DNA from: a virus
IMG/VR virus record: IMGVR_UViG_3300030202_002193
Span: 20,539-84,538 of that record
DNA: 64,000 nucleotides
Strand: one strand, 5' to 3'
Below, one piece after another: positions 1 through 64,000 of this stretch (positions within the stretch are counted from its first letter, which is position 1; each line of letters starts with the position of its first letter). A model generated the notes under the pieces. It did not search any database. It was not told the origin of the DNA and worked only from the letters and a program-made list of their open reading frames with translations. The position numbers were made by a program, and so were the translations under genes.

Positions 1-888
1 TCTACCGTTCAAGAAGATACTTAGTTTTCTATTTGATGCGTTAAAGGTACAGGCAACATGAAAAGTATCTTCAGTATAAATTGCCATTTGTTCATCTTTA
101 ATATATAGATTAGTTCCATCATCTATGCTAGTAGAATAGGAAGTAGTTAGTACAACAGATTGACTTCCAGTAGAACCTCCTAGAGTATTAATTGTGCCTA
201 GCGAAACAATCTCCCCTCCACTAACAATAAACACTTCTTGTTTATTGCCCGCAAACAAATCTGCGGCTTCGCTTGTGGTGAAATTAGTTCCACTATGACT
301 AGAAATGGTAGCAACCTTTTTGTATTTTTTTCTGCCATCTGCATCTACAAATATACCATTCGTATGAGTAAATTGCCTACCGTTTCTAGCAGGTAAAATT
401 ATTTCATCAGTAGTATAAGTTTCAGTACTGCTTCCTAACTTTAGTCTAACTCTAATCTTATATCTAGCAGGTTCGTTTTCGTTATGTAAAGTAGAATTAA
501 CTAAAGATATTTGAAAATTAGTATTATAAAATAACATCATTTCGTGTGTTAATCTAGCAGTTCTTGAAAGATATTTTTCACTTTGGTAATTGGCTTCATT
601 TCCGGCAGTATAGACCGATTGAGAAAGTGCTGGCATAACTTTGTTACTACTATATGTTGGGCGGGTTCTTGAAGAATAAGTGCCATGACCGTTTATTTCA
701 TATGGCGTAATTATTGATTCAAAGGTAAATGAATCTTCATGCGCCCACAATCCGTAGGCTACATCGTTTGCAGTAGAAGAATCTCCTCCGGAATCTGCTA
801 CATTGTCACTGTAGCCTATCTTAACATGTCCGTTACACATAACAGGAAAAACCAACGCCCGTTGTTTTCCTGTAAGTATCTCATACAT
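1..888 (-). CDS. putative tail/virion structural protein, 3'-truncated by window edge
   Basis: Hand translation from ATG 888 (MYEILTGKQRALVFPVMCNGHVKIGYSD...), GGTGA RBS upstream, downstream of tape measure; absent from ORF track, presumably because it runs off the window. Confidence 0.6.
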   Translation of the reverse strand, partial: MYEILTGKQRALVFPVMCNGHVKIGYSDNVADSGGDSSTANDVAYGLWAHEDSFTFESIITPYEINGHGTYSSRTRPTYSSNKVMPALSQSVYTAGNEANYQSEKYLSRTARLTHEMMLFYNTNFQISLVNSTLHNENEPARYKIRVRLKLGSSTETYTTDEIILPARNGRQFTHTNGIFVDADGRKKYKKVATISSHSGTNFTTSEAADLFAGNKQEVFIVSGGEIVSLGTINTLGGSTGSQSVVLTTSYSTSIDDGTNLYIKDEQMAIYTEDTFHVACTFNASNRKLSIFLNGR

Positions 889-897
889 TTAATCACC

Positions 898-1521
898 TCA
901 AGGGAATACTGTTGCTACTTCAAATTGCATATTAAATGAAACCTCTACAGTATCAGAAGTAAAATCACAACCGAACTGTCTAATAAATCCTTTAACTCCG
1001 TCCGAAGTAGAAGAAGTAGGAAAGGCACTAGGCATAGGAACTAAGTAATTATCTAATTCATTGGCTTCTCCCCTAGAATGAAAAGTCCAAGGAATATTTC
1101 TTTCTGTAACTTGTGTAAAGGTTTCATCCACTGTAGAAGGAATCAAAAAGACTAATTCATCAAATGCTTGATGTATTGCTGCTCCTGTAGAATCTACTCC
1201 CGAAGCAATCATTTGAGCAATTTCGTGAGCAGTATAATTTAATGCTGCATTACCTGCATCAAATATCGTATTATGACCACCCTTTCCATTTTTAGTTATT
1301 GTAGCGGGCATAATAAAACCTTGAAGGGTAATGGTTTTACTAGACATTCCTAAATCCAAAGCCGCAGTAGTCGCTTCTCCAAAAGTTAAACCGCTTACTG
1401 GAACCGGAAGAGAAGGTATTTGTTTATCAGTAGAAATACTAACGCTAGTAACATTTAGAGGGATTACATTTTGCGTTAAACTTCCTTTATTTGCTTTAGT
1501 TTTTAGATATACATAACTCAT
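898..1521 (-). CDS. putative distal tail/baseplate-hub protein
   Basis: 207 aa beta-rich ORF directly after tape measure gene; assignment by position. Confidence 0.5.
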   Translation of the reverse strand: MSYVYLKTKANKGSLTQNVIPLNVTSVSISTDKQIPSLPVPVSGLTFGEATTAALDLGMSSKTITLQGFIMPATITKNGKGGHNTIFDAGNAALNYTAHEIAQMIASGVDSTGAAIHQAFDELVFLIPSTVDETFTQVTERNIPWTFHSRGEANELDNYLVPMPSAFPTSSTSDGVKGFIRQFGCDFTSDTVEVSFNMQFEVATVFP

Positions 1522-1525
1522 TTAA

Positions 1526-2929
1526 TCACCCCAATGTTCTAGAAGAAGTACTTCTATTAATTTTATTATTTACCATATCCCCTATCTTATTTGCGATTCT
1601 TCTCATTTCTCCATCGGAAGTATCTCTAGCATTAATGGTAATGTTGATATTAGTAACGCCACCGCCACCGCCAACCATACTCCTACTTTTTCTATTAGAA
1701 TGTACTTTAGAACCTGCTGGAAGATTTACTAGTTCCGGACCCTTTTCTCCTACAAGAGCCATTCCTCCATGAGAAGTACCTCCAGCATGGAAAACATCCC
1801 AATCGGATAGTTTATCCCAAAGCCACATTGCTATAACCATTACTCCTCCGATTATAATTGCTGGTAGAAGTATTGGTAGACCATACATCCATAATACCAT
1901 AGCGGCCAAAGCACCTAAAGCAATTAAAGCCCATTGTTGCCAACTTAACCCCTTAAACCAATCAATAGCCGCATTCCAAGCATCTTCAGCAAGTTGAGCC
2001 AAAGCAGAAAGACCTCCCATTAAAACAGTATATCCAAACTTTAGCAAGATATATGCACCGGCTACTAGTAAATCTAACATTGCAAATGCTAAATCTAAAA
2101 GAGAAGCATCTCCCATAAAGAAATCAAATATAGTAGAGAAACTTTCCCAAACAGTATCTATGGCAGTTGATATACTTTCAAAAAATCCTTCGAATGGTTC
2201 TATGAATCCAGTGTATAGAGACTGAACAGTACTCCAAAAAACCTTGAGGAATGTGCCTACTGCCATTATAACTAACATGGAAATAATAAAGAAGTTGAAG
2301 GCTTTAGATAATATAGTTCTTGCTAATTTCATAACTCCTAAAATAAGCCCCCCACTTTTACCAATCCAAGTAAATTTATTTCTTTTAAGCCAAGACAAAG
2401 CATTTCCACCTTTTTCTCTAGCACCTTTTCCAAAGGCCTGAATTTGGTCTAATCTTTTATTAACTGCTTCTTTACGCCGACCAGCAAATCCTTTAGCCCC
2501 AACTCTAATACTTGTGGATTTATCGTCCATAATTCCTTTTATTCCTATTTGTTTGAAATCGCTTACCAAGCCCTTCATTCCCTTACCCATACTTTCGAAA
2601 GAAGGTATGTTTAGTTTTTCTGCAAAATTAGGGATTTTTAGTTTAGATAATTGCTTAATGCCTTTTCCTAGTAAAGAATTTTTTTTCATTATTTGTCCCA
2701 TAGTAGTATCGTAAACCTTTCCTGTTGAAAGTAAACCGGTCTTGAATTTATTCAATATTGTAAAACTGCCCCTAAAGGTATAAAGAAAACTTTTAGCAAA
2801 TCCCTTAAACCCGTCTTGGGCATTCATAAAGCCCGAAACCGCTTTACCTGCTTTAGTAAGTACGCCTTCGTATTTTTCAGCAGCCTTTTCTGCCTTTTTC
2901 ATGTCTTCTATCATTCTTTCAAAAGACAT
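1526..2929 (-). CDS. tape measure-like protein
   Basis: Ala/Gly/Lys-rich helical N-half, several hydrophobic segments, C-terminal VGEKGPELV motif typical of TMP C-termini; follows tail assembly chaperones. Confidence 0.7.
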   Translation of the reverse strand: MSFERMIEDMKKAEKAAEKYEGVLTKAGKAVSGFMNAQDGFKGFAKSFLYTFRGSFTILNKFKTGLLSTGKVYDTTMGQIMKKNSLLGKGIKQLSKLKIPNFAEKLNIPSFESMGKGMKGLVSDFKQIGIKGIMDDKSTSIRVGAKGFAGRRKEAVNKRLDQIQAFGKGAREKGGNALSWLKRNKFTWIGKSGGLILGVMKLARTILSKAFNFFIISMLVIMAVGTFLKVFWSTVQSLYTGFIEPFEGFFESISTAIDTVWESFSTIFDFFMGDASLLDLAFAMLDLLVAGAYILLKFGYTVLMGGLSALAQLAEDAWNAAIDWFKGLSWQQWALIALGALAAMVLWMYGLPILLPAIIIGGVMVIAMWLWDKLSDWDVFHAGGTSHGGMALVGEKGPELVNLPAGSKVHSNRKSRSMVGGGGGVTNINITINARDTSDGEMRRIANKIGDMVNNKINRSTSSRTLG

Positions 2930-2933
2930 ACTA

Positions 2934-3140
2934 TCACTTCATTTTCTTGGTTTGCTTTTGCATTTCTTCCGCTTTAATTTCTTCAACGATTCCATGTATT
3001 GCTAATAAATCCTGTACTAATTGGGCTGGCATCTGATAAATTTCTAATGGGCTTATCCCTAACGCTTGTGCCAAGGAGTAGACGACTAAGAGGCTTCCTG
3101 TTTGGGCATCTGCTTTTCCAGCCCTAATGTTTCGCCTCAT
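2934..3140 (-). CDS. tail assembly chaperone, C-terminal (gpT-like) frame
   Basis: In the -1 frame of upstream chaperone ORF after slippery A AAA AAC; between tail tube and TMP. Confidence 0.65.
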   Translation of the reverse strand: MRRNIRAGKADAQTGSLLVVYSLAQALGISPLEIYQMPAQLVQDLLAIHGIVEEIKAEEMQKQTKKMK

Positions 3141-3505
3141 TACTCGTTTTTTTCTTCATCCCCCGACATTAATTCGAAAGGATTAGGCATCACTTCTTTT
3201 ATTTGATTCCCTACAAAGGGAGTGAGTCTGATTAAATCAACCGTGGATAGGCTCGGTTCAGTTCTTTCTATGAAGTTCTCAATCATATAACGATACATTG
3301 CATTCAAATCCAAATCAAAAGTTTGGCTTTTTGCATCAATGTTCATTAAGGAATTAGCGGCCTTTTCTACTTCTAGCCAAGTCGGTTCCTTAATCCAAAT
3401 CTTTAGGTATTCGTCACTATCCGGTGCTACTTGAATCCAGTGGCACTTTGCTTCTGTGAGTGCAAACATTACACTCTTGTTACTTACTATTTTTTTGTTT
3501 AACAT
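3140..3505 (-). CDS. tail assembly chaperone (gpG-like)
   Basis: Canonical position between tail tube and TMP; ends GAA AAA AAC GAG TAA. Confidence 0.65.
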   Translation of the reverse strand: MLNKKIVSNKSVMFALTEAKCHWIQVAPDSDEYLKIWIKEPTWLEVEKAANSLMNIDAKSQTFDLDLNAMYRYMIENFIERTEPSLSTVDLIRLTPFVGNQIKEVMPNPFELMSGDEEKNE

Positions 3506-3554
3506 ATCTTCCACCTACTAAACCAACAAACGAACAAACGGTGTTGGTGGAATA

Positions 3555-3659
3555 TCATTCTGTAGTTTCTTCTTTAATTACCTCTTTCTTTGGTCGGCCC
3601 TTTTTCTTAGATTCAGATTTTCTTTTTTCTGCTAATTTTCTTTTTTCGTACATATCCAT
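3555..3659 (-). CDS. 34-aa basic micro-protein with AT-hook-like KKKGRPKK
   Basis: Hand translation MDMYEKRKLAEKRKSESKKKGRPKKEVIKEETTE; GGTGA RBS overlapping tail tube stop. Confidence 0.5.
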   Translation of the reverse strand: MDMYEKRKLAEKRKSESKKKGRPKKEVIKEETTE

Positions 3660-3664
3660 CAAAA

Positions 3665-5290
3665 TCACCCTTGTAATTTCCAATGAGTTTTGACAGTACA
3701 TTCTTTCAAATCTCTAGGCTTTACCTTTGCTTCAACAGTAATTGGCCCTTTATCTTCCGGTATTGTAAAGGTTGCACTTTCTAGGAAATAGTTCTTGAAG
3801 GAGATATTAATTTCTTCTCCATTAGGCTTGTCGAATTGCAAATCAATTAGTCCATCAGTGGCAAAGTTAGTTCCATTTGTAACTGCGCTAGTTCCTGTGT
3901 TTTCATTTCTATTGAATAATTCTTCAAAGAGCAAATCATCTGTAACTAAAGCAGTAAAAGACAATTCGTACATTCTATTGGATGGAATAGCATCTTGAAT
4001 AGAAGTATTCCCAACCCCAATGAATCTCTTTTCCTGTAGGTTATTATTAATCGTTAGAGTAAGATTTGTAATCTTTAAGAACTGCTGGCCGAATGCACTG
4101 AAACTTCCTCTAGAGAAAAAGAATGGTTCTAAAAACTCGTCAGATTCATAATTAAATAACAAAGTATTATCCAAACCTGCACCGCCCCTAGACTCATAAT
4201 TCTCATTTTGCTTTAGTTTATGAACGGCCCTTGTGTTTAACTCCATAGTCATTTTAACTTCTTCATTTTCATTAGCGGTCATAGTAAAGGTATTTACTCT
4301 ATTTCCTCTAGCAATTCGTACAAAATTAGTGTCTTCTAGCGTTGCATTAGTATTGGTATGATATGGGGTATCACCAGACAATTTGCTAATAGTCTGCTCT
4401 AAAGAAAACGAAGGAAGTTCGTCATTATTAGATTCTTTGAATTCGTAAGTAATTGCTTTAGTTATGCTTGAAGGAGTAACAGGAACATCTAGTTTTTCTA
4501 TCTTCGATTGTAAATCCACATGTTTTAGAATAGGAGGAGTTAGCGCAGTACTAGAAACTCCGGTAGCCGCATAGCCGGTCTTATAGAAAATAGGTCCACC
4601 TTGTTCTGTATGGGTTTCTAAAGTTTTAGCACCCGCCCCTTGGTCGTTAGAATCAATATAAATCTCACCAGCAGTACCCGCTAAAGGGTTGGTTATGGTG
4701 GAGTTTAACATGGTAGCGGTTAGGCTATCACATTTTCCTAAAGCATAATAAAGCCAAGCACCGTGATTCGCCATAAAGTTTAGACTACCACCACTAGCAG
4801 TTTCTATTCCCTTGTATTGGTAAGTCATGTTTCTTGAGCCGCCAAGAGCAAGGTTCATTTGCTTTACTTCAACTTCTACATTAGGAAATTCTGCACTTTC
4901 TAAAAGACCAAGCCAATTATCAGCATTTAGTCTAGCAGTAGAAGAACCAGTAGAATATCTTTGGCCAACGCAAGGTGCGCCATATGGCCTAATCACACAA
5001 AAATATCCGCTAGTAGCAGTAGCAGTATGGGCCGGAGTAATCTGTATAGAAGTAGAAGAATTTCCCGTAATAGTACAAATAGAATTAGGAGTGGTAGCCG
5101 AACTATTGTATATTTCTACAGTGCATCCTACATAAATATCTTCCACTAAAAGATAAGAATTTTGGAAATCTGCTACAGGAATTAGGTTAGTGGTACTACT
5201 AGTACTATCGTTCAATTCTATGTATAAATGCGTTTCAGGAATGAATGTTAAACTTGCGCCGCTTCCTAAAAATATATCTGTGTTTGTCAT
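3665..5290 (-). CDS. major tail tube protein
   Basis: 541 aa Thr/Ser-rich beta protein with tube-type segments (LPSFSLEQ, LTLTINNNL); position after neck genes. Confidence 0.7.
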   Translation of the reverse strand: MTNTDIFLGSGASLTFIPETHLYIELNDSTSSTTNLIPVADFQNSYLLVEDIYVGCTVEIYNSSATTPNSICTITGNSSTSIQITPAHTATATSGYFCVIRPYGAPCVGQRYSTGSSTARLNADNWLGLLESAEFPNVEVEVKQMNLALGGSRNMTYQYKGIETASGGSLNFMANHGAWLYYALGKCDSLTATMLNSTITNPLAGTAGEIYIDSNDQGAGAKTLETHTEQGGPIFYKTGYAATGVSSTALTPPILKHVDLQSKIEKLDVPVTPSSITKAITYEFKESNNDELPSFSLEQTISKLSGDTPYHTNTNATLEDTNFVRIARGNRVNTFTMTANENEEVKMTMELNTRAVHKLKQNENYESRGGAGLDNTLLFNYESDEFLEPFFFSRGSFSAFGQQFLKITNLTLTINNNLQEKRFIGVGNTSIQDAIPSNRMYELSFTALVTDDLLFEELFNRNENTGTSAVTNGTNFATDGLIDLQFDKPNGEEINISFKNYFLESATFTIPEDKGPITVEAKVKPRDLKECTVKTHWKLQG

Positions 5291-5315
5291 GTTCTTCCTC
5301 TCCCTTACTTACTTA

Positions 5316-5828
5316 CTATGGGACCGAGAGTGCGAATCTTTTTACTTCTATGCTAATTTTATATCCGAAAATTCTTTTCTTCCTGTCATTTGATTCGCTT
5401 CTAGCCCCAACAAAAATCTGATTAAATCTAGAACCGTCGCTCGCAGTATATCCGGTTCGCTTCCCCTCAAGCACATGACGAGTAATCAAGTATAAAGCCC
5501 TTAGCCTATCTTTGCCAAAGTCAGCGTCCGTTCCGGCTCTTTCATCTTGAACATGTCGAATGTGAATTGTAAACGAATAACTTTCGTTGCGTACATCATA
5601 ATGTACTGTCGGATAATCTACAGTTTGACTATCTTCAAAAATGACAATTAAATCTTTTAATGATAAATCGTATCGACTTCCACGGTTTGCTTCCATACTT
5701 CGAATGTCAATTATATTTGGCTTACCAATATGGTCACTAGAAATTGTACCTGCGCTTTGTAAAGTAGTAGCGGAACTAGACCAATTATTATCTAAGAGGT
5801 CAATTAATAGACTAACTTCATCCATCAT
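5316..5828 (-). CDS. putative tail terminator/completion protein
   Basis: 170 aa immediately upstream of tail tube; position-based. Confidence 0.5.
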   Translation of the reverse strand: MMDEVSLLIDLLDNNWSSSATTLQSAGTISSDHIGKPNIIDIRSMEANRGSRYDLSLKDLIVIFEDSQTVDYPTVHYDVRNESYSFTIHIRHVQDERAGTDADFGKDRLRALYLITRHVLEGKRTGYTASDGSRFNQIFVGARSESNDRKKRIFGYKISIEVKRFALSVP

Positions 5829-6034
5829 TCCATCCCCTTGAGTGCTTCTTCTAGCCTATCTTTCATTACTCTTTCCATATATTCAGCAATCTTGGCTTCT
5901 GCATTTGCAATCATTTCACCTTCAGAAAATGTAAAATCTACTCTTAGCAATTTAGATATTTCTAACATTTGTAGATTTCTTTCTTTTTCTATTTCTAGAT
6001 ATTTCTGAAATTGTTGAGAAAGATTGCCAAACAT
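5825..6034 (-). CDS. hypothetical protein
   Basis: 69 aa, coupled to downstream gene. Confidence 0.6.
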   Translation of the reverse strand: MFGNLSQQFQKYLEIEKERNLQMLEISKLLRVDFTFSEGEMIANAEAKIAEYMERVMKDRLEEALKGME

Positions 6035-6041
6035 ATTATCA

Positions 6042-6314
6042 CTACTTAAATTCTACCCAAATAGTGTCTTGGCTAGTCTGTTGTATTTTATATTCTGGAT
6101 GATTATTAATTTCATTAATAAAATCTTGAGGAGTAATTCCATGCGGATGTGCAGAAACCACATTTGGTCTCCTATCTTTATTCTCGTCAAATCTAACCAT
6201 GACGGCATTAGGTCGGCTTTGTTGTAGAACATATTTAACCAATTTAATAAAACTTCTAGGGCGCATCGGCCCCGCTTGCGGTAGTTCGTTTTTAATTATT
6301 TTTTTCCAATCCAT
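6042..6314 (-). CDS. WxxILK-leader protein (MDWKKIIKN)
   Basis: Shared N-terminal leader; inserted in neck module. Confidence 0.65.
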   Translation of the reverse strand: MDWKKIIKNELPQAGPMRPRSFIKLVKYVLQQSRPNAVMVRFDENKDRRPNVVSAHPHGITPQDFINEINNHPEYKIQQTSQDTIWVEFK

Positions 6315-6319
6315 ATTAA

Positions 6320-7441
6320 TCACTCAATAATATACACAATATCCTTCTTACCATCTAGTATTTCCATAGCCTCTTTCTTCAAGATGTCATACTTTTCCTT
6401 AGTGGTAATGTTAGCCCCTGTTTCAGCAATAAGAATAGTTTGGTCATCATGTCGTAATATTTCTGCGGCGGCTAATTTTGTAGCGGCTTCGTGTATTGCA
6501 GAAGGAACTCTAGAATCTCCAGCAATGTATGAAACAATTACGGAGTTTTCTGTATGATAAGGATAGTCTTTCAAGAAGAATAGCCTTCCTTCATTTCCAA
6601 TTTTCCAAAAACTTCCTATTCTTTTCATGTCTTGCTTATCTGTAAATTGGTCAATAGTAATGGAATCGGCAACGCTTCCGGAAGTAACAGTAGCCGCTAT
6701 AACACAATCAGAACCATCCTCTCCTTCTAAAAGAGATGAGATGTTAATTTTAGTTCCATCATCGGGGTCGCTACTTGCATAAAAGAAATCTGAAACATTA
6801 AAGTTAGTAGCACCATCTTCAGTCAATTCCTTTCTGTTATCTGCCCCAGTAAAAGAAGCAGTTTTAGCAGGGTATTGTTCGTTAATTAGGGAAACTATTT
6901 CTCTAACAGTAGTCTTAGTTCCAAATTTTTTATTAAAATTAGAATCAGACAAAGAAGAACCTACATTATTGCTGGCAGTTAAAGTAAATGTAGTAGACCC
7001 ATCAGGTAATGTTAAGGTTATCGTGTCTAATTTAGCGTAGTCTAAAATCTGAATGCTTCCCGATGCCGATGCTAATTCCTTATATCCGCTACCCTGCCAA
7101 ACCTGTAAACTTACAATTTTTCTAACTTTCATATGTTGTAACTGAACGAACCCTACATATCCGCCATAGTAAGAATCCGCAGGGTTTCTACTAAAATTAA
7201 AATTATGGACTTCATGCTCATGTCTAATAGGACGATAAGAACGCTTAACCTTATCATCAATCATTCCCTCTACCCGTTTAATTATAGAACCTACTTGTGT
7301 TTGCGTAGGATTAGTACCAGCACCAAAGGCCGGTATCTGTAGTAAGTCTGAAATCGCCCCCTTATCTGTATAAAATCCTTGTCCTATCGAATAGTCTGCG
7401 TTAATTGTAGTATAGTCGCTAGGGGAAAATACGGTTGGCAT
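6320..7441 (-). CDS. head-tail adaptor/neck protein with inserted beta domain
   Basis: C-terminal VSYIAG-x-x-x-VPSAIHEAATKLAA resembles gp6/gp15-type adaptors. Confidence 0.6.
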   Translation of the reverse strand: MPTVFSPSDYTTINADYSIGQGFYTDKGAISDLLQIPAFGAGTNPTQTQVGSIIKRVEGMIDDKVKRSYRPIRHEHEVHNFNFSRNPADSYYGGYVGFVQLQHMKVRKIVSLQVWQGSGYKELASASGSIQILDYAKLDTITLTLPDGSTTFTLTASNNVGSSLSDSNFNKKFGTKTTVREIVSLINEQYPAKTASFTGADNRKELTEDGATNFNVSDFFYASSDPDDGTKINISSLLEGEDGSDCVIAATVTSGSVADSITIDQFTDKQDMKRIGSFWKIGNEGRLFFLKDYPYHTENSVIVSYIAGDSRVPSAIHEAATKLAAAEILRHDDQTILIAETGANITTKEKYDILKKEAMEILDGKKDIVYIIE

Positions 7442-7442
7442 A

Positions 7443-8951
7443 TCAAGCACCTTCTTCTATTTCGTCTTTTACTGAATCGAACCTATCCAGTATTTCTTCT
7501 ATATGGTCGGAAAGCCTTTCGTTAAAACGATATTCCCTATTCAAACTCTCCCTACTCTCCTTTAATTTAGTATATCTTTCTTCGATGTCTTTAGATATAC
7601 TTTGTATTACTTCCATACTAATCCCTTCTGATTCTTCTGACGATAATTTATCTTCTAATTCGGATAGGGCTTCTTTTTGCTTTTGCTCATATTCCTTTTC
7701 AGTTTCGATTTCAGTTTGGGCTTCGTTCATTATCTTATTATATTCTTTAATGGCATCGGATAAGATTTTAGATTCACTATCACTTAATCCCCTGTCTGAA
7801 ATTGCTTCCGAAGTTATTTCTGATTTTCCTTTGCCTTTAGTCCTTTGATAAGTAGGTTTAGAAAACGGGCTAATATCAAAAGTCCCTATTCTTACAGATT
7901 TAATCTTTACTTCATATTTGAAAGATTTAGTTTCTTCAAGGGGGTCAATTTTTTTAACCATTCCAGTAATATAGACTTCGTAAGTTTCATCCATAAGAGG
8001 GTCTGCCTTATTCATTTCTGCTAAATATTTTATTAATTCATCAGATACTCTACCTACAATAGAATCCATTTCTGATTCTATTATTTCTTTAATATCGTCT
8101 AATTTATCCTTTTTATTATCTTCAGTTATTTTACCAGTAGTTAATATTTGTTTAACTTTAGATAGATTTAATTCATGCGTACCTCTTAATTTTGACAAAG
8201 ATACTGATTCAGTACTCTTTAATATCCTTTTACCTGTACTTCTATAATTTACATTGGGGTAGATTCTTTTTAGAAACTTTGTTCTTTCTTCAGTATTATT
8301 ATATTCTGAAAAGTACAGTACGGATTTATCTTTACCGGTAGAGGTTATTTCTATAGTTGGCAAACCAGAAGTCTCTCCTATATTTATTTCAAAATATGGT
8401 TCAAAGTCAGGTTTTTTCATAAACATGCTAGGCAAGGAAGGCACATCTGCCCCAAAATCTCTAGTTTGAGGAATGTTTCTAAGTGAAGAAATATATTCCT
8501 GTGCCTGTTCGGTGTCTGCATAGTCTTCGCCTAGATTATAAGGACCAGTAAACTGTTCCGGTTCTTCTTCCGTAACCTTTCCAAATAAACTATATCCTAT
8601 AATTTTTAATAAGTTATCAGATTCTCTCATATCCTCTAAAGTAAAATCTTTAACCTCATCAAACACCCTACTTCTTCTTAGAGACCTATACATAATTGGT
8701 TCGGGCTTTCCTCTTTTAGCCAAATCTAAAATCTTCTCTTTTTCTATTCCTTCTAGAATCTTTAGGCCTTCTTCTACAAAAGCATCATTATCAAATTGTA
8801 TAGAAGTATTGATGGCAGATTTTTCTGCAATGCCGGTTATTTCCCCATCTTTGAATCCAGTTCTTCCAACTATAGTATCTTTGATTTTTTCAGTAAAATC
8901 TGTTGGCCAATTTCTAATAGAGCCATCGGAATCAATTACTTTAGTCGGCAT
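7443..8951 (-). CDS. hypothetical protein, acidic coiled-coil C-terminus
   Basis: 502 aa ORF on coding strand. Confidence 0.75.
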   Translation of the reverse strand: MPTKVIDSDGSIRNWPTDFTEKIKDTIVGRTGFKDGEITGIAEKSAINTSIQFDNDAFVEEGLKILEGIEKEKILDLAKRGKPEPIMYRSLRRSRVFDEVKDFTLEDMRESDNLLKIIGYSLFGKVTEEEPEQFTGPYNLGEDYADTEQAQEYISSLRNIPQTRDFGADVPSLPSMFMKKPDFEPYFEINIGETSGLPTIEITSTGKDKSVLYFSEYNNTEERTKFLKRIYPNVNYRSTGKRILKSTESVSLSKLRGTHELNLSKVKQILTTGKITEDNKKDKLDDIKEIIESEMDSIVGRVSDELIKYLAEMNKADPLMDETYEVYITGMVKKIDPLEETKSFKYEVKIKSVRIGTFDISPFSKPTYQRTKGKGKSEITSEAISDRGLSDSESKILSDAIKEYNKIMNEAQTEIETEKEYEQKQKEALSELEDKLSSEESEGISMEVIQSISKDIEERYTKLKESRESLNREYRFNERLSDHIEEILDRFDSVKDEIEEGA

Positions 8952-8961
8952 TTAATTCAAC

Positions 8962-9615
8962 TCACATTAGCCACTTAGCCCAAGCCGCACCTTTCTGAAT
9001 TGCGCCACCTAATCCTAATCCGGACTTTGGTGGTTCGTAACTCATCTGACCATTAGCATCTAACCAATATGGCCGACCATACATATCTTGCCCATTAGGA
9101 GGAATCGGATAGCCCGAACCATTGTTCATAGCACCTTGCATTTGTTGGTATTGTTGAGTTTGTCCCGTTACTCCAGCAAGAGCCATACCTGCTGAAACCT
9201 GTTGTTGCCCACCGCCAAATCCTTGAGATTCTAAGAATTGAGACTTAGCCATCTTTCTCTGATTAATTACTTCGGCATCAATAGCAGAATTCAATAGATT
9301 CATTATATCTAATTCTATGTTAGCGGCAGTAATTCCCTCAAATTCCCTTAAAGAATCAGGATGGATTCTAATACTTTTAGTGGTATCGTCTTGAATAAAC
9401 TGCAATTTAGTCAGCATTCTACTAACTACTCTTTCGGTAACATCTTCCATAAGTGTTTCTAAACACTTCAAAAACTTATCTCCGTGGTATTGGAAAAACT
9501 CTTCCACATGGTTATCCTGTAAAGAAAGTAAATTATTTACATTCTTGAATTGTTGGTCGCTCTGTGCTTGTACTGCTCCTAATACTGCGCCGTTACTTGT
9601 TCCTAATATCCCCAT
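8962..9615 (-). CDS. hypothetical protein, Gln/Gly-rich C-terminus
   Basis: 217 aa; RBS GGAG. Confidence 0.75.
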   Translation of the reverse strand: MGILGTSNGAVLGAVQAQSDQQFKNVNNLLSLQDNHVEEFFQYHGDKFLKCLETLMEDVTERVVSRMLTKLQFIQDDTTKSIRIHPDSLREFEGITAANIELDIMNLLNSAIDAEVINQRKMAKSQFLESQGFGGGQQQVSAGMALAGVTGQTQQYQQMQGAMNNGSGYPIPPNGQDMYGRPYWLDANGQMSYEPPKSGLGLGGAIQKGAAWAKWLM

Positions 9616-9616
9616 A

Positions 9617-10258
9617 TTAATCCTCTCCTTCTGCTTGTACCCCTTGTTTAATCATTAGATGGTTTAGTCTGTTAGTCAATATATTAATTTCCCCAACGAT
9701 AGTAATTGCTTCTTCAGTAGGCGTACTATTATCTCCTAATGTGGGAGGTTTAATAAGCCATCCGGCGGAAACTAAACTAGACACATCTTCTTTACTTAAT
9801 GTATTTAATGGGCCTCTCCTATTCATTTTTGGAATTTTTGGAATAAATGCTTTGAATTCTAAACCATGTTGTTCTGCCAAAATCTGTTGTTGCAACATTT
9901 CCATTTGTCTATGTATTCCGGAATGTTTGGGACAGTATGTTCCTCGCATTGGCCTACCTTTGGTTACATGAGATAAAGGAATTGGTGGCCGCATATAGTC
10001 TCCGCTATCCCATGTATGGTGCATTCCGCAAACCACGCAACGGTCCTTTAGATTAAACTTGTAACTATATTTAATTTTCAAAAAGGATTTCTTTTCCGGT
10101 ACTAAAACCTTAACCAATTCTTTCAATTGTTTCTTTGGTTTTATGTTGATGCACTTATATTCTTCTATCGGCCCACTTGCTCTTGCTCTTTGCAACGGTG
10201 GCAAAAATGCCGACGGTGCAGTTGTATTCATTTGTCCTATTATATTTTGTTGAAACAT
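9617..10258 (-). CDS. hypothetical Zn-binding protein
   Basis: CVVC...YCPKH motif. Confidence 0.7.
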   Translation of the reverse strand: MFQQNIIGQMNTTAPSAFLPPLQRARASGPIEEYKCINIKPKKQLKELVKVLVPEKKSFLKIKYSYKFNLKDRCVVCGMHHTWDSGDYMRPPIPLSHVTKGRPMRGTYCPKHSGIHRQMEMLQQQILAEQHGLEFKAFIPKIPKMNRRGPLNTLSKEDVSSLVSAGWLIKPPTLGDNSTPTEEAITIVGEINILTNRLNHLMIKQGVQAEGED

Positions 10259-10273
10259 TTTTCATTCCTCAGT

Positions 10274-10678
10274 TTACATATAGTCCGGTATATCCCAAGA
10301 CCCATAAGAAGTATTCTTATCCCACATCTGTAGCATTTCTCCACTTTGGGCATCATCGGGAACAAAATTATATCCTTGATTATCTAAAGCATATGCGATT
10401 AAATGATAGAGATTTTCGCCATATCCTCTTCTCATAAATCTAGAGTCTGTTCTAACATCTTTTGCTTGAAAGGTATCGTCATCTATCTTTTCTGCATAAG
10501 CCCTTGTTATTTGCCTACCTTCTTTATCAATAATATTAGCATCCAAAGATTCATCGTGAATAGAAACTGACATTTTTAATTTTTCATCACTTTTGTTGTC
10601 TAGAAACATGGCAGTTGTTTCATCTCCCCTAATAACTATATTAGAAATGCGGTTTTGTTTTAATATTTTTTGCCACAT
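10274..10678 (-). CDS. GNAT-family acetyltransferase with WxxILK leader
   Basis: Motif A-like VRTDSRFMRRGYGENLY; N-terminus MWQKILKQ. Confidence 0.65.
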   Translation of the reverse strand: MWQKILKQNRISNIVIRGDETTAMFLDNKSDEKLKMSVSIHDESLDANIIDKEGRQITRAYAEKIDDDTFQAKDVRTDSRFMRRGYGENLYHLIAYALDNQGYNFVPDDAQSGEMLQMWDKNTSYGSWDIPDYM

Positions 10679-10696
10679 AGTAATCAATAATCCTCT

Positions 10697-11065
10697 TTAA
10701 TATCTTTCATCTAGTTCAAACTTACCTTCTAATTTGTTTCGGGTTCCCTCGGCAGTATTGGATTGTCTAGTATCGGGAACATAGTTTTTGGAAGGAGATT
10801 CTTCTTCTTTTAGTTTAATAACATAATACATGGTTGGGGAAGCAAGACTTTGAAATACTCCATCTTCCATTTTAACTACCTTTCCCTCTTTAGCACTACC
10901 AACAACAGTATAATTTATTTCTTTGGCCATTTTTTTTATCCAAGCAAAAGCATCATCCCTGTCTGTAAAGTCCTTTGTTTCAGGTTCATAGTCTCCATCA
11001 CTGTCTTGTAATTTGAGATATAACACTATTTCGTTATCCTTTTGTTTTAATATTTTTTGCCACAT
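10697..11065 (-). CDS. WxxILK-leader protein (MWQKILKQ)
   Basis: Leader identical at DNA level to neighbour. Confidence 0.7.
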   Translation of the reverse strand: MWQKILKQKDNEIVLYLKLQDSDGDYEPETKDFTDRDDAFAWIKKMAKEINYTVVGSAKEGKVVKMEDGVFQSLASPTMYYVIKLKEEESPSKNYVPDTRQSNTAEGTRNKLEGKFELDERY

Positions 11066-11075
11066 TTTAATTCCT

Positions 11076-11435
11076 CTAATTTTCTTCTATTATTGAATAT
11101 CTATCCTCTTGTTCTTTTCGCATATATGTAATTGTCTTTACATGAATATTTCTGCTATATCTTTTAATTACTAAATATGCGTTTTTCTTTTTCTGCCTAA
11201 CTAATTTTACAATGATTGTAGTTTTTTTCGGTAGTTGTCCTCGATTAAGTTTTCTTTCTATAGCGTTTTTGATTCTTTTCATTTTAATATCGGGGAATCT
11301 TAATTGTAAATTGTCACTAAAATGTTTGGTTAAAAAAATCTTTACTTTCTCTCCATTATTTAATTTTAAAAAATATTGTTCGGCAGTTTCTTTGATACTG
11401 TCGTATGGGTTTACCTTTAGAATCATTTTCCACAT
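11076..11435 (-). CDS. WxxILK-leader basic protein, possible RelE/BECR-like RNase fold
   Basis: FLTKHFSDNLQLR and terminal IHVKTITY pattern; fold call is tentative. Confidence 0.45.
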   Translation of the reverse strand: MWKMILKVNPYDSIKETAEQYFLKLNNGEKVKIFLTKHFSDNLQLRFPDIKMKRIKNAIERKLNRGQLPKKTTIIVKLVRQKKKNAYLVIKRYSRNIHVKTITYMRKEQEDRYSIIEEN

Positions 11436-11440
11436 AGTAA

Positions 11441-12109
11441 TCAATAATCCTTCAGCATCGTCATTACTCCACGATACACCATTTCCGGTTGAGATTTAGC
11501 CGACACAATATATTTGAATGTTGGGATGCCCTTATCATTAAGCCGTTGCATCCCATATTTGAAAGGTCCGAATATAGGATGGTCTTGTATGTCTCCGTCA
11601 TATTTGTGTTTTTCTCCCCAAATATCGTATTTATTAGCCCATATAGCAACTGCTATAGGGTAGTCTTGTTCTTTTTTCTTTTTTCTATTGGGCCAAGTAT
11701 TAGCACAAATGGCATCTACTAAAAATTTCCAAGCGAGTTGGTGGTCTAGATTAGCCCCGCTATCTAAATGTCTATGGTCAATCATAAAAATAATGTAATT
11801 CACCTTTCTTTTCTTCATATCAGAAATCCATTCTTTCCAATAGAATGATTCTCCCCCGACATCTGCTGATTTTAGAGTATGGATTTCTCCTTCAATTTTT
11901 ATTGTTTTTCTAGTTCCTTTATGAAGGCCGACTGTTCTTTTTTTAATTTCAGGAACTTCTCCTCTAGTTCTAAGTTGATGATTAAGAGTTGTCTTTCCTA
12001 CCATAGTTGCCCCATAAATTCCAAATTGTATGGCGTGTATTCTTTTGTAAAATGCTATCGCCGCTTCTGTTATTACAATAGCGAAACCTGCTAGTACTGA
12101 CACATTCAA
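11441..12109 (-). CDS. small Ras-superfamily (Arf-like) GTPase
   Basis: G1 GATMVGKT, G2 T in RTVG, G3 DVGG, G4 NKYD, G5 SAK; hydrophobic N-terminal helix. Confidence 0.85.
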   Translation of the reverse strand: MNVSVLAGFAIVITEAAIAFYKRIHAIQFGIYGATMVGKTTLNHQLRTRGEVPEIKKRTVGLHKGTRKTIKIEGEIHTLKSADVGGESFYWKEWISDMKKRKVNYIIFMIDHRHLDSGANLDHQLAWKFLVDAICANTWPNRKKKKEQDYPIAVAIWANKYDIWGEKHKYDGDIQDHPIFGPFKYGMQRLNDKGIPTFKYIVSAKSQPEMVYRGVMTMLKDY

Positions 12110-12327
12110 TCACCAAAGGTATGTGACCATGCAGATTGTAGGCCGTCTAAGCACCATCCTAAGATATTGATATCAAATACTCCTAATATATTTCCAATTA
12201 GAAATGACGCTAACGCCGCACAACTTCCCCAAAAATAAGCCCTAAATCTTAGAAACCAAATATCAGCAGAATGCGCTCTTTGCAAATCATATGCCATTGC
12301 GCCTTCATCAAAGCCAGTAAAAACCAT
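12106..12327 (-). CDS. small membrane protein
   Basis: Hydrophobic stretch AYFWGSCAALASFLIGNILGVF; overlaps GTPase start. Confidence 0.65.
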   Translation of the reverse strand: MVFTGFDEGAMAYDLQRAHSADIWFLRFRAYFWGSCAALASFLIGNILGVFDINILGWCLDGLQSAWSHTFGD

Positions 12328-12338
12328 GAGGCTTCACC

Positions 12339-12737
12339 TCATCTTTCAATGGCGGCCAAAAACTCATTGCCTACGCCTTCGGTTTCTAAAGAGGAAACTA
12401 ATTGAGTAGGTGGAACATTAAAGGTATTACTATGAGTCTTTAGGGTCTCTCGTATTTTTCCCTTCTGTTCTTCTTCCTTTCTTTTCTGCGCCCAAAAATG
12501 ATTCACTCTTCTATCTAGCAAATACATTTCAATTTTTTCATTAAGGGCTAAATCAAATACTGCTTTTAGAATCATGATGGCCCCTACTGTAATTAGCCCA
12601 AATAAAGTTGCGTGGGCTAAAGTCGTGTAAGGGAATTCTGTTCCATAATTAGCATAAAAGAAAACATTTGCTCCGCTAACCGTCCCTACGAATAGGATAG
12701 TCATAACTAGGCGTGTATCGTGTTGTAGTGCTGGCAT
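12339..12737 (-). CDS. two-TM membrane protein (holin-like architecture)
   Basis: Two hydrophobic helices followed by charged C-terminal tail. Confidence 0.6.
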   Translation of the reverse strand: MPALQHDTRLVMTILFVGTVSGANVFFYANYGTEFPYTTLAHATLFGLITVGAIMILKAVFDLALNEKIEMYLLDRRVNHFWAQKRKEEEQKGKIRETLKTHSNTFNVPPTQLVSSLETEGVGNEFLAAIER

Positions 12738-12746
12738 AAAAAAACC

Positions 12747-13070
12747 TCAATTAAATTCTACGGAAACTGCATGTCGTGTGGAAGCATCAGGGCTTCCCTC
12801 ACTATTTGCAATTTGCAAATAGAGTCCTTCTCTAGCCAAAACTCCGTGCATATCATATTCTAGATTAACAGGACCGGATGGTACGCTAAACACAAACCTA
12901 GCCAATTCTGTATTATTCGTTAAGGTAGAATCTTTTGAATCCCAAACCTTTATCGTAATTACATCGGGGCCACCGGCTTCTGCCGCTACATGTATGCTTT
13001 TTAATCTACATTGATGTGCCGCTATTACTGCGCTCGCCGTTAAAACTCCACTAGACCTGCAACTATCCAT
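12747..13070 (-). CDS. putative virion decoration protein
   Basis: Small beta-rich ORF downstream of MCP. Confidence 0.45.
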   Translation of the reverse strand: MDSCRSSGVLTASAVIAAHQCRLKSIHVAAEAGGPDVITIKVWDSKDSTLTNNTELARFVFSVPSGPVNLEYDMHGVLAREGLYLQIANSEGSPDASTRHAVSVEFN

Positions 13071-13119
13071 ATCAATCTCTCCGTATATCCGTAATGCCGA
13101 TAATACTTGAAGATGTTGG

Positions 13120-13503
13120 TCATTCAGAATCTTCAGATTCTTCTACAACTTCTTCAGTTTTTGTCGGTACTACTACTTCTTTTACCTTTTTAGCGGCTTT
13201 CTTAGCACTTGTTTTTGCTTTTGTTGCCACCGTTTTCTTAGGTAAGAGGAGTTTAACCAAGTCTTCGCCTGTAGGAACAGTAGGAAGATTTAGAATGCCT
13301 TGCGACATTCCTAAAAGTTTCTCACTCAATTCCAATAGTTCTTCTTCATCGGACTCTTCAAATGTAATGAGAAGGTTGGGGTCTTGCATTTTTAGCAGAC
13401 CTTTTAGTGCGGAGATTTCACAAGAGTCTTCCCTTGTTATTTCTTCTCGCCCAATTCTCAACCTTCCCATTACAGAAGACTCACTAAGAATAATCTTAGC
13501 CAA
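13120..13503 (-). CDS. hypothetical protein with Lys/Ala and acidic tail
   Basis: TTG start with GAGGTGA RBS. Confidence 0.6.
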   Translation of the reverse strand: MAKIILSESSVMGRLRIGREEITREDSCEISALKGLLKMQDPNLLITFEESDEEELLELSEKLLGMSQGILNLPTVPTGEDLVKLLLPKKTVATKAKTSAKKAAKKVKEVVVPTKTEEVVEESEDSE

Positions 13504-13513
13504 TTATTTCACC

Positions 13514-13855
13514 TCAAATGTTTCCGTATGCTCGGATTCTAATGGTAGTATCGGTAATATCTCCCGATGCTTGGGCATTAGTACCATCCATATTAACTAG
13601 ATATAGATGGAATCCGCCTTCGTAAAGTCCAGCCGCAGTACATTCTGCTGAAGCAGAGTAAGTAGCAGGTAGAGAATTTCCTGTAATTGTTACAGAAGTC
13701 AATTCTCCTAGTCCTAAAGAACTAGCACTAACTACTTCGCCTCCAGCAGTATATGTTGTTACTACAATAGCCGCATCCACGAAATACTCATCTCCGGAAA
13801 CTCTAGGCCTTGTCTGCCCTTTATGGTCAGCCAACAATGTTACAGTATGTGCCAA
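13514..13855 (-). CDS. putative capsid decoration/cement protein
   Basis: Immediately downstream of MCP; YTAGGE motif; TTG start with GAGGTG RBS. Confidence 0.5.
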   Translation of the reverse strand: MAHTVTLLADHKGQTRPRVSGDEYFVDAAIVVTTYTAGGEVVSASSLGLGELTSVTITGNSLPATYSASAECTAAGLYEGGFHLYLVNMDGTNAQASGDITDTTIRIRAYGNI

Positions 13856-13865
13856 TTAAAACACC

Positions 13866-15209
13866 TCACTGAATGTTGGTAATTTTACCTTGACCCTTGA
13901 AGAAAGAACAACCCATTTCACCGATAGTACGGTAAAGTGCTTGGTTTCCTAGACGACCAACACCGAATGGGTTTCCGTTGGAAATACCATCTTCGAAGTA
14001 TTGTGTAGGTTTCATAACTGCCAACCAAATGTGGTCAGTATCAAGGAATAGCAAATCGCTTAGTTTGCTAGATGCGCCTCCTGTAGAAGCCATATCCTTA
14101 CAAGGAATTAGTGGGATGTCGTAGTATGTTGCAACTCTAAATCCAACTTCAGCACCCTTTACTCCACGAACTCCATTTACAGTAGGAACGATTTCCTTTC
14201 TATCCATGAATCTTTCTTGGCTTTGTAGCAAATCAGCAACCGCTTGAATAGTATCATATCCTGTTAGAATTACCTTTGGAGAACCGCCAGCAATTCGCAA
14301 GTTGCGAATCATGTTGTTAAGTAGAGTTAGAGTTAGAGAACGAACATCTCCACTAGCATATCCACTTCCAAAGTCTACTTCAGCATCTAGGAAAGAAGCC
14401 GCAGAGAATCTTTCATCTCCGTAAATCTTACCCAAGTTGTTTGATGCACTTGTGGTATCGGTTGCAATAACTCCACCATCAATAGCCAAAAGTTCTGCAC
14501 GACTTGTAACAATCTTGTTTAGTGAAAGATAGTTTCTCTCGATGTTAGATAATGCAGATACTTCACCATAGTTTTCTAGTGGAGTTAGAAGCATCATGTT
14601 TTGTGCTTCTGCGTGAGCAATTCCCATATCTTCACGCATTTGCGCTCTGATGTCACCAATTCCATCATCAATCTTTGCCATTTCCATAGCCAACTCGGAG
14701 AAGTCGAATTGATGTGCAACAGTCTTAGGACTCATAAATAGTTGAGCGTAAGTAGGAGCCATAGAACCTAGACCGTCTGCCGCAGTAGAAAGTCCAGCGT
14801 TTTCTGCTACACCACCGATTTCGTCAAATTGTGCATCATCAGCACCAATTCCACCGCCAGTACCATCTCTCTGTAGTGATTCAGCAAGTGTGTTTCCGGA
14901 ACCACCGAAAGGTCGGCTTTTCAAAACTCTCCATCCGGAAGAAGTGTAAGGTCTCTTTGCAATCATTGAAAGAGCATTTACTTCACGGTTTAGCATTGAC
15001 CAAACCTTTTGTCCGTAAAGAACATTGTAAAGTCCGGTTGTTGTAGAAATTCCTGTTACGCCGCTTGCGCCAGCGTCAGCGATATCGTGAGCAGTTTGTA
15101 CTCCTTGTACCACTCCCGCTTGCTTTAGAATATCGTTGCCGCCAAATGCGCCACCGAATCCGTATGTTTCTGCTTCTAAGTCTCTAATAGTGTTAATATA
15201 TCCTGTCAT
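13866..15209 (-). CDS. major capsid protein (HK97 fold)
   Basis: ~447 aa after protease/scaffold; position and HK97-like C-terminal half (YYDIPLIPC, FLDTDHIWLAV, QGKITNI). Confidence 0.85.
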   Translation of the reverse strand: MTGYINTIRDLEAETYGFGGAFGGNDILKQAGVVQGVQTAHDIADAGASGVTGISTTTGLYNVLYGQKVWSMLNREVNALSMIAKRPYTSSGWRVLKSRPFGGSGNTLAESLQRDGTGGGIGADDAQFDEIGGVAENAGLSTAADGLGSMAPTYAQLFMSPKTVAHQFDFSELAMEMAKIDDGIGDIRAQMREDMGIAHAEAQNMMLLTPLENYGEVSALSNIERNYLSLNKIVTSRAELLAIDGGVIATDTTSASNNLGKIYGDERFSAASFLDAEVDFGSGYASGDVRSLTLTLLNNMIRNLRIAGGSPKVILTGYDTIQAVADLLQSQERFMDRKEIVPTVNGVRGVKGAEVGFRVATYYDIPLIPCKDMASTGGASSKLSDLLFLDTDHIWLAVMKPTQYFEDGISNGNPFGVGRLGNQALYRTIGEMGCSFFKGQGKITNIQ

Positions 15210-15222
15210 TTTATATTCCCCC

Positions 15223-16398
15223 TCAATTTCCAGCAAGCCTGTTCAAGTCGGCCCAACTCATGTTAGCAACATCATCCATTGACGGAATTGCCACGGATGG
15301 TGCAGTTTTGGATTTGAGAATTTCAGATGTTTCCGAAGAAAATGACTTTCTCAATTCAGCCAATTCTTCTTTAAGTGCGCTAACTTCAGACTTTGCATCA
15401 TAGTTAGCCTTGGAAATAATAGTTTCTCTTTCTGAAACTTCAGACTTAAATCTGTTAGCGAAAGTCTTTTCTAAGTTTCCTAGAGCAATCTTTTCTAGTT
15501 GTTCTGCTTTGTATTCTGAATATGCTTTCTCGATTACATCAGGAGAAAGGTTTAGTGAAGTAATTTCACCGTTGTCAAAGGCCTTAATGACCTTTGCTTG
15601 CTTTTCTCCTACTGGCTTGCCACCACTAATTACTACACGGTCAGCAGGTTCCCCTGTTTCTCCTTGTAGCGAAGTTTGTGCCTTGTATTCTACATCCATG
15701 TATTCTGAAGTCTCTACTTCAGCATCCATCAATTCTTCGTCCATAGCCGCCGCATTCATTTCTAAGTCTGCGTCTGCCGCAGGGGATTTCTCCTCTTCTT
15801 CTTTCCTTAGAGTATTGACTTCCTCTAATAGAGTGTCAAGTTCCTCTAATGCCTTTTCTAGTTTGTCGGTCATTTTTGTTCCCTCTTTTTCTTGTTTCAA
15901 AATGTCAAATTTCGCTTCAGGATTAATTCCTTTTTCGCATATGGTGACTTCGTGTAATTCTAGTTTGCTAATTTCGCTATATTCGCCTAATTCCGAATTT
16001 TGCTTCTTAACTTTCCGAAGTGCTTGTCCCCCTATGCTAAAAGACCTTAATGTTCCTTTGCGAATTCCCCTGTTTATTTCTTTTGCTTTTTCGATGTCAT
16101 CTCTTAATTTTATTACTACAAAAAATCCCACATCATCTACTTCAGTTTTCCATATTTTTCCATTTTTATCTCTATATGATTTTACTACTTCTCCTACTTG
16201 GACATTTGAATGGTTTGTCATTACATTTCTAAATTTTGCATTCTCCATGTATTTTTCTACTGCATCTTCTAGTGCTTTAAGTGTGATTAAATCATTTTGC
16301 TTATCTACGATTTCTATGCTTGCATATCCCCCAATCATTAAATCGTCTTGGCTTTTGAGAATCAGGAAATCATTGTTTTGTATAACGGCAGTTTCCAT
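15223..16398 (-). CDS. prohead protease fused to scaffold
   Basis: IGGYAS...DKQND...H...SFSIGG...LHEVTIC..GINPEA protease motifs; acidic coiled-coil C-half. Confidence 0.9.
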   Translation of the reverse strand: METAVIQNNDFLILKSQDDLMIGGYASIEIVDKQNDLITLKALEDAVEKYMENAKFRNVMTNHSNVQVGEVVKSYRDKNGKIWKTEVDDVGFFVVIKLRDDIEKAKEINRGIRKGTLRSFSIGGQALRKVKKQNSELGEYSEISKLELHEVTICEKGINPEAKFDILKQEKEGTKMTDKLEKALEELDTLLEEVNTLRKEEEEKSPAADADLEMNAAAMDEELMDAEVETSEYMDVEYKAQTSLQGETGEPADRVVISGGKPVGEKQAKVIKAFDNGEITSLNLSPDVIEKAYSEYKAEQLEKIALGNLEKTFANRFKSEVSERETIISKANYDAKSEVSALKEELAELRKSFSSETSEILKSKTAPSVAIPSMDDVANMSWADLNRLAGN

Positions 16399-16438
16399 TT
16401 TCCTCAACTCTTCGTTTTTTAATTAGGTATTTAATGCT

Positions 16439-18952
16439 TTAGGGTTTTTCCGTATTTATTGACAACTTTGCATATTTATCGTTATTGATATTCCAAATCC
16501 CTTTATCGCCTTCTTTGTCTGCTGGCTCTTGTTTATAGCCAGTCCAAGCCAACCACATTTCTTTATCGTCTACTGGGATTACTCTAAAGTGCATTTTAGT
16601 TTCAAATTTATTCCCCTTTATGAAATACTCATGGTAGCCATCTCTTTGTATTCCTAGAGTAATATCTCCTTCGTCTATTACTTTGGAATCAGGGGAGATG
16701 GTAGTAGCGACTTCAGCAGGGAATTTCCCCGCTTTACCGAATAGGTTGAATATATCATCATCCGAATTAATATCAATAGTCCAATACATTGTCTCTTCAG
16801 ATAATTTAATCGCAAATGTTAGGTTATCGTCCTTTCTAGAATATACCTTAAACTGGCCCTCCCTATATTCTGAAGGAGTTTGATATTCTTCTTCACTTAA
16901 CATTATCTTATCAGAATCCGCCATGAATTTTTTCTCCTTATGGCTAAAAGTAATTCCATCTCTAGAATTAAACCATTGAGTTAATTTACCCATATTGCTA
17001 TCCAATATACTATCATATAACCTTCCGACATCCTTAACTAAAAAATTATGTAGTTCTTTCACAGTCATAGGCCCTCTTTCTTTCAATCTTTGAAATACTG
17101 AAACAGTTAATTCACTTTGTTTAGTTTTCATTATGTTTTCTGCATCGGCCTTCCAAGAATTTAAATTCATCATAGCATGTTTAGACATTAGATTATCTTC
17201 TTCGAATTCATACAAAGCAAAGCCGTCCATAGATTTTAGAATTGCTTCCCCATGAACATAATCTGTAATCAGAATTCCTTTTTCTAAAGCCTTGGCCTTG
17301 AACTTCAGACTCTTTTTAGTTTCCTTAGATAGCATCTCTAATGTAACTATCTTATCAGGATATTCTACTTCGGGTATTTCTATAACACTAGAACCATAAA
17401 TGGTATATTTCTCACCATTGGTTTTTACTTCGTCCACCTTAACTCTAAGTATGTCTCCTATATCTACATCCACTTTGGTATTATTTGCCTTACCTACATT
17501 CATATATTTTATTTTATCTAATTCTTTAATGTGCTTTCCTTCTCCTTCTGCCGGACCAGCACCCAATGTGTATGAAAACATATTTGATTTTGTTTTCTTT
17601 TTATCTAAGACGATTAAATCTAAATCGACAAATTTCTTCCACTTAACCCATTTAGGATTTTTCTTAGTGCCTATGTAATATGTAGAAGTAATGTCTTTAA
17701 TAACCACTCCTTCAGCAGTAGGCATCTCCATAATTTCTTTACTATATTCTTCAATGTCTTTTATGCTATCCGCAATTCTAGTATCTTTCTTGGAAGGGAA
17801 TTGCAAATGGTCATCCGAGTGCATGGAATAATTATTGAATAGAATGTTTATTCTTTCGGATAGTTCTTCTGAAGCCATATTTCTCTCATCATGTCTCATG
17901 ATATCAAAAACATGAGCCTTTAATTCAGCATCCTGATATTGGTTCTTGAATACATGGGAAATAGTATCTGCACGATGTAGGGCTTCTTCTCCATCGAACA
18001 AAATTAATTCTGCATCAAGAATACAATCTCCGAAGTGCTTTCTCTTAATTACCTCGACTTGCCTTTCACATTTGTCAGTAATGTCCTTTTCATTGTAAGA
18101 ATATATTTTTACATTGTTATCTATCTTGTGAATCTGTATTCTCATACCATCATATTTTTCTTGAACAACCCATTCTCCGCTAAAGCCTTGTAATTCTTTG
18201 AGGTCATCTATCTCAAATATTCTATACATTGGCTTATTAGGTATTATGAAATCTACTTGGGCCTTTTCTTCTTGAGATTTTTCTGCTTTTTTAATCTCTA
18301 CACCTAATAGGCGATTCCATTCTTCCTCCGTGTTTTTAGATAGGAAGAATAGTTTTAGTAGAGATAGACCATTCTTAAATCTAGATTCTATTTTCTTAGA
18401 ATCCTTTCCATCTCCATAATGCTCTGTAATATATAACGGGATATCTTTAGGGTCTAAGTCTAATCCTTTTAGACCAATAGTAATATCGTCCGGCTCTATA
18501 TCTTTTATTGAATATAATTCATCAGATAAAACTTCATCATCGTTTCGTAGGGCATAATGAATAAACTTAATCATAGTCCCGCTATCTTCCATTAATGCTT
18601 CTAGGACATTTCCTTTGAAGCGTTTTGCAAATGGGTCTTGAACTTCGTCTGATTCGAAGCGTAGCATTTTAATTGCATTGTAGACCTTCTCGGCAGTAGG
18701 AGTTTCAGGATTCATTGCATCTTTAGATTGTAAGATGTCTTCTGCTAGGTATTGTTCTAGTTGCCCGCCCAAGTAATCTAAATTATCGTATTCATCTCTT
18801 AGGTCTTCTATTGTTTTTCTCCATCTAGAGCCATAGGTTTTAGAATCACTCTTAGCAGATAGGTAGGCCACTCTAGTCTTTTCGAAGAGAGAGAGGATTT
18901 TATCAGAAACGGATTCAGTTTCCTTCTCAAATAGAAGGCCGGTCAGTGGCAT
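16439..18952 (-). CDS. ATP-dependent DNA ligase with C-terminal LigD phosphoesterase-like domain, in head module
   Basis: Motif I QEKYDGMR, LDAEL, FDIM, EGVVIK, WVKWK; OB domain; C-terminal IDEGD...EYFIKGNKF...WL pattern. Confidence 0.8.
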   Translation of the reverse strand: MPLTGLLFEKETESVSDKILSLFEKTRVAYLSAKSDSKTYGSRWRKTIEDLRDEYDNLDYLGGQLEQYLAEDILQSKDAMNPETPTAEKVYNAIKMLRFESDEVQDPFAKRFKGNVLEALMEDSGTMIKFIHYALRNDDEVLSDELYSIKDIEPDDITIGLKGLDLDPKDIPLYITEHYGDGKDSKKIESRFKNGLSLLKLFFLSKNTEEEWNRLLGVEIKKAEKSQEEKAQVDFIIPNKPMYRIFEIDDLKELQGFSGEWVVQEKYDGMRIQIHKIDNNVKIYSYNEKDITDKCERQVEVIKRKHFGDCILDAELILFDGEEALHRADTISHVFKNQYQDAELKAHVFDIMRHDERNMASEELSERINILFNNYSMHSDDHLQFPSKKDTRIADSIKDIEEYSKEIMEMPTAEGVVIKDITSTYYIGTKKNPKWVKWKKFVDLDLIVLDKKKTKSNMFSYTLGAGPAEGEGKHIKELDKIKYMNVGKANNTKVDVDIGDILRVKVDEVKTNGEKYTIYGSSVIEIPEVEYPDKIVTLEMLSKETKKSLKFKAKALEKGILITDYVHGEAILKSMDGFALYEFEEDNLMSKHAMMNLNSWKADAENIMKTKQSELTVSVFQRLKERGPMTVKELHNFLVKDVGRLYDSILDSNMGKLTQWFNSRDGITFSHKEKKFMADSDKIMLSEEEYQTPSEYREGQFKVYSRKDDNLTFAIKLSEETMYWTIDINSDDDIFNLFGKAGKFPAEVATTISPDSKVIDEGDITLGIQRDGYHEYFIKGNKFETKMHFRVIPVDDKEMWLAWTGYKQEPADKEGDKGIWNINNDKYAKLSINTEKP

Positions 18953-18958
18953 AAGGCA

Positions 18959-19375
18959 TCACTTATAGATAGTCTTTATTGTATTAGCGTCATTTTTTAT
19001 TGCGAACACTTTTACAGGTTGAATATCGGGTATGCTTCTTCCTCTTTTTGTAGGTATCTTTTTTAGATTTCTAAAGGACTCAACTTCTCTTTTTCCGTCC
19101 TTAAAATAAATAACATCATATCCTATTATTTCTTTTTCTGCCTTCTTAATCTTATATTCCTCTTCTACACCTGCAAGACCGTAGCCTTCCTTGTCTTGAT
19201 TAGGAACTTTAATAGTGACATTTTCAGCCTTTGGTCTTTTGACCTTAACTTCTTCTTCATCCACTTCCAAAGGCATTCTATCTCTGTTTTCTTCTAGTAG
19301 AGTTTGCTTTGCAATTCTAGCGGCTCTAATTGCTCGCTGAATTTTTGCTTCTTCTTTTGTCATTCTTTCCGGCAT
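18959..19375 (-). CDS. hypothetical protein
   Basis: Start MPERMTKEE after GGTGA RBS. Confidence 0.65.
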   Translation of the reverse strand: MPERMTKEEAKIQRAIRAARIAKQTLLEENRDRMPLEVDEEEVKVKRPKAENVTIKVPNQDKEGYGLAGVEEEYKIKKAEKEIIGYDVIYFKDGKREVESFRNLKKIPTKRGRSIPDIQPVKVFAIKNDANTIKTIYK

Positions 19376-19376
19376 T

Positions 19377-19568
19377 TTACTCACCTTCGTATTTACCTTT
19401 TCGTAAAAGTTTATTAATTTCACCTAGCACTTTGAATCTATCATCATAAGATATTCTACCAGCCTCTTCTGCTAATATCAACAAACTATTTAATTGAGAC
19501 AAAACTTCATTAAGTTGCTTCATGTATTCCTTATCGTCTTTCTTAATATCGTAATAATCCCAAGTCAT
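19377..19568 (-). CDS. small protein with MTWDYY leader variant
   Basis: N-terminus duplicated with neighbour. Confidence 0.6.
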   Translation of the reverse strand: MTWDYYDIKKDDKEYMKQLNEVLSQLNSLLILAEEAGRISYDDRFKVLGEINKLLRKGKYEGE

Positions 19569-19573
19569 TTCAC

Positions 19574-19837
19574 TCACCTATTCTCCATAATATCTTCAAC
19601 CGTCACTTCAATGAGAGTTTCTTCGCCCTCATCATCTTGTACTTCAGTAGAATATTTTTCACCAATAGCCTGTTTTAGAATATCTTCAACCATCATATGT
19701 AATTCTCTTTCAGTTATACCGATTTCTTCCGGAAGTACATCTTCTCCGTTCCTTTCCAAAAGAACGCTAACTCTCATAGACATACTAAATATATCACTCT
19801 TTTTTATTTCTTTTTCATTGTAATAGTCCCAAGTCAT
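19574..19837 (-). CDS. small acidic protein with MTWDYY leader variant
   Basis: MTWDYYNEKEIKKS. Confidence 0.6.
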   Translation of the reverse strand: MTWDYYNEKEIKKSDIFSMSMRVSVLLERNGEDVLPEEIGITERELHMMVEDILKQAIGEKYSTEVQDDEGEETLIEVTVEDIMENR

Positions 19838-20073
19838 CTAGAACCCTCCGCCTTCTTAATTATCTTAGCCATATCATCAAAAGACATTCCGCTTACATCG
19901 TCCATAGAGAATGAAGATGCCATCTTATTATTCATAGATGGAGTAGGACTGTTAGTTACTACAAGTCCTGACTTCATTAGAACATTGTCATTATCGTATG
20001 CTACTTTTTCTAATTGTTGTACTCGATTCACTAATTCTTTTAGCAAGAGTAATACTTCGTTTTCTTCTGTCAT
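19834..20073 (-). CDS. hypothetical protein; C-terminus resembles scaffold C-terminus
   Basis: SMDDVSGMSFDDM versus scaffold SMDDVANMSWADL. Confidence 0.65.
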   Translation of the reverse strand: MTEENEVLLLLKELVNRVQQLEKVAYDNDNVLMKSGLVVTNSPTPSMNNKMASSFSMDDVSGMSFDDMAKIIKKAEGSR

Positions 20074-20408
20074 CTCAAGTCGCCTCCTTTCTTTGGATAT
20101 ACTAATTTTCGAATCTGCCTGTAGAGGGTTTCGTACTCTTTACGGAGTTTGCTGGCCGTGGCTATTATATCTAGGTTGCTCTCATCCATAGTTTTCATCT
20201 TCTTAGATAATGTTTCATCAGACTTTATTAAATCTAATTCTTTCATCATATCCAATAGTTCGCCTAATTTTGTGAAATCTTGCCCGAAGTATTCCGTAGG
20301 CTCTGCCGCCTGTAGGGTTTTCTTAAACGCTTTCTTTTCCTCTTTGTCTAAAGAAGATAATATATCTCCTTCTGCCTTAATTATATCTTCATACCAGTCC
20401 CAATTCAT
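20070..20408 (-). CDS. hypothetical protein (MNWDWYEDIIKA leader variant)
   Basis: Coiled-coil, coupled ORF. Confidence 0.65.
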   Translation of the reverse strand: MNWDWYEDIIKAEGDILSSLDKEEKKAFKKTLQAAEPTEYFGQDFTKLGELLDMMKELDLIKSDETLSKKMKTMDESNLDIIATASKLRKEYETLYRQIRKLVYPKKGGDLR

Positions 20409-20409
20409 G

Positions 20410-22164
20410 TTATTCACCTTTCATTAACTCCTTTCCTTTGTTAGTTAATCGTATAACTTCTCTTTTTAATTTAAGAACTTCTTTTACCTCTTCTTGTATA
20501 TCCATCAAATCCTTCTCTGTTAAAGATTTTTTATTTAATTCCATAACTACCTCTAGATTTAGGTCCGAATCTTCTTCTAAATATAGCGGAGAGTCTAACA
20601 AGCCAATAAAATAATTAGCAGTATTTTCTAAGAGTTTTTCATTTTTTCTTAAATATTCTTTCATCTGAACCATTTCTAGACCAATTTTTCTTCCTATTGA
20701 TATTAACATCCTTTCATATTTAGTTAGCGCAGTTATATATTCTCCATAAAACGGTACGGGTTTTCCATCAACCATTATATTTCCTTTCACATCGTTAGGG
20801 TTGAATGTCTTAACTAATTCCTTCATTGTCTTTTTAATAGGTCTAGGCAAAGTTATCTCATGCTTCAATCTAATTATTTTTTGATTTAATTCTTTTATGT
20901 TATTTATTTGGCCGCTATGTTCGTCCATCAGACCGCTTTCTATTTTACTTCTAATGCTAGTAGAATCCGCTTTTTCTAGAATGGCTAATTTTTCTTTTAA
21001 CTTGTCTCCTTGTATAGTTATAATCTGTAGTACTCTATTAGCCTCTTTAATGTCGGGTTCTAATTCTTTTTTACCTTCTACATATTCTGTTGCGGATAGT
21101 TGGCCAAGAGAATCTTCCTTTTCTTTTAATGATTTTAACTTAGTTTTGGTAGAATTAAACCTCTCCTTCATCTCTTCCAGTTGTGATTTTATTTCTGAAA
21201 TTTCCCCTTCAATTTTATTTTGGTAATTTACCATTTCTGCTTCTATATCAATAGCCGCATGTTTTTCCAACTGCTTATTCAGTTCTTTTTTCCTTTCAGT
21301 TAGTAGGCGTATTTCCCCTTCAACACCACTAAAAGCACTATCTAAACTATCTTTAGAAATAATAGGCCCTTCTACTTTAATATGTGCCATTGGATTTTCC
21401 TCTTTTTTAGGCATAGTAATTTTTCTAAGAAGTTGAGACTTTATATTTTTAATATATGCGGCAATGTCTCCGGATTGCTTGATGTGGAAGGTAGGGTATT
21501 CTCCAAAGGACTCTACAAACAGTTCTATTAGAACATCGTATAAAGTGGTCATAATTGGATAAGGTTTCTCTTCTAAACCAATTAGGGACTCACCAAAAAT
21601 TTCATCCATGTACTTTGTTATATTTTCAATGTCTGATTCATCTATAGTTATTATGATAATCTTAGTGCGTTCTTCAGATTCTTCATATTTTATATCCGGA
21701 GGTGGAGAGAAATATTCCTGTATTCCATGTAATACTTTTGCGCTTTGTATATTTTCCATGCTTTCTTCTATAGTAAAGATAGAAGAATGTAGAGTAGATT
21801 TAACTTCTTCTTCAAACAATGCAGTTTTAAGCCTAGACTGAACATCTTTAGGATTTATCTTTGTGTCTTCTGCGTCTTTTATATCGTCAAGGATGTAGTC
21901 TACTTCTTTCAATTTTCTAAAAGAATACAGTATTCTTTCTAATTTCAGTTTTGGAGTACCGGCCCCTCTAATCGAAGAACCTAATTTATTTAATCTAGTA
22001 GCCCTAGCCTCAAAAGTTTTATCTTTTTTCATAGACTCTAAAACTTTTAGTGCAGAAACATAAGTTCGATAGTTTGAGTTTTGGGACTTAATATATTCTT
22101 CTCTTCTTTTTTCTGACTGGGTTTGGCCTGTTACAGAATACTTATCTTGTTTCAAAACGGCCAC
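20410..22164 (-). CDS. long coiled-coil hypothetical protein
   Basis: 584 aa, GTG start with GGTGA RBS. Confidence 0.7.
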   Translation of the reverse strand: MAVLKQDKYSVTGQTQSEKRREEYIKSQNSNYRTYVSALKVLESMKKDKTFEARATRLNKLGSSIRGAGTPKLKLERILYSFRKLKEVDYILDDIKDAEDTKINPKDVQSRLKTALFEEEVKSTLHSSIFTIEESMENIQSAKVLHGIQEYFSPPPDIKYEESEERTKIIIITIDESDIENITKYMDEIFGESLIGLEEKPYPIMTTLYDVLIELFVESFGEYPTFHIKQSGDIAAYIKNIKSQLLRKITMPKKEENPMAHIKVEGPIISKDSLDSAFSGVEGEIRLLTERKKELNKQLEKHAAIDIEAEMVNYQNKIEGEISEIKSQLEEMKERFNSTKTKLKSLKEKEDSLGQLSATEYVEGKKELEPDIKEANRVLQIITIQGDKLKEKLAILEKADSTSIRSKIESGLMDEHSGQINNIKELNQKIIRLKHEITLPRPIKKTMKELVKTFNPNDVKGNIMVDGKPVPFYGEYITALTKYERMLISIGRKIGLEMVQMKEYLRKNEKLLENTANYFIGLLDSPLYLEEDSDLNLEVVMELNKKSLTEKDLMDIQEEVKEVLKLKREVIRLTNKGKELMKGE

Positions 22165-22174
22165 GGTATCACCT

Positions 22175-22402
22175 TCAGAACGGAATGTTTTCTTTTCGGT
22201 TGCGTCTTTTCTTAGGAAGAAGAACTACATCGGGAACATCGGTTCCTGTCCTTTTTGCCTTATGTGTAGTTCTAGCATCAACACCCGCAATATCAAAGTC
22301 CCGATTCTTTTTCACGGTTCTAGTATCTGCGGCATTTTGGGTCTTAATCTTAGATAGTTCCTTTCTTAGTCGTATTTCTTTTTGTTTCGAATCTTCTGTC
22401 AT
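22175..22402 (-). CDS. basic hypothetical protein
   Basis: Small ORF directly after portal. Confidence 0.6.
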   Translation of the reverse strand: MTEDSKQKEIRLRKELSKIKTQNAADTRTVKKNRDFDIAGVDARTTHKAKRTGTDVPDVVLLPKKRRNRKENIPF

Positions 22403-22403
22403 A

Positions 22404-24044
22404 TCAACCAACTCTTCTTTCTGTTCTTGAATCTACATTCTGATTTCCGGCTTCTCTAGGAAGTCCAGTAAACCTCTTATCCGGCCCTGTCTCCATACTC
22501 GGTTTATTTCTAGTTGCCGGTGGTTGCGATTTTCCGCCTTGTGCCATTTGTTGTTCCATCATCTGCCCCATTTGGGAAGCATCGAAATTAGTTCCAGCGT
22601 AGGGGTCCAATTCTATTTCCCCTCCTTCTTCACCTTCTCCGCCACCCATTTCGTTTTCTTTAGGTTCAGGTTTGGAGAAAGTGAAATTTCCATCTTCATC
22701 CATTTCAACTTCAAATCCTAGATTTTTAGTAGAGGCCGCAATATTAACTTCTATCTCCCTTTGCCGAAGTTTTGCTATTTCATCCTCTTCTTCGCTAGGC
22801 GGTAGTCTCAAATCCCAATCAGTAATTCCAAATTGAGTAGTTAAGAACGGGAATACATATTCATTGTAAACATTCTGTGCCATTTGTACTGCTCGATTAG
22901 TTACAAGAATCTGCATACCTTCATTATTTAATCCTCCACTAGCAGTAGAATCTGCCATGAATATTTTACTAACTCCGTAGAATGCAGAAATCCTATCTCT
23001 CAAATCATCTTTAACTGCAACATATTCCATTTCTTTTAGACTATCCATAAACTTAATCCATTCAATAGAACCCTTGCCGCCTTCTGCTTCTATTCCCATT
23101 ACTGGAATATAGTGAGGGTCTTGTTCCATTCTTTCTTTAACCCCACGCCAAAAACTCATCATGGATTCCATGTTTCTAGTTTGAACTGCAAGCATTCCTC
23201 TTGGCATCCTACTTTTAGTATAAGAGGCATTTACATAATTTTCCATAGCAAGTAAAGTCATAATATGGTTGTATAAAGTAAGAACTGGAGAAAGACCGTA
23301 TAGCCTACTAGGACTATATTTACTAAAGTGTAATACTTCTCCCTTAATGAAATACTGGTCATCTCCTTTTGCTCTATTAACATAATGAACAGGGTACAAT
23401 GAATCTCCACAAACTTCGCAACTATCATGTGCTTCAGAAGCAATAAATTCTCTATGATGAATACAAGTAAATCCTTTAGTTCCTCTTACACCATCTTCAT
23501 CTGCATAAATGTGCATAGTAACAGGGTCTCCTCTAAAGATTTCTTTTATCCTGTGCATTCTTATCTTCCCATTGCCATCAATATAATATTCCTTGACAAA
23601 TACAATATAGGCATCATCCATGATATTCAAATCATCTTCTAACTCTTTAAGTACATCAATGAATAACTGTTCTGACGAATTGACATATCCTTCCAGAAAC
23701 TTCTCCGCATATTCTAATTGCTTTACATCGGGTAATTGTAGATTAGTACTTTCACATCTAGAACATTCTTGGACGGGCCGTTGGTGTTCTTTACCGCAAT
23801 CCTGACATCTTGCTTCATAGGACTTCTCCCAAGTATATCCTCTACGGAATACTTCTTGCTTTAATTGAGTTAAACAAGTTCTAGTAATTACAGAGTTTTG
23901 CACTATATTATAGATGAGTGGTCCGTTTAGCATTTGGGCTGGAGTTTTTTCCTGTATGCCAATATTGTAGATTTCCCTATCAGTAGGAGTAGGAGTGGTC
24001 TTCCTAAATAAATTAGTCAAAGAGAATCTTCGCTTTTCTGCCAT
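22404..24044 (-). CDS. portal protein with Zn-ribbon insertions
   Basis: LYGLSPV, RISAFYGVS portal motifs; CQDC/CSRC and CIHH/CEVC insertions. Confidence 0.85.
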   Translation of the reverse strand: MAEKRRFSLTNLFRKTTPTPTDREIYNIGIQEKTPAQMLNGPLIYNIVQNSVITRTCLTQLKQEVFRRGYTWEKSYEARCQDCGKEHQRPVQECSRCESTNLQLPDVKQLEYAEKFLEGYVNSSEQLFIDVLKELEDDLNIMDDAYIVFVKEYYIDGNGKIRMHRIKEIFRGDPVTMHIYADEDGVRGTKGFTCIHHREFIASEAHDSCEVCGDSLYPVHYVNRAKGDDQYFIKGEVLHFSKYSPSRLYGLSPVLTLYNHIMTLLAMENYVNASYTKSRMPRGMLAVQTRNMESMMSFWRGVKERMEQDPHYIPVMGIEAEGGKGSIEWIKFMDSLKEMEYVAVKDDLRDRISAFYGVSKIFMADSTASGGLNNEGMQILVTNRAVQMAQNVYNEYVFPFLTTQFGITDWDLRLPPSEEEDEIAKLRQREIEVNIAASTKNLGFEVEMDEDGNFTFSKPEPKENEMGGGEGEEGGEIELDPYAGTNFDASQMGQMMEQQMAQGGKSQPPATRNKPSMETGPDKRFTGLPREAGNQNVDSRTERRVG

Positions 24045-24070
24045 GTCTACACCCTATCCTTACGACCCGC

Positions 24071-24199
24071 CTATCTTTTATCAATGCTTCCTTGAGGATT
24101 ATCCTTTGTAGGCTTCCCTGCTTTGACCCAACAACTGTCACAATATCCATATGGATTCTTTTGCTTAATAGTGTAGCAAATTCCACAATAAGTACTCAT
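24071..24199 (-). CDS. 42-aa Zn-finger micro-protein
   Basis: Hand translation MSTYCGICYTIKQKNPYGYCDSCWVKAGKP...; ATGA coupling to upstream gene. Confidence 0.55.
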   Translation of the reverse strand: MSTYCGICYTIKQKNPYGYCDSCWVKAGKPTKDNPQGSIDKR

Positions 24200-25797
24200 A
24201 TTATATTGCCCTCCATATCTATTTTTGTTCCATCGGCTCTAACTTCATGATAACTATACGCATTAACTAACCATCCGGTAGTATCACTAATCCAATTAAC
24301 TAAAGCGTCCTGTATGGTGTCGGTATCATCTTCTTCTTCAATTCCTAATTCTTCGGCAGTTACGGCCATTTGCTGAAATAAGTCTAATTCTTCATCAGCG
24401 TCGTAATCAACTTCAGTAATTACAAAAGTTCTTTCTTGTTGCTTAACTATCATTCCACCAATATTTTCTAATTCATCCATTATACTCATCTTACAATTAT
24501 CATGCAACTTTGCTACTGTTTCTATGTCTATACCATCTTTGGTGAAATCAAAACCAACATGGTCTTTATGATTTTCATATTTCATTAGTTTGAAGATTTC
24601 ATCACATCTACCCTTATACCAATCAGCCTTCTTGTGTGATTTTTTCATGCGAATTAATTCTAAAAGTAGTTCTGCGTTTTTACCCTTCATTCTAAAATGA
24701 GGTAGGCACTTATTCAGTAATTCCCCAACATCTGCTTGAGAATAAAAGTTTAGGCGATTAACAGGCCTAGTATTTTGTGGGGATTTTTGGTCTAAGTGTA
24801 AGCGACCGATTCCTAATGCTTTATGAATCTCAATCATAAATGCCTTCCCCCTATCTCCCGTCGCTACTAATCCAACTCTAGGATTCATGTTTCTATCGAC
24901 TGTAATGTAGCCATCTGAATCAATGAATGCGGCAGTATAAGCATATATGTTCTTCTTAATTTCATTATCTAATTTATAATATGAACCATCAATATCGGTT
25001 ATGTCTAACTTCTTAATTAGTTGAGGAATTATTTTCATCGTATTTCTTTTGTAAAGTCTAGTCGGCATACTATCTAGGATTTCTCTTGCACTAATTCCTT
25101 GGTGGCTACAAACTGCCTTTAGAATAAAATCATTAGTTTCTTCTTTTATTGTTTTACGGATTTTAGATAAGTCACTAACTTGTTTTCTGAATTCTCTTTT
25201 AGCATTATTCATAGTTTTTTGCAAAGAAGAATATTTTTTTCCATATACCATGTCTTTCTGTTCTAGTTGTGCCTCCCAAAACTTACAAATGGAATCTATC
25301 ATTTTCCTTCTATTTTCTACATCCTTAATTCCGTGGATTTTTAACAGGTCGCCTTCAGTATAGCGCATTTGTTGTAGGGCGGGTTTGTATGGTTTGAGCC
25401 AATAAATGCTATTTACGCATTTGTCTAAGTGGTCGGAATATCCATCAATTAAGGTATCAATGGCCTTAGACATCTTATTCCTATGTTCTCCCTTTAGTTT
25501 TCTTCGTTCCTTTCTCATTGTCTTGATAATATCCGGAACATAAGTATCTTGAACTAAATATTTATCAGGAAAAATATCTAAGTGTTTTCTTGCTTGAGAA
25601 GCATTGATTCTAAACTCTTGACTTATTTTGGTAATGGCTTCAGATTCATCTACTATGTTCAACCCTTGAATAAAACTAGTTAGTTTAATATCTAAGGATT
25701 GCTCAATTTCAGATTTAGCATTTTCAGCCTCTTCTTCTAAATCAGCCACCTGCTCTAGTCTTTGAGCCGCTTCTCTTTTTTCATCCGGAGTTGCCAT
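24196..25797 (-). CDS. large protein with LAGLIDADG endonuclease-like domain
   Basis: YTAAFIDSDGYI motif followed by typical LAGLIDADG beta/helix pattern; long helical N-terminus. Confidence 0.75.
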   Translation of the reverse strand: MATPDEKREAAQRLEQVADLEEEAENAKSEIEQSLDIKLTSFIQGLNIVDESEAITKISQEFRINASQARKHLDIFPDKYLVQDTYVPDIIKTMRKERRKLKGEHRNKMSKAIDTLIDGYSDHLDKCVNSIYWLKPYKPALQQMRYTEGDLLKIHGIKDVENRRKMIDSICKFWEAQLEQKDMVYGKKYSSLQKTMNNAKREFRKQVSDLSKIRKTIKEETNDFILKAVCSHQGISAREILDSMPTRLYKRNTMKIIPQLIKKLDITDIDGSYYKLDNEIKKNIYAYTAAFIDSDGYITVDRNMNPRVGLVATGDRGKAFMIEIHKALGIGRLHLDQKSPQNTRPVNRLNFYSQADVGELLNKCLPHFRMKGKNAELLLELIRMKKSHKKADWYKGRCDEIFKLMKYENHKDHVGFDFTKDGIDIETVAKLHDNCKMSIMDELENIGGMIVKQQERTFVITEVDYDADEELDLFQQMAVTAEELGIEEEDDTDTIQDALVNWISDTTGWLVNAYSYHEVRADGTKIDMEGNII

Positions 25798-25806
25798 AAT
25801 ATCACC

Positions 25807-27261
25807 TTAAAAGTTCAGGCCCATAATTCCTCTTCCGGCAAACGGTTTTGGTGCTACCGGCTTATCGTCAAAGATACCCAAATCGTCTAAATGAATAAAC
25901 TTCTCGCTCATAGTATAAGTGGCGGCATTGGCCAAGGCTAAACTCATTACCATATCGTCGTGCGCCCCTATGCCTTCAAACTTGCCTCCTTCAGTAATAG
26001 CAAACATAGACAATTCTTCTATCAAAGTTGAAGTAACTCGCCTACTTTCTTCATTCCCGTATGGAAGTCTCATTTTACCATTTTCGAAATTCATTTGTAG
26101 GTTAAGAATAATCTCTTGTTTTTTCTTTCTAGTGGTTGTGAAGTCATGAACATTAATATCAGATACATGCTTTAATTCTTGGGTGAAAGACTTCGCAAAG
26201 ATATTAGTTTCGAACAATACTACTTCGGGATTGAAAATCTTACCTATCATTTTTACTTTCTCTATGTTCTGCCGGAATTCTACATTCTTAGCCCTATCAA
26301 CATATACTACAGTTTTATTATCGTTTTCGTCTACTTCTAATACTGTGATAACATTGTAGTCTCCATCAGTAGAAATGGCAGGGTCTACCCCCACATAATA
26401 TTTGAAATCCTTTCTTCTATGTGGTTTTAATATGTAATCTTTAGACTTGGCATTATCTAAGTATTCGGGATTGAATAGAGAAGTTCCTGTAGACATAGGA
26501 ACACAAAGATATTCTCTAGTGAACGCAATTGTACCAATCTCTCCCTTTCTTAACATTAAGGAATTGTAATCCCATCTATCAGGCCAAAGAGGTTCATTAA
26601 GTGCATTTAGGCAGGGATAGGTTCTAACCTCATAGACTTCATTTTCTGCAAGTTGAGAATAAATATCTGTATAACTAAACGGAGTACCGATTACTCTTAA
26701 TGATGCAGAATGGTGAAGAGTGGGAATCATATCACTGTAAAACCAATCAGTGACTTTCTGTATAGCAGACATTGAAAATTCTTTCAAAGGGTCGTCAATA
26801 ACAATTTCATTTGGGTGAAGTCCACGAATCTGTGAGCCTACAGACCTTGCTAGTAATTCATTGCCGTTAGTTAATCGAATATGCCCTACTGACCAGCCCC
26901 TAATAGGTTTGAATTTTTGTAGCATCGGGTGACTAAAATATTTGTCAATCTCTCGCATGTGTACTAGAGTCTGCTTTTGGTTAGAAGAAATGTAAAGCAT
27001 TTGGTAGCCTTTAGGTTGAAAGATTAAATTCCATATTACCCAACAGTGCATGAATACAGATTTTCCGTGGTCACGACTACAAATTAAAACTGTACGCTGA
27101 GTACTATTCATTAATTCTAACCACTCTTCCATATAATGTGGATAGAAATATTTGTCAATCCCCATAGCAGGGCCACAAACATGTTGAAAGAAATAAGGGA
27201 AGGAGTTTCTAGATAATTCGAAATCCATCTGATGTTCTAGATTAAATGCTTCGATTTCCAT
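25807..27261 (-). CDS. terL: terminase large subunit
   Basis: Walker A SRDHGKS, Walker B IVIDD, GTP coupling motif, nuclease GVDPA and HDDMVMSLALA. Confidence 0.92.
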   Translation of the reverse strand: MEIEAFNLEHQMDFELSRNSFPYFFQHVCGPAMGIDKYFYPHYMEEWLELMNSTQRTVLICSRDHGKSVFMHCWVIWNLIFQPKGYQMLYISSNQKQTLVHMREIDKYFSHPMLQKFKPIRGWSVGHIRLTNGNELLARSVGSQIRGLHPNEIVIDDPLKEFSMSAIQKVTDWFYSDMIPTLHHSASLRVIGTPFSYTDIYSQLAENEVYEVRTYPCLNALNEPLWPDRWDYNSLMLRKGEIGTIAFTREYLCVPMSTGTSLFNPEYLDNAKSKDYILKPHRRKDFKYYVGVDPAISTDGDYNVITVLEVDENDNKTVVYVDRAKNVEFRQNIEKVKMIGKIFNPEVVLFETNIFAKSFTQELKHVSDINVHDFTTTRKKKQEIILNLQMNFENGKMRLPYGNEESRRVTSTLIEELSMFAITEGGKFEGIGAHDDMVMSLALANAATYTMSEKFIHLDDLGIFDDKPVAPKPFAGRGIMGLNF

Positions 27262-27854
27262 TATTGTTCACCTTTAGTTTTTTTGTAGTAACTACTTTCT
27301 TCTTCAACAGTAAGGGGCCTCCCTTCTTCTCTTTTAATATCTTCAAGAGTTGGTTGCCCTTTACCTTGATTTCTATACATTTCGAAATAATTGTCAATTA
27401 TTGTTCTTTTACTTCTTCTATCAACAATATTTTTTCTTTTAGACTGTTTCTTTTCTCTCTCTATTTTTCTTCTTTCTGCAAGTTGTGTTTTCCTATATGT
27501 TAAGGCTTCATCTATTTTCTTCTGTCGGTCATATACATAGTTATAACCTCTTCGTAAATATTTTATTTTAGTTAGTATTTCTTCGTCACTTAATCTATAA
27601 TTGGGAGTACGAAATAGTCTACTCACCTCGTCATGAAATCTCACTCCGTCTTCTTGTTTCAACACCCTTTGCCACTTTTTTATTCTTGGGTCATGAATCA
27701 TCTTTTCTGCATCTTTAGCGGCAATACCTCTATCTCTCAAGTCTCTGTATTCATGCCAAAAATTCGGAACTCCGTATGCTCCGGCAATTTGATTAAATGC
27801 AACTCGCTTGTAATTATACAAGAAGTAGGCTTGCTCTAAAGACTGGAACGACAT
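27261..27854 (-). CDS. basic hypothetical protein
   Basis: 197 aa coupled to terL. Confidence 0.65.
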   Translation of the reverse strand: MSFQSLEQAYFLYNYKRVAFNQIAGAYGVPNFWHEYRDLRDRGIAAKDAEKMIHDPRIKKWQRVLKQEDGVRFHDEVSRLFRTPNYRLSDEEILTKIKYLRRGYNYVYDRQKKIDEALTYRKTQLAERRKIEREKKQSKRKNIVDRRSKRTIIDNYFEMYRNQGKGQPTLEDIKREEGRPLTVEEESSYYKKTKGEQ

Positions 27855-28208
27855 CTAACTACCCTTCCGCCATTTCTTATTCTTCTTCTCTTTGGTTTTA
27901 CTTGGACTCCACTTTACTTTATCAGCCCAATATGCCGCAGACATCTTTCCACGCTTGATGTTCTTAGCATGGCGAGATTTGAAAGCCCTTCTTTGTCCGG
28001 CAGTTTGATTTGTCTTAACTCCCTTTTGTCCGAACTTGATGTACTTGGCTTTCTTTCCTTCAAAGGCCATAACATGATGTGATTTTCCCGAACTGTCATT
28101 TAATCTCTGAGGTTTATTTAATCCTTTAAGTCCCTTTTTCTTAGCCCGTTCAAGTGCCTTCGACCTAGCACTTTTAGGTTTCTTTTTGAGAATAGTTTGC
28201 CAACTCAT
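27855..28208 (-). CDS. very basic WxxILK-leader protein (FG...RRAFKSRH...SAAYW motif common in marine viruses)
   Basis: MSWQTILKK; motif recognised from memory. Confidence 0.7.
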   Translation of the reverse strand: MSWQTILKKKPKSARSKALERAKKKGLKGLNKPQRLNDSSGKSHHVMAFEGKKAKYIKFGQKGVKTNQTAGQRRAFKSRHAKNIKRGKMSAAYWADKVKWSPSKTKEKKNKKWRKGS

Positions 28209-28612
28209 GATTCTTCCCTCTTCATTTGGTTTTTCTTAGACTTCTTATCGTCTTTGATAGGTCCACCTTTGGCCCAAGTATAGCAAGTTCTATCTTCATG
28301 ACACTTGAAATCGTGCATCCAACAATATCCTAATCCACCTTTTACATCTACGATAGGCATACAATCTTTCATCCTTGGACTAATATCAAAAGCGATGCAA
28401 TTAGAACACTTAGATTTCTTAGCGGCTTCAACTGATGTGTCCCAATGTTCCGCTACCTTCTCCCAATAATCAGCAGGTTCATCTATATTCAAAGGACCGT
28501 ATTTTATATCCTCATCCTCGATAGCGGCATCTCTATTCTTTGTGTTTAGTTTTAGATTCTTAGTTGCCGGAGGGCAAGTTAATTGCTTCAATAAGATTTG
28601 CCAATCATTCAT
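28205..28612 (-). CDS. Cys-rich WxxILK-leader protein
   Basis: MNDWQILLKQ; CPPAT, CSNC, YCWMH, TC motifs. Confidence 0.7.
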   Translation of the reverse strand: MNDWQILLKQLTCPPATKNLKLNTKNRDAAIEDEDIKYGPLNIDEPADYWEKVAEHWDTSVEAAKKSKCSNCIAFDISPRMKDCMPIVDVKGGLGYCWMHDFKCHEDRTCYTWAKGGPIKDDKKSKKNQMKREES

Positions 28613-28970
28613 CTTCCTCATCCTCTTCTTCCTCTTCAGGAAGCGGTAGTCCATCTAAAAGAATATAATCTCCACTCTTATGTTGAACAACATTTTCCAT
28701 AGAATCTAACAGTCCTTCTAGTTCTTCTCCGGACATCTTAGTTGCTTCTTCTAGTGGTTCTAGACCCGAAGCCCCTCCTTCTTTTTCCAAAGTAGAAACT
28801 ATTGTTTCTTCTGCACCTTCAGACTTTTTCGCCCGTAAGTGTTTGAAATCTTCACCAGTAATTTCTCCATCACCGTCTGCGTCAATGTTTTTTTGTTTTC
28901 CATACAGAATCTTTTCTGTCTCTATTTTTTCTGTTCCGCAATGTGCTTTCAATACTTTTTTCCAATTCAT
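28605..28970 (-). CDS. EF-hand-containing WxxILK-leader protein
   Basis: DADGDGEITGEDF canonical Ca-binding loop; MNWKKVLKA. Confidence 0.7.
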   Translation of the reverse strand: MNWKKVLKAHCGTEKIETEKILYGKQKNIDADGDGEITGEDFKHLRAKKSEGAEETIVSTLEKEGGASGLEPLEEATKMSGEELEGLLDSMENVVQHKSGDYILLDGLPLPEEEEEDEEDE

Positions 28971-28983
28971 TTAATCCTCTCCT

Positions 28984-29355
28984 TTAACATGCCCCACAAG
29001 TAGGTCGGCACTTTCTTTTTTTACCTTTAGAAGCATCTTCTCTTCCACAAGGTTTTGGCCCACTTTTATTACCGCAGGTTCCGCAAGCAATCCAACCGCC
29101 TTGAGTTTTTTCTCCTTTCTTTTGCTTTCCGCCTCTTCTATTAAACCAAGCATGAAGACCGCCCTTTCTTTCTTTCTTAGTATGGGGGTCTGCCTTTTTG
29201 ACTTTACCTTGTCGGCATCTAACAATAAATCCGGATTTGTATGCGGAACTTTTCATCCCGTATTTTTCATCGGCTAGTTTAGCACATCTATCCTTTTTCT
29301 CGCCTTTGCTATTGTGAGTAGCGGTAGCCTTTACTTTAAGAATATCTTGCCACAT
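28984..29355 (-). CDS. basic Cys-rich WxxILK-leader protein
   Basis: MWQDILKV; SAYKSG..VRCR, GLHAWF, KCRP. Confidence 0.7.
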   Translation of the reverse strand: MWQDILKVKATATHNSKGEKKDRCAKLADEKYGMKSSAYKSGFIVRCRQGKVKKADPHTKKERKGGLHAWFNRRGGKQKKGEKTQGGWIACGTCGNKSGPKPCGREDASKGKKRKCRPTCGAC

Positions 29356-29360
29356 ATCTC

Positions 29361-38870: not shown

Positions 38871-39217
38871 GTAAAAATCTCCAAAAATTTCCCGTAATTT
38901 GTTCGTCACTAGCGCAATTTTTCTTTTTTTTAATTTACTATTCCCAGAATAAGGTTTTTTAATTTACTTTTTTATTTTATTATATTTTAATTTGCGATAT
39001 TTTCTTGTTTTTGGTATTGTTGCAAACTTTTAATTTGAATCATTTCGCATAGCGTTTGACTTCTTGATGTTAAGAGGCTAAAGTAACATGGTATTTAGTA
39101 TTTATTAGATAATAAGGGTGCAAAAGTCTAATTGGAGGGATTAAAGAATCGTTTGTTAAAAAAAAGATTTTTGATACAAAGCCATATGGTTGTGCTTTGT
39201 TAACGCCCCGAAGGGTA

Positions 39218-39556
39218 CTATGTGGTTAATATTGACCAAGCAGAACTGGCATAGGTTTCTGAATTATCCTCATCCGATTCATACATTATACAAACCATTT
39301 CCAAAATCTTTCTGTTTGGACCTTCGGCTACATCCCAATTAATCGCATCTCTCAATCCATGTTTTTCAACTTCAGATTTGAAAACTTCAAACTCTGCATC
39401 TAGGATTTCTTCAGATGGAATACCATCTCTTTCTCGAACACATTCTCCACATAGAACAGTTACATCTATTTCAGAAAGGTCATCCTCATAATCTGAATAA
39501 TATATTCCATAATCCACTGTATTTCCACATTCACATTGCCCACTTCTCCACGACAT
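39218..39556 (-). CDS. acidic Zn-binding cassette protein
   Basis: CECG...LCGEC; sole gene between repeats 1 and 2. Confidence 0.7.
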   Translation of the reverse strand: MSWRSGQCECGNTVDYGIYYSDYEDDLSEIDVTVLCGECVRERDGIPSEEILDAEFEVFKSEVEKHGLRDAINWDVAEGPNRKILEMVCIMYESDEDNSETYASSAWSILTT

Positions 39557-39637
39557 AATCTAACTCATTTATTCTAAATAAGTAAGGTACTATCAAAGCC
39601 TAGTACCATATGGTTGCTTTGTTTTACCCTAGAAAAA

Positions 39638-39662
39638 AGAGGGGGGTTTAACCCCCCCCTCT
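39638..39662 (-). terminator. GC hairpin followed by U-run on minus strand
   Basis: AGAGGGGGG-TTTAAC-CCCCCCCTCT adjacent to A6 on plus strand. Confidence 0.7.
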
Positions 39663-39665
39663 CAT

Positions 39666-39965
39666 TTAATCGCCTATCCTAATCCAATTCCCATTCCAAG
39701 CCTCACCGTTTAGATACCATGTGAAATCTTTTTGTTGAATGTGGACCCCTGTTAAACCGTTTAGCCTTTCCTTAGTTGTGTTTGAAGACCATCCACCGTT
39801 TGAAATATATATTCCATCGGCGTTACTGTATGCTATCAGGTTTCCGTGTAGTCTCATTTCAGCCTTAATGTCGTCAATTCTAAGAACTGCCGTATTGCTT
39901 TTTTTGTAGTTGCCAGCCCATGCGTTTTCAAATGCGTGACATGCTTCTCTTGTAATTTTGCGCAT
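39666..39965 (-). CDS. conserved phage-type hypothetical protein (cassette 2)
   Basis: LHGNLIA...GWSSNTTKERLNGL motif typical of small early phage proteins. Confidence 0.7.
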   Translation of the reverse strand: MRKITREACHAFENAWAGNYKKSNTAVLRIDDIKAEMRLHGNLIAYSNADGIYISNGGWSSNTTKERLNGLTGVHIQQKDFTWYLNGEAWNGNWIRIGD

Positions 39966-40039
39966 ATCTTAATAGAGATTATTTAATTAAGTGAGGTAAT
40001 ATCAAAGCCTATTACCATATGGTACTGGCTTTGTAGAAC

Positions 40040-40705
40040 CCTAAGATAAGAAATCGGGAACAGGGGCTATATTTCGCTGACAAAGGGATGCGCTCACTGA
40101 ATAAGGAGTTAGTTACTTGATACTTTAACTAGTATTTCACAAGAGTCCAACTACCGTTTATTGCTGATTTTGCCACAACCGATGGTTACTTTATAGTCTT
40201 ATTCCGTCATTCTCACCATGTCCCAAAGTTGCCTAGGATTTGCAATGGGGGTATTTCGTGGGTGGGAAAAAAAGCGGGGGTCTATGGAATTCTTTAAGCC
40301 CAAAGGTTCCTTAAAAAACATCTCATGGTGTTCTAATAGACCCCCTAGAAAGGGATGGAGACAGGGATGGAAAAAATGCGCTTGAAAACACTACAGACAA
40401 TCTCTGTTAGGAATACGCCCTGCCCCCTTAGAATGGGCGAGAGAAAACCTTTATCTGTATGTGAACCATACAGGATGCGACGATTTCGGTAGTTGGCCCA
40501 ACTACACGCCATTAGGTTTTTTTATTTGCTCCAAACTCTCATGAAGTGTGGTTATACTTCAGGTTCTTCTTCAAGAAAGTCCCATATATCTCTATATGGA
40601 TTCTCTTTACTATTCAAGTAAATATCATCTCGATTTCCCCCTTTAGTTTAACCACTTCAAGTGGATAATCGGATAGATATTGACTTTGCCACTTGAATAA
40701 CCCAA
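40040..40705 (-). ncRNA. candidate large structured non-coding RNA (cassette 3)
   Basis: No ORF of 60 aa or more, cassette promoter present, many stems. Confidence 0.45.
40552..40617 (-). CDS. possible 21-aa acidic peptide (TTG start) NSKENPYRDIWDFLEEEPEV
   Basis: GAGATGA RBS-like motif upstream. Confidence 0.3.
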   Translation of the reverse strand: MNSKENPYRDIWDFLEEEPEV

Positions 40706-40784
40706 TATATGTATTCGAATTATTAGTAAGGTAGACAAAGCCCTACCATATGGTAGGCTTTGTTAATACCCTGTAAAGGGAGCC

Positions 40785-40814
40785 ACCCCCTAGGTCCGAA
40801 GTCCTAGAGGGGGC
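40785..40814 (-). terminator. hairpin with C(UUCG)G tetraloop on minus strand
   Basis: CCCCCTAGGTCCGAAGTCCTAGAGGGGG at 3' end of cassette 4. Confidence 0.65.
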
Positions 40815-40861
40815 AAATAGCACAAAATTGTGCTTACAACGGTTGGGAAAACCGAGGATAA

Positions 40862-41008
40862 TTATTCTTCTTCACCTACAAATGGTGCTAAAAACTCCGC
40901 ACCGAATTGGTCTGCTATATTATCTAACATAGTCAAGTTTTCATCTAACATAATTGCCAACTCTTCTAAAGTATAGTTGCTCATAAATTGTATTACCCTT
41001 TCTTTCAT
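40862..41008 (-). CDS. 48-aa acidic protein (cassette 4)
   Basis: Hand translation MKERVIQFMSNYTLEELAIMLDE...GEEE; ATGA coupling. Confidence 0.6.
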   Translation of the reverse strand: MKERVIQFMSNYTLEELAIMLDENLTMLDNIADQFGAEFLAPFVGEEE

Positions 41009-41259
41009 TCTTCTTCATCTCCAACAACGGAAACACTTGAAGAATATCTCCTTGGGTTATTAGCATTAGAAATACTTCTATCAGGGAATAATTGACAACC
41101 TATCGCCACCTTAGCGTAGGGGAATAAGTGATGCCTATACATCTTCTTATTTCGGTTGGCACAATAAGATTGCCACCATCCATCTCCTTCAGCAACTCTT
41201 TCTCTATACTCTTCTATTGGCTTCCCGCCAACTACTTGTTCTTCTTCCATATCTATCAT
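41005..41259 (-). CDS. hypothetical protein (cassette 4)
   Basis: 84 aa, coupled. Confidence 0.6.
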   Translation of the reverse strand: MIDMEEEQVVGGKPIEEYRERVAEGDGWWQSYCANRNKKMYRHHLFPYAKVAIGCQLFPDRSISNANNPRRYSSSVSVVGDEEE

Positions 41260-41447
41260 CTCAAAGTCTTGTCATTAGGGTGATTCCTGTTATGTCTAGC
41301 ATGTCTTTGTGCTAGAGTTAGGCCTAGGTCAGCGATTGACCAAACTAACCTTGTGGTATCTCCGTAATTCTTTTCTGCCAATATAGCCCTAATAGGGCGA
41401 CCCTTGTAAAAGGTAATTGGGTTCTCATATCTAGTTCTCCAACTCAT
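41256..41447 (-). CDS. hypothetical protein (cassette 4)
   Basis: AGGAG RBS; first gene after cassette promoter. Confidence 0.6.
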   Translation of the reverse strand: MSWRTRYENPITFYKGRPIRAILAEKNYGDTTRLVWSIADLGLTLAQRHARHNRNHPNDKTLR

Positions 41448-41580
41448 GTTTTTTTCTCCTAGTTAGCGATATCAAATTACACAGATTAAGTTTAAGGTAG
41501 ACAAAGCACTACCATATGGTACTGGCTTTGTGGACCCCGATTTTAATAAATTGGGGCCGAGCAAAGCAAAACTCGACGAA

Positions 41581-42132
41581 TCAGCCTTGTACCTCCTCGT
41601 TTTGGTCCGAATCGGCGGCTTCTTCTTGTACTTCGTTGGAATAGTCGTAGGACTCCATTGAGTCTACATCTCCACCCCAAACTCCGGCGGAATATCTAAT
41701 CATCATTTGCTTGTCAGCATGTGCGACTAGATAGTTTGCCATTTCTTCAACAGTCTCAAAGGAACATGGGACTCCCTTGTGAATTCTGCCATCGTGCTTG
41801 ATATCCATAGATGCTCCTCTTTTATTCCATGTAGGTAAAAAGACGGTAGCGAAGGCAATAGCGGCCTTCATCAATTTCTTAGCCTTGTGTGAATCCCAAG
41901 CAGTTTGCTTGTCTTCAGGTAAGGTAGGTTGTGAATTGGAAAGGCGAGGTGCGCCTCCAATTGCGTTGTAGTTATTTCTTAGTAGGGGCCAAATCTCCGC
42001 CACTTGTTCCGGCGTTTCTGCTCCTCTAATTCCTGCTATCAGTCCTTGAATGCTAGTTCCTAAAAATCCGCAATCATTGTTTGCGACATAGGCTTCAATA
42101 GCACTAACTTTCTTCATTATTGTTTCACTCAT
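41581..42132 (-). CDS. hypothetical protein (cassette 5), paralog of 43298-43774
   Basis: True start MSETIMKK after GGAGATGA RBS. Confidence 0.75.
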   Translation of the reverse strand: MSETIMKKVSAIEAYVANNDCGFLGTSIQGLIAGIRGAETPEQVAEIWPLLRNNYNAIGGAPRLSNSQPTLPEDKQTAWDSHKAKKLMKAAIAFATVFLPTWNKRGASMDIKHDGRIHKGVPCSFETVEEMANYLVAHADKQMMIRYSAGVWGGDVDSMESYDYSNEVQEEAADSDQNEEVQG

Positions 42133-42289
42133 AATATCATCTCCAAAAGGTTTTGATTCATCGGTTTGCTTTGCTCGACTACCCATAATATGCCACACAA
42201 ATGATAAGGTATTGCTACAAAGCCACCAATACCATATGGTTGTAGGCTTTGATACAACCTTACTTATTTTACAAGACATTAATCTAATT

Positions 42290-42574
42290 ATGGTAAGCAA
42301 ACCTAACAGTAGAGATATTAGAGAATGGGTTATAGATTTTTGTAACTCATATGAAGACCACAGTTATGATAACATAACCGAATATATTGACGGAATAGTA
42401 CCTTATACATATTTTGAAATCTTGAGCCTTTTCAACAATATGGGGTTGGAAATAACACATGCTCATGTAGGCACTCCTATTTGGGAAATAATGAGAATGG
42501 ATATATTTTACATTTGGGAAGAAAGATTTAGAGAAGACTACGAAGAATATATGTACGAACTTGAGGAGGAATAA
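42290..42574 (+). CDS. Ocr (T7 gp0.3)-like acidic DNA-mimic anti-restriction protein
   Basis: DNITEYIDGIVPYTYFEILSLF aligns by eye with Ocr [22 protein letters not shown]; very acidic C-terminus. Confidence 0.65.
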   Translation: MVSKPNSRDIREWVIDFCNSYEDHSYDNITEYIDGIVPYTYFEILSLFNNMGLEITHAHVGTPIWEIMRMDIFYIWEERFREDYEEYMYELEEE

Positions 42575-42576
42575 AT

Positions 42577-42714
42577 ATGTATTACGAAGAAGCATGCCAT
42601 TGTTGTGGTAAAGGAATAACCATCACAGGGGCATATATTGCAAACTATTCTCTTGTATTTTGTGAAGATTGCGGATATGATTCGGAATATTGTCACGGTT
42701 GTTGTGACCCCTAG
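42577..42714 (+). CDS. 45-aa Cys-rich micro-protein
   Basis: Hand translation MYYEEACHCCGKG...FCEDCGYDSEYCHGCCDP; GAGGAGG RBS. Confidence 0.55.
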   Translation: MYYEEACHCCGKGITITGAYIANYSLVFCEDCGYDSEYCHGCCDP

Positions 42715-42774
42715 GGTCGCTAAAACAAAGCAAGCCACCTAAAACAACTATAAACCCCTACTCTGAAAAAGGCA

Positions 42775-43130
42775 TATTATTAATTCATAAAAAACCATAA
42801 TAAGAAATTAGATATATTTCAATTGGCTCTTATACTATATAGGGGATATAATATGATATATTTTATGGTATAGGATATAACATGTACGGGGTCAGTCTCA
42901 CCGTTTGGTAATGAGACTGAAAATGAGACTGAAAGGATAGGCTTTCAGTACATCATTTATTATTGTATATTCTCATAATCTCATAATCTCATATCATATA
43001 TCTATCCCACCACCCCCTTTCTATCTATATCTCTCTCTCTTAGGCCATGAGACATGAGACATGAGACTGAAGTGGCGAAATTGGCTTCAGTGGTGCGTTT
43101 CTCTTTGTCTCATGGTTTGTCTCATGGTTG
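42775..43130. other. candidate replication origin (ATGAGAC iterons plus AT-rich tract)
   Basis: About 11 TGAGA-core repeats in both orientations in a non-coding region near the strand switch. Confidence 0.55.
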
Positions 43131-43264
43131 TGGACTAAAGGATATTTTATGGGGGTCGAAGTTTTATCAGTAATAAATATCTAAAAATTAAGGGGGTTCA
43201 TATCTGATAAGTGTATTTTTTACTTGATGGGTATGTGCGTAATAAATACAGACTTCGTGATAAA

Positions 43265-43281
43265 GGGCTTTATTAGATAAT
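43265..43281 (+). promoter_or_regulatory. archaeal TATA-type promoter GGGCTTTATTAGATAAT
   Basis: TTTATTA ~25 nt upstream of ATG 43298; near-identical motif at 49997. Confidence 0.6.
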
Positions 43282-43297
43282 ATGAAAGTGGATAAAT

Positions 43298-43774
43298 ATG
43301 AACTGGGAAGATTTTGTTCAAGTGGTAGAATCCTATGTGTGGATTCGTAAGGAAGAATTAGGCGGAATAGTGCAGGTAATAGATTTGCTACTAGATGCAG
43401 GTAAGAATAATGAAGACGAAAGAAGTAATGCAATTGCTTCTGTAAAGGGGCTTCTAAAGGGTAGAGAAGGTTCGCCCTTTAGACAGGGCGTAAGGTCCAC
43501 TAAGCCTATCTCTGTAAAGGTCAATATAGACAAAGTAGGGAAGATGGTAGAAGAGGCTTCTAAGGTGTATTTTAGCATGGTTCCTAATGGGCTTCATCTG
43601 AAACATGGTAAGAGTGGAGGCGGAGGCTTTGCTAGTGCAGAAGAATATGCCAAGGTCGAAAAGAAAAAGGTGATGACAATGCTCTACCGAAGACATACCA
43701 ATGGACTATGGGATGGCACTTTGGAAGGGCTTGGCTATGGAGATACGAATGGGCTTTTTTCTGAAGAGGAATAA
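43298..43774 (+). CDS. hypothetical protein, paralog of cassette-5 gene
   Basis: Shared E[SA]YV, G[SA]P, KH, F...EE.A, G.W.G motifs. Confidence 0.75.
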   Translation: MNWEDFVQVVESYVWIRKEELGGIVQVIDLLLDAGKNNEDERSNAIASVKGLLKGREGSPFRQGVRSTKPISVKVNIDKVGKMVEEASKVYFSMVPNGLHLKHGKSGGGGFASAEEYAKVEKKKVMTMLYRRHTNGLWDGTLEGLGYGDTNGLFSEEE

Positions 43775-44023
43775 GAATTGAGATAGAAGTGTAACTATTT
43801 TTTAACATAATGTTACACATTAAAGGGGCCACCTAGTTATAAGTGGGGAGAGGGTCTAGGGGTATCTTGTCAAGTTTGAGAAATACCGGATGCAATATCT
43901 TTTGTCATCAACAAACTAGAAATAGGTTTTTCGAAAAAGGCAATTTAACCGAGAGGGTAGGGGTCGAGCAAAGGGGCCGTTTACGACAAAAATATGCTCC
44001 CCCTATCCTCATCAGGTGATAAG

Positions 44024-44119
44024 ATGAAATTCAAACAAACATATCCTAAGACATATAGATTGTTGCAATTAACTGAATTATTAGTTGCAATATATCTAGT
44101 GAATAGATTTGTACTCTAG
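44024..44119 (+). CDS. 31-aa hydrophobic micro-protein
   Basis: MKFKQTYPKTYRLLQLTELLVAIYLVNRFVL; GGTGAT RBS. Confidence 0.45.
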   Translation: MKFKQTYPKTYRLLQLTELLVAIYLVNRFVL

Positions 44120-44210
44120 TCGGTTTTTGCAGTAATAATAGGAAAGGTTACTCACGCAGATAGTGGACCTCCAAACCACGAACCTATTCCCGACACTTGA
44201 GGTGAATATA

Positions 44211-44438
44211 ATGATAGAATGGATAATGAAATTTTTTACTAAAAAAGAACTTAGGAATCATAGACTCCCTAAGTGTAGCAAGTGTGGGCTAGTCTCACAT
44301 AAAAAAATAAAAATAGAGTTTATAGAAGATGAGCAGATATCAACAATAACTGGTAACTGTTGTAATAGTTGCGAGGAAGAATTAAGCAGGGAATTTAATC
44401 CCCTTTGGATTCCTCCACTTGTATTAAAGGAGAAATAA
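44211..44438 (+). CDS. small Zn-finger protein
   Basis: CSKC...CNSC; GAGGTGA RBS. Confidence 0.6.
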   Translation: MIEWIMKFFTKKELRNHRLPKCSKCGLVSHKKIKIEFIEDEQISTITGNCCNSCEEELSREFNPLWIPPLVLKEK

Positions 44439-44440
44439 AT

Positions 44441-44683
44441 ATGAAAGATATAGTAGAATTTTGCGGATATACTTCCGCATATAGTTTGTTGAATGACCAC
44501 ATGAATAAAGCAGAACTATCAGATTTGTTAGAAATAATTGTAGATAGTCCGGAAGATGCAAAGGATTTGGTTTTAGAAGAAGTAGAAAGAATCGCAAAAG
44601 AAGTATTTGAATGGATAGATTGGGAAAAATTACAGGACGATGCAGACGAAGAAGCCTATCAAAGATATAGGGATGGTGATTGA
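44441..44683 (+). CDS. acidic hypothetical protein
   Basis: AGGAG RBS. Confidence 0.65.
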   Translation: MKDIVEFCGYTSAYSLLNDHMNKAELSDLLEIIVDSPEDAKDLVLEEVERIAKEVFEWIDWEKLQDDADEEAYQRYRDGD

Positions 44684-45148
44684 ATGATTGACACAGACAA
44701 ATACGAAGGACATACGCCTGTGCCGTGGGCTATTGATGTTCACAAAGTAGGAGATAAAGTAAGCGCAATAGTAATCGAATCCAATTGGACTTCGCATGAT
44801 AATTGTGTATTAGCAGAAGTCGAAGTTGAAAACGAATACGCTAACGCAGACGCACAACTGATAGCAGACGCACCACTTCTCTTAGCAGAAGTCAGGCGGT
44901 TGCGTGAACAGAATGAGATGTTGCTTGAAGAATTGAAGAATGATGATACAGGGATGAAGGCAATTGATAGTTTATTAAAAGCAGTAGAAGATAGGAATGA
45001 AGAAGTCAAGCGGTGGAAAGGGAATTGGACTTTCCTCCGTGATTGGTTGGTGAAGCACATCAACAATGAAAAGACCAACCTCACGGCAAGGGCGTTCTCC
45101 GAGTTTTTCCTACAATTGATGGACGGAAGAGATGAGGTGATTGAGTGA
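44684..45148 (+). CDS. phage hypothetical protein (HTPxPW...A.LIA.AP.LL motif)
   Basis: Widespread phage motif recognised. Confidence 0.7.
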   Translation: MIDTDKYEGHTPVPWAIDVHKVGDKVSAIVIESNWTSHDNCVLAEVEVENEYANADAQLIADAPLLLAEVRRLREQNEMLLEELKNDDTGMKAIDSLLKAVEDRNEEVKRWKGNWTFLRDWLVKHINNEKTNLTARAFSEFFLQLMDGRDEVIE

Positions 45149-45594
45149 CTAGATACTACCACGCAACGCCTAAAGAAAACCTATCCTCAATTTTACAGAA
45201 CGGGATAGAAGCAAGGTTTGGAGAAGTATATTGCTCAACGAGTGAGGAAACTTCTGCAAGATGGATATGCTTCACACGGAGAGGAAGTAAGGAGATAATC
45301 ACAATACCATTCAGCAGACCTCAAGGTGATAAGCGAATGCGTTTAGGCGCAGACCACTCACCTGTCTTGACAAAAATACTTGGTGTTGATGAAGAAGGCG
45401 CATCATTTGTTTCAACTGAAACAATACCACCTAAAGATATACTGATAGACCAAATAAATGTTTGGCAGAATCCATTTTACTCACCCGAAGCAGAACAAGC
45501 GTTGCTCAAGGCGTTGAAACAAAACCAAGACATACTAATGCAAGCGGGTGCAGACGCTATTAAGAATGAAATAATAGGAGATGAAGAAGAATGA
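45145..45594 (+). CDS. putative ADP-ribosyltransferase-fold protein (Tpt1/KptA-like NAD-binding domain)
   Basis: YHAT...NLSSILQNGI...VYCS...IPPKDI pattern. Confidence 0.55.
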   Translation: MTRYYHATPKENLSSILQNGIEARFGEVYCSTSEETSARWICFTRRGSKEIITIPFSRPQGDKRMRLGADHSPVLTKILGVDEEGASFVSTETIPPKDILIDQINVWQNPFYSPEAEQALLKALKQNQDILMQAGADAIKNEIIGDEEE

Positions 45595-45857
45595 CCGAAT
45601 GTAGAAGAATGACTAAAGTAACAAAGGGAGATAGAATGCTTCTAGATTCTTTAGAAAGAAGTTATTTAGATACTAGCGAACCCTTTATGGCATCAGAAGC
45701 AATACAGGCTATCTTAGTAACCGGAACTAAAAAGGGTAGGAGTTTTACAATAAAAATTAATACTAAGAAATTGTGCGGTATTTTCAGAAAATCAGACAAC
45801 TACGAGTTGGTAAGAAAAACCAGTGCAGGTAGGATATTTTGGAGGAGAATCGTATGA
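45591..45857 (+). CDS. winged-HTH-like protein, paralog of 53803-54063
   Basis: EAI...N....R.S..Y...WRR pattern shared. Confidence 0.55.
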   Translation: MTECRRMTKVTKGDRMLLDSLERSYLDTSEPFMASEAIQAILVTGTKKGRSFTIKINTKKLCGIFRKSDNYELVRKTSAGRIFWRRIV

Positions 45858-46066
45858 AATATAACGAATCAGATATCGGAGAGATTGTCGAATATAGTGA
45901 TGATAAAGGCTCTTACTTTGAAGAAAGAATAGTCTTAGTTTATTGTCAAGTTTGTGGGGCTAGATATATCGGGCCTATCAGAGAAGCCGGAGGTTTCTTA
46001 GGGGGCCACGAAGTATTCCACACATGGGAATTCAAAATAGAAATGAACGATGAATTGGAGGTATGA
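45854..46066 (+). CDS. small Zn-binding protein
   Basis: CQVC...HEVFH. Confidence 0.6.
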   Translation: MKYNESDIGEIVEYSDDKGSYFEERIVLVYCQVCGARYIGPIREAGGFLGGHEVFHTWEFKIEMNDELEV

Positions 46067-46069
46067 AAA

Positions 46070-46342
46070 ATGACTGAAGATTATTCAAAGTGGCATACTT
46101 ATGCTGCTAGATTCCTAGACCCAACTACTGCAAGAGGCGCACCAATTTTCTGTAAAGAATGTAATAAGAAGGTGAGAACTTATGTTAGAAACCCTAAGTT
46201 TATTACTCTTAGAGATGGAACGCCTTGGAGAGAATACGATTCTAAATGGGATAGAAAATTTGGTTGTCCTTGTGGTAAATGGAATACCCCTTACTTGAAC
46301 TTAACCGAAGAAGAAATAAAAACATGGAGAGATAAAGAATGA
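46070..46342 (+). CDS. small Zn-binding protein
   Basis: CKEC...CPCG. Confidence 0.6.
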   Translation: MTEDYSKWHTYAARFLDPTTARGAPIFCKECNKKVRTYVRNPKFITLRDGTPWREYDSKWDRKFGCPCGKWNTPYLNLTEEEIKTWRDKE

Positions 46343-46521
46343 TAGTATTTACAAGTTGTAATAAATTTTTTGGGGAATTAGGTTCGGGCATTCCTTGGAA
46401 AGAATGTGGTGGAGAATTAATTAGAACTACAGAATATGATAATACCGGCTCGGTATTATTTTGGTACAGTAAGTGTACTAAGTGTGGCGATTGTAGAAAT
46501 GGTATCGCTTGGCAAAGGTGA
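46339..46521 (+). CDS. Zn-ribbon micro-protein (MIVFTSCN start)
   Basis: First 8 codons identical to next gene. Confidence 0.6.
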   Translation: MIVFTSCNKFFGELGSGIPWKECGGELIRTTEYDNTGSVLFWYSKCTKCGDCRNGIAWQR

Positions 46522-46525
46522 TTAA

Positions 46526-46822
46526 ATGATAGTATTTACAAGTTGTAATAATTGTGGCGCAATAACAAGTTGGGTTAGTAATAGAATGGTAAATGAAACT
46601 ACTTGGCCTTATGCAAAAACTACCCACAGTGTTTCTCAAACATTAATCCCTTGTTGCGGAGACAGTGCTAATCCTTGTGTAACATTTCACATGATTAGTG
46701 TAGATGAATATAATAAGTGCCTAGCGGCTAAAGTGAAAGAAGGGTTTGAAACACACCTAGACTCACTATTTGAAGAAAAGACATATTATGATATGAGGAG
46801 GAATGAATATGAGCAAAGGTAA
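46526..46822 (+). CDS. Cys-containing protein (MIVFTSCN start)
   Basis: Duplicated 5' end. Confidence 0.6.
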   Translation: MIVFTSCNNCGAITSWVSNRMVNETTWPYAKTTHSVSQTLIPCCGDSANPCVTFHMISVDEYNKCLAAKVKEGFETHLDSLFEEKTYYDMRRNEYEQR

Positions 46823-47171
46823 AGAATGGGAAGTTTGTATGAGAAGAAATGGCTCAATTATGATGAAGGTAAATGTAGACCCTGTAATCATGGATAGAGA
46901 TACTTGCATATCAGTTTTATACGATAGCGTTTCTTGGAAAGAGAATGAAGTAATTAAAACAATGAAGAAAAAGGGATTGAAAGACATCTTGAAACAACAG
47001 GCTAGATATCTAGCATATTATGGATATATAGAACATGCACCTCCCAACAGAAAAGAATTAATTGAAGAAAATGAGCGATATAAAGATACTTGGTCATTAG
47101 AGAAATGGGATATGGTTGCTAGAGTTTTCGACAGGCACTTCCCCGATTTCAGATTTTTAGCAGGTGAATAA
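46803..47171 (+). CDS. hypothetical protein
   Basis: GAGGAGG RBS. Confidence 0.65.
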   Translation: MNMSKGKEWEVCMRRNGSIMMKVNVDPVIMDRDTCISVLYDSVSWKENEVIKTMKKKGLKDILKQQARYLAYYGYIEHAPPNRKELIEENERYKDTWSLEKWDMVARVFDRHFPDFRFLAGE

Positions 47172-47796
47172 GATGAATATATTTGCATTATCAAAATGCC
47201 CTGTAGAAGCGGCTCAACAAATGATAGACAAGCACATAGTCAAAATGCCAACTGAAAGTTGTCAAATGTTACACACTAATTCGCTCTATTTTTTGTTTTG
47301 GAATTGTCATGGTAGGGAACCTTCTCTAAAAGAATTGAAGGAGTTTCACAAGGAATCACATTTTTCCTATATGATGAAACCTGCAATGCTTAACCACCCT
47401 AGCACAATTTGGGCTAGACAAAACAAAGCAAATTACATGTGGCTATACAATCATGCACTTGCACTTTGCAAGGAATACACTTTCAGATATGGTAAGATTC
47501 ATGGTACGGAAAAAAGAGTCTTGGATAGTTTTACCTTTTCTTATGAAGACGAAGACTTAACTCCAGTGACTATTGCTATGGCTGACCAATACAGAATCCC
47601 TCAAGAAAAACATACTTGGGAATTTGTAATTAAAAGTTATCAGCAGTATTATTTAGAAGGCAAATGGAAATTCGCTTCTTGGAAAAAGAACCGAACTCCT
47701 ACTTGGTGGCCCAAAGACCAACACAAGAAAATGAAGAACAAAGAAATATTGCGCTTCAATAAATTATGGAATGCTAGTTTGGAGATGATTAAATGA
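47164..47796 (+). CDS. pyrimidine-dimer DNA glycosylase (endonuclease V)-family protein
   Basis: MNIF.L...P..AA...DKHIVKMPTESCQML, NHPSTIWAR, LCKEYTFRYGKIH. Confidence 0.75.
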   Translation: MNKMNIFALSKCPVEAAQQMIDKHIVKMPTESCQMLHTNSLYFLFWNCHGREPSLKELKEFHKESHFSYMMKPAMLNHPSTIWARQNKANYMWLYNHALALCKEYTFRYGKIHGTEKRVLDSFTFSYEDEDLTPVTIAMADQYRIPQEKHTWEFVIKSYQQYYLEGKWKFASWKKNRTPTWWPKDQHKKMKNKEILRFNKLWNASLEMIK

Positions 47797-48041
47797 TTGA
47801 ATGTTTACAATGTAAAGGTAATAACTTTATCAAAAGTTTTTGCCATGCAACTGAAAGATTTGTTTATGACGATTGTTGGGACTGTCTTTCTGAAGAAATG
47901 TATGAAGCAGAAATTCAAGAAAAGATAAAAATACTCATTAGTAAAGATGAGAATGTAACCGACTTTACAAGAGATTTGGCTAGGTTGTTAATTAGCGAGC
48001 CATTGATTTACGAAGAAATATGGAAATACTTGAGGGATTAA
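47793..48041 (+). CDS. small Zn-binding protein
   Basis: CLQC...CWDC. Confidence 0.6.
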   Translation: MIECLQCKGNNFIKSFCHATERFVYDDCWDCLSEEMYEAEIQEKIKILISKDENVTDFTRDLARLLISEPLIYEEIWKYLRD

Positions 48042-48042
48042 A

Positions 48043-48288
48043 ATGGAAATAGAATTTAGAATAATAGACGACGAGAAATTACCACCGGTAATTATAAAGA
48101 AAGGAGAGAACGACAATCCTAAGATATTGATTAACAATTATCATAAGATTTGGATTTGTCTAAATAGAGGACTGATTAATGGGATATTCGAAGTGTTCCC
48201 AAAGAAGGTAACTGAAATATTAGATGCCCATTTGAGAGAACAGTACCAATATGAGATTATGGATAGAGGAGAAATAGTGGAGGAATAA
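48043..48288 (+). CDS. hypothetical protein
   Basis: 81 aa. Confidence 0.6.
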   Translation: MEIEFRIIDDEKLPPVIIKKGENDNPKILINNYHKIWICLNRGLINGIFEVFPKKVTEILDAHLREQYQYEIMDRGEIVEE

Positions 48289-48290
48289 AT

Positions 48291-48671
48291 ATGGGATATA
48301 GAAGTTATGTATATGTAATTACAGATATAGAAAATAAAGCACTGATAGCCGCACTTAAAGCGGCAAAGCCTGATGAAGAAGAAGAAGGAATTTTTAAGTT
48401 TTGGAATATGTCAAGTGCTAATCGTAAAACAAAAGAAGTAATGCTTTTTGAGTTTCATGAAACCAAATGGTATGAATCATATGATGATGTAAAGGCAGTA
48501 ATGTCAGAAATAAATAAATTAGAAAATGATAAAACTAAATGCGGCTCTTTTGGTTATATTCAAATAGGTGAGAACGATGACGATATAACCCATTTAGGGA
48601 GTCCTTGGGATTATGATATGCACTTGAACAGAAGTGTCGATATGCCCTTTTTAGAAAGAAAGGAGGAATAA
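48291..48671 (+). CDS. phage hypothetical protein (MGYRS...KWY..Y..V...IGE..DD motif)
   Basis: Recognisable widespread phage motif. Confidence 0.65.
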   Translation: MGYRSYVYVITDIENKALIAALKAAKPDEEEEGIFKFWNMSSANRKTKEVMLFEFHETKWYESYDDVKAVMSEINKLENDKTKCGSFGYIQIGENDDDITHLGSPWDYDMHLNRSVDMPFLERKEE

Positions 48672-48846
48672 ATATGGTAGGATTAAAAAATATGGAAAGT
48701 GGACTAGGAAGTTGTATTAACTGCACTGGTGTAAGAGCAAGTACTGTTTGTGATAAAAGTCACAAGCCCATTTGTACTTCATGTGTAAGAATTGTGATTA
48801 AAAATGCAACTCAAGTAGAAGTTAGAGATAGAAGGAGGTATATTAA

Positions 48847-49992
48847 ATGACAGATGAATTATTGATTAAGCCTAAGAGAAAATTAGGCACTGGAAGATAT
48901 GATAGGAAGTTAATAGAGAGGATGATTGATTTATCCGTAGCAGACAATTATGAAGATGCGGCTAAAGAATGGATTGCAACCGGTAATGTATATTGGGGAG
49001 ATATTGATGTGCCTAGTTGGTGGGAAGATAGGAGAGGCAGTTGTCTTTGTGGGCATAGCATCGTATATCATTTCGAAGTAGAGAATACAGAAAATGGTGA
49101 AATGATTTTAGTTGGTTCTGACCACATTAATTCTTATCACATTCTAAAGCAAATTGCACTTTCTACAGGAATGCAAGAATCTATGATTACAGATGAAATG
49201 ATAGATGAATGGATGAAGGTAAGAGTCGCTTCTATGATGCAAACTGCTTGGTGGCATAATAACGGTGAAATGTTCACAAGAATGTTTGACGCAGTTAAAG
49301 AATATGATATTAGGGTAAATGTAAGAGTTCTGAAGTGGCAATACAACGGAGAATATATGAGGAATATGCCTGTTACTGCAATACGCAAAGCGGGGAAAGG
49401 TTCTCCATCGGATTCGGACTACAAGATGGCTTCTATCGTTTGGAGATGGAACCATCCTGATAATCCTAAAGCCCAAGTAAATACTAGAGGCTACCCTACC
49501 GATAAACTTTGGACCGATTTAATTATGTTCTATTCTAGAATACAGGAATATATTCAGCAATGTGAAGATGAGGATATGAGGAATGCCCATCTTCTAAAAA
49601 CTGCGGAAAGGCGCAGAATGCTAAATAGCGTTTCCCTAAACTTAATTGAAGAAGATAGGAGGGCAATGGAACAGGCCATATTTGAAGATAGTTGCGACTA
49701 TTTCGGCATTGTTGGATTCCACGATTTCGATATAGAAAATAGCGAAATAGATGATTGGTCTAAGAGGTTTCTAAGGGACACAAAGCAACGGATTATTTCA
49801 GGCTATGACCTATCCACTAGACAGTTAATGAAGTTAGAAGAAATTCTAAGAGATGATACTCCCCCAACCCCTAAGCAAATTAGATATTTACTTAGGTTAG
49901 GTTATGATGGAGAAGTAGAAGGGTTGAGCAGACAAAGGGTTAGCAAATTAATAGATGATTTGATAGCAAAAGGCACAGGACTCGAATACTAA
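48847..49992 (+). CDS. Zn-binding hypothetical protein
   Basis: CLCGH...VGSDH; C-terminal PTPKQIRYL...S.LID module. Confidence 0.7.
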   Translation: MTDELLIKPKRKLGTGRYDRKLIERMIDLSVADNYEDAAKEWIATGNVYWGDIDVPSWWEDRRGSCLCGHSIVYHFEVENTENGEMILVGSDHINSYHILKQIALSTGMQESMITDEMIDEWMKVRVASMMQTAWWHNNGEMFTRMFDAVKEYDIRVNVRVLKWQYNGEYMRNMPVTAIRKAGKGSPSDSDYKMASIVWRWNHPDNPKAQVNTRGYPTDKLWTDLIMFYSRIQEYIQQCEDEDMRNAHLLKTAERRRMLNSVSLNLIEEDRRAMEQAIFEDSCDYFGIVGFHDFDIENSEIDDWSKRFLRDTKQRIISGYDLSTRQLMKLEEILRDDTPPTPKQIRYLLRLGYDGEVEGLSRQRVSKLIDDLIAKGTGLEY

Positions 49993-49996
49993 CGCA

Positions 49997-50013
49997 GGGC
50001 TTTAATAGGTAAT
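49997..50013 (+). promoter_or_regulatory. archaeal TATA-type promoter GGGCTTTAATAGGTAAT heading the Ubl operon
   Basis: 15 of 17 nt match to 43265 motif. Confidence 0.55.
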
Positions 50014-50045
50014 GCAAACTAAATAAAATAGAAGAGGTGAATTGT

Positions 50046-50246
50046 ATGATAAGTTTAACAATTTTGAATGAAACAGGACATACTTCGCTATCCCTTGAGG
50101 CTAGTGAAGTTATAGAGCAGATTAATACCCATCCTACAGATTGGGTATTTATTGATGGAGAAATGGTGACAAGAGAGAACCTTTCTTCAGTCAATTGGGA
50201 CGATGTTGATTCAGTTGTTTTGACTCCGGCAATTGTCGGTGGTTGA
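50046..50246 (+). CDS. ubiquitin-like (beta-grasp) protein ending in Gly-Gly
   Basis: 66 aa, ends VVLTPAIVGG-stop; VFIDGE; GAGGTGA RBS. Confidence 0.8.
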   Translation: MISLTILNETGHTSLSLEASEVIEQINTHPTDWVFIDGEMVTRENLSSVNWDDVDSVVLTPAIVGG

Positions 50247-50295
50247 ACCAACTCAACGGGAAGGGGGAAGCCCCTATTCTATTGGAGGTTTTTCG

Positions 50296-50559
50296 ATGTA
50301 TTTTAGAAATGCAGAAGAATGTAAAAGAGTGATAGAATCTTTTATGGAAGATTTGAGTCCTCTAGATAGAACAAAACTAAATATCGTTTTCTCCAATTTA
50401 GGAGAAAAGACAGACAGGGAAAAACAATGGAGTATGATACAGGCATTTAGAAAGTGTCTTTGGAGTATTCCTGAAGCGGTAGAAAGAGGGTTTACTAATT
50501 GGTTATTAGAAGAACTACCAAACAGAAAGGCCGCACTAGAATATCATGGGGAAATATAA
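50296..50559 (+). CDS. small helical hypothetical protein
   Basis: GGAGG RBS, MYFRNAEE. Confidence 0.6.
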   Translation: MYFRNAEECKRVIESFMEDLSPLDRTKLNIVFSNLGEKTDREKQWSMIQAFRKCLWSIPEAVERGFTNWLLEELPNRKAALEYHGEI

Positions 50560-50727
50560 ATGAAAGAAAAAGACCCCGAATACGAAGAAAGCAGTTGGTC
50601 GTATAAAAATAGGATTGCGACTAAATGTAGAATATGTGGTAGGCAACTTCTCCTACCCGAAGAAATGAAAAAGGAAGTACATGCAGAATGCGATAAAAAT
50701 TTAGATAATAATACATATATGATGTGA
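50560..50727 (+). CDS. 55-aa Zn-finger protein
   Basis: Hand translation ...CRICGRQL...HAEC. Confidence 0.55.
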   Translation: MKEKDPEYEESSWSYKNRIATKCRICGRQLLLPEEMKKEVHAECDKNLDNNTYMM

Positions 50728-50731
50728 TAAG

Positions 50732-51964
50732 ATGAGATTATACATAAACAATGGAAGTACAGATAGACTAACAACTGAAATAACTATAGAAGAAGGAAGA
50801 GATTTCATACCTAATGGACGCATTTATACTGTAAGTCCAAACTGGAATGCCAAGGGAGACCCCTTGCTTTCAGGATTAAGCAGTTTTTGGCAAAAACGCA
50901 TTAGGTGTAGGTATAACTACGAAAGCGTGCTTAAAATAAAAACCTACCCTATTCATATTAAGAAGAATAAGGGCTATTTCATAAACGGAACTAGAATCGG
51001 AATCAAAGGTATGTCTATGGTCTTAGCGAGACTAACCTATGCTTCGTGTTTAGAACAAAGTGATTCTAAGATGACATCTATTTTTATAGATGCTATGAAT
51101 ATACCCGAACAAGTTTCATATGCGTTAGAAAATCGTGCGCCGTATAGTTTTTATGAAAATTATACTTTGCAAGAAGTACGATTGAATGTAGAGCCTATTG
51201 GGAATAAAAAATATGCGATAGAGATATCTGATTCTATTTGGGGTGAAATTTCACAAAGGGATTTAGTAACCTTTGTCAATACTTATCGTGATAACCTGAA
51301 GAGAGGTTCGTGGAGTCAATTAAGCCCTAAGAAATTATATGGGAAACTTATGCAAGCAGAACCATCCGATTCAGAACTGAAAGTAATGAAAGCCTTTCTT
51401 TCCCAAAACAGAACCCAAGATATAGTCGAAAAAAGAGCAAAGGAATTAATTCAAGAAACTTGTGATTTAATGCCTAACAATTTCTTCTATTACAAGATAG
51501 ATGTAGAGGAAAACGGGACTATAGAGAAGGCAGGGCTGAAAATTACTAACCAAGATAACGAATGGTTATTTATTAGAGGTAGAAAATACGATTGGATGAT
51601 TCGTAAGGCGAGTAATCGTGCTAGTAGACAATCAGTAAATACCTTCGTGTATAATCAAGTAACTAAGAGGGAGAAGACAGGACAAATTAAAAATGAAGAA
51701 GGCGTATGGGTAGACACCTACGAAGAAATAACCTCCTTCCAATGGAGAGGGCCTATTTGCGTAGATAATCTAGCATTTAACGGCGCACAATCTATTGGCG
51801 ACCAAATGGTAGCAAGAGCATATGCCTTCCTGAATGATTCTGTTACTATTAATTTAGTAAGTACAATTAATTCCTATCTAAACAAAAAAGACATGTCTGA
51901 AAATAGATTAGACTTTGAAGGAATGATAATGGATGATGTGGAGTCCTTGATATGTCCTGTGTAG
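50732..51964 (+). CDS. hypothetical protein with candidate catalytic Cys (possible E2-like carrier)
   Basis: C-terminal WRGPICVD resembles E2 G-x-I-C-L-D; lies in Ubl/E1/JAB operon; fold unverified. Confidence 0.45.
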   Translation: MRLYINNGSTDRLTTEITIEEGRDFIPNGRIYTVSPNWNAKGDPLLSGLSSFWQKRIRCRYNYESVLKIKTYPIHIKKNKGYFINGTRIGIKGMSMVLARLTYASCLEQSDSKMTSIFIDAMNIPEQVSYALENRAPYSFYENYTLQEVRLNVEPIGNKKYAIEISDSIWGEISQRDLVTFVNTYRDNLKRGSWSQLSPKKLYGKLMQAEPSDSELKVMKAFLSQNRTQDIVEKRAKELIQETCDLMPNNFFYYKIDVEENGTIEKAGLKITNQDNEWLFIRGRKYDWMIRKASNRASRQSVNTFVYNQVTKREKTGQIKNEEGVWVDTYEEITSFQWRGPICVDNLAFNGAQSIGDQMVARAYAFLNDSVTINLVSTINSYLNKKDMSENRLDFEGMIMDDVESLICPV

Positions 51965-52782
51965 AGTGTGGTAGTAGTAATTTTAATTTTGATGAAAGAT
52001 TGGGAGAAAGGATTTGTATTAATTGCGGTTTAGTAGAAATAACCGAGATATTTGAACAAAGCGTTTCCCAATACAATTCAAATGGAGAATTAGTTAGAGA
52101 GTCTACCTTTAGGAATACCTTGGGTACTACTAATAGGAATAGATATGATGTTAGCGAAAGCAACATACAGACGGGCCTAGTTTACTGCAATCTAGTTTTG
52201 TCTTCTATCGCAACAAACCATCCTCTTAGAGATAGGGTAGAAGAATGCTATATTTCCCTCTTTAGAGGGAATGTATTTAGTAACAAATACAGTTATGAAA
52301 ATAGAGCAACGGCCTTGGTATATTATGTTTTGAAGGAAAATGGGATTGCTATTAAGATGAGTGATGTTCGTAAGGAATTTGAATGTGATATGCGCAAGGT
52401 GAATAAATTAACTAGGGTGATTGCAAAACACTTTGGTAATTCCGGTGTATATGCTAGGGACAATATAGTTTCTCTTTTAGATAAGACTTCTAGAGAAGTG
52501 AATGATACTGCGGAATTCATTACATTGTGTCAAGAGATGCACATAGCCGTCAATCCTATTTTAGAAGAAAATGATTTTACTAAAGGGAGGACTTATTGTG
52601 CCGCAATATGTCTAATAGTAGCGAGTGCTAATTTAATGCAAATAAAACAAAGGGACTTGGCTAAACGAGCCGGATTTGATATTTCCACGATTCGTGTTCA
52701 GGCTAAGAAGATTCTAGGTATGTTAGGATATAACAATCTAAAAGAAATTAGTGGAAAAACAATAGGAGATATGATAAAATGA
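51952..52782 (+). CDS. tfb: transcription initiation factor IIB-like protein
   Basis: Zn ribbon CVECG...D...GERICINCGLV, two cyclin-like repeats, C-terminal HTH QRDLAKRAG. Confidence 0.85.
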   Translation: MSCVECGSSNFNFDERLGERICINCGLVEITEIFEQSVSQYNSNGELVRESTFRNTLGTTNRNRYDVSESNIQTGLVYCNLVLSSIATNHPLRDRVEECYISLFRGNVFSNKYSYENRATALVYYVLKENGIAIKMSDVRKEFECDMRKVNKLTRVIAKHFGNSGVYARDNIVSLLDKTSREVNDTAEFITLCQEMHIAVNPILEENDFTKGRTYCAAICLIVASANLMQIKQRDLAKRAGFDISTIRVQAKKILGMLGYNNLKEISGKTIGDMIK

Positions 52783-53333
52783 GAAAAGTATTAATTATAG
52801 GTGCAGGTGGAATTGGGAGTTTTCTAATTCCTCTATTGAAAAAGACGGGACTGTATAACATTACAGTAGCAGACCCCGACATTGTAGAGAATAAAAATCT
52901 ACCCTACCAAAATTACGAAAGGATAGATGTAAATAAAAATAAAGCGAGTGTTATGTATGAGAGATATGGGCTATCGGGTGCGATTCCTCATAAGATTCTA
53001 ACACTTGGTCAAATGAAAGGATTTGATTTAGTTATATCTTGTGTAGATAATCTAAGTTTACGAAGGACATTATATCGTAGCGATTTTACTTGGTTAGATT
53101 TGAGAGCGCAAGGTCGCAATGCGGCTTTTATCTCTTCAGATTCTAGTCCTGAAATGTGGGACACAATGTTGGCTGGACCTGATGGAAGTTTTTCTTGTCA
53201 AGGAGATTCTTGGGATGGAAGTAATAAAAATGTTCACTTTATGCAAGTGGCAATTGCTGGAATGGCGGCTGAATGGATTCAGCGTTGGTTCAACAAAGAA
53301 GATGTTGGGCTTTTTAAGGTGGTAAATGTATGA
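52779..53333 (+). CDS. ThiF/MoeB/E1-family adenylyltransferase
   Basis: IIGAGGIGS, DPDIVENKNL..Q, NKA, SCVDN...RR; Cys in SFSCQ. Confidence 0.88.
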   Translation: MRKVLIIGAGGIGSFLIPLLKKTGLYNITVADPDIVENKNLPYQNYERIDVNKNKASVMYERYGLSGAIPHKILTLGQMKGFDLVISCVDNLSLRRTLYRSDFTWLDLRAQGRNAAFISSDSSPEMWDTMLAGPDGSFSCQGDSWDGSNKNVHFMQVAIAGMAAEWIQRWFNKEDVGLFKVVNV

Positions 53334-53806
53334 CTAAAATAATGGGAGATGAATTAGGCCCCGACTATAAAGTTGGCATAGTTTCTACTTGGGAATTAAA
53401 TCCTGAAATTACAGAAGAGTTCCTATCTGAAATATGGAAGGCTTCTACAGAAATACTTCCAAAATTGGAAGTTCAAGTTGTTATTGATAATAACGACAGG
53501 CTACACATTAGTAGTGGTACTGCTGGCTATGTTGATTTCAAAGTAGACCCAATCGGAATGAAACTTCCTATCAAGTGTTGGATTCATACCCACCCATTCG
53601 GTTCTGCGTATTTTAGCGGAACTGACATTAGAACAGTTTCTATTTGGGAACCTATGATGGAATCTGCAATAGTATTAGGTGGCAATGGCCACTATGGAGT
53701 TTGGGAAAAATTCAAACCAAAGCAATTGATTATCTATCGAGATTATGAATATGAGAGAGTGCAACTTTGGGGATATGGTACTTATGGATATGGTGAAGAA
53801 GAATGA
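53330..53806 (+). CDS. JAB/JAMM (MPN+) metalloprotease
   Basis: E...WIHTHP...FSGTD motif. Confidence 0.88.
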   Translation: MTKIMGDELGPDYKVGIVSTWELNPEITEEFLSEIWKASTEILPKLEVQVVIDNNDRLHISSGTAGYVDFKVDPIGMKLPIKCWIHTHPFGSAYFSGTDIRTVSIWEPMMESAIVLGGNGHYGVWEKFKPKQLIIYRDYEYERVQLWGYGTYGYGEEE

Positions 53807-54063
53807 AATTGAGAAATCGTAGAATATTAGAATACTTATTAGAAGAAGTAGAAATTGGAGATGTAGTCAATTCTCAAGAGGCTATTACTATTCTAATAAA
53901 CAAGAAGGGTAGTGTTCGTAGTGGACGCTCATCTTATGTATATCGAAATATGGCATTTATTCCTAATGTTAGGGGAATGGCACATCTGCTCAGAGTTTCA
54001 GGACACTTTGAAAGGTGCGAAGATAGCCCAAGGAAGAAAACAAATTGGAGGAGAGTATCATGA
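53803..54063 (+). CDS. winged-HTH-like protein
   Basis: Paralog of 45591-45857. Confidence 0.55.
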   Translation: MKLRNRRILEYLLEEVEIGDVVNSQEAITILINKKGSVRSGRSSYVYRNMAFIPNVRGMAHLLRVSGHFERCEDSPRKKTNWRRVS

Positions 54064-54332
54064 AGCAATGGATTATTAGGAAGATAATTGGTTTAATGGG
54101 CAGGGTCTATGTTTTCTTAGATAAGTTTCTGACTCACGATACTAGAGAGGTTTTGGGAGTACCGATTGATGAAGACTTTCAGAAAATGTCTAGAAAGCAA
54201 CTCTGTAGATATATCGAAGTCAAACTAGGTTGGGAAGATAATGACTTTTGGAATTTAGAATCAACGCAGAAGATTAGACTATGTTGCCAAGTAGCAAGAT
54301 TAAATAAATTTAGTTTAGGTGAAGAAGAATGA
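54060..54332 (+). CDS. hypothetical protein
   Basis: GGAGG RBS; ATGA coupling. Confidence 0.6.
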   Translation: MKQWIIRKIIGLMGRVYVFLDKFLTHDTREVLGVPIDEDFQKMSRKQLCRYIEVKLGWEDNDFWNLESTQKIRLCCQVARLNKFSLGEEE

Positions 54333-54559
54333 TTAAAACGATAGGAAGATGGATTGGGTTTTTGCCTCTAACAGAAGAAAGCGCAAGCGGAATAAAAAGT
54401 GAAAGTTTGGATAAAGGTATTGTTCATTGGGGAAGTAAAGGAGACACCAATGGATTAAAGATTGGAGATAAAATACACTTCGATATTAACAAGGTCGCCT
54501 ACAAAAGTAGTGACTATTGGATTATTGATGCGGATTATATTTACGGGGTGATTGAATGA
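54329..54559 (+). CDS. groES: co-chaperonin GroES-like
   Basis: EESASGI mobile-loop motif, LKIGDKI.F, IYGVIE; directly upstream of groEL. Confidence 0.7.
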   Translation: MIKTIGRWIGFLPLTEESASGIKSESLDKGIVHWGSKGDTNGLKIGDKIHFDINKVAYKSSDYWIIDADYIYGVIE

Positions 54560-56064
54560 TTTTATTTGGAGAAGAAGTAAGAGAAAAACTACTACAAGGG
54601 ATTAATCTTGTAGCAGATACAGTAAAGCCGACGCTAGGGCCACAAGCACACAATGTAATCTTGCAAGGTAATCCTCCAATTATTATTAATGACGGAGTTA
54701 CTATTGCTAAGTATGTTTCTCATCCGGACCCATATGTTTCTATGGGAATTAAACTAGTTCAGAACATTGCTTCTAAGGCTCAATCAAATGCAGGTGATGG
54801 AACCACTACTGCCTGTTTAGTTGCGGCGGCTCTTTGTAATGGATTGTCTAAATATAAAATAAATGATATCCATACTGTAAAGTCTAATCTAGAAGAAATT
54901 AGAGATGCGATATTACAAGGCATTGTCGAACAAACTAAAGAAATTAGTGACGAATATATTTTGCATATTGCCACAATTGCATCTAATAACGATGCCACAA
55001 TGGGTAAATTAATTTCAGAAGTAATAGATGTTGTTGGCCGTGATGGAATTATTACGGTGAACGAAGGCAATCAACTAGAAACTACCTTCGAAGTTACAGA
55101 TGGATTAGAAATAGATGAAGGGTATTTTAGTCATTTAATGGCGAATGACCCATCAGGTATTTGTGAATTGAAGAACCCTTTGGTTTTAGCAACTAACAAA
55201 CACCTAATTAATTTTGCAGATATTCTTCCAGCACTAGAACTTGCTTCTAATAAAGGTAGGCCAATTCTTATTTTTGCAAAAGCAATTCAAGGTTCTGCTC
55301 TTAACAATACGGTAATGAATATCGTAGACGGAAGAATACAGGCTTGTATTGTAAAAGCACCGAACTTCGGAGATGCCCAACTAGATGAGTTAGGAGATAT
55401 TGTTGCCTTGATGGGTGGTAAGTTATTCAGTGATGAAAACAATGACGATATCGCTACTGTAAAGTTTGAAGATTTTGGCTCTTGTGAAAGAGTAACTATT
55501 ACTTCAGAATCCACAGTACTAATTGGAGGTAAAGAGAACATAGACGATAGGGTATCTTCTCTTAAATTAAGATACGAAGAAGCAACTTCTAACTATGATA
55601 AACTAAGATTACAAAAGAGGATGAGTAGGCTTCAGGGAGGAGTGGCGGTAATTTCTGTTGGTGCGGCTTCTAGTATAGAAATGAGAGAAACTAAAGAAAG
55701 GTTAGATGACGCTATTAATGCCACCAAAGCCGCTTTATCCGGTGGGATTATTGTAGGCGGAGGAATCGGACTCGCTAATGCTACTACTGTTTTAGATGGA
55801 AAGATACACCCTCAATTAGAAATGATTGTTACGGACGCATTAATGCACCCGTTACTTACCCTTGCAGAAGGAAAGGACTTAGACGCTATTGAGTTAGGAT
55901 TAACTAACACACACGGTTTTAATGCTTTAACTAGAGAGAAGATGTGCTTGTCTAATGCAGGGGTTATTGACCCTGCTAAAGTTACTATCAGCAGTTTCAC
56001 TGTTGCTATGTCTATTGCAATCTTATTCTTAACTACAGATGTAGCAGTATTGTTGGAGGAATAG
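54556..56064 (+). CDS. groEL: group I chaperonin GroEL
   Basis: TLGP, NDGVTIA, AGDGTTTA, KAPNFGD, GVAVISVGA, DDAINATKAA, GVIDP. Confidence 0.95.
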   Translation: MILFGEEVREKLLQGINLVADTVKPTLGPQAHNVILQGNPPIIINDGVTIAKYVSHPDPYVSMGIKLVQNIASKAQSNAGDGTTTACLVAAALCNGLSKYKINDIHTVKSNLEEIRDAILQGIVEQTKEISDEYILHIATIASNNDATMGKLISEVIDVVGRDGIITVNEGNQLETTFEVTDGLEIDEGYFSHLMANDPSGICELKNPLVLATNKHLINFADILPALELASNKGRPILIFAKAIQGSALNNTVMNIVDGRIQACIVKAPNFGDAQLDELGDIVALMGGKLFSDENNDDIATVKFEDFGSCERVTITSESTVLIGGKENIDDRVSSLKLRYEEATSNYDKLRLQKRMSRLQGGVAVISVGAASSIEMRETKERLDDAINATKAALSGGIIVGGGIGLANATTVLDGKIHPQLEMIVTDALMHPLLTLAEGKDLDAIELGLTNTHGFNALTREKMCLSNAGVIDPAKVTISSFTVAMSIAILFLTTDVAVLLEE

Positions 56065-56267
56065 TAATGTTCGAAGATAAGAACATTGTAAGAATGACTA
56101 TTGTTTACGAAGATGGTTCTATGACCATTCTAACTAAAAACAAAGACGGTTCTATGGCGGTTAAGAGGAGAGAGAAATGAAACTTTGTCCTAAGTGTGGA
56201 AATGATTGCCTACCCTATTCTTTAAGGAGATGGGGCATGTGCATAGAATGTAAGAAGAGTGAAGTCG

Positions 56268-64000: not shown

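Follow-up and report, generated by a model that had tools for sequence, protein, structure and literature searches.

The window analyzed here is a 64,000-nt stretch (positions 20,539 to 84,538) of the IMG/VR virus record IMGVR_UViG_3300030202_002193, a complete virus genome of 84,538 nt. This marine virus is a magrovirus-type member of the archaeal tailed viruses. It encodes a TFIIB zinc ribbon protein, RFC, a Cpn60/TCP1 chaperonin and ATP-dependent ligases, all markers of an archaeal host, and the matches of its capsid protein in the phage collection are to archaeal tailed viruses only. At approximately 39170-42740 of the window lies an array of small cassettes (Table 1), a variable region that separates the two divergent arms of the genome and is positioned at the cumulative GC-skew minimum and the gene-strand switch. 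The pattern CAAAGC-N(0-12)-CATATG-N(0-12)-GCTTTG matches at 39177, 39594, 40003, 40736, 41502 and 42218 and has no match in 100 shuffles of the sequence. The six palindromes with CAAAGC/GCTTTG arms on which the original prediction was built are therefore real, and they are the sole copies in the whole genome. The core ACCATATGGT is exact in five of the six sites and reads GCCATATGGT in site 1.

Table 1. Parts of the cassette array, in order along the window.
Feature	Position	Strand	Description
E1, junction element, truncated end-of-array form	39170..39216		T8 run immediately to the left (minus strand); left CAAAGC box abuts CATATGG directly, without a stem; right half GGTTGT-GCTTTG-tta-ACGCCC, fused to the hairpin with C(UUCG)G loop that terminates the 112-aa gene
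Cassette 1 cargo	39218..39556	-	112-aa Cys-rich acidic protein, no family match
E2, junction element	39583..39631		Start hairpin (left) GGTACTA/TAGTACC; core ACCATATGGT; right half an end half with a GGT..ACC 3-bp stem
Terminator of Gp96-like cassette	39637..39663	-	G/C hairpin followed by T6 run
Cassette 2 cargo	39666..39965	-	99-aa protein, Kyanoviridae Gp96 family (PF23790, phrog_554)
E3, junction element	39992..40043		Start hairpin GGTAATA/TATTACC, box end 37 nt ahead of the ATG at 39965; end half GGTACT/AGAACC
Cassette 3 cargo	40044..40700	-	Candidate structured non-coding RNA, ~650 nt, without conserved ORF
E4, junction element	40727..40773		Start hairpin GGTAG/CTACC toward the ncRNA cassette; end half GGTA/TACC
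Cassette 4 cargo	40862..41447	-	Three overlapping small genes (63, 84 and 48 aa); Shine-Dalgarno-like AGGAG leader; C(UUCG)G-type end hairpin at ~40783-40823
E5, junction element	41493..41539		Start hairpin GGTAG/CTACC; end half GGT..ACC
Cassette 5 cargo	41581..42189	-	Member of the f1 family
E6, divergent junction element	42205..42262		Start hairpins GGTATTG/CAATACC and GGTTGTA/TACAACC; TTA and then an AT-rich box come after each of the two
Cassette 6 cargo	42290..42714	+	94-aa acidic protein and 45-aa Cys-rich protein
Orphan end half-site, close of array	42712..42739		TAGGGTcGCT-aaaa-CAAAGC-a-AGCcACC

The cargo is heterogeneous. No other cargo is as common in these arrays as the f1 family (81 members at 34 loci), in which no recognizable enzyme fold was found; translation of the member in cassette 5 probably begins at an internal ATG near 42135 that is preceded by GGAG. 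The candidate non-coding RNA of cassette 3 matched no Rfam family. It had been suggested that the array holds an anti-defense arsenal, a proposal that is not supported here: what speaks for it is a single weak Ocr-like PHROG match (E 0.017) of the 94-aa protein in cassette 6.

The segments between arms and core, originally read as variable asymmetric spacers, are the inner arms of hairpins: each pairs with the flank directly outside its own CAAAGC or GCTTTG box, and each half of an element is a hairpin whose loop contains the box. Since the spacers and outer flanks form hairpin arms, the element spans approximately 47-58 nt. It is composed of two inverted half-sites around ACC-ATAT-GGT, and a half can fold as GGT-stem-[RCTTTG loop]-stem-ACC. 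The fold is conserved and the stem sequence is variable, in keeping with the recognition in folded form that the original prediction had proposed. Among 287 half-sites the stem score was 5.12 versus 3.90 ± 0.05 after flanks and spacers had been swapped between half-sites, and in an independent replication set of 301 new half-sites it was 4.76 versus 3.85 ± 0.05. Pairing within a half beyond GGT/ACC gave z values of +22 and +18 (148 elements), whereas pairing of the left-inner with the right-inner arm gave −3.3. The distance from box to core ranges from 0 to 16 nt, and such variation would, together with covariation, be unexpected for a plain double-stranded binding site. Sequence identity common to the junctions is confined to the 10-bp core and a pair of 6-bp boxes, little by the standards of ordinary homologous recombination. 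G.T wobbles at stem positions 4 and beyond modestly favor the outward strand (94 vs 54), a bias that was only weakly reproduced in the second set (48 vs 33). The truncated form seen at site 1, with its stemless left half, recurs at the same array end in relatives G010, G013, G021, G027, G030, G040 and G046.

The halves are polar with respect to the genes. Start halves read RCTTTG-N-ACC, then TTA and an AT-rich box, then ATG, and end halves come after hairpins. The distance from the end of RCTTTG to the ATG is 37 ± 1 nt, with a peak at 36-39 nt, whatever the stem length, a result that was replicated; in the candidate non-coding RNA, present in four viruses, conservation begins approximately 37 nt past the E4 box, as for the ATG distance. 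Given this fixed register, the element probably serves, at least in part, as a promoter component. An AT-rich block occupies approximately −29 to −21 (A/T 81-100% at −25 to −21 in the 16 sequences long enough), and C stands at −1, immediately before the ATG, in 15 of 16 profiled cases. Judged by sequence, an archaeal TATA-like block approximately 25 nt upstream is thus combined with a pyrimidine-purine initiator, and the start-facing half would be part of an archaeal-type promoter. Sigma-70-like sites are not enriched (13 vs 13.5 ± 4.0 in shuffles).

Of 131 end halves, 25 adjoin a C(UUCG)G hairpin, versus 6 of 155 start halves; the two such hairpins originally noticed are the CCCTTCGGGG hairpin adjoining site 1 and the GGACTTCGGACC hairpin adjoining site 4 (minus-strand reading). 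The original description of the cassettes as polar units of promoter (here predicted), gene and terminator, with inverted half-sites at their ends, is supported. Junctions in the arrays are tandem, divergent or convergent. The divergent E6 does join a pair of start halves head-to-head at the point where genes change strand, and the inverted cassette does end in a matching half-site, which has neither the ATATGG core nor a partner half. Convergent junctions account for 22 of 138 elements (7 of 93 in the replication set). The presence of the element at such junctions, where no promoter is needed, and the retention of both box and stem in end halves mean that a promoter role alone is insufficient.

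In more than 45 related IMG/VR contigs the element forms one cluster per contig, of 1-7 copies spaced 0.2-2.4 kb apart, and copy number and spacing vary freely; in a set of 44 related records, each with one such cluster, the reversed pattern, searched as a control, had 0 matches. The element is also found in many marine metagenome contigs. Prokaryote genomes (596 Gb) contain 21 single matches, approximately the estimated chance level, except for one viral contig that was probably misbinned.

Comparison of the relatives, as assembled contigs, reveals order and orientation variants between strains and lineages only. Among G000-G003 the Gp96-like, f1, ncRNA and F20 cassettes come in different orders or orientations, and the Gp96-like cassette (cassette 2) is inverted relative to the backbone in G001 and G002. 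Between L072 and L093 two blocks are swapped, with all four boundaries at elements; backbone identity is 93-95% and that of the swapped blocks 81-85%. The greater divergence of the swapped blocks fits with exchange between lineages and not with frequent flipping within a genome. In contigs from four other studies, which diverge at E1 and E6, positions 39217-39658 (cassette 1) are replaced by 181 other letters. Homology blocks in relatives stop at the 10-bp core, and half-sites travel with their own cassette: 43 of the 46 HSP ends near an element sit 1-45 nt past its center, and for 28 of these the distance is at most 15 nt. Related genomes thus vary in the content, order and orientation of their cassettes, with breakpoints at the core, the reverse of the fixed arrangement with synteny breaks away from the palindromes that was named at the outset as speaking against cassette recombination.

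The closest functional counterparts are the promoter-early stem-loop (PeSL) regulatory cassettes of T4-type phages (Arbiol et al. 2010, PMC2839356; Comeau et al. 2014, PMC4122927), at which indels, replacements and shuffling between close relatives end and for which mini-circles have been demonstrated (PMC2839356, PMC4122927). Both systems have a short composite intergenic motif of promoter (here deduced from the register) and stem-loop, placed in a hyperplastic region ahead of small genes of unknown function, and in both the endpoints of rearrangement between close relatives fall at the motifs. The present element differs in its putative archaeal TATA-type promoter and probably mostly leaderless mRNAs, where the PeSL was originally defined by a sigma-70 early promoter consensus; in its two-hairpin palindrome with an invariant RCTTTG loop box and an invariant 10-bp core; in its additional placement at convergent junctions and its restriction to one array per genome; and in a much shorter common sequence, PeSLs sharing a longer promoter sequence. 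In contrast to the PeSL mini-circles, no terminal direct repeat was found in 80 element-bearing metagenome contigs and none was a circular single-cassette contig, although assemblies are a poor test for circles. The element works like a PeSL and is not homologous to it. The impression that such arrays were undescribed in archaeal viruses has to be revised: according to the summary description of the haloarchaeal myovirus HGTV-1, most of its left-arm ORFs are preceded by a conserved "TATA box-like region plus inverted repeat", which its authors (Sencilo et al. 2013) likened to PeSLs and for which they proposed regulatory and shuffling roles (PMC3950731). HGTV-1 is likewise an archaeal tailed virus with a repeated motif of promoter and inverted repeat before many small ORFs; as far as that summary goes, the magrovirus element differs in its twin hairpins around a palindromic core, and the summary cites no comparative evidence of shuffling (PMC3950731).

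Integron attC arrays resemble this one in their small cassettes, in a structure kept while stem sequence varies and in some strand bias in foldability. The integron likeness drawn in the original prediction does not extend further: there is no adjacent intI or other tyrosine recombinase gene and no attI/Pc platform, each junction has two hairpins and not one imperfect attC hairpin, and the cassettes, instead of being promoterless and co-oriented from Pc, have their own predicted promoters and terminators and lie in both orientations. Shufflons (Rci/sfx) and invertible segments share inverted-repeat-bounded segments in either orientation, but here no Rci-type or Hin/Gin recombinase is encoded, the segments are whole transcription units and not alternative 3′ ends of one gene, and order and content change as well, with variation seen between lineages. 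In phage N4, the early promoters include a short DNA hairpin in which loop and stem positions are conserved and which the virion RNA polymerase reads. The hairpin with a conserved loop in a putative promoter is similar here; unlike in N4, RNA polymerase was not seen among the scanned virus proteins.

It could be argued that a dedicated integron- or shufflon-like system operates, in which an unrecognized recombinase of virus or host binds the twin hairpins in their folded form and exchanges strands inside the symmetric ATAT/CATATG core, leading to excision, insertion and inversion of cassettes. Half-sites do flank every cassette, even at convergent junctions, structure is conserved over sequence with a constant loop and base as in attC, breakpoints are located at the symmetric core, the same cassette occurs in both orientations, the array ends in a truncated element and an orphan half-site, and the wobbles are modestly biased to the outward strand. 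However, six-frame HMM searches of the complete genome, extending the absence of a recombinase from the window, detected no tyrosine or serine recombinase, Y1-HUH, HNH, GIY-YIG or Hjc; PF00589 had no match at E<=0.1 in the 84.5-kb genome, with the control positive in 14 of 14 genomes, and PF00239 had none. The array-associated f1 family offers no enzyme fold, no single-cassette circle appeared, and absence of the element from prokaryote genomes implies that the host has no att-like site. The 37-nt register bespeaks a transcriptional role and the divergence of swapped blocks fits with between-lineage exchange, so that we regard a dedicated system as unlikely. A purely transcriptional element with no role in recombination, consisting of a promoter combined with either the binding site of a dimeric regulator or an insulator plus bidirectional terminator, is unlikely in our view. 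It would accommodate the perfect palindromic core, the fixed register, virus specificity, the virally encoded TFIIB zinc ribbon protein and the terminator-like score of the start-half hairpin with its T-rich box, and breakpoints would coincide with elements because rearrangements are tolerated solely at cassette junctions. Yet homology ends cluster within approximately 15 nt of the center and not across the 60-250-nt intergenic spaces, a rigid dimer would not tolerate the range of box-to-core distances, recognition of double-stranded DNA leaves the stem covariation unexplained, and start-half hairpins are equally good at divergent junctions, though no transcript reads in.

Nor is it probable that the element acts as RNA, with read-through transcripts folding the twin hairpins as processing or 3′-end/termination signals analogous to the RNase III sites that separate the early genes of T7. 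As RNA, the hairpins of the outward strand have the greater stability (−6.4 vs −5.0 kcal/mol in start halves, −4.9 vs −3.5 kcal/mol in end halves), G.U wobbles are biased to that strand, and the UUCG tetraloops of adjoining terminators are especially stable in RNA. Against this, the start-half hairpin lies upstream of the putative start site, the better-folding strand of end halves is antisense to the incoming gene, hairpins are kept at divergent junctions, which no transcript enters, the wobble bias is weak on replication and there is no Rfam family match; together these make an RNA role very unlikely. Least credible are replication-origin repeats: palindromes with an AT center at the GC-skew minimum and strand switch would suit origin-binding sites, but whole genes lie between them, their number and spacing vary among relatives, each half is polar relative to its adjoining gene, and a better origin candidate, non-coding, AT-rich and with at least 10 ATGAGAC iterons, is next to the array at 42740-43297.

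The reading that we prefer, to which we assign a probability of roughly 0.58, is that of a composite promoter and boundary element, specific to this virus family, that is also a crossover point for cassette shuffling in the manner of PeSLs. What was originally observed is confirmed and its interpretation is partly supported: recombination at the symmetric core agrees with the breakpoints in relatives, and a dedicated recombinase is unlikely. The junction elements of this magrovirus-type virus would delimit independently transcribed cassettes. In the start-facing half, an RCTTTG box at approximately −43 to −38 would be followed by ACC, YTA and an AT-rich TATA-like stretch, with transcription starting at or beside the ATG to give a leaderless mRNA, or in some cassettes a short leader with a Shine-Dalgarno-like sequence, and some factor would presumably read box and hairpin. 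The end-facing half sits right after a predicted terminator, which takes the form of a T-run or of a hairpin with C(UUCG)G loop. Because the core and the fold-prone arms are common to all junctions, these would be the sites of cassette exchange, permutation and inversion. Such exchange may occur at the core between co-infecting relatives by general recombination, annealing or template switching, without a dedicated recombinase, each half-site being kept with its cassette.

The observation behind the original prediction, of six palindromes separating polar cassettes, is borne out and can be extended. The pattern CAAAGC-N-CATATG-N-GCTTTG occurs six times in the window (see the table) and nowhere else in the 84,538-nt genome, a record rated complete by CheckV, and shuffled windows gave no match to it. 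The sixth copy sits at a strand switch, since leftward genes end at about 42.19 kb and rightward genes begin at 42.29 kb, and an orphan half-site closes the array on the right. Other CCATATGG sites in the genome (e.g., at 24147) were rejected as elements, and genome-wide avoidance of CATATG was likewise rejected, 33 sites being observed against about 29 expected.

Features of the cassette array and of the genes discussed with it (window coordinates)
Feature	Position	Strand	Remark
Element 1	39177
Element 2	39594
Element 3	40003
Cassette without conserved ORF	40034-40735	-	candidate ncRNA
Element 4	40736
Element 5	41502
f1 gene	41581-42189	-	cassette cargo family
Element 6	42218		at strand switch
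Orphan half-site	42712-42739		right end of array
AT-rich non-coding stretch	42740-43297		candidate replication origin
39-aa "ORF"	43054-43173		probably a DNA signal
f1 gene	43298-43774	+	cassette cargo family
Zinc-ribbon protein, 276 aa	51952-52782	+	may be a TFB-like factor
AAA_24 domain protein	63035-63874	+

The virus encodes a portal, a tail tube, an SU10-like capsid protein, two ATP-dependent ligases, a Cpn60/TCP1 chaperonin, RFC and a TFIIB-zinc-ribbon protein, and within the phage collection its capsid protein matches archaeal tailed viruses exclusively. Its gene content, its size and its marine origin mark it as probably a magrovirus-type virus of Poseidoniales. Among the sequencing runs listed as containing the virus, none was an RNA run. 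The array region had no DNA match in the phage collection and no Rfam family at E≤1 (38.5-43.5 kb), and a search for relatives with the neighboring 441-aa protein retrieved a single short contig that ends before the array. To the right of the array, the 560-nt non-coding stretch holds at least 10 iterons, (C)ATGAGAC(T), of 7-8 nt in both orientations, and three TCTCATA repeats; its position at the GC-skew and strand switch makes it a candidate origin. The 39-aa reading frame inside it is conserved in two of the closest relatives (G002 and G003) and is probably not a gene.

The palindromes had been described as carrying variable spacers between their parts. When the window copies are placed beside those of relatives there are no spacers: each such segment is complementary to the sequence immediately beyond the box in its half, so that each half is a hairpin of the form GGT-stem-loop(box)-stem-ACC, as in GGTACTA-t-CAAAGC-c-TAGTACC and GGTTGTA-g-GCTTTG-a-TACAACC. 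An element consists of two such halves inverted about ATAT, with outer flanks TARGGT and ACCYTA; stems are 3-13 bp long, and 0-3 nt separate the box from the inner, core-side arm of its own hairpin. Across 287 distinct half-sites the stem score was 5.12, compared with 3.90±0.05 when flanks and spacers were randomly re-paired, and this was replicated (4.76 against 3.85±0.05) with 301 further half-sites from 80 marine metagenome contigs. Pairing within halves exceeds the control even beyond the invariant GGT/ACC (z=+22 left, z=+18 right). Pairing between the two inner arms of one element, in contrast, is below chance (z=-3.3; 148 distinct elements from loci L068-L101 and the window), as though selection disfavored lengthening the central palindrome into a single long hairpin. 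The long hairpin was accordingly rejected as the selected structure, its variable parts being without such covariation. Five of the six individual copies do have the long hairpin as their minimum-energy fold, but covariation indicates that the twin hairpins are the form kept by evolution. G.T wobbles at stem positions ≥4 are in modest excess on the strand reading outward from the core (46:21 in the first set, 48:33 in the second).

The two kinds of half-site, one facing gene starts and the other gene ends, have different surroundings. Start halves lead into TTA and then AT-rich sequence; end halves lead into C-C/T-R, often CCGAAGG, which reads C(UUCG)G on the sense strand of the gene that runs in, and stands next to 25/131 end halves versus 6/155 start halves. 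The distance from box to ATG is 36-39 nt for about 40 start halves in the first set and for 31 in the second, independently of stem length; the distances from ACC or from the core to ATG spread more widely. In the ATG-anchored profile, A/T makes up 81-100% at positions -25 to -21, and 15 of 16 sequences have C at position -1. This layout would be that of an archaeal TATA/initiator promoter with leaderless mRNA; sigma-70-like sites showed no enrichment. A second class, which includes most f1 genes, has its ATG 76-100 nt from the box with GGAG upstream, which points to a short leader. In the cassette without an ORF, conservation among four viruses starts about 37 nt downstream of its box, and because this is the same distance, the register is likely tied to the transcript start and not to translation. 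Elsewhere in the genome, the 276-aa protein carries an N-terminal TFIIB zinc ribbon (E 1.7e-7); as a possible virus-encoded TFB-like factor it might read the virus-specific promoter box.

Promoter function does not exhaust the element. Junctions in the first and second sets are tandem (81 and 65), divergent (35 and 21) or convergent (22 and 7), and both boxes and stems are retained at the convergent ones, where a promoter is needless. An exclusive role for the start hairpin in terminating read-through was also rejected, since stems are equally good at divergent (6.0 bp, -6.0 kcal/mol) and tandem junctions (6.4 bp, -6.7 kcal/mol).

The cassettes have been shuffled among relatives. When the window and its three closest relatives, G001-G003, are oriented by backbone, they differ in cassette order, orientation and content, as the original prediction would have it. 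The window and G003 have the Gp96-like cassette pointing leftward, G001 and G002 have it pointing rightward; the f1 cassette is inverted in G002, and the F20 cassette occupies opposite array ends in G002 and G003. Cassettes 1, 4 and 6 of the window are missing from the relatives or replaced there. Between loci L072 and L093 the blocks [f34] and [f15-f7] have exchanged places with all four boundaries at elements, and the swapped blocks are only 81-85% identical although the backbones are 93-95% identical. Homology ends cluster at the element core: among 46 ends of HSPs (≥120 nt, ≥85% identity, between 34 loci) that fall ≤80 nt from an element center, 43 lie 1-45 nt past it, 28 of these within 15 nt; at such positions chance would place about four, as estimated from the fraction of DNA occupied. 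Promoter half-sites remain with their own cassette when the neighbor changes. Contigs of four other studies, which represent strain variants, all have 181 other letters in place of 39217-39658, with divergence at the first element and just right of the sixth; a weak joint of 39984 to 42685, with a 20-nt side, was excluded. Misassembly is an unlikely cause of the rearrangements, since the copies have no long common identical stretch and the moved blocks have diverged.

In Pfam and PHROG the Gp96-like family is the sole solid match of the cassette proteins; Ocr-like (E 0.017), DDE_5 (E 0.015) and DUF7484 matches were discarded as under any useful threshold. The commonest cargo is f1, which occurs in both orientations; each genome has 2-4 paralogues, and L068-L099 contain 79 further members. 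These proteins of about 150-230 aa have an acidic C-terminal tail and share the motifs W..IR, P.R.G..S.LP, HG+.GG and WDG. The AlphaFold model (pLDDT 81) is a helical bundle with a beta-hairpin, for which Foldseek found no PDB match at E≤0.001 and VIA-align only generic helical-bundle matches (Z≤8.4); the model, though confident, gave no support to f1 as a candidate recombinase or regulator. The ORF-less cassette has a full promoter half-site, is 70-84% identical in G001-G003 and has no match in Rfam. RNAalifold predicts 118 pairs, 24 with compensatory changes, including a long-range helix of AUGAGAGUUUGGAGCA with UGUUCCCGAUUUCUUAU, and the cassette is regarded as a candidate for a viral ncRNA of about 650 nt. 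Strains from two other studies have 19 nt in place of 40271-40373.

Scanning IMG/VR with the exact pattern gave 62 loci. In 44 source records the elements form a single cluster (1-7 copies within 2-5 kb), against no match for the reversed pattern used as a control, and many more were among the matches listed from marine metagenomes (Tara, JGI). Prokaryote genomes (596 Gb) gave 21 matches, by estimate about the chance number, with the exception of one 14.7-kb contig filed under an Altibacter MAG (NZ_NZTP01000027.1), which has four elements within 2 kb and is probably a misbinned magrovirus-type contig; the element is thus virus-specific rather than a host motif. The array end beside the leftward operon is a truncated element with CAAAGC directly on CATATGG, a form shared by at least seven relatives. 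In G001 (locus L068, about 3560-3600) a lone promoter half, ACCATATGGTAGgGCTTTGtCTACC-TTAC, is identical to the start half of element 4 and has no CAAAGY partner box, which shows that a start half and core can survive once the neighboring cassette is gone. The 184,733-nt record G008 is about twice the usual 92-96 kb, with elements at 6.3-8.7 kb and also at 101.7 kb, and could be a concatemer or double assembly. The magrovirus publications searched mention no palindromes, promoters or hairpins, and the string ACCATATGGT is found in the literature solely in unrelated primer lists.

How cassettes change places can be read in two ways. The original prediction is partly supported: modular, shuffled cassettes with folded ends fit the results, and the integron- or shufflon-type system proposed for them was not demonstrated. 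In the complete genome, six-frame HMM searches detected no tyrosine or serine recombinase, Y1-HUH transposase, HNH, GIY-YIG or Hjc, and no circular single-cassette contig was seen among 80 assembled metagenome contigs with the element. Given these absences, and f1 being without a known fold, we favor a composite promoter/boundary element that is a preferred crossover point: the common core and fold-prone arms would make it the favored site of exchange between cassettes of co-infecting relatives. The AAA_24 protein (E 4.2e-7), of a family that includes Sak4-like phage recombinases or annealases, could support exchange at such short homologies. The process resembles that of the promoter-early stem-loop (PeSL) cassettes of T4-type phages (PMC2839356, PMC4122927), although bacterial PeSLs differ from the element, which has two covarying hairpins, invariant loops and inner arms that avoid mutual pairing. 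A TATA-plus-inverted-repeat motif of HGTV-1 was earlier compared to PeSLs (PMC3950731).

The minority reading is a dedicated system that recognizes the fold, for which the little identity shared between elements, the hairpin covariation and the full elements at convergent junctions all speak. The twin hairpins would then be attC-like exchange sites with a built-in promoter, their folded halves read by an unrecognized recombinase of the virus or its Poseidoniales host and strands swapped in ATAT. We consider this unlikely; if it is true, every mobilized cassette would be expression-ready in whichever orientation.

Magroviruses are abundant and uncultivated, and to our knowledge nothing is known of their transcription or of how their variable regions evolve. 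The composite promoter/boundary element would provide a predictive rule for promoters and starts in these viruses (RCTTTG box, 37 nt, start) and, for any related contig, a marker of where its variable cassette region lies. The comparisons are direct evidence that gene cassettes pass between lineages at a defined 10-bp core, and the architecture poses the question of whether it is the transcription machinery of archaea or a recombination machinery that reads a folded form of the DNA.

Follow-up and report, generated by a model that had tools for sequence, protein, structure and literature searches.

Positions 40705-40045 on the minus strand of the window, by which we mean the whole 64-kb stretch of viral DNA analysed here, probably constitute a stand-alone gene for a functional structured non-coding RNA of ~650 nt (rough probability 0.72, judged from comparison with related viral sequences), and this RNA very probably represents a new, previously undescribed family of structured viral RNA. 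The initial annotation had conjectured an undescribed viral non-coding RNA, and that conjecture gains support from the lack of a conserved ORF, conservation above that of neutral sites, compensatory base-pair changes, hairpin-sized insertions and deletions at helix tips, and the finding of no matching Rfam family. Outside the ribosomal and self-splicing classes, large RNAs with elaborate folds are rare, and those known so far (OLE, GOLLD, ROOL, raiA and manA) all come from bacteria and their phages. The RNA described here, from a virus of the Poseidoniales (marine archaea that are uncultured and very abundant), recurs nearly unchanged over a decade of samples and is kept more strictly than the adjoining protein genes. 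As a defined sequence of ~650 nt that can be transcribed in vitro, it allows one to ask whether the archaeal virosphere has RNA-only assemblies, and it also opens the question of what such RNAs do for a virus.

The host virus is a magrovirus-like virus of marine archaea (Poseidoniales), in which the RNA unit sits between two ACCATATGGT palindrome elements. The unit and its borders are laid out as follows:

40736-40762, no strand assigned: upstream cassette boundary, the imperfect palindrome CAAAGCC-CTACCATATGGTAG-GCTTTG
40719-40733, minus strand: promoter-like, TATA-like box TACCTTACTAATAAT, directly behind the palindrome at 40736-40762
40045-40705, minus strand: predicted structured RNA of ~650-660 nt; homologues in four lineages align across the entire span
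40003-40033, no strand assigned: downstream cassette boundary palindrome, followed by the promoter box of a Gp96-like gene

Further copies of the boundary palindrome occur at 42218-42251, near 39606 and near 41512, and a TACCTYA..TAAT box also lies behind the palindromes preceding protein cassettes at 39606, 40015, 41512 and 42232, with an ATG ~34 nt past the box in two of those four cassettes; palindrome-bounded promoter cassettes, with ACCATATGGT elements and this box, were found at five units in all. What the initial annotation had called a full cassette promoter corresponds to TACCTTACTAATAAT at 40733-40719, a box common to the neighbouring protein cassettes, and we infer that it is the promoter of the RNA unit, with a predicted transcript start near 40705-40700. 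Neighbouring genes all lie on the minus strand, as does this box. The RNA unit would fill one slot in an array of small early units, each with a palindrome and a promoter-like box, and would be transcribed from the TATA-like box that it has in common with neighbouring leaderless genes. Its 5' end was placed from promoter spacing and its 3' end from the U-rich 3' strand of helix P1, at which the transcript would end; the counterpart in the related lineage L009 ends in UUUUUUAUUUUUUU at the equivalent place. Units are rearranged among relatives: in L009 the Gp96-like gene has the RNA unit on its opposite flank, L020 carries the Gp96-like unit in inverted orientation, and the neighbours of the RNA unit differ in each lineage.

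The strand switch and the turn in GC skew (near 42.7-43 kb) are ~2.5 kb away from the unit, a location that could suit a unit acting as DNA, whether it serves as an origin of replication, as a site of packaging or recombination, or as an array of binding sites for proteins; the flanking palindromes are sites of cassette rearrangement, and the CTAG palindromes described below could bind dimeric proteins. We nevertheless regard a DNA function as highly improbable, because the unit contains no iterons or direct repeats and no AT-rich unwinding stretch (its GC of 0.40 is higher than the genome mean), because many of the conserved pairs are G.U and so can form on one strand only, and because compensatory changes and palindromes that switch their flanks fit base pairing rather than recognition of a fixed DNA site.

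Protein-coding capacity in and around the unit is restricted throughout. Between 39966 and 40862 every one of the six frames holds 13-19 stop codons, with TAA, TAG and TGA mixed; since stops of all three kinds occur in every frame, recoding opens no frame, and a recoded gene is ruled out. The longest ORFs in this stretch reach 55 aa. Substitutions at the three codon positions across the whole RNA number 38/57/49 and 42/60/42, compared with 41/19/18 in a neighbouring gene, and this lack of clear codon periodicity was counted against coding capacity. Hairpin H7 differs in length between close relatives (19 versus 17 nt; 21 versus 25 nt) by steps that would not keep a reading frame, and a conserved long ORF is absent in 7/7 distinct homologues, with a weak coding signal only in a 21-codon ORF. 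The initial annotation had seen no ORF beyond a possible 21-aa peptide, which agrees with the stops throughout all six frames; the 21-aa ORF itself exists, on the minus strand and with a TTG start. The annotation had also named a way in which it could be wrong, namely that homologues would reveal a decayed protein gene, and on checking, no homologue with an intact long ORF was found. Decay of a protein gene, or neutral sequence remaining as a spacer after cassettes turned over, would account for an ORF-less stretch within a densely coding genome and for a cassette array that gains and loses units; with no intact long ORF in any homologue, and with the RNA conserved better than the whole 183-aa gene and better than all three neighbouring genes at their third codon positions, this explanation is already largely refuted and its probability is close to nil.

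The short ORF deserves separate consideration, together with a mini-ORF that overlaps its start:

40628-40614, minus strand: mini-ORF AUG-AUA-UUU-ACU-UGA, overlapping the UUG start of the 21-aa ORF
40617-40552, minus strand: 21-aa ORF, LNSKENPYRDIWDFLEEEPEV, with a UUG start; acidic, and open in all lineages

The unit could be mainly an mRNA for this acidic micropeptide (MNSKENPYRDIWDFLEEEPEV should the UUG start be translated as Met), with the remainder serving as a long structured UTR: a ribosome loaded by a GGGGG run and the mini-ORF AUG would re-initiate at the overlapping UUGA. Such a role would be compatible with an RNA function as well (a bifunctional RNA). Consistent with translation, the ORF is open in four lineages, 5/6 changes between the window and L012 fall at the third codon position, the L009 version carries a 3-nt insertion that stays in frame, amino-acid changes are conservative (E/D, N/S), 7-8 nt separate the GGGGG run from the AUG that follows it, and the AUG...UGA/UUG arrangement does not vary. 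However, four of those six changes also keep or improve RNA pairs (U-A to A-U in hairpin H3, and G.U to G-C twice), and when events are counted over all lineages the third position accounts for 5/8 (p about 0.09 by a binomial estimate). Nucleotide conservation of the ORF region exceeds what coding requires, the ORF lies inside a closed helix with its start in a hairpin loop, and ~470 nt 3' of the ORF stop are conserved too. We therefore view an mRNA as the main identity of the unit with some doubt, as a minority possibility, and favour the structured non-coding RNA.

Homologues were found on 3 IMG/VR contigs and 10 marine metagenome contigs, which yielded 7 distinct full-length sequences in 4 lineages, and near-identical DNA was present in 20 runs from 10 studies dated 2014-2025 (ocean, estuary and ballast-water samples). 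None of these runs was of RNA, and no contig of one metatranscriptome matched the region, which counts neither for nor against transcription. Across other metagenomes the segment 39993-41500 is almost identical and the next gene is ~10% different. Searches elsewhere added no members: blastn of 50,697 GenBank phage records with queries from two lineages gave no match, 185,579 prokaryote genomes scanned with two patterns yielded 0 and 11 matches, the 11 being rejected by nhmmer as chance, and a viral scan with the 3'-domain pattern found no new members. The terminase-like neighbour family (15 members) led to 2 new loci, both without the RNA. One candidate homologue, L013, was discarded as a chance match within an integrase gene.

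Nucleotide identity of the RNA to the window is 78% in L012, 76% in L011 and 63% in L009, rising to 84% between the window and L009 over about 200 nt of the 5' part. Neighbouring genes show 46-84% nucleotide identity and 35-71% at third codon positions, as compared with 63-78% for the RNA, and the adjacent 183-aa protein shows 32% identity only. At third codon positions the protein genes that flank the RNA reach 35-61% identity. On these comparisons the RNA is conserved as strongly as the flanking protein genes or more, with a core under purifying selection and hairpin tips free to change, and what distinguishes the lineages is the gain, loss or replacement of entire hairpins at the ends of helices. 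Recent cassette exchange may account for some of the conservation.

Comparison of the homologues shows the predicted RNA to fold into four domains, namely a 5' domain, a junction, a long helix with an optional hairpin and a 3' domain, whose elements are listed from the 5' end:

40656-40697, minus strand: H1, 5' hairpin UUCAAGUGG/CCACUUGAA, 8 pairs, one of which changes from A-U to U-A in the L009 lineage
40548-40655, minus strand: 5' domain, closed by invariant GUGGUUA/UAACCAC and holding the GGGGG run, the mini-ORF and the 21-aa ORF
40582-40599, minus strand: H3, hairpin CCAUAU-AGAG-AUAUGG within the ORF, with a U-A to A-U compensatory change in 3 sequences
40439-40540, minus strand: domain B, in which GAGAG/CUCUC and AAAACCU/AGGUUUU close a junction with hairpins H6 and H7
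40455-40473, minus strand: H7, hairpin CUGUAUG/CAUACAG, conserved at its base
40357-40427, minus strand: H8, helix GGGGGCAGGG/CCCUGUCUCC, enclosing hairpin H9 (40393-40407)
40275-40348, minus strand: H10, optional long hairpin GGGGGUCUA.../...UAGACCCCC
40045-40217, minus strand: 3' domain, with P1, a 4x4 loop, P2, P3 and inner hairpins
40210-40217 with 40045-40052, minus strand: P1, GGUGAGAA/UUCUUAUC, a conserved long-range helix with three G.U columns
40206-40209 with 40053-40056, minus strand: invariant 4x4 loop UGAC/CGAU (tandem G.A) between P1 and P2
40200-40205 with 40057-40062, minus strand: P2, GGAAUA/UGUUCC, a conserved long-range helix
40192-40196 with 40067-40071, minus strand: P3

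RNAalifold on four domain alignments, with one helix dropped afterwards, gave 121 consensus pairs, 20 of which carry changes on both sides that keep the pair, and the covariation score lay above all 500 shuffles in each of the four domains (39/500 for the Gp96-like coding gene used as a control). This comparison across four lineages, in line with the covariation check on homologues that the initial annotation had proposed, returned a large multi-junction fold (~650 nt, exceeding 500 nt) with covariation support. Domain B accounts for 27 pairs, 3 of them changed on both sides, and the 3' domain for 30 pairs, 7 of them so changed, with scores above 500/500 shuffles in both; three H8 pairs and three H9 pairs also changed on both sides, and L009 has GGGUAGCGGAU/AUCCGCUACCC in the place of H8. 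The four lineages, folded separately, gave an identical layout of P1, loop, P2 and P3. The periphery is more variable: the tip of H7 differs in every distinct homologue, from 7 to about 60 nt, and H10, present in the window, L012 and L018, is cleanly missing in L016, L015 and L011 (3/7 distinct homologues), with its tip replaced between L012 and L018. The helix removed from the model, UCUCGCC/GGUGAGA in domain C, competes with P1 and with GAGAG/CUCUC, and 3/7 of its pairs break in L009. By inspection, the boundaries of H10 form no bulge-helix-bulge, which excludes an intron of the BHB type, and the symmetry of the UGAC/CGAU loop excludes a kink-turn and with it a C/D-box reading.

Four of the six stems listed in the initial annotation recur in the homologues: 40656-40697, with a compensatory change in one lineage; GTAGTTG/CAACTAC at 40489-40505, with compensatory changes; 40455-40473; and 40275-40348. 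Its two long-range stems did not hold, as GAATAAG/CTTATTC (40099-40204) occurs in the window's own lineage only, the 3' arm being deleted elsewhere, and GGGAACAGG/CCATGTCCC pairs at just 6/9 positions, the conserved helices of that area being P1 and P2. The accompanying description of dense stems fits the 5' 265 nt, which stand out by folding energy (z = -3.93, 0/200 shuffles), but not the middle 226 nt (z = -0.50) or the 3' 177 nt (z = -0.52), which are ordinary; the whole 726 nt gave z = -2.3 for the minus strand and z = -2.6 for the plus strand (20 shuffles each). Because only the 5' part is exceptional in energy, stems seen in a single sequence are a weak argument and the case rests on the comparison of homologues. 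In favour of the minus strand as the sense strand, G.U makes up 70/837 paired cells and the 3' domain folds at -51 kcal/mol in the sense direction versus -36 antisense. Against it, the antisense strand has a slight advantage in folding for domains B and C. When the structure was derived from the window alone, pairs changed on both sides were preserved in about half of the cases, a proportion not above that of the coding control, which argues that the inner and apical parts are lineage-specific and that the detailed model is provisional. With only four lineages the statistics are weak, and the detailed fold is provisional for this reason as well. We caution that many alternative stacks, likewise with 'compensatory' changes, turn up in a naive scan, for example CACC/GGUG competing with P1. 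The 'percentage paired' and the slid-partner control were given no weight, both being high for the coding control too.

Two apical loops bear palindromic hexamers:

40232-40237, minus strand: loop palindrome site 1, CCUAGG, in the loop of a helix with a compensatory change
40128-40133, minus strand: loop palindrome site 2, ACUAGU, in a loop closed by CUUG/CAAG (40140-40143 with 40116-40119)

The hexamer at site 1 is CCUAGG in the window and L011, UCUAGA in the L012 lineage and ACUAGU in L009; that at site 2 is UCUAGA in L009, and its closing helix has two compensatory pairs. Both hexamers stay NCUAGN' palindromes while their flanks covary. Covariation of this kind has been taken as evidence for intermolecular kissing loops by Kretsch et al. 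(bioRxiv 10.1101/2024.12.08.627333), and the lasting self-complementarity of the loops suggests binding between copies of the RNA. The palindrome argument was made post hoc, and its three flank switches would arise by chance roughly 1 time in 64. We tentatively propose, as a possibility with less than an even chance, that the RNA acts in trans as RNA, self-associating through two symmetric kissing loops; these would give a dimer or a higher assembly, that is, a scaffold or container comparable to ROOL, GOLLD, OLE and manA. More speculative, and in our view doubtful, is a fuller version in which the RNA would be the founder of a new class of self-assembling viral RNA in archaea, forming a closed oligomer or cage via both hexamers early in infection of Poseidoniales, with a fold unrelated to the ROOL, GOLLD and manA nanocages and with the micropeptide ORF embedded in it.

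The initial annotation had suggested an RNA decoy against host defence. On this view an abundant early RNA might, as a decoy or sponge, occupy a host defence system or an RNA-binding protein of the host, with the tandem G.A loop UGAC/CGAU as one candidate binding site. The RNA unit lies among small early accessory cassettes, the 4x4 loop that separates P1 from P2 shows no change in any lineage, and variable tips would fit an arms race. This role appears unlikely, since nothing ties the RNA to a defence system and no partner is evident nearby, the symmetric G.A loop differs from a kink-turn with its 3-nt bulge, and the variable tips are themselves hairpins, as expected of unconstrained expansion segments. 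The neighbouring 183-aa protein, considered as a partner, matched no Pfam or PHROG family; its AlphaFold2 model is all-helical (pLDDT 72.5), and Foldseek against the PDB returned nothing with E <= 0.001. Antisense targets in the virus's own genome were also considered and rejected, with 25 complementary 12-mers versus 5-22 in shuffles, including two 15-16-nt runs of the GAAGAAG type.

Among known RNA families we found no counterpart of the structured RNA. The Infernal/Rfam search proposed in the initial annotation gave 0 matches for the whole 64-kb window (cmscan, gathering threshold), and in scans at lax E-values of the region and four homologue loci, manA, ROOL, GOLLD and OLE were not among the matches. 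Twister-P5 (RF02684) scored 23.3 bits (E = 0.021, plus strand, 40730-40806), below its gathering threshold of 37.6 bits; this match consists of the boundary palindrome and the neighbour's terminal hairpin and lies outside the RNA. The 64-kb window holds no tRNA or tmRNA gene, unlike the frequent tRNA proximity of ROOL, GOLLD and OLE. The RNA resembles tmRNA and other bifunctional RNAs in having a short ORF (21 codons) between structured domains, translation of which is putative; ARAGORN and Rfam gave no tmRNA match and the window RNA has no tRNA-like end pairing. Archaea are not known to use tmRNA. In the architecture of its carrier, not in the RNA, the unit is like the PeSL (promoter-early stem-loop) cassettes of T4-type phages, reportedly described by Arbiol et al. 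2010 as small early units with a repeated stem-loop and promoter that are shuffled between viruses; the boundary here is the ACCATATGGT palindrome with an archaeal-type TATA-like box.

Closer comparison is with viral RNAs. The manA RNA (RF01745) is likewise a marine viral RNA, described as a 5'-UTR element (Weinberg 2010, PMC2864571), and manA cages assemble through kissing loops (preprint 10.64898/2026.07.01.735769). The window RNA could be a very divergent, enlarged member of the manA family, which we consider very unlikely: the RF01745 model found nothing at E <= 10 in the 84.5-kb genome or five related virus records (gathering threshold 55.2 bits), manA was absent from the lax scans above, and no other window of the survey shares sequence with the RNA. 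The window RNA is >3x the length of the 192-position manA model and stands alone rather than in a 5'-UTR, with its own promoter-like box and U-rich end and with a downstream gene that differs per lineage. ROOL (about 581 nt) and GOLLD (>800 nt) are large ornate RNAs of phages and prophages (Weinberg 2017, PMC5737381), and ROOL, GOLLD and OLE form RNA-only homo-oligomers (Kretsch 2024, bioRxiv 10.1101/2024.12.08.627333). The window RNA differs from ROOL and GOLLD in having no Rfam match, an archaeal-virus host rather than a bacteriophage setting, a tiny conserved ORF and an oligomerisation that is only inferred. Like them, it is a stand-alone, virus-borne, non-coding RNA of >600 nt; it comprises several multi-helix domains, its peripheral hairpins are variable or optional, and it has no known protein partner. 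The switching of its loops from palindrome to palindrome is the same argument that was used for the kissing loops OLE L9.3 and GOLLD L21a.

The ORF-less stretch between palindromes at 40003-40033 and 40736-40762 is a real feature of this genome: its longest ORF is 55 aa, and each frame carries 13-19 stops, of all three kinds. Very probably it is a presumably transcribed gene for a functional, structured RNA whose family has not been described (probability roughly 0.7). On the minus strand, a box (TACCTYA..TAAT) follows each palindrome, with an ATG ~34 nt past it in two protein units; an ATG close behind the promoter box is what is expected of leaderless archaeal messages. The ORF-less unit shares its neighbours' box, as the initial annotation had held in assigning it a cassette promoter, although the promoter role is putative, and by spacing the box would place the RNA start near 40705-40700, directly ahead of the first hairpin.

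Features of the RNA unit and its surroundings (window positions)
39660-39965: Gp96-like gene
40705-40045, minus strand: predicted structured RNA, ~650 nt
40733-40719, minus strand: promoter box of the RNA unit
40455-40473: hairpin H7, with variable tip
40275-40348: H10, a 74-nt hairpin
40232-40237: loop palindrome, site 1
40128-40133: loop palindrome, site 2
40075-40092: a 3' hairpin with variable tip
40862-41447: three-ORF unit
41584-42132, minus strand: neighbour protein, 183 aa

A flanking gene used as query led to contig L009, which has the RNA unit on the opposite side of that gene, and degenerate patterns led to L011 and L012 (IMG/VR) and ten metagenome contigs. Counting the window, there are seven different full-length versions, which fall into four lineages (window and L016; L012, L015 and L018; L011; L009). 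Near-identical DNA occurs in 20 runs from 10 studies, 2014-2025 (marine, estuary, freshwater and ballast water); no copy was found among GenBank phages, in 185,579 prokaryote genomes or in the other DNA stretches surveyed. On contigs from three further metagenomes, the stretch 39993-41500, with the RNA unit and an adjoining unit, shows 2 differences from the window in 1.5 kb, and the adjacent Gp96-like gene on the same contigs is ~10% different; near-identical units beside a diverged gene point to a mosaic with recent exchange of units. Recent transfer of cassettes between genomes accounts for part of the near-identity; it does not account for the pattern among the four lineages.

The RNA unit is the largest RNA unit of the cassette array in this virus. 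The small early units, with ACCATATGGT palindromes as their boundaries, are rearranged among relatives (39176-42737; L009, L012, L015 and L020, a relative's contig). Relative to the Gp96-like gene, the RNA unit is downstream in L009 but upstream in both the window and L012. In L020 the Gp96-like unit is inverted relative to the RNA, and in the window an additional three-ORF unit separates the 183-aa gene from the RNA. The product of that gene (L012:11487-11996, L020:3702-4265 on the minus strand, L009:7604-8125; 170-188 aa, 32-57% identity between lineages) is encoded right next to the RNA in three lineages out of four, and one unit apart from it in the window. Its AlphaFold2 model is all-helical (pLDDT 72.5), with no family assigned and no fold match in PDB; it could be an RNA partner or a mere syntenic neighbour. 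A weak Twister-P5 match at 40730-40806 (+) scores 23.3 bits (E = 0.021), below the gathering score of 37.6. It spans the boundary palindrome together with the neighbouring unit's GC-rich terminal hairpin, and was taken as chance.

The RNA is under selection.

Nucleotide identity to the window (RNA; neighbouring genes; third codon positions of those genes)
L012: 78%; 46-73%; 37-60%
L011: 76%; 65-84%; 48-71%
L009: 63%; 46-74%; 35-58%

Against L009, RNA identity reaches 84% across ~200 nt in the 5' part. The 183-aa protein and its counterparts in L012 and L009 are just 32% identical in amino acids. Between L012 and L015, this protein is ~10% different (counted over sequence starts) and the RNAs are 97% identical apart from variable tips. 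A decayed protein gene would be an alternative source of such a stretch, but a long ORF is absent in every homologue, substitutions across the RNA lack clear codon periodicity, in contrast to the neighbouring gene, and H7 indels between close relatives have sizes not divisible by three. The possible 21-aa peptide of the first reading does have an ORF. There, the mini-ORF AUG-AUA-UUU-ACU-UGA overlaps the UUG with which an ORF of 21-22 codons starts, and this arrangement is invariant; five of six changes between the window and L012 fall at third codon positions, and an insertion in L009 keeps the frame. Four of those six changes also preserve or improve RNA pairs, and conservation in the region goes beyond coding needs. 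Translation of the small ORF, which is compatible with RNA function, seems to us rather unlikely.

Rfam 15 at gathering thresholds yielded no match in the whole window, and lax scans of the RNA region and the homologue loci gave chance-level matches only, in agreement with the annotation of the RNA as undescribed; ARAGORN found neither tRNA nor tmRNA. Membership of the manA family was rejected, since RF01745 has no match at E <= 10 in the window's genome or five related records, and by this search the RNA is a distinct family.

For structure, the RNA was cut at invariant anchors into four parts, and RNAalifold and pair counts were applied to each.

Domains (alignment; number of pairs; pairs with both partners changed and pairing retained)
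A (5'): A7; 42; 2
B: A4; 27; 3
C: A6; 22, one helix dropped; 8
D (3'): A5; 30; 7

Covariation scores exceeded all 500 shuffles in all four domains. As a control, the Gp96-like coding gene was taken from these lineages and run through the same pipeline, and 39 of 500 shuffles reached its score. The control was also high on paired cells (91%) and on contrast with slid partners, so both measures mean little. With just four lineages, many competing stacks likewise 'covary' in a naive scan, and structure predicted from the window alone is preserved no better than in the coding control; we therefore take the ten or so core helices to be supported and treat the inner parts as provisional. By folding energy, the 'dense stems' of the initial annotation stand for the 5' 265 nt (z = -3.93) but not for the middle and 3' parts, which are unremarkable (z ~ -0.5).

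The best-supported helices (P1-P3, helices of the 3' domain)
H1: UUCAAGUGG/CCACUUGAA in the window, CUAGUGG/CCGCUAG in L009
H3, within the small ORF: CCAUAU/AUAUGG versus CCAAAU/AUUUGG
Helix AAAA(C/U)CU/AG(G/A)UUUU
H6: the GUAG hairpin
H8: GGGGGCAGGG/CCCUGUCUCC, GGAGACAGAG/CUCUGUCUCC in L012, GGGUAGCGGAU/AUCCGCUACCC in L009
H9: ACAGA/UCUGU versus GCAGA/UCUGC
P1: GGUGAGAA/UUCUUAUC, GAAAGGAA/UUCUUUUU in L009
P2: GGAAUA/UGUUCC, GGAGU/GGCUCC in L011
P3: CUAUA/UAUAG versus CCGUA/UACGG
Helix CUUG/CAAG versus CCUA/UAGG

Folded lineage by lineage, the 3' domain gives an identical layout of P1, a 4x4 loop, P2 and P3. The loop that separates P1 from P2 in this domain, the invariant tandem G.A loop UGAC/CGAU, may serve in tertiary contacts or in protein binding. 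This domain reaches -51 kcal/mol on the minus strand versus -36 on the other, P1 has three G.U columns (G.U, 70 of 837 paired cells overall), and the minus strand carries both the promoter box and a U-rich end (UUUUUUAUUUUUUU in L009); folding of domains B and C does not tell the strands apart. H10 is cleanly present in some sequences and absent in others. The tips of H7, H10 and one 3' hairpin are exchanged wholesale for hairpins of unrelated sequence, even where the rest of the RNA is 93-99% identical (window compared with L016; L012, L015 and L018 compared with one another), the H7 tip being unique to each distinct homologue. Such hairpin gain, loss and tip replacement is variation typical of structured RNAs. 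The simple reading of tip turnover is relaxed constraint with fast indels; diversifying selection may also contribute.

The window covers bases 20539-84538 of an IMG/VR virus record of 84.5 kb that is rated complete. In the window, genes lie on the minus strand until ~42.7 kb and on the plus strand beyond, with GC skew turning at the same point. The virus encodes a portal, a tail-tube protein, two ATP-dependent DNA ligases, one replication factor C subunit, a Cpn60/TCP-1-family chaperonin and a protein with a TFIIB zinc ribbon. The homologous contigs are all marine (Tara Oceans, JGI), and predicted gene content and origin together fit 'magroviruses', which infect Marine Group II (Poseidoniales) archaea and possess both a chaperonin and a near-complete replication apparatus (Philosof et al. 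2017, PMC5434244); the magrovirus papers searched make no mention of non-coding RNAs. In GenBank phages, the chaperonin (54556-56064, +) matches GroEL best, at 38% identity. It may therefore be of the bacterial type that has been reported for some magrovirus groups, and not a thermosome subunit. The 276-aa zinc-ribbon protein (51952-52782, +; ribbon at the N-terminus, E = 1.7e-07) could act as the virus's own transcription factor B and direct the RNA polymerase of the host towards the cassette promoters. Where the late operon begins (33500-38900, -), many small genes open with a common ~30-nt sequence (repeat families D1-D3) encoding M-(S/T)-W-K-(D/N)-I-L-K, and relatives carry the same motif, MTWKDILK....

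In two apical loops there is a palindrome of six bases centred on CUAG, whose outer bases switch jointly; compensatory changes support the closing helix of each loop.

Loop palindromes by lineage
Site 1: CCUAGG in two lineages (window, L011), UCUAGA in L012, ACUAGU in L009
Site 2: UCUAGA in L009, ACUAGU in the other three lineages

Adjacent bases cannot pair inside one molecule, and between site 1 and site 2 the central four bases alone would pair. Antisense targets in the viral genome found no support, and no result bore on the decoy against host defence that the initial annotation gave as an example. Our best guess, held only tentatively, is that copies of the RNA self-associate and act as an RNA assembly produced early in infection. 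In OLE and GOLLD, switching palindromes have been interpreted as intermolecular kissing loops (Kretsch et al., bioRxiv 10.1101/2024.12.08.627333), and the loop palindromes of this RNA also switch. Kissing loops have been seen to hold manA cages together (preprint 10.64898/2026.07.01.735769), whereas for this RNA they are proposed.

Follow-up and report, generated by a model that had tools for sequence, protein, structure and literature searches.

The window, a stretch of 64,000 nucleotides from IMG/VR virus record IMGVR_UViG_3300030202_002193 (positions 20,539 to 84,538), comes from a magrovirus-like marine archaeal tailed virus, whose host is probably Poseidoniales. Seven genes are encoded in positions 50046 to 53806 of the window. 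A first-pass annotation had described them as a set containing a ubiquitin-like protein (Ubl) with a GG end, an E1, a JAMM protease and a TFB, and every one of these open reading frames was present at the coordinates claimed. The features discussed below are as follows, all on the + strand.

49998-50009, +: conserved TATA/BRE-like putative promoter element, GGCTTTAATAGG, approximately 40 nt upstream of the Ubl ATG
50034-50039, +: Shine-Dalgarno-like GAGGTG, 7 nt before the Ubl start, as read from the sequence
50046-50246, +: Ubl, a 66-aa beta-grasp protein with the C terminus ...TPAIVGG-stop
50296-50559 or 50233-50559, +: small protein of 87 aa (ATG at 50296) or 108 aa (TTG at 50233), syntenic
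50560-50727, +: 55-aa C2HC zinc-binding protein (invariant C23, C26, H41 and C44)
50732-51964, +: p410, a 410-aa protein with an N-terminal part and a putative C-terminal UBC-like domain (AF2 pLDDT 83.8)
51407-51925, +: candidate E2-like (UBC/RWD-like) domain, p410 residues ~226-398, from fold matches
51758-51760, +: codon of the invariant Cys343 (GPICVDN), candidate thioester cysteine
51952-52782, +: virus-encoded TFB with a Zn ribbon and two cyclin folds (Pfam TFIIB Zn-ribbon, 1.7e-7)
52779-53333, +: minimal 184-aa E1/ThiF-family adenylyltransferase (Pfam ThiF, 9.6e-16)
53330-53806, +: JAMM/MPN+ metalloprotease (JAB) with a complete catalytic motif
53803-56064, +: three small genes and a GroEL-type chaperonin (54556-56064) with overlapping stops and starts

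Organization and conservation of the locus

The block had been credited with its own promoter. A conserved TATA-like element was indeed found upstream of Ubl: the sequence GGCTT(T/A)AATAG was kept in 10 diverged relatives, inside an otherwise variable intergenic region of 53 nt, and the 10-mer of the element occurred once in the window. We infer from this sequence conservation that the element functions as a promoter. The AGGTG of the Shine-Dalgarno-like sequence was mostly kept in the alignment of relatives. The stretch was found in no RNA run searched, and no transcript was observed.

The zinc-protein gene begins immediately past the stop of the small-protein gene and is separated by a gap of 4 nt from p410, which in turn overlaps TFB by 13 nt, and ATGA overlaps join TFB to E1, E1 to JAB, and JAB to the next gene. 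The coupled chain thereby extends past position 53806, through the three small genes and into the chaperonin gene (Cpn60_TCP1, 2.6e-35; PHROG groEL, 4e-109), which is syntenic in relatives. We regard the chaperonin and the three small genes as the context of the Ubl block and not as established parts of it. The gene order was identical in 25 IMG/VR loci, which demonstrates that the block is more than a chance arrangement, and every related virus contig that was long enough showed it. Wherever a locus or record extended far enough upstream, Ubl was present (19 of 19). The linkage of Ubl, E1 and JAMM was tight in all relatives; the first-pass annotation had offered unlinked genes in relatives as grounds for rejecting its own interpretation, and this test did not refute it. 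The surroundings of the block consist of transcription, replication and proteostasis genes and are not metabolic.

TFB separates p410 from E1 in almost every relative. It is full length, with cyclin folds and a Zn ribbon in which C3, C6, C22 and C25 are invariant (Zn_Ribbon_TF, 31.1 bits versus a cut-off of 29). Over residues 50-253, its profile matched human TFIIB at 1.7e-13 and the Pyrococcus TFB core at 9e-13.

Ubl, JAMM protease and E1

The identification of the first gene product as a Ubl with a GG end was upheld. The protein has a beta-grasp fold, with low pLDDT in its C-terminal tail, and AIVGG was invariant among its aligned relatives. The Gly-Gly is either terminal as encoded or would become so once a short extension is removed: among 120 family representatives, 104 (87%) carried 1 to 2 residues past AIVGG and the other 16 stopped at GG. 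These tails were highly variable, including none at all, and many of them began with Asn (NY, NL, NV and NC). Mean column identity was 77% for Ubl, 71% for E1, 48% for TFB, 40% for JAB and 32% for p410, making Ubl the best-conserved protein of the block, which fits constraint by several partners. No match to Ubl was found in Pfam, PHROG, PADLOC or NCBIfam, placing it in no curated family of these collections, and no PDB sequence match fell below an E value of 0.49. Its nearest structures by identity were sulfur carriers, namely, ThiS (24 to 25%), a MoaD-related protein (22%) and CysO (22%), and BubC was among its fold matches.

The JAMM protein likewise proved to have a complete catalytic motif, with E47...H86-T-H88...S96-x-x-D99 invariant in 19 sequences and an E-to-H spacing of 39. 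Its profile aligned the HxH...S..D block to AMSH-LP with an E value of 1.3e-3, and it scored 19.4 bits (E of 1e-3) against Pfam Prok-JAB, below the cut-off of 25. It had been argued that this Ubl needs no maturation and that JAB would consequently act as a deconjugase. That argument holds for the clade of the window but not elsewhere, since the 104 tailed representatives suggest that JAB was ancestrally a maturase and not only a deconjugase. Maturation of Ubl is most simply taken as its ancestral role. A second role beyond trimming may be supposed, the sole basis for it being that JAMM has kept its catalytic residues in the clade in which Ubl needs no trimming to end at GG.

The annotation of the 184-aa protein as a minimal E1 was also confirmed. 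It belongs to the ThiF superfamily (Pfam ThiF, 58.1 bits versus a cut-off of 28.1), its nucleotide and Mg motifs are intact, and the Rossmann motif G-x-G-G-I-G (GAGGIG), D32/D34, K39-N40, K55, D90-N91, R95, C140 and the Cys-containing GSFSCQG were all invariant. Two Cys residues were 100% conserved. The adenylation site, C88-V-D90-N91...R95, was invariant and could be aligned with MoeB, Uba4, UBA3 and UBA5 as far as residue ~100. Profile matches over residues 1-100 were to MccB, Uba4, UBA3, UBA5, MoeB, Cap2 and ThiF, and the PADLOC E1-E2 (Cap2) models matched the Rossmann region at 1e-9. In a MAFFT alignment with one bacterial MoeB, C140 fell on the crossover-loop Cys and SPEMWD stood opposite the SPCYRC zinc motif with identical spacing, with hhalign being confident only to residue 99. 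The protein contains no zinc-binding CxxC pairs and no C-terminal Ubl-docking region; it ends shortly past the helix following the putative loop Cys, without the stretch of ~45 residues that, in the single MoeB used for comparison, comes after the final helix of the alignment. It scored below every NCBIfam equivalog cut-off, those for ThiF and MoeB included, and its best curated models were ThiF types; the ThiF models matched included short ones of ~200 positions, such as TIGR02356 and TIGR02354.

The best PDB sequence match of the E1 profile was MccB, at 1.2e-9, and PaaA was also among the matches. These matches, together with the many Ubl tails that begin with Asn, would suit an enzyme that adenylates the C terminus of a small protein to give a modified peptide or nucleotide-peptide and no protein tag. 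We consider this highly improbable, because the MccB score was barely above those of Uba4, UBA3 and MoeB and covered the Rossmann part only, because the substrate would be a folded 66-aa beta-grasp protein with an invariant GG and not a short peptide, and because tails so variable, down to none, provide no conserved reactive residue.

A different possibility is that Ubl is a sulfur carrier. The E1 would then adenylate Ubl, host sulfur donors would convert its C terminus into a thiocarboxylate, and the sulfur would go to tRNA or nucleotide thiolation or to a cofactor, while JAMM would only trim the precursor, as QbsD does, or release the adduct, as Mec+ does. ThiS-ThiF, MoaD-MoeB, CysO-MoeZ-Mec+ and QbsE-QbsC-QbsD all pair a beta-grasp carrier ending in GG with an adenylating enzyme of the ThiF family, as the viral block does, and in the CysO and QbsE systems a JAMM trims the carrier tail or releases the adduct; the C-terminal tail of the sulfur carrier QbsE, removed by the JAMM QbsD, is a known parallel for the viral tails. 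The identity of Ubl to ThiS, MoaD and CysO, the short, ThiF-like E1 with ThiF types as its best curated models, and the 0 to 1 Lys residues of Ubl, which also make Ubl chains unlikely, are all in keeping with sulfur transfer. In addition, the RaFAH survey counts ThiF/MoeB among the prevalent auxiliary genes of archaeal viruses (PMC8276007). Nevertheless, we judge a sulfur carrier unlikely. The first-pass annotation had seen no sulfur-relay partners in the window, and the same was true of the whole viral genome (84.5 kb, CheckV 100% complete), which contained no rhodanese, MoaE, ThiG or TtuA/NcsA-type ATP_bind_3 (PP-loop thiolase) in searches in which control genomes scored, although host enzymes could substitute. 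Moreover, JAMM is intact where no trimming is needed, the gene context is one of transcription, replication and proteostasis and not of metabolism, and a conserved Cys protein with a predicted UBC-like fold would be left unexplained.

p410 and the E2 question

That protein, p410, had been proposed as the E2, which the first-pass annotation called its weakest link, and this proposal gained support at the level of fold but not at that of sequence. Structure matches to residues ~226-398 were mostly to UBC, RWD and UEV folds, which form one superfamily and are not scattered. The suggested check on conservation of its Cys gave a clear result: C343 was kept in 67 of 67 homologues and was the only invariant Cys of p410. 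In the AF2 model, it immediately follows the last strand (326-342) and precedes the helix 355-367. The family comprises 68 clusters and 157 representatives at 50% identity, all unnamed and sharing one architecture, and BFVD held three unnamed viral homologues at a TM of ~0.7. Conversely, every sequence test of E2 membership was negative. A comparison to Pfam (UQ_con and Prok-E2_A-E) returned nothing at an E value of 0.1 or better, no E2 match was found in PADLOC, NCBIfam or PDB profiles, a HMMER scan of 1.84 billion representatives with p410 recovered its own family only, hhalign against four Cap2 E2 domains gave a probability of 0.4%, and the conserved columns included no HPN motif. The modeled fold and the invariant Cys make the C-terminal domain a candidate E2-like domain with C343 as its candidate thioester Cys.

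If p410 is not an enzyme that carries Ubl, it may be a target or an adaptor for substrates, or may have no connection with the system, and the E1 alone would attach Ubl, as in SAMPylation and urmylation, with JAMM serving as both maturase and deconjugase. We rate the chances of such E2-independent conjugation as low. The single 100%-conserved Cys of p410, its strict synteny with the other parts and the dominance of one superfamily among its fold matches all argue against it, as does an E1 that scored 25.6 bits against the UbaA equivalog (cut-off, 450) and that is without UbaA-type zinc motifs.

Comparison to known systems and a proposed pathway

The SAMPylation system of Haloferax volcanii (SAMP1-3, UbaA and HvJAMM1) is alike in being archaeal and in combining a beta-grasp Ubl-GG, an E1 of the MoeB/ThiF type that has a loop Cys, and a JAMM that cleaves Ubl linkages; basal transcription factors are among the known targets of SAMPylation (PMC4895103). 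Unlike the viral system, it is cellular, has no E2 and uses a full-length UbaA with zinc CxxC pairs, whereas the viral E1 of 184 aa has neither that length nor those pairs and is encoded, like the other viral parts and an additional Cys protein, in a single operon carried by the virus. Bacterial Bil (Ubl, E2, JAB and E1) has the part set of the virus, candidate E2 included, with its genes side by side. However, Bil, Bub and type II CBASS Cap2/Cap3 are antiphage defenses of bacterial hosts, whereas here the parts are carried by an archaeal virus, its Ubl, JAB and p410 have no PADLOC sequence membership, and its E1 and E2 candidate are separate genes with the TFB gene between them. The ubiquitin operon of Caldiarchaeum subterraneum and Asgard archaea (PMC3082918 and PMC5654768) shares the archaeal setting and contains Ubl, E1, E2-like, small zinc and JAMM proteins. 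These are of eukaryote type by sequence, with a small RING finger and an Rpn11-like JAMM, whereas the viral likeness is at the level of fold or motif only and the viral zinc protein has four ligands (C2HC) and no RING cross-brace.

TFB and GroEL of magroviruses were already noted in prior work. Both the RaFAH survey (PMC8276007) and the report on the Nidhogg Asgard virus (bioRxiv 10.1101/2021.07.29.454249) mention a ThiF-family gene in archaeal viruses and tie it loosely to ubiquitination, naming the E1 homologue alone and assuming the Ubl parts to be those of the host. In the literature on magroviruses and archaeal-virus ThiF genes, we found no description of a viral Ubl with tails, a JAMM or an E2-like protein.

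Our preferred reading, to which we give a probability of roughly one-half, is that the block is a self-contained, virus-encoded cassette for conjugating Ubl to proteins. A promoter of its own would drive its transcription, along with that of the viral TFB and chaperonin, in the early or middle phase of infection. Ubl would be made as a precursor with 1 to 2 residues past GG in most lineages, and as the mature form in the clade of the window, and JAMM would trim the precursor to expose AIVGG. The minimal ThiF-type E1 would adenylate the C-terminal Gly of Ubl, which would then probably form a thioester with the invariant Cys140. Ubl would pass from there to the invariant Cys343 in the UBC-like domain of p410, the N-terminal half of which may choose the substrate, and would be attached to host or viral proteins, from which JAMM could also remove it. 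A precedent comes from Haloferax, in which, according to PMC4895103, the basal transcription factor TBP2 is Ubl modified and degraded.

The broader proposal, that abundant archaeal viruses of the ocean encode every step of a cascade for themselves, from Ubl precursor and JAMM maturase/deconjugase to minimal E1 and highly diverged E2, and thereby tag proteins of the host or the virus in infection, is possible and is advanced tentatively. The first-pass annotation had offered TFB as a possible target and the countering of host Ubl-based defense as a possible role. If the proposal is true, the targets may include basal transcription machinery with which the viral TFB competes, or proteins bound for the proteasome; the cascade would be a virus-borne, eukaryote-like form of tagging in noneukaryotes and would include a new lineage of E2, and common ocean viruses may tag proteins as eukaryotic cells do.

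The two remaining proteins of the block had no family match, in Pfam, PADLOC and NCBIfam in the case of the small protein. In addition to its four ligands, the zinc protein had invariant P6, Y8, T21, R24, G27 and L30 residues in 13 sequences, and one might speculate that it is a Ubl-binding or E3-like finger. The small protein was poorly conserved (mean column identity, 37%) and syntenic in relatives.

Gene order and distribution of the cassette

Each open reading frame listed in the first-pass annotation was confirmed at its coordinates. The cassette and its neighbors in the window are as follows.

about 45851-46060, separate zinc protein of about 70 aa (in related viral loci, L007:7204-7440, L012:7259-7474, L025:10440-10676 and others)
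47164-47796, pyrimidine-dimer DNA glycosylase homologue
48847-49992, g381, a 381-aa gene
49998-50009, promoter-like box GGCTTTAATAGG, within the 53-nt gap 5' of Ubl
50034-50039, GAGGTG, in the same gap
50046-50246, Ubl, 66 aa
to 50559, small protein
50560-50727, Zn protein
50732-51964, p410, the 410-aa candidate E2
51952-52782, TFB
52779-53333, E1, 184 aa
53330-53806, JAMM protein (JAB)
54329-54559, 76-aa gene overlapping the chaperonin start
54556-56064, GroEL-type chaperonin
56067-56260, small ORFs

A search with E1 retrieved 25 related IMG/VR loci (54-91% identity), and tblastn and HMM searches found the order g381, Ubl, small protein, Zn protein, p410, TFB, E1, zero to two genes, JAMM and, further on, the chaperonin in essentially all of them. 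Four loci (L018, L025, L027 and L028) initially lacked Ubl. For L018, L025 and L028 this was an artefact of the fetched flank, as the whole records carry Ubl 6-7 kb upstream of E1, outside that flank; the L027 contig is too short upstream to show it. Ubl was thus present in each of the 19 cases where enough DNA was available, and the linkage, whose loss in relatives had been named as a possible refutation of the proposed operon, held. The cassette is real and strongly conserved.

The cassette junctions abutted or overlapped in order (0 nt, 4 nt, a 13-nt overlap and three ATGA overlaps), and the coupled chain extended beyond 53806 through three small genes to the chaperonin. The small ORFs downstream of the chaperonin, one of which encodes a CxxC...CxxC zinc protein, followed without real intergenic space, and the chain may reach past 56 kb. 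The position and size of the 76-aa gene, which is syntenic in some relatives and had no Pfam match at E <=0.05, suggest a candidate GroES-like co-chaperonin.

The cassette had been credited with its own promoter, and the sequence data fit this: the box reads GGCTT(T/A)AATAG in ten relatives, where the flanking intergenic sequence has diverged, and it occurs once in the window. Since it is both conserved and single, a dedicated archaeal-type promoter upstream of Ubl can reasonably be inferred. GCTTWAATAG was rejected as a repeated promoter of this genome. On the 5' side the promoter-like box is adjoined by g381, for which synteny held in nearly all relatives (at 32-79% identity) and no family match was obtained.

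The source record is 84,538 bp long and was estimated by CheckV to be 100% complete. Its minus-strand arm carries the terminase and other morphogenesis genes, and a plus-strand arm from about 42 kb carries genes for an ATP-dependent DNA ligase, the RFC small subunit, AAA ATPases, the pyrimidine-dimer glycosylase (Pfam Pyr_excise, 6e-7), the chaperonin and TFB. Such a UV repair gene would plausibly fit a surface-ocean virus. Magroviruses, tailed viruses that infect archaea of Marine Group II (Poseidoniales), have been described as carrying GroEL and an almost complete replication machinery, with their genes in two divergent clusters (PMC5434244; PMC10768690), and the Aoguangviridae ICTV map annotates TFB, GroEL and GroES (PMC10768690). 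Judged by its gene content (TFB, ATP-dependent ligase, RFC and GroEL) and these published descriptions, the virus appears to be magrovirus-like. A DNA search of GenBank phages with the cassette block gave zero matches, and a terminase search of the same phages returned no archaeal virus record. Across 11 studies, 20 DNA runs contained near-identical copies of the stretch; none of the listed sequencing runs containing it was an RNA run.

When a genome collection was scanned with E1, only bacterial MAG contigs with the viral cassette and one unrelated ThiF were recovered, and no host source of E1 was found. The cassette contigs (p410, TFB, E1, JAMM and Ubl) had been assigned to Maricaulis (L027 and L029) and Altibacter (L028, L031, L034 and L036) MAGs belonging to the species-representative genome set, and they are most likely mis-binned viral contigs.

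The Ubl, E1 and JAMM proteins

The start of Ubl is best read as the ATG at 50046, which gives 66 aa, and this identical sequence has been recorded for 44 contigs. None of the sequence methods used (Pfam, PHROG, PDB sequence, PADLOC and NCBIfam) recognized the protein, whose unnamed family comprises 875 clusters. An AlphaFold2 model built from a 13-sequence alignment (pLDDT 84.7) had the topology beta-beta-alpha-beta-beta-(short helix)-beta followed by a floppy tail, and nearly all of its top 50 Foldseek matches in the PDB were ubiquitin, NEDD8, ISG15, SUMO, FAT10 or ThiS (probability about 0.9, E 0.01-0.05). The sequence AIVGG was invariant in the aligned relatives, and the core held zero to one lysine.

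E1 scored 58 bits on Pfam ThiF and fell under each curated equivalog cutoff. Its family profile matched MccB, Uba4, UBA3, UBA5, MoeB, Cap2 and ThiF structures over residues 1-100, the nucleotide and Mg-site motifs were all invariant, and C88 and C140 were conserved in 100% of 120 representatives. Compared to one bacterial MoeB, in a region where the alignment is not statistically secured, SPEMWD lay opposite the SPCYRC zinc motif and C140 lay opposite the crossover-loop Cys with equal spacing. The protein is short, without N-terminal helices or zinc pairs, and ends at the helix after C140, in agreement with its earlier description as a minimal E1 lacking paired Zn CxxC motifs. Its family comprises 971 clusters, with lengths of 184-200 aa, and the contigs carrying them reach about 95 kb. 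The JAMM protein scored under the cutoff on Pfam Prok-JAB; its reading as a JAMM protease was upheld by a complete set of invariant catalytic residues (E47, H86-x-H88, S96 and D99) and by a profile that aligns the catalytic block to AMSH-LP.

The first-pass annotation had argued that this Ubl needs no maturation and that the JAMM protein would hence be a deconjugase. The argument needs correction at the level of the family: among 120 representatives only 16 ended in GG, and the others carried one or two further residues, among them CY (27), NY (17) and Q (11), which makes a precursor requiring trimming the ancestral form. L020, for example, has GG-CY and L012 has GG-NY. The JAMM protein encoded in the operon is the obvious candidate for the trimming enzyme. 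In the clade of the window the tail has been lost, but the JAMM protein retains every catalytic residue, an indirect sign of a second job, such as deconjugation or adduct release; the conclusion may thus still hold.

The candidate E2, TFB and zinc proteins

The call of p410 as an E2 was upheld in part. In its predicted model (pLDDT 83.8), the C-terminal domain runs from a 17-residue helix through a strand meander with a long variable hairpin to C343, a loop and several helices, a predicted order that would be that of a UBC domain, and C343, within GPICVDN, was the sole invariant Cys in 67 homologues. Conversely, Foldseek of the whole model against the PDB gave only matches at TM of about 0.1, such as capping protein, which were rejected, and no sequence or profile method linked the domain to any E2. 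When 1.84 billion representatives were scanned in full with HMMER, the domain profile returned its own family only, always in the same architecture of about 400 aa. Leads for the domain from the ESM Atlas were sub-threshold and baseplate-like (83 shared features) and were treated as noise; a marginal remote match to the domain profile, P0478, was dropped, as Pfam shows just a weak DUF7737 in it. We give even odds that p410 is an E2-like thioester carrier, and the E2 step stands half supported.

TFB is full length, with a Zn ribbon and both cyclin folds (E 1.7e-13 to TFIIB structures), and always lies between p410 and E1 with overlapping stops and starts. This constant place proves nothing about TFB as a substrate. 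The Zn protein has a single C2HC site, and the small protein between it and Ubl was poorly conserved and had zero matches.

The separate zinc protein of about 70 aa (C-x2-C...G-H-x3-H) is conserved. It lies between E1 and JAMM or just after JAMM in most relatives and 7 kb upstream in the window. A C-terminal GG followed by one to three residues occurs in a few lineages but is absent from most. Small ORFs ending in GG 3' of JAMM in L025, L027 and L028 were considered as a second Ubl and rejected, being members of a CxxC...H...H zinc family in which other members lack the GG end.

Conjugation versus sulfur transfer

Taken together, we consider protein conjugation the probable function of the cassette (about 0.7), whether or not p410 serves as the E2. 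A sulfur relay would account for the best Ubl identities, which are to ThiS, MoaD and CysO, for a minimal, ThiF-like E1, and for the JAMM protein, as tail-trimming JAMMs are known from sulfur-carrier pathways; missing steps could come from host enzymes. We regard it as unlikely. The first-pass annotation saw no sulfur relay partner, and rhodanese, MoaE, ThiG and PP-loop thiolase were indeed absent from the complete genome, while control genomes scored. We also counted for conjugation the conserved Cys protein with a predicted UBC-like fold, the fact that no other protein of the block is as well conserved as Ubl, and the co-encoded genes for transcription and proteostasis.

To our knowledge, prokaryotic Ubl conjugation has so far been cellular (SAMPs, Urm1 and the defense systems Bil, Bub and CBASS). 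The ubiquitin machinery known to be encoded by viruses comes mainly from those that infect eukaryotes. The word ubiquitin was not found in the searchable literature that mentions magroviruses, and the main magrovirus papers mention neither ThiF nor JAB. According to the RaFAH paper, a MoeB/ThiF-family gene ranks among the most prevalent auxiliary genes in genomes of archaeal viruses, and its authors connect it loosely with ubiquitination (PMC8276007); a preprint on Asgard viruses reports E1-like genes, assumed to rely on host Ubl parts (bioRxiv 10.1101/2021.07.29.454249). E1 alone in archaeal viruses has therefore already been noticed. No description of the virus-encoded Ubl with processing tails, of the JAMM protein, of the Cys protein or of their fixed operon was found in the searchable literature, which excludes most subscription journals.

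The entire cassette is a conserved trait, and the group of marine archaeal viruses that share it is very large (875 Ubl and 971 E1 clusters). If it conjugates, it would provide a compact, reconstitutable system (about 66, 184, 158 and 410 aa) for minimal E1/E2 chemistry, a view of how archaeal viruses seize host transcription or proteostasis, and a new data point on the spread of Ubl cascades between viruses and cells. A sulfur relay would be a less surprising, yet undescribed, viral auxiliary pathway with no assigned product.

When GenBank phages were searched with E1 by tblastn, distant ThiF genes (26-33% identity) were found in crAss-like, Xanthomonas, Moraxella and Bacillus phages, in records including MH675552.1 (crAss001), PV764602.1 and KR093646.1. 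The Xanthomonas phage is a jumbo phage, and most of these genes are annotated "thiamine biosynthesis protein."
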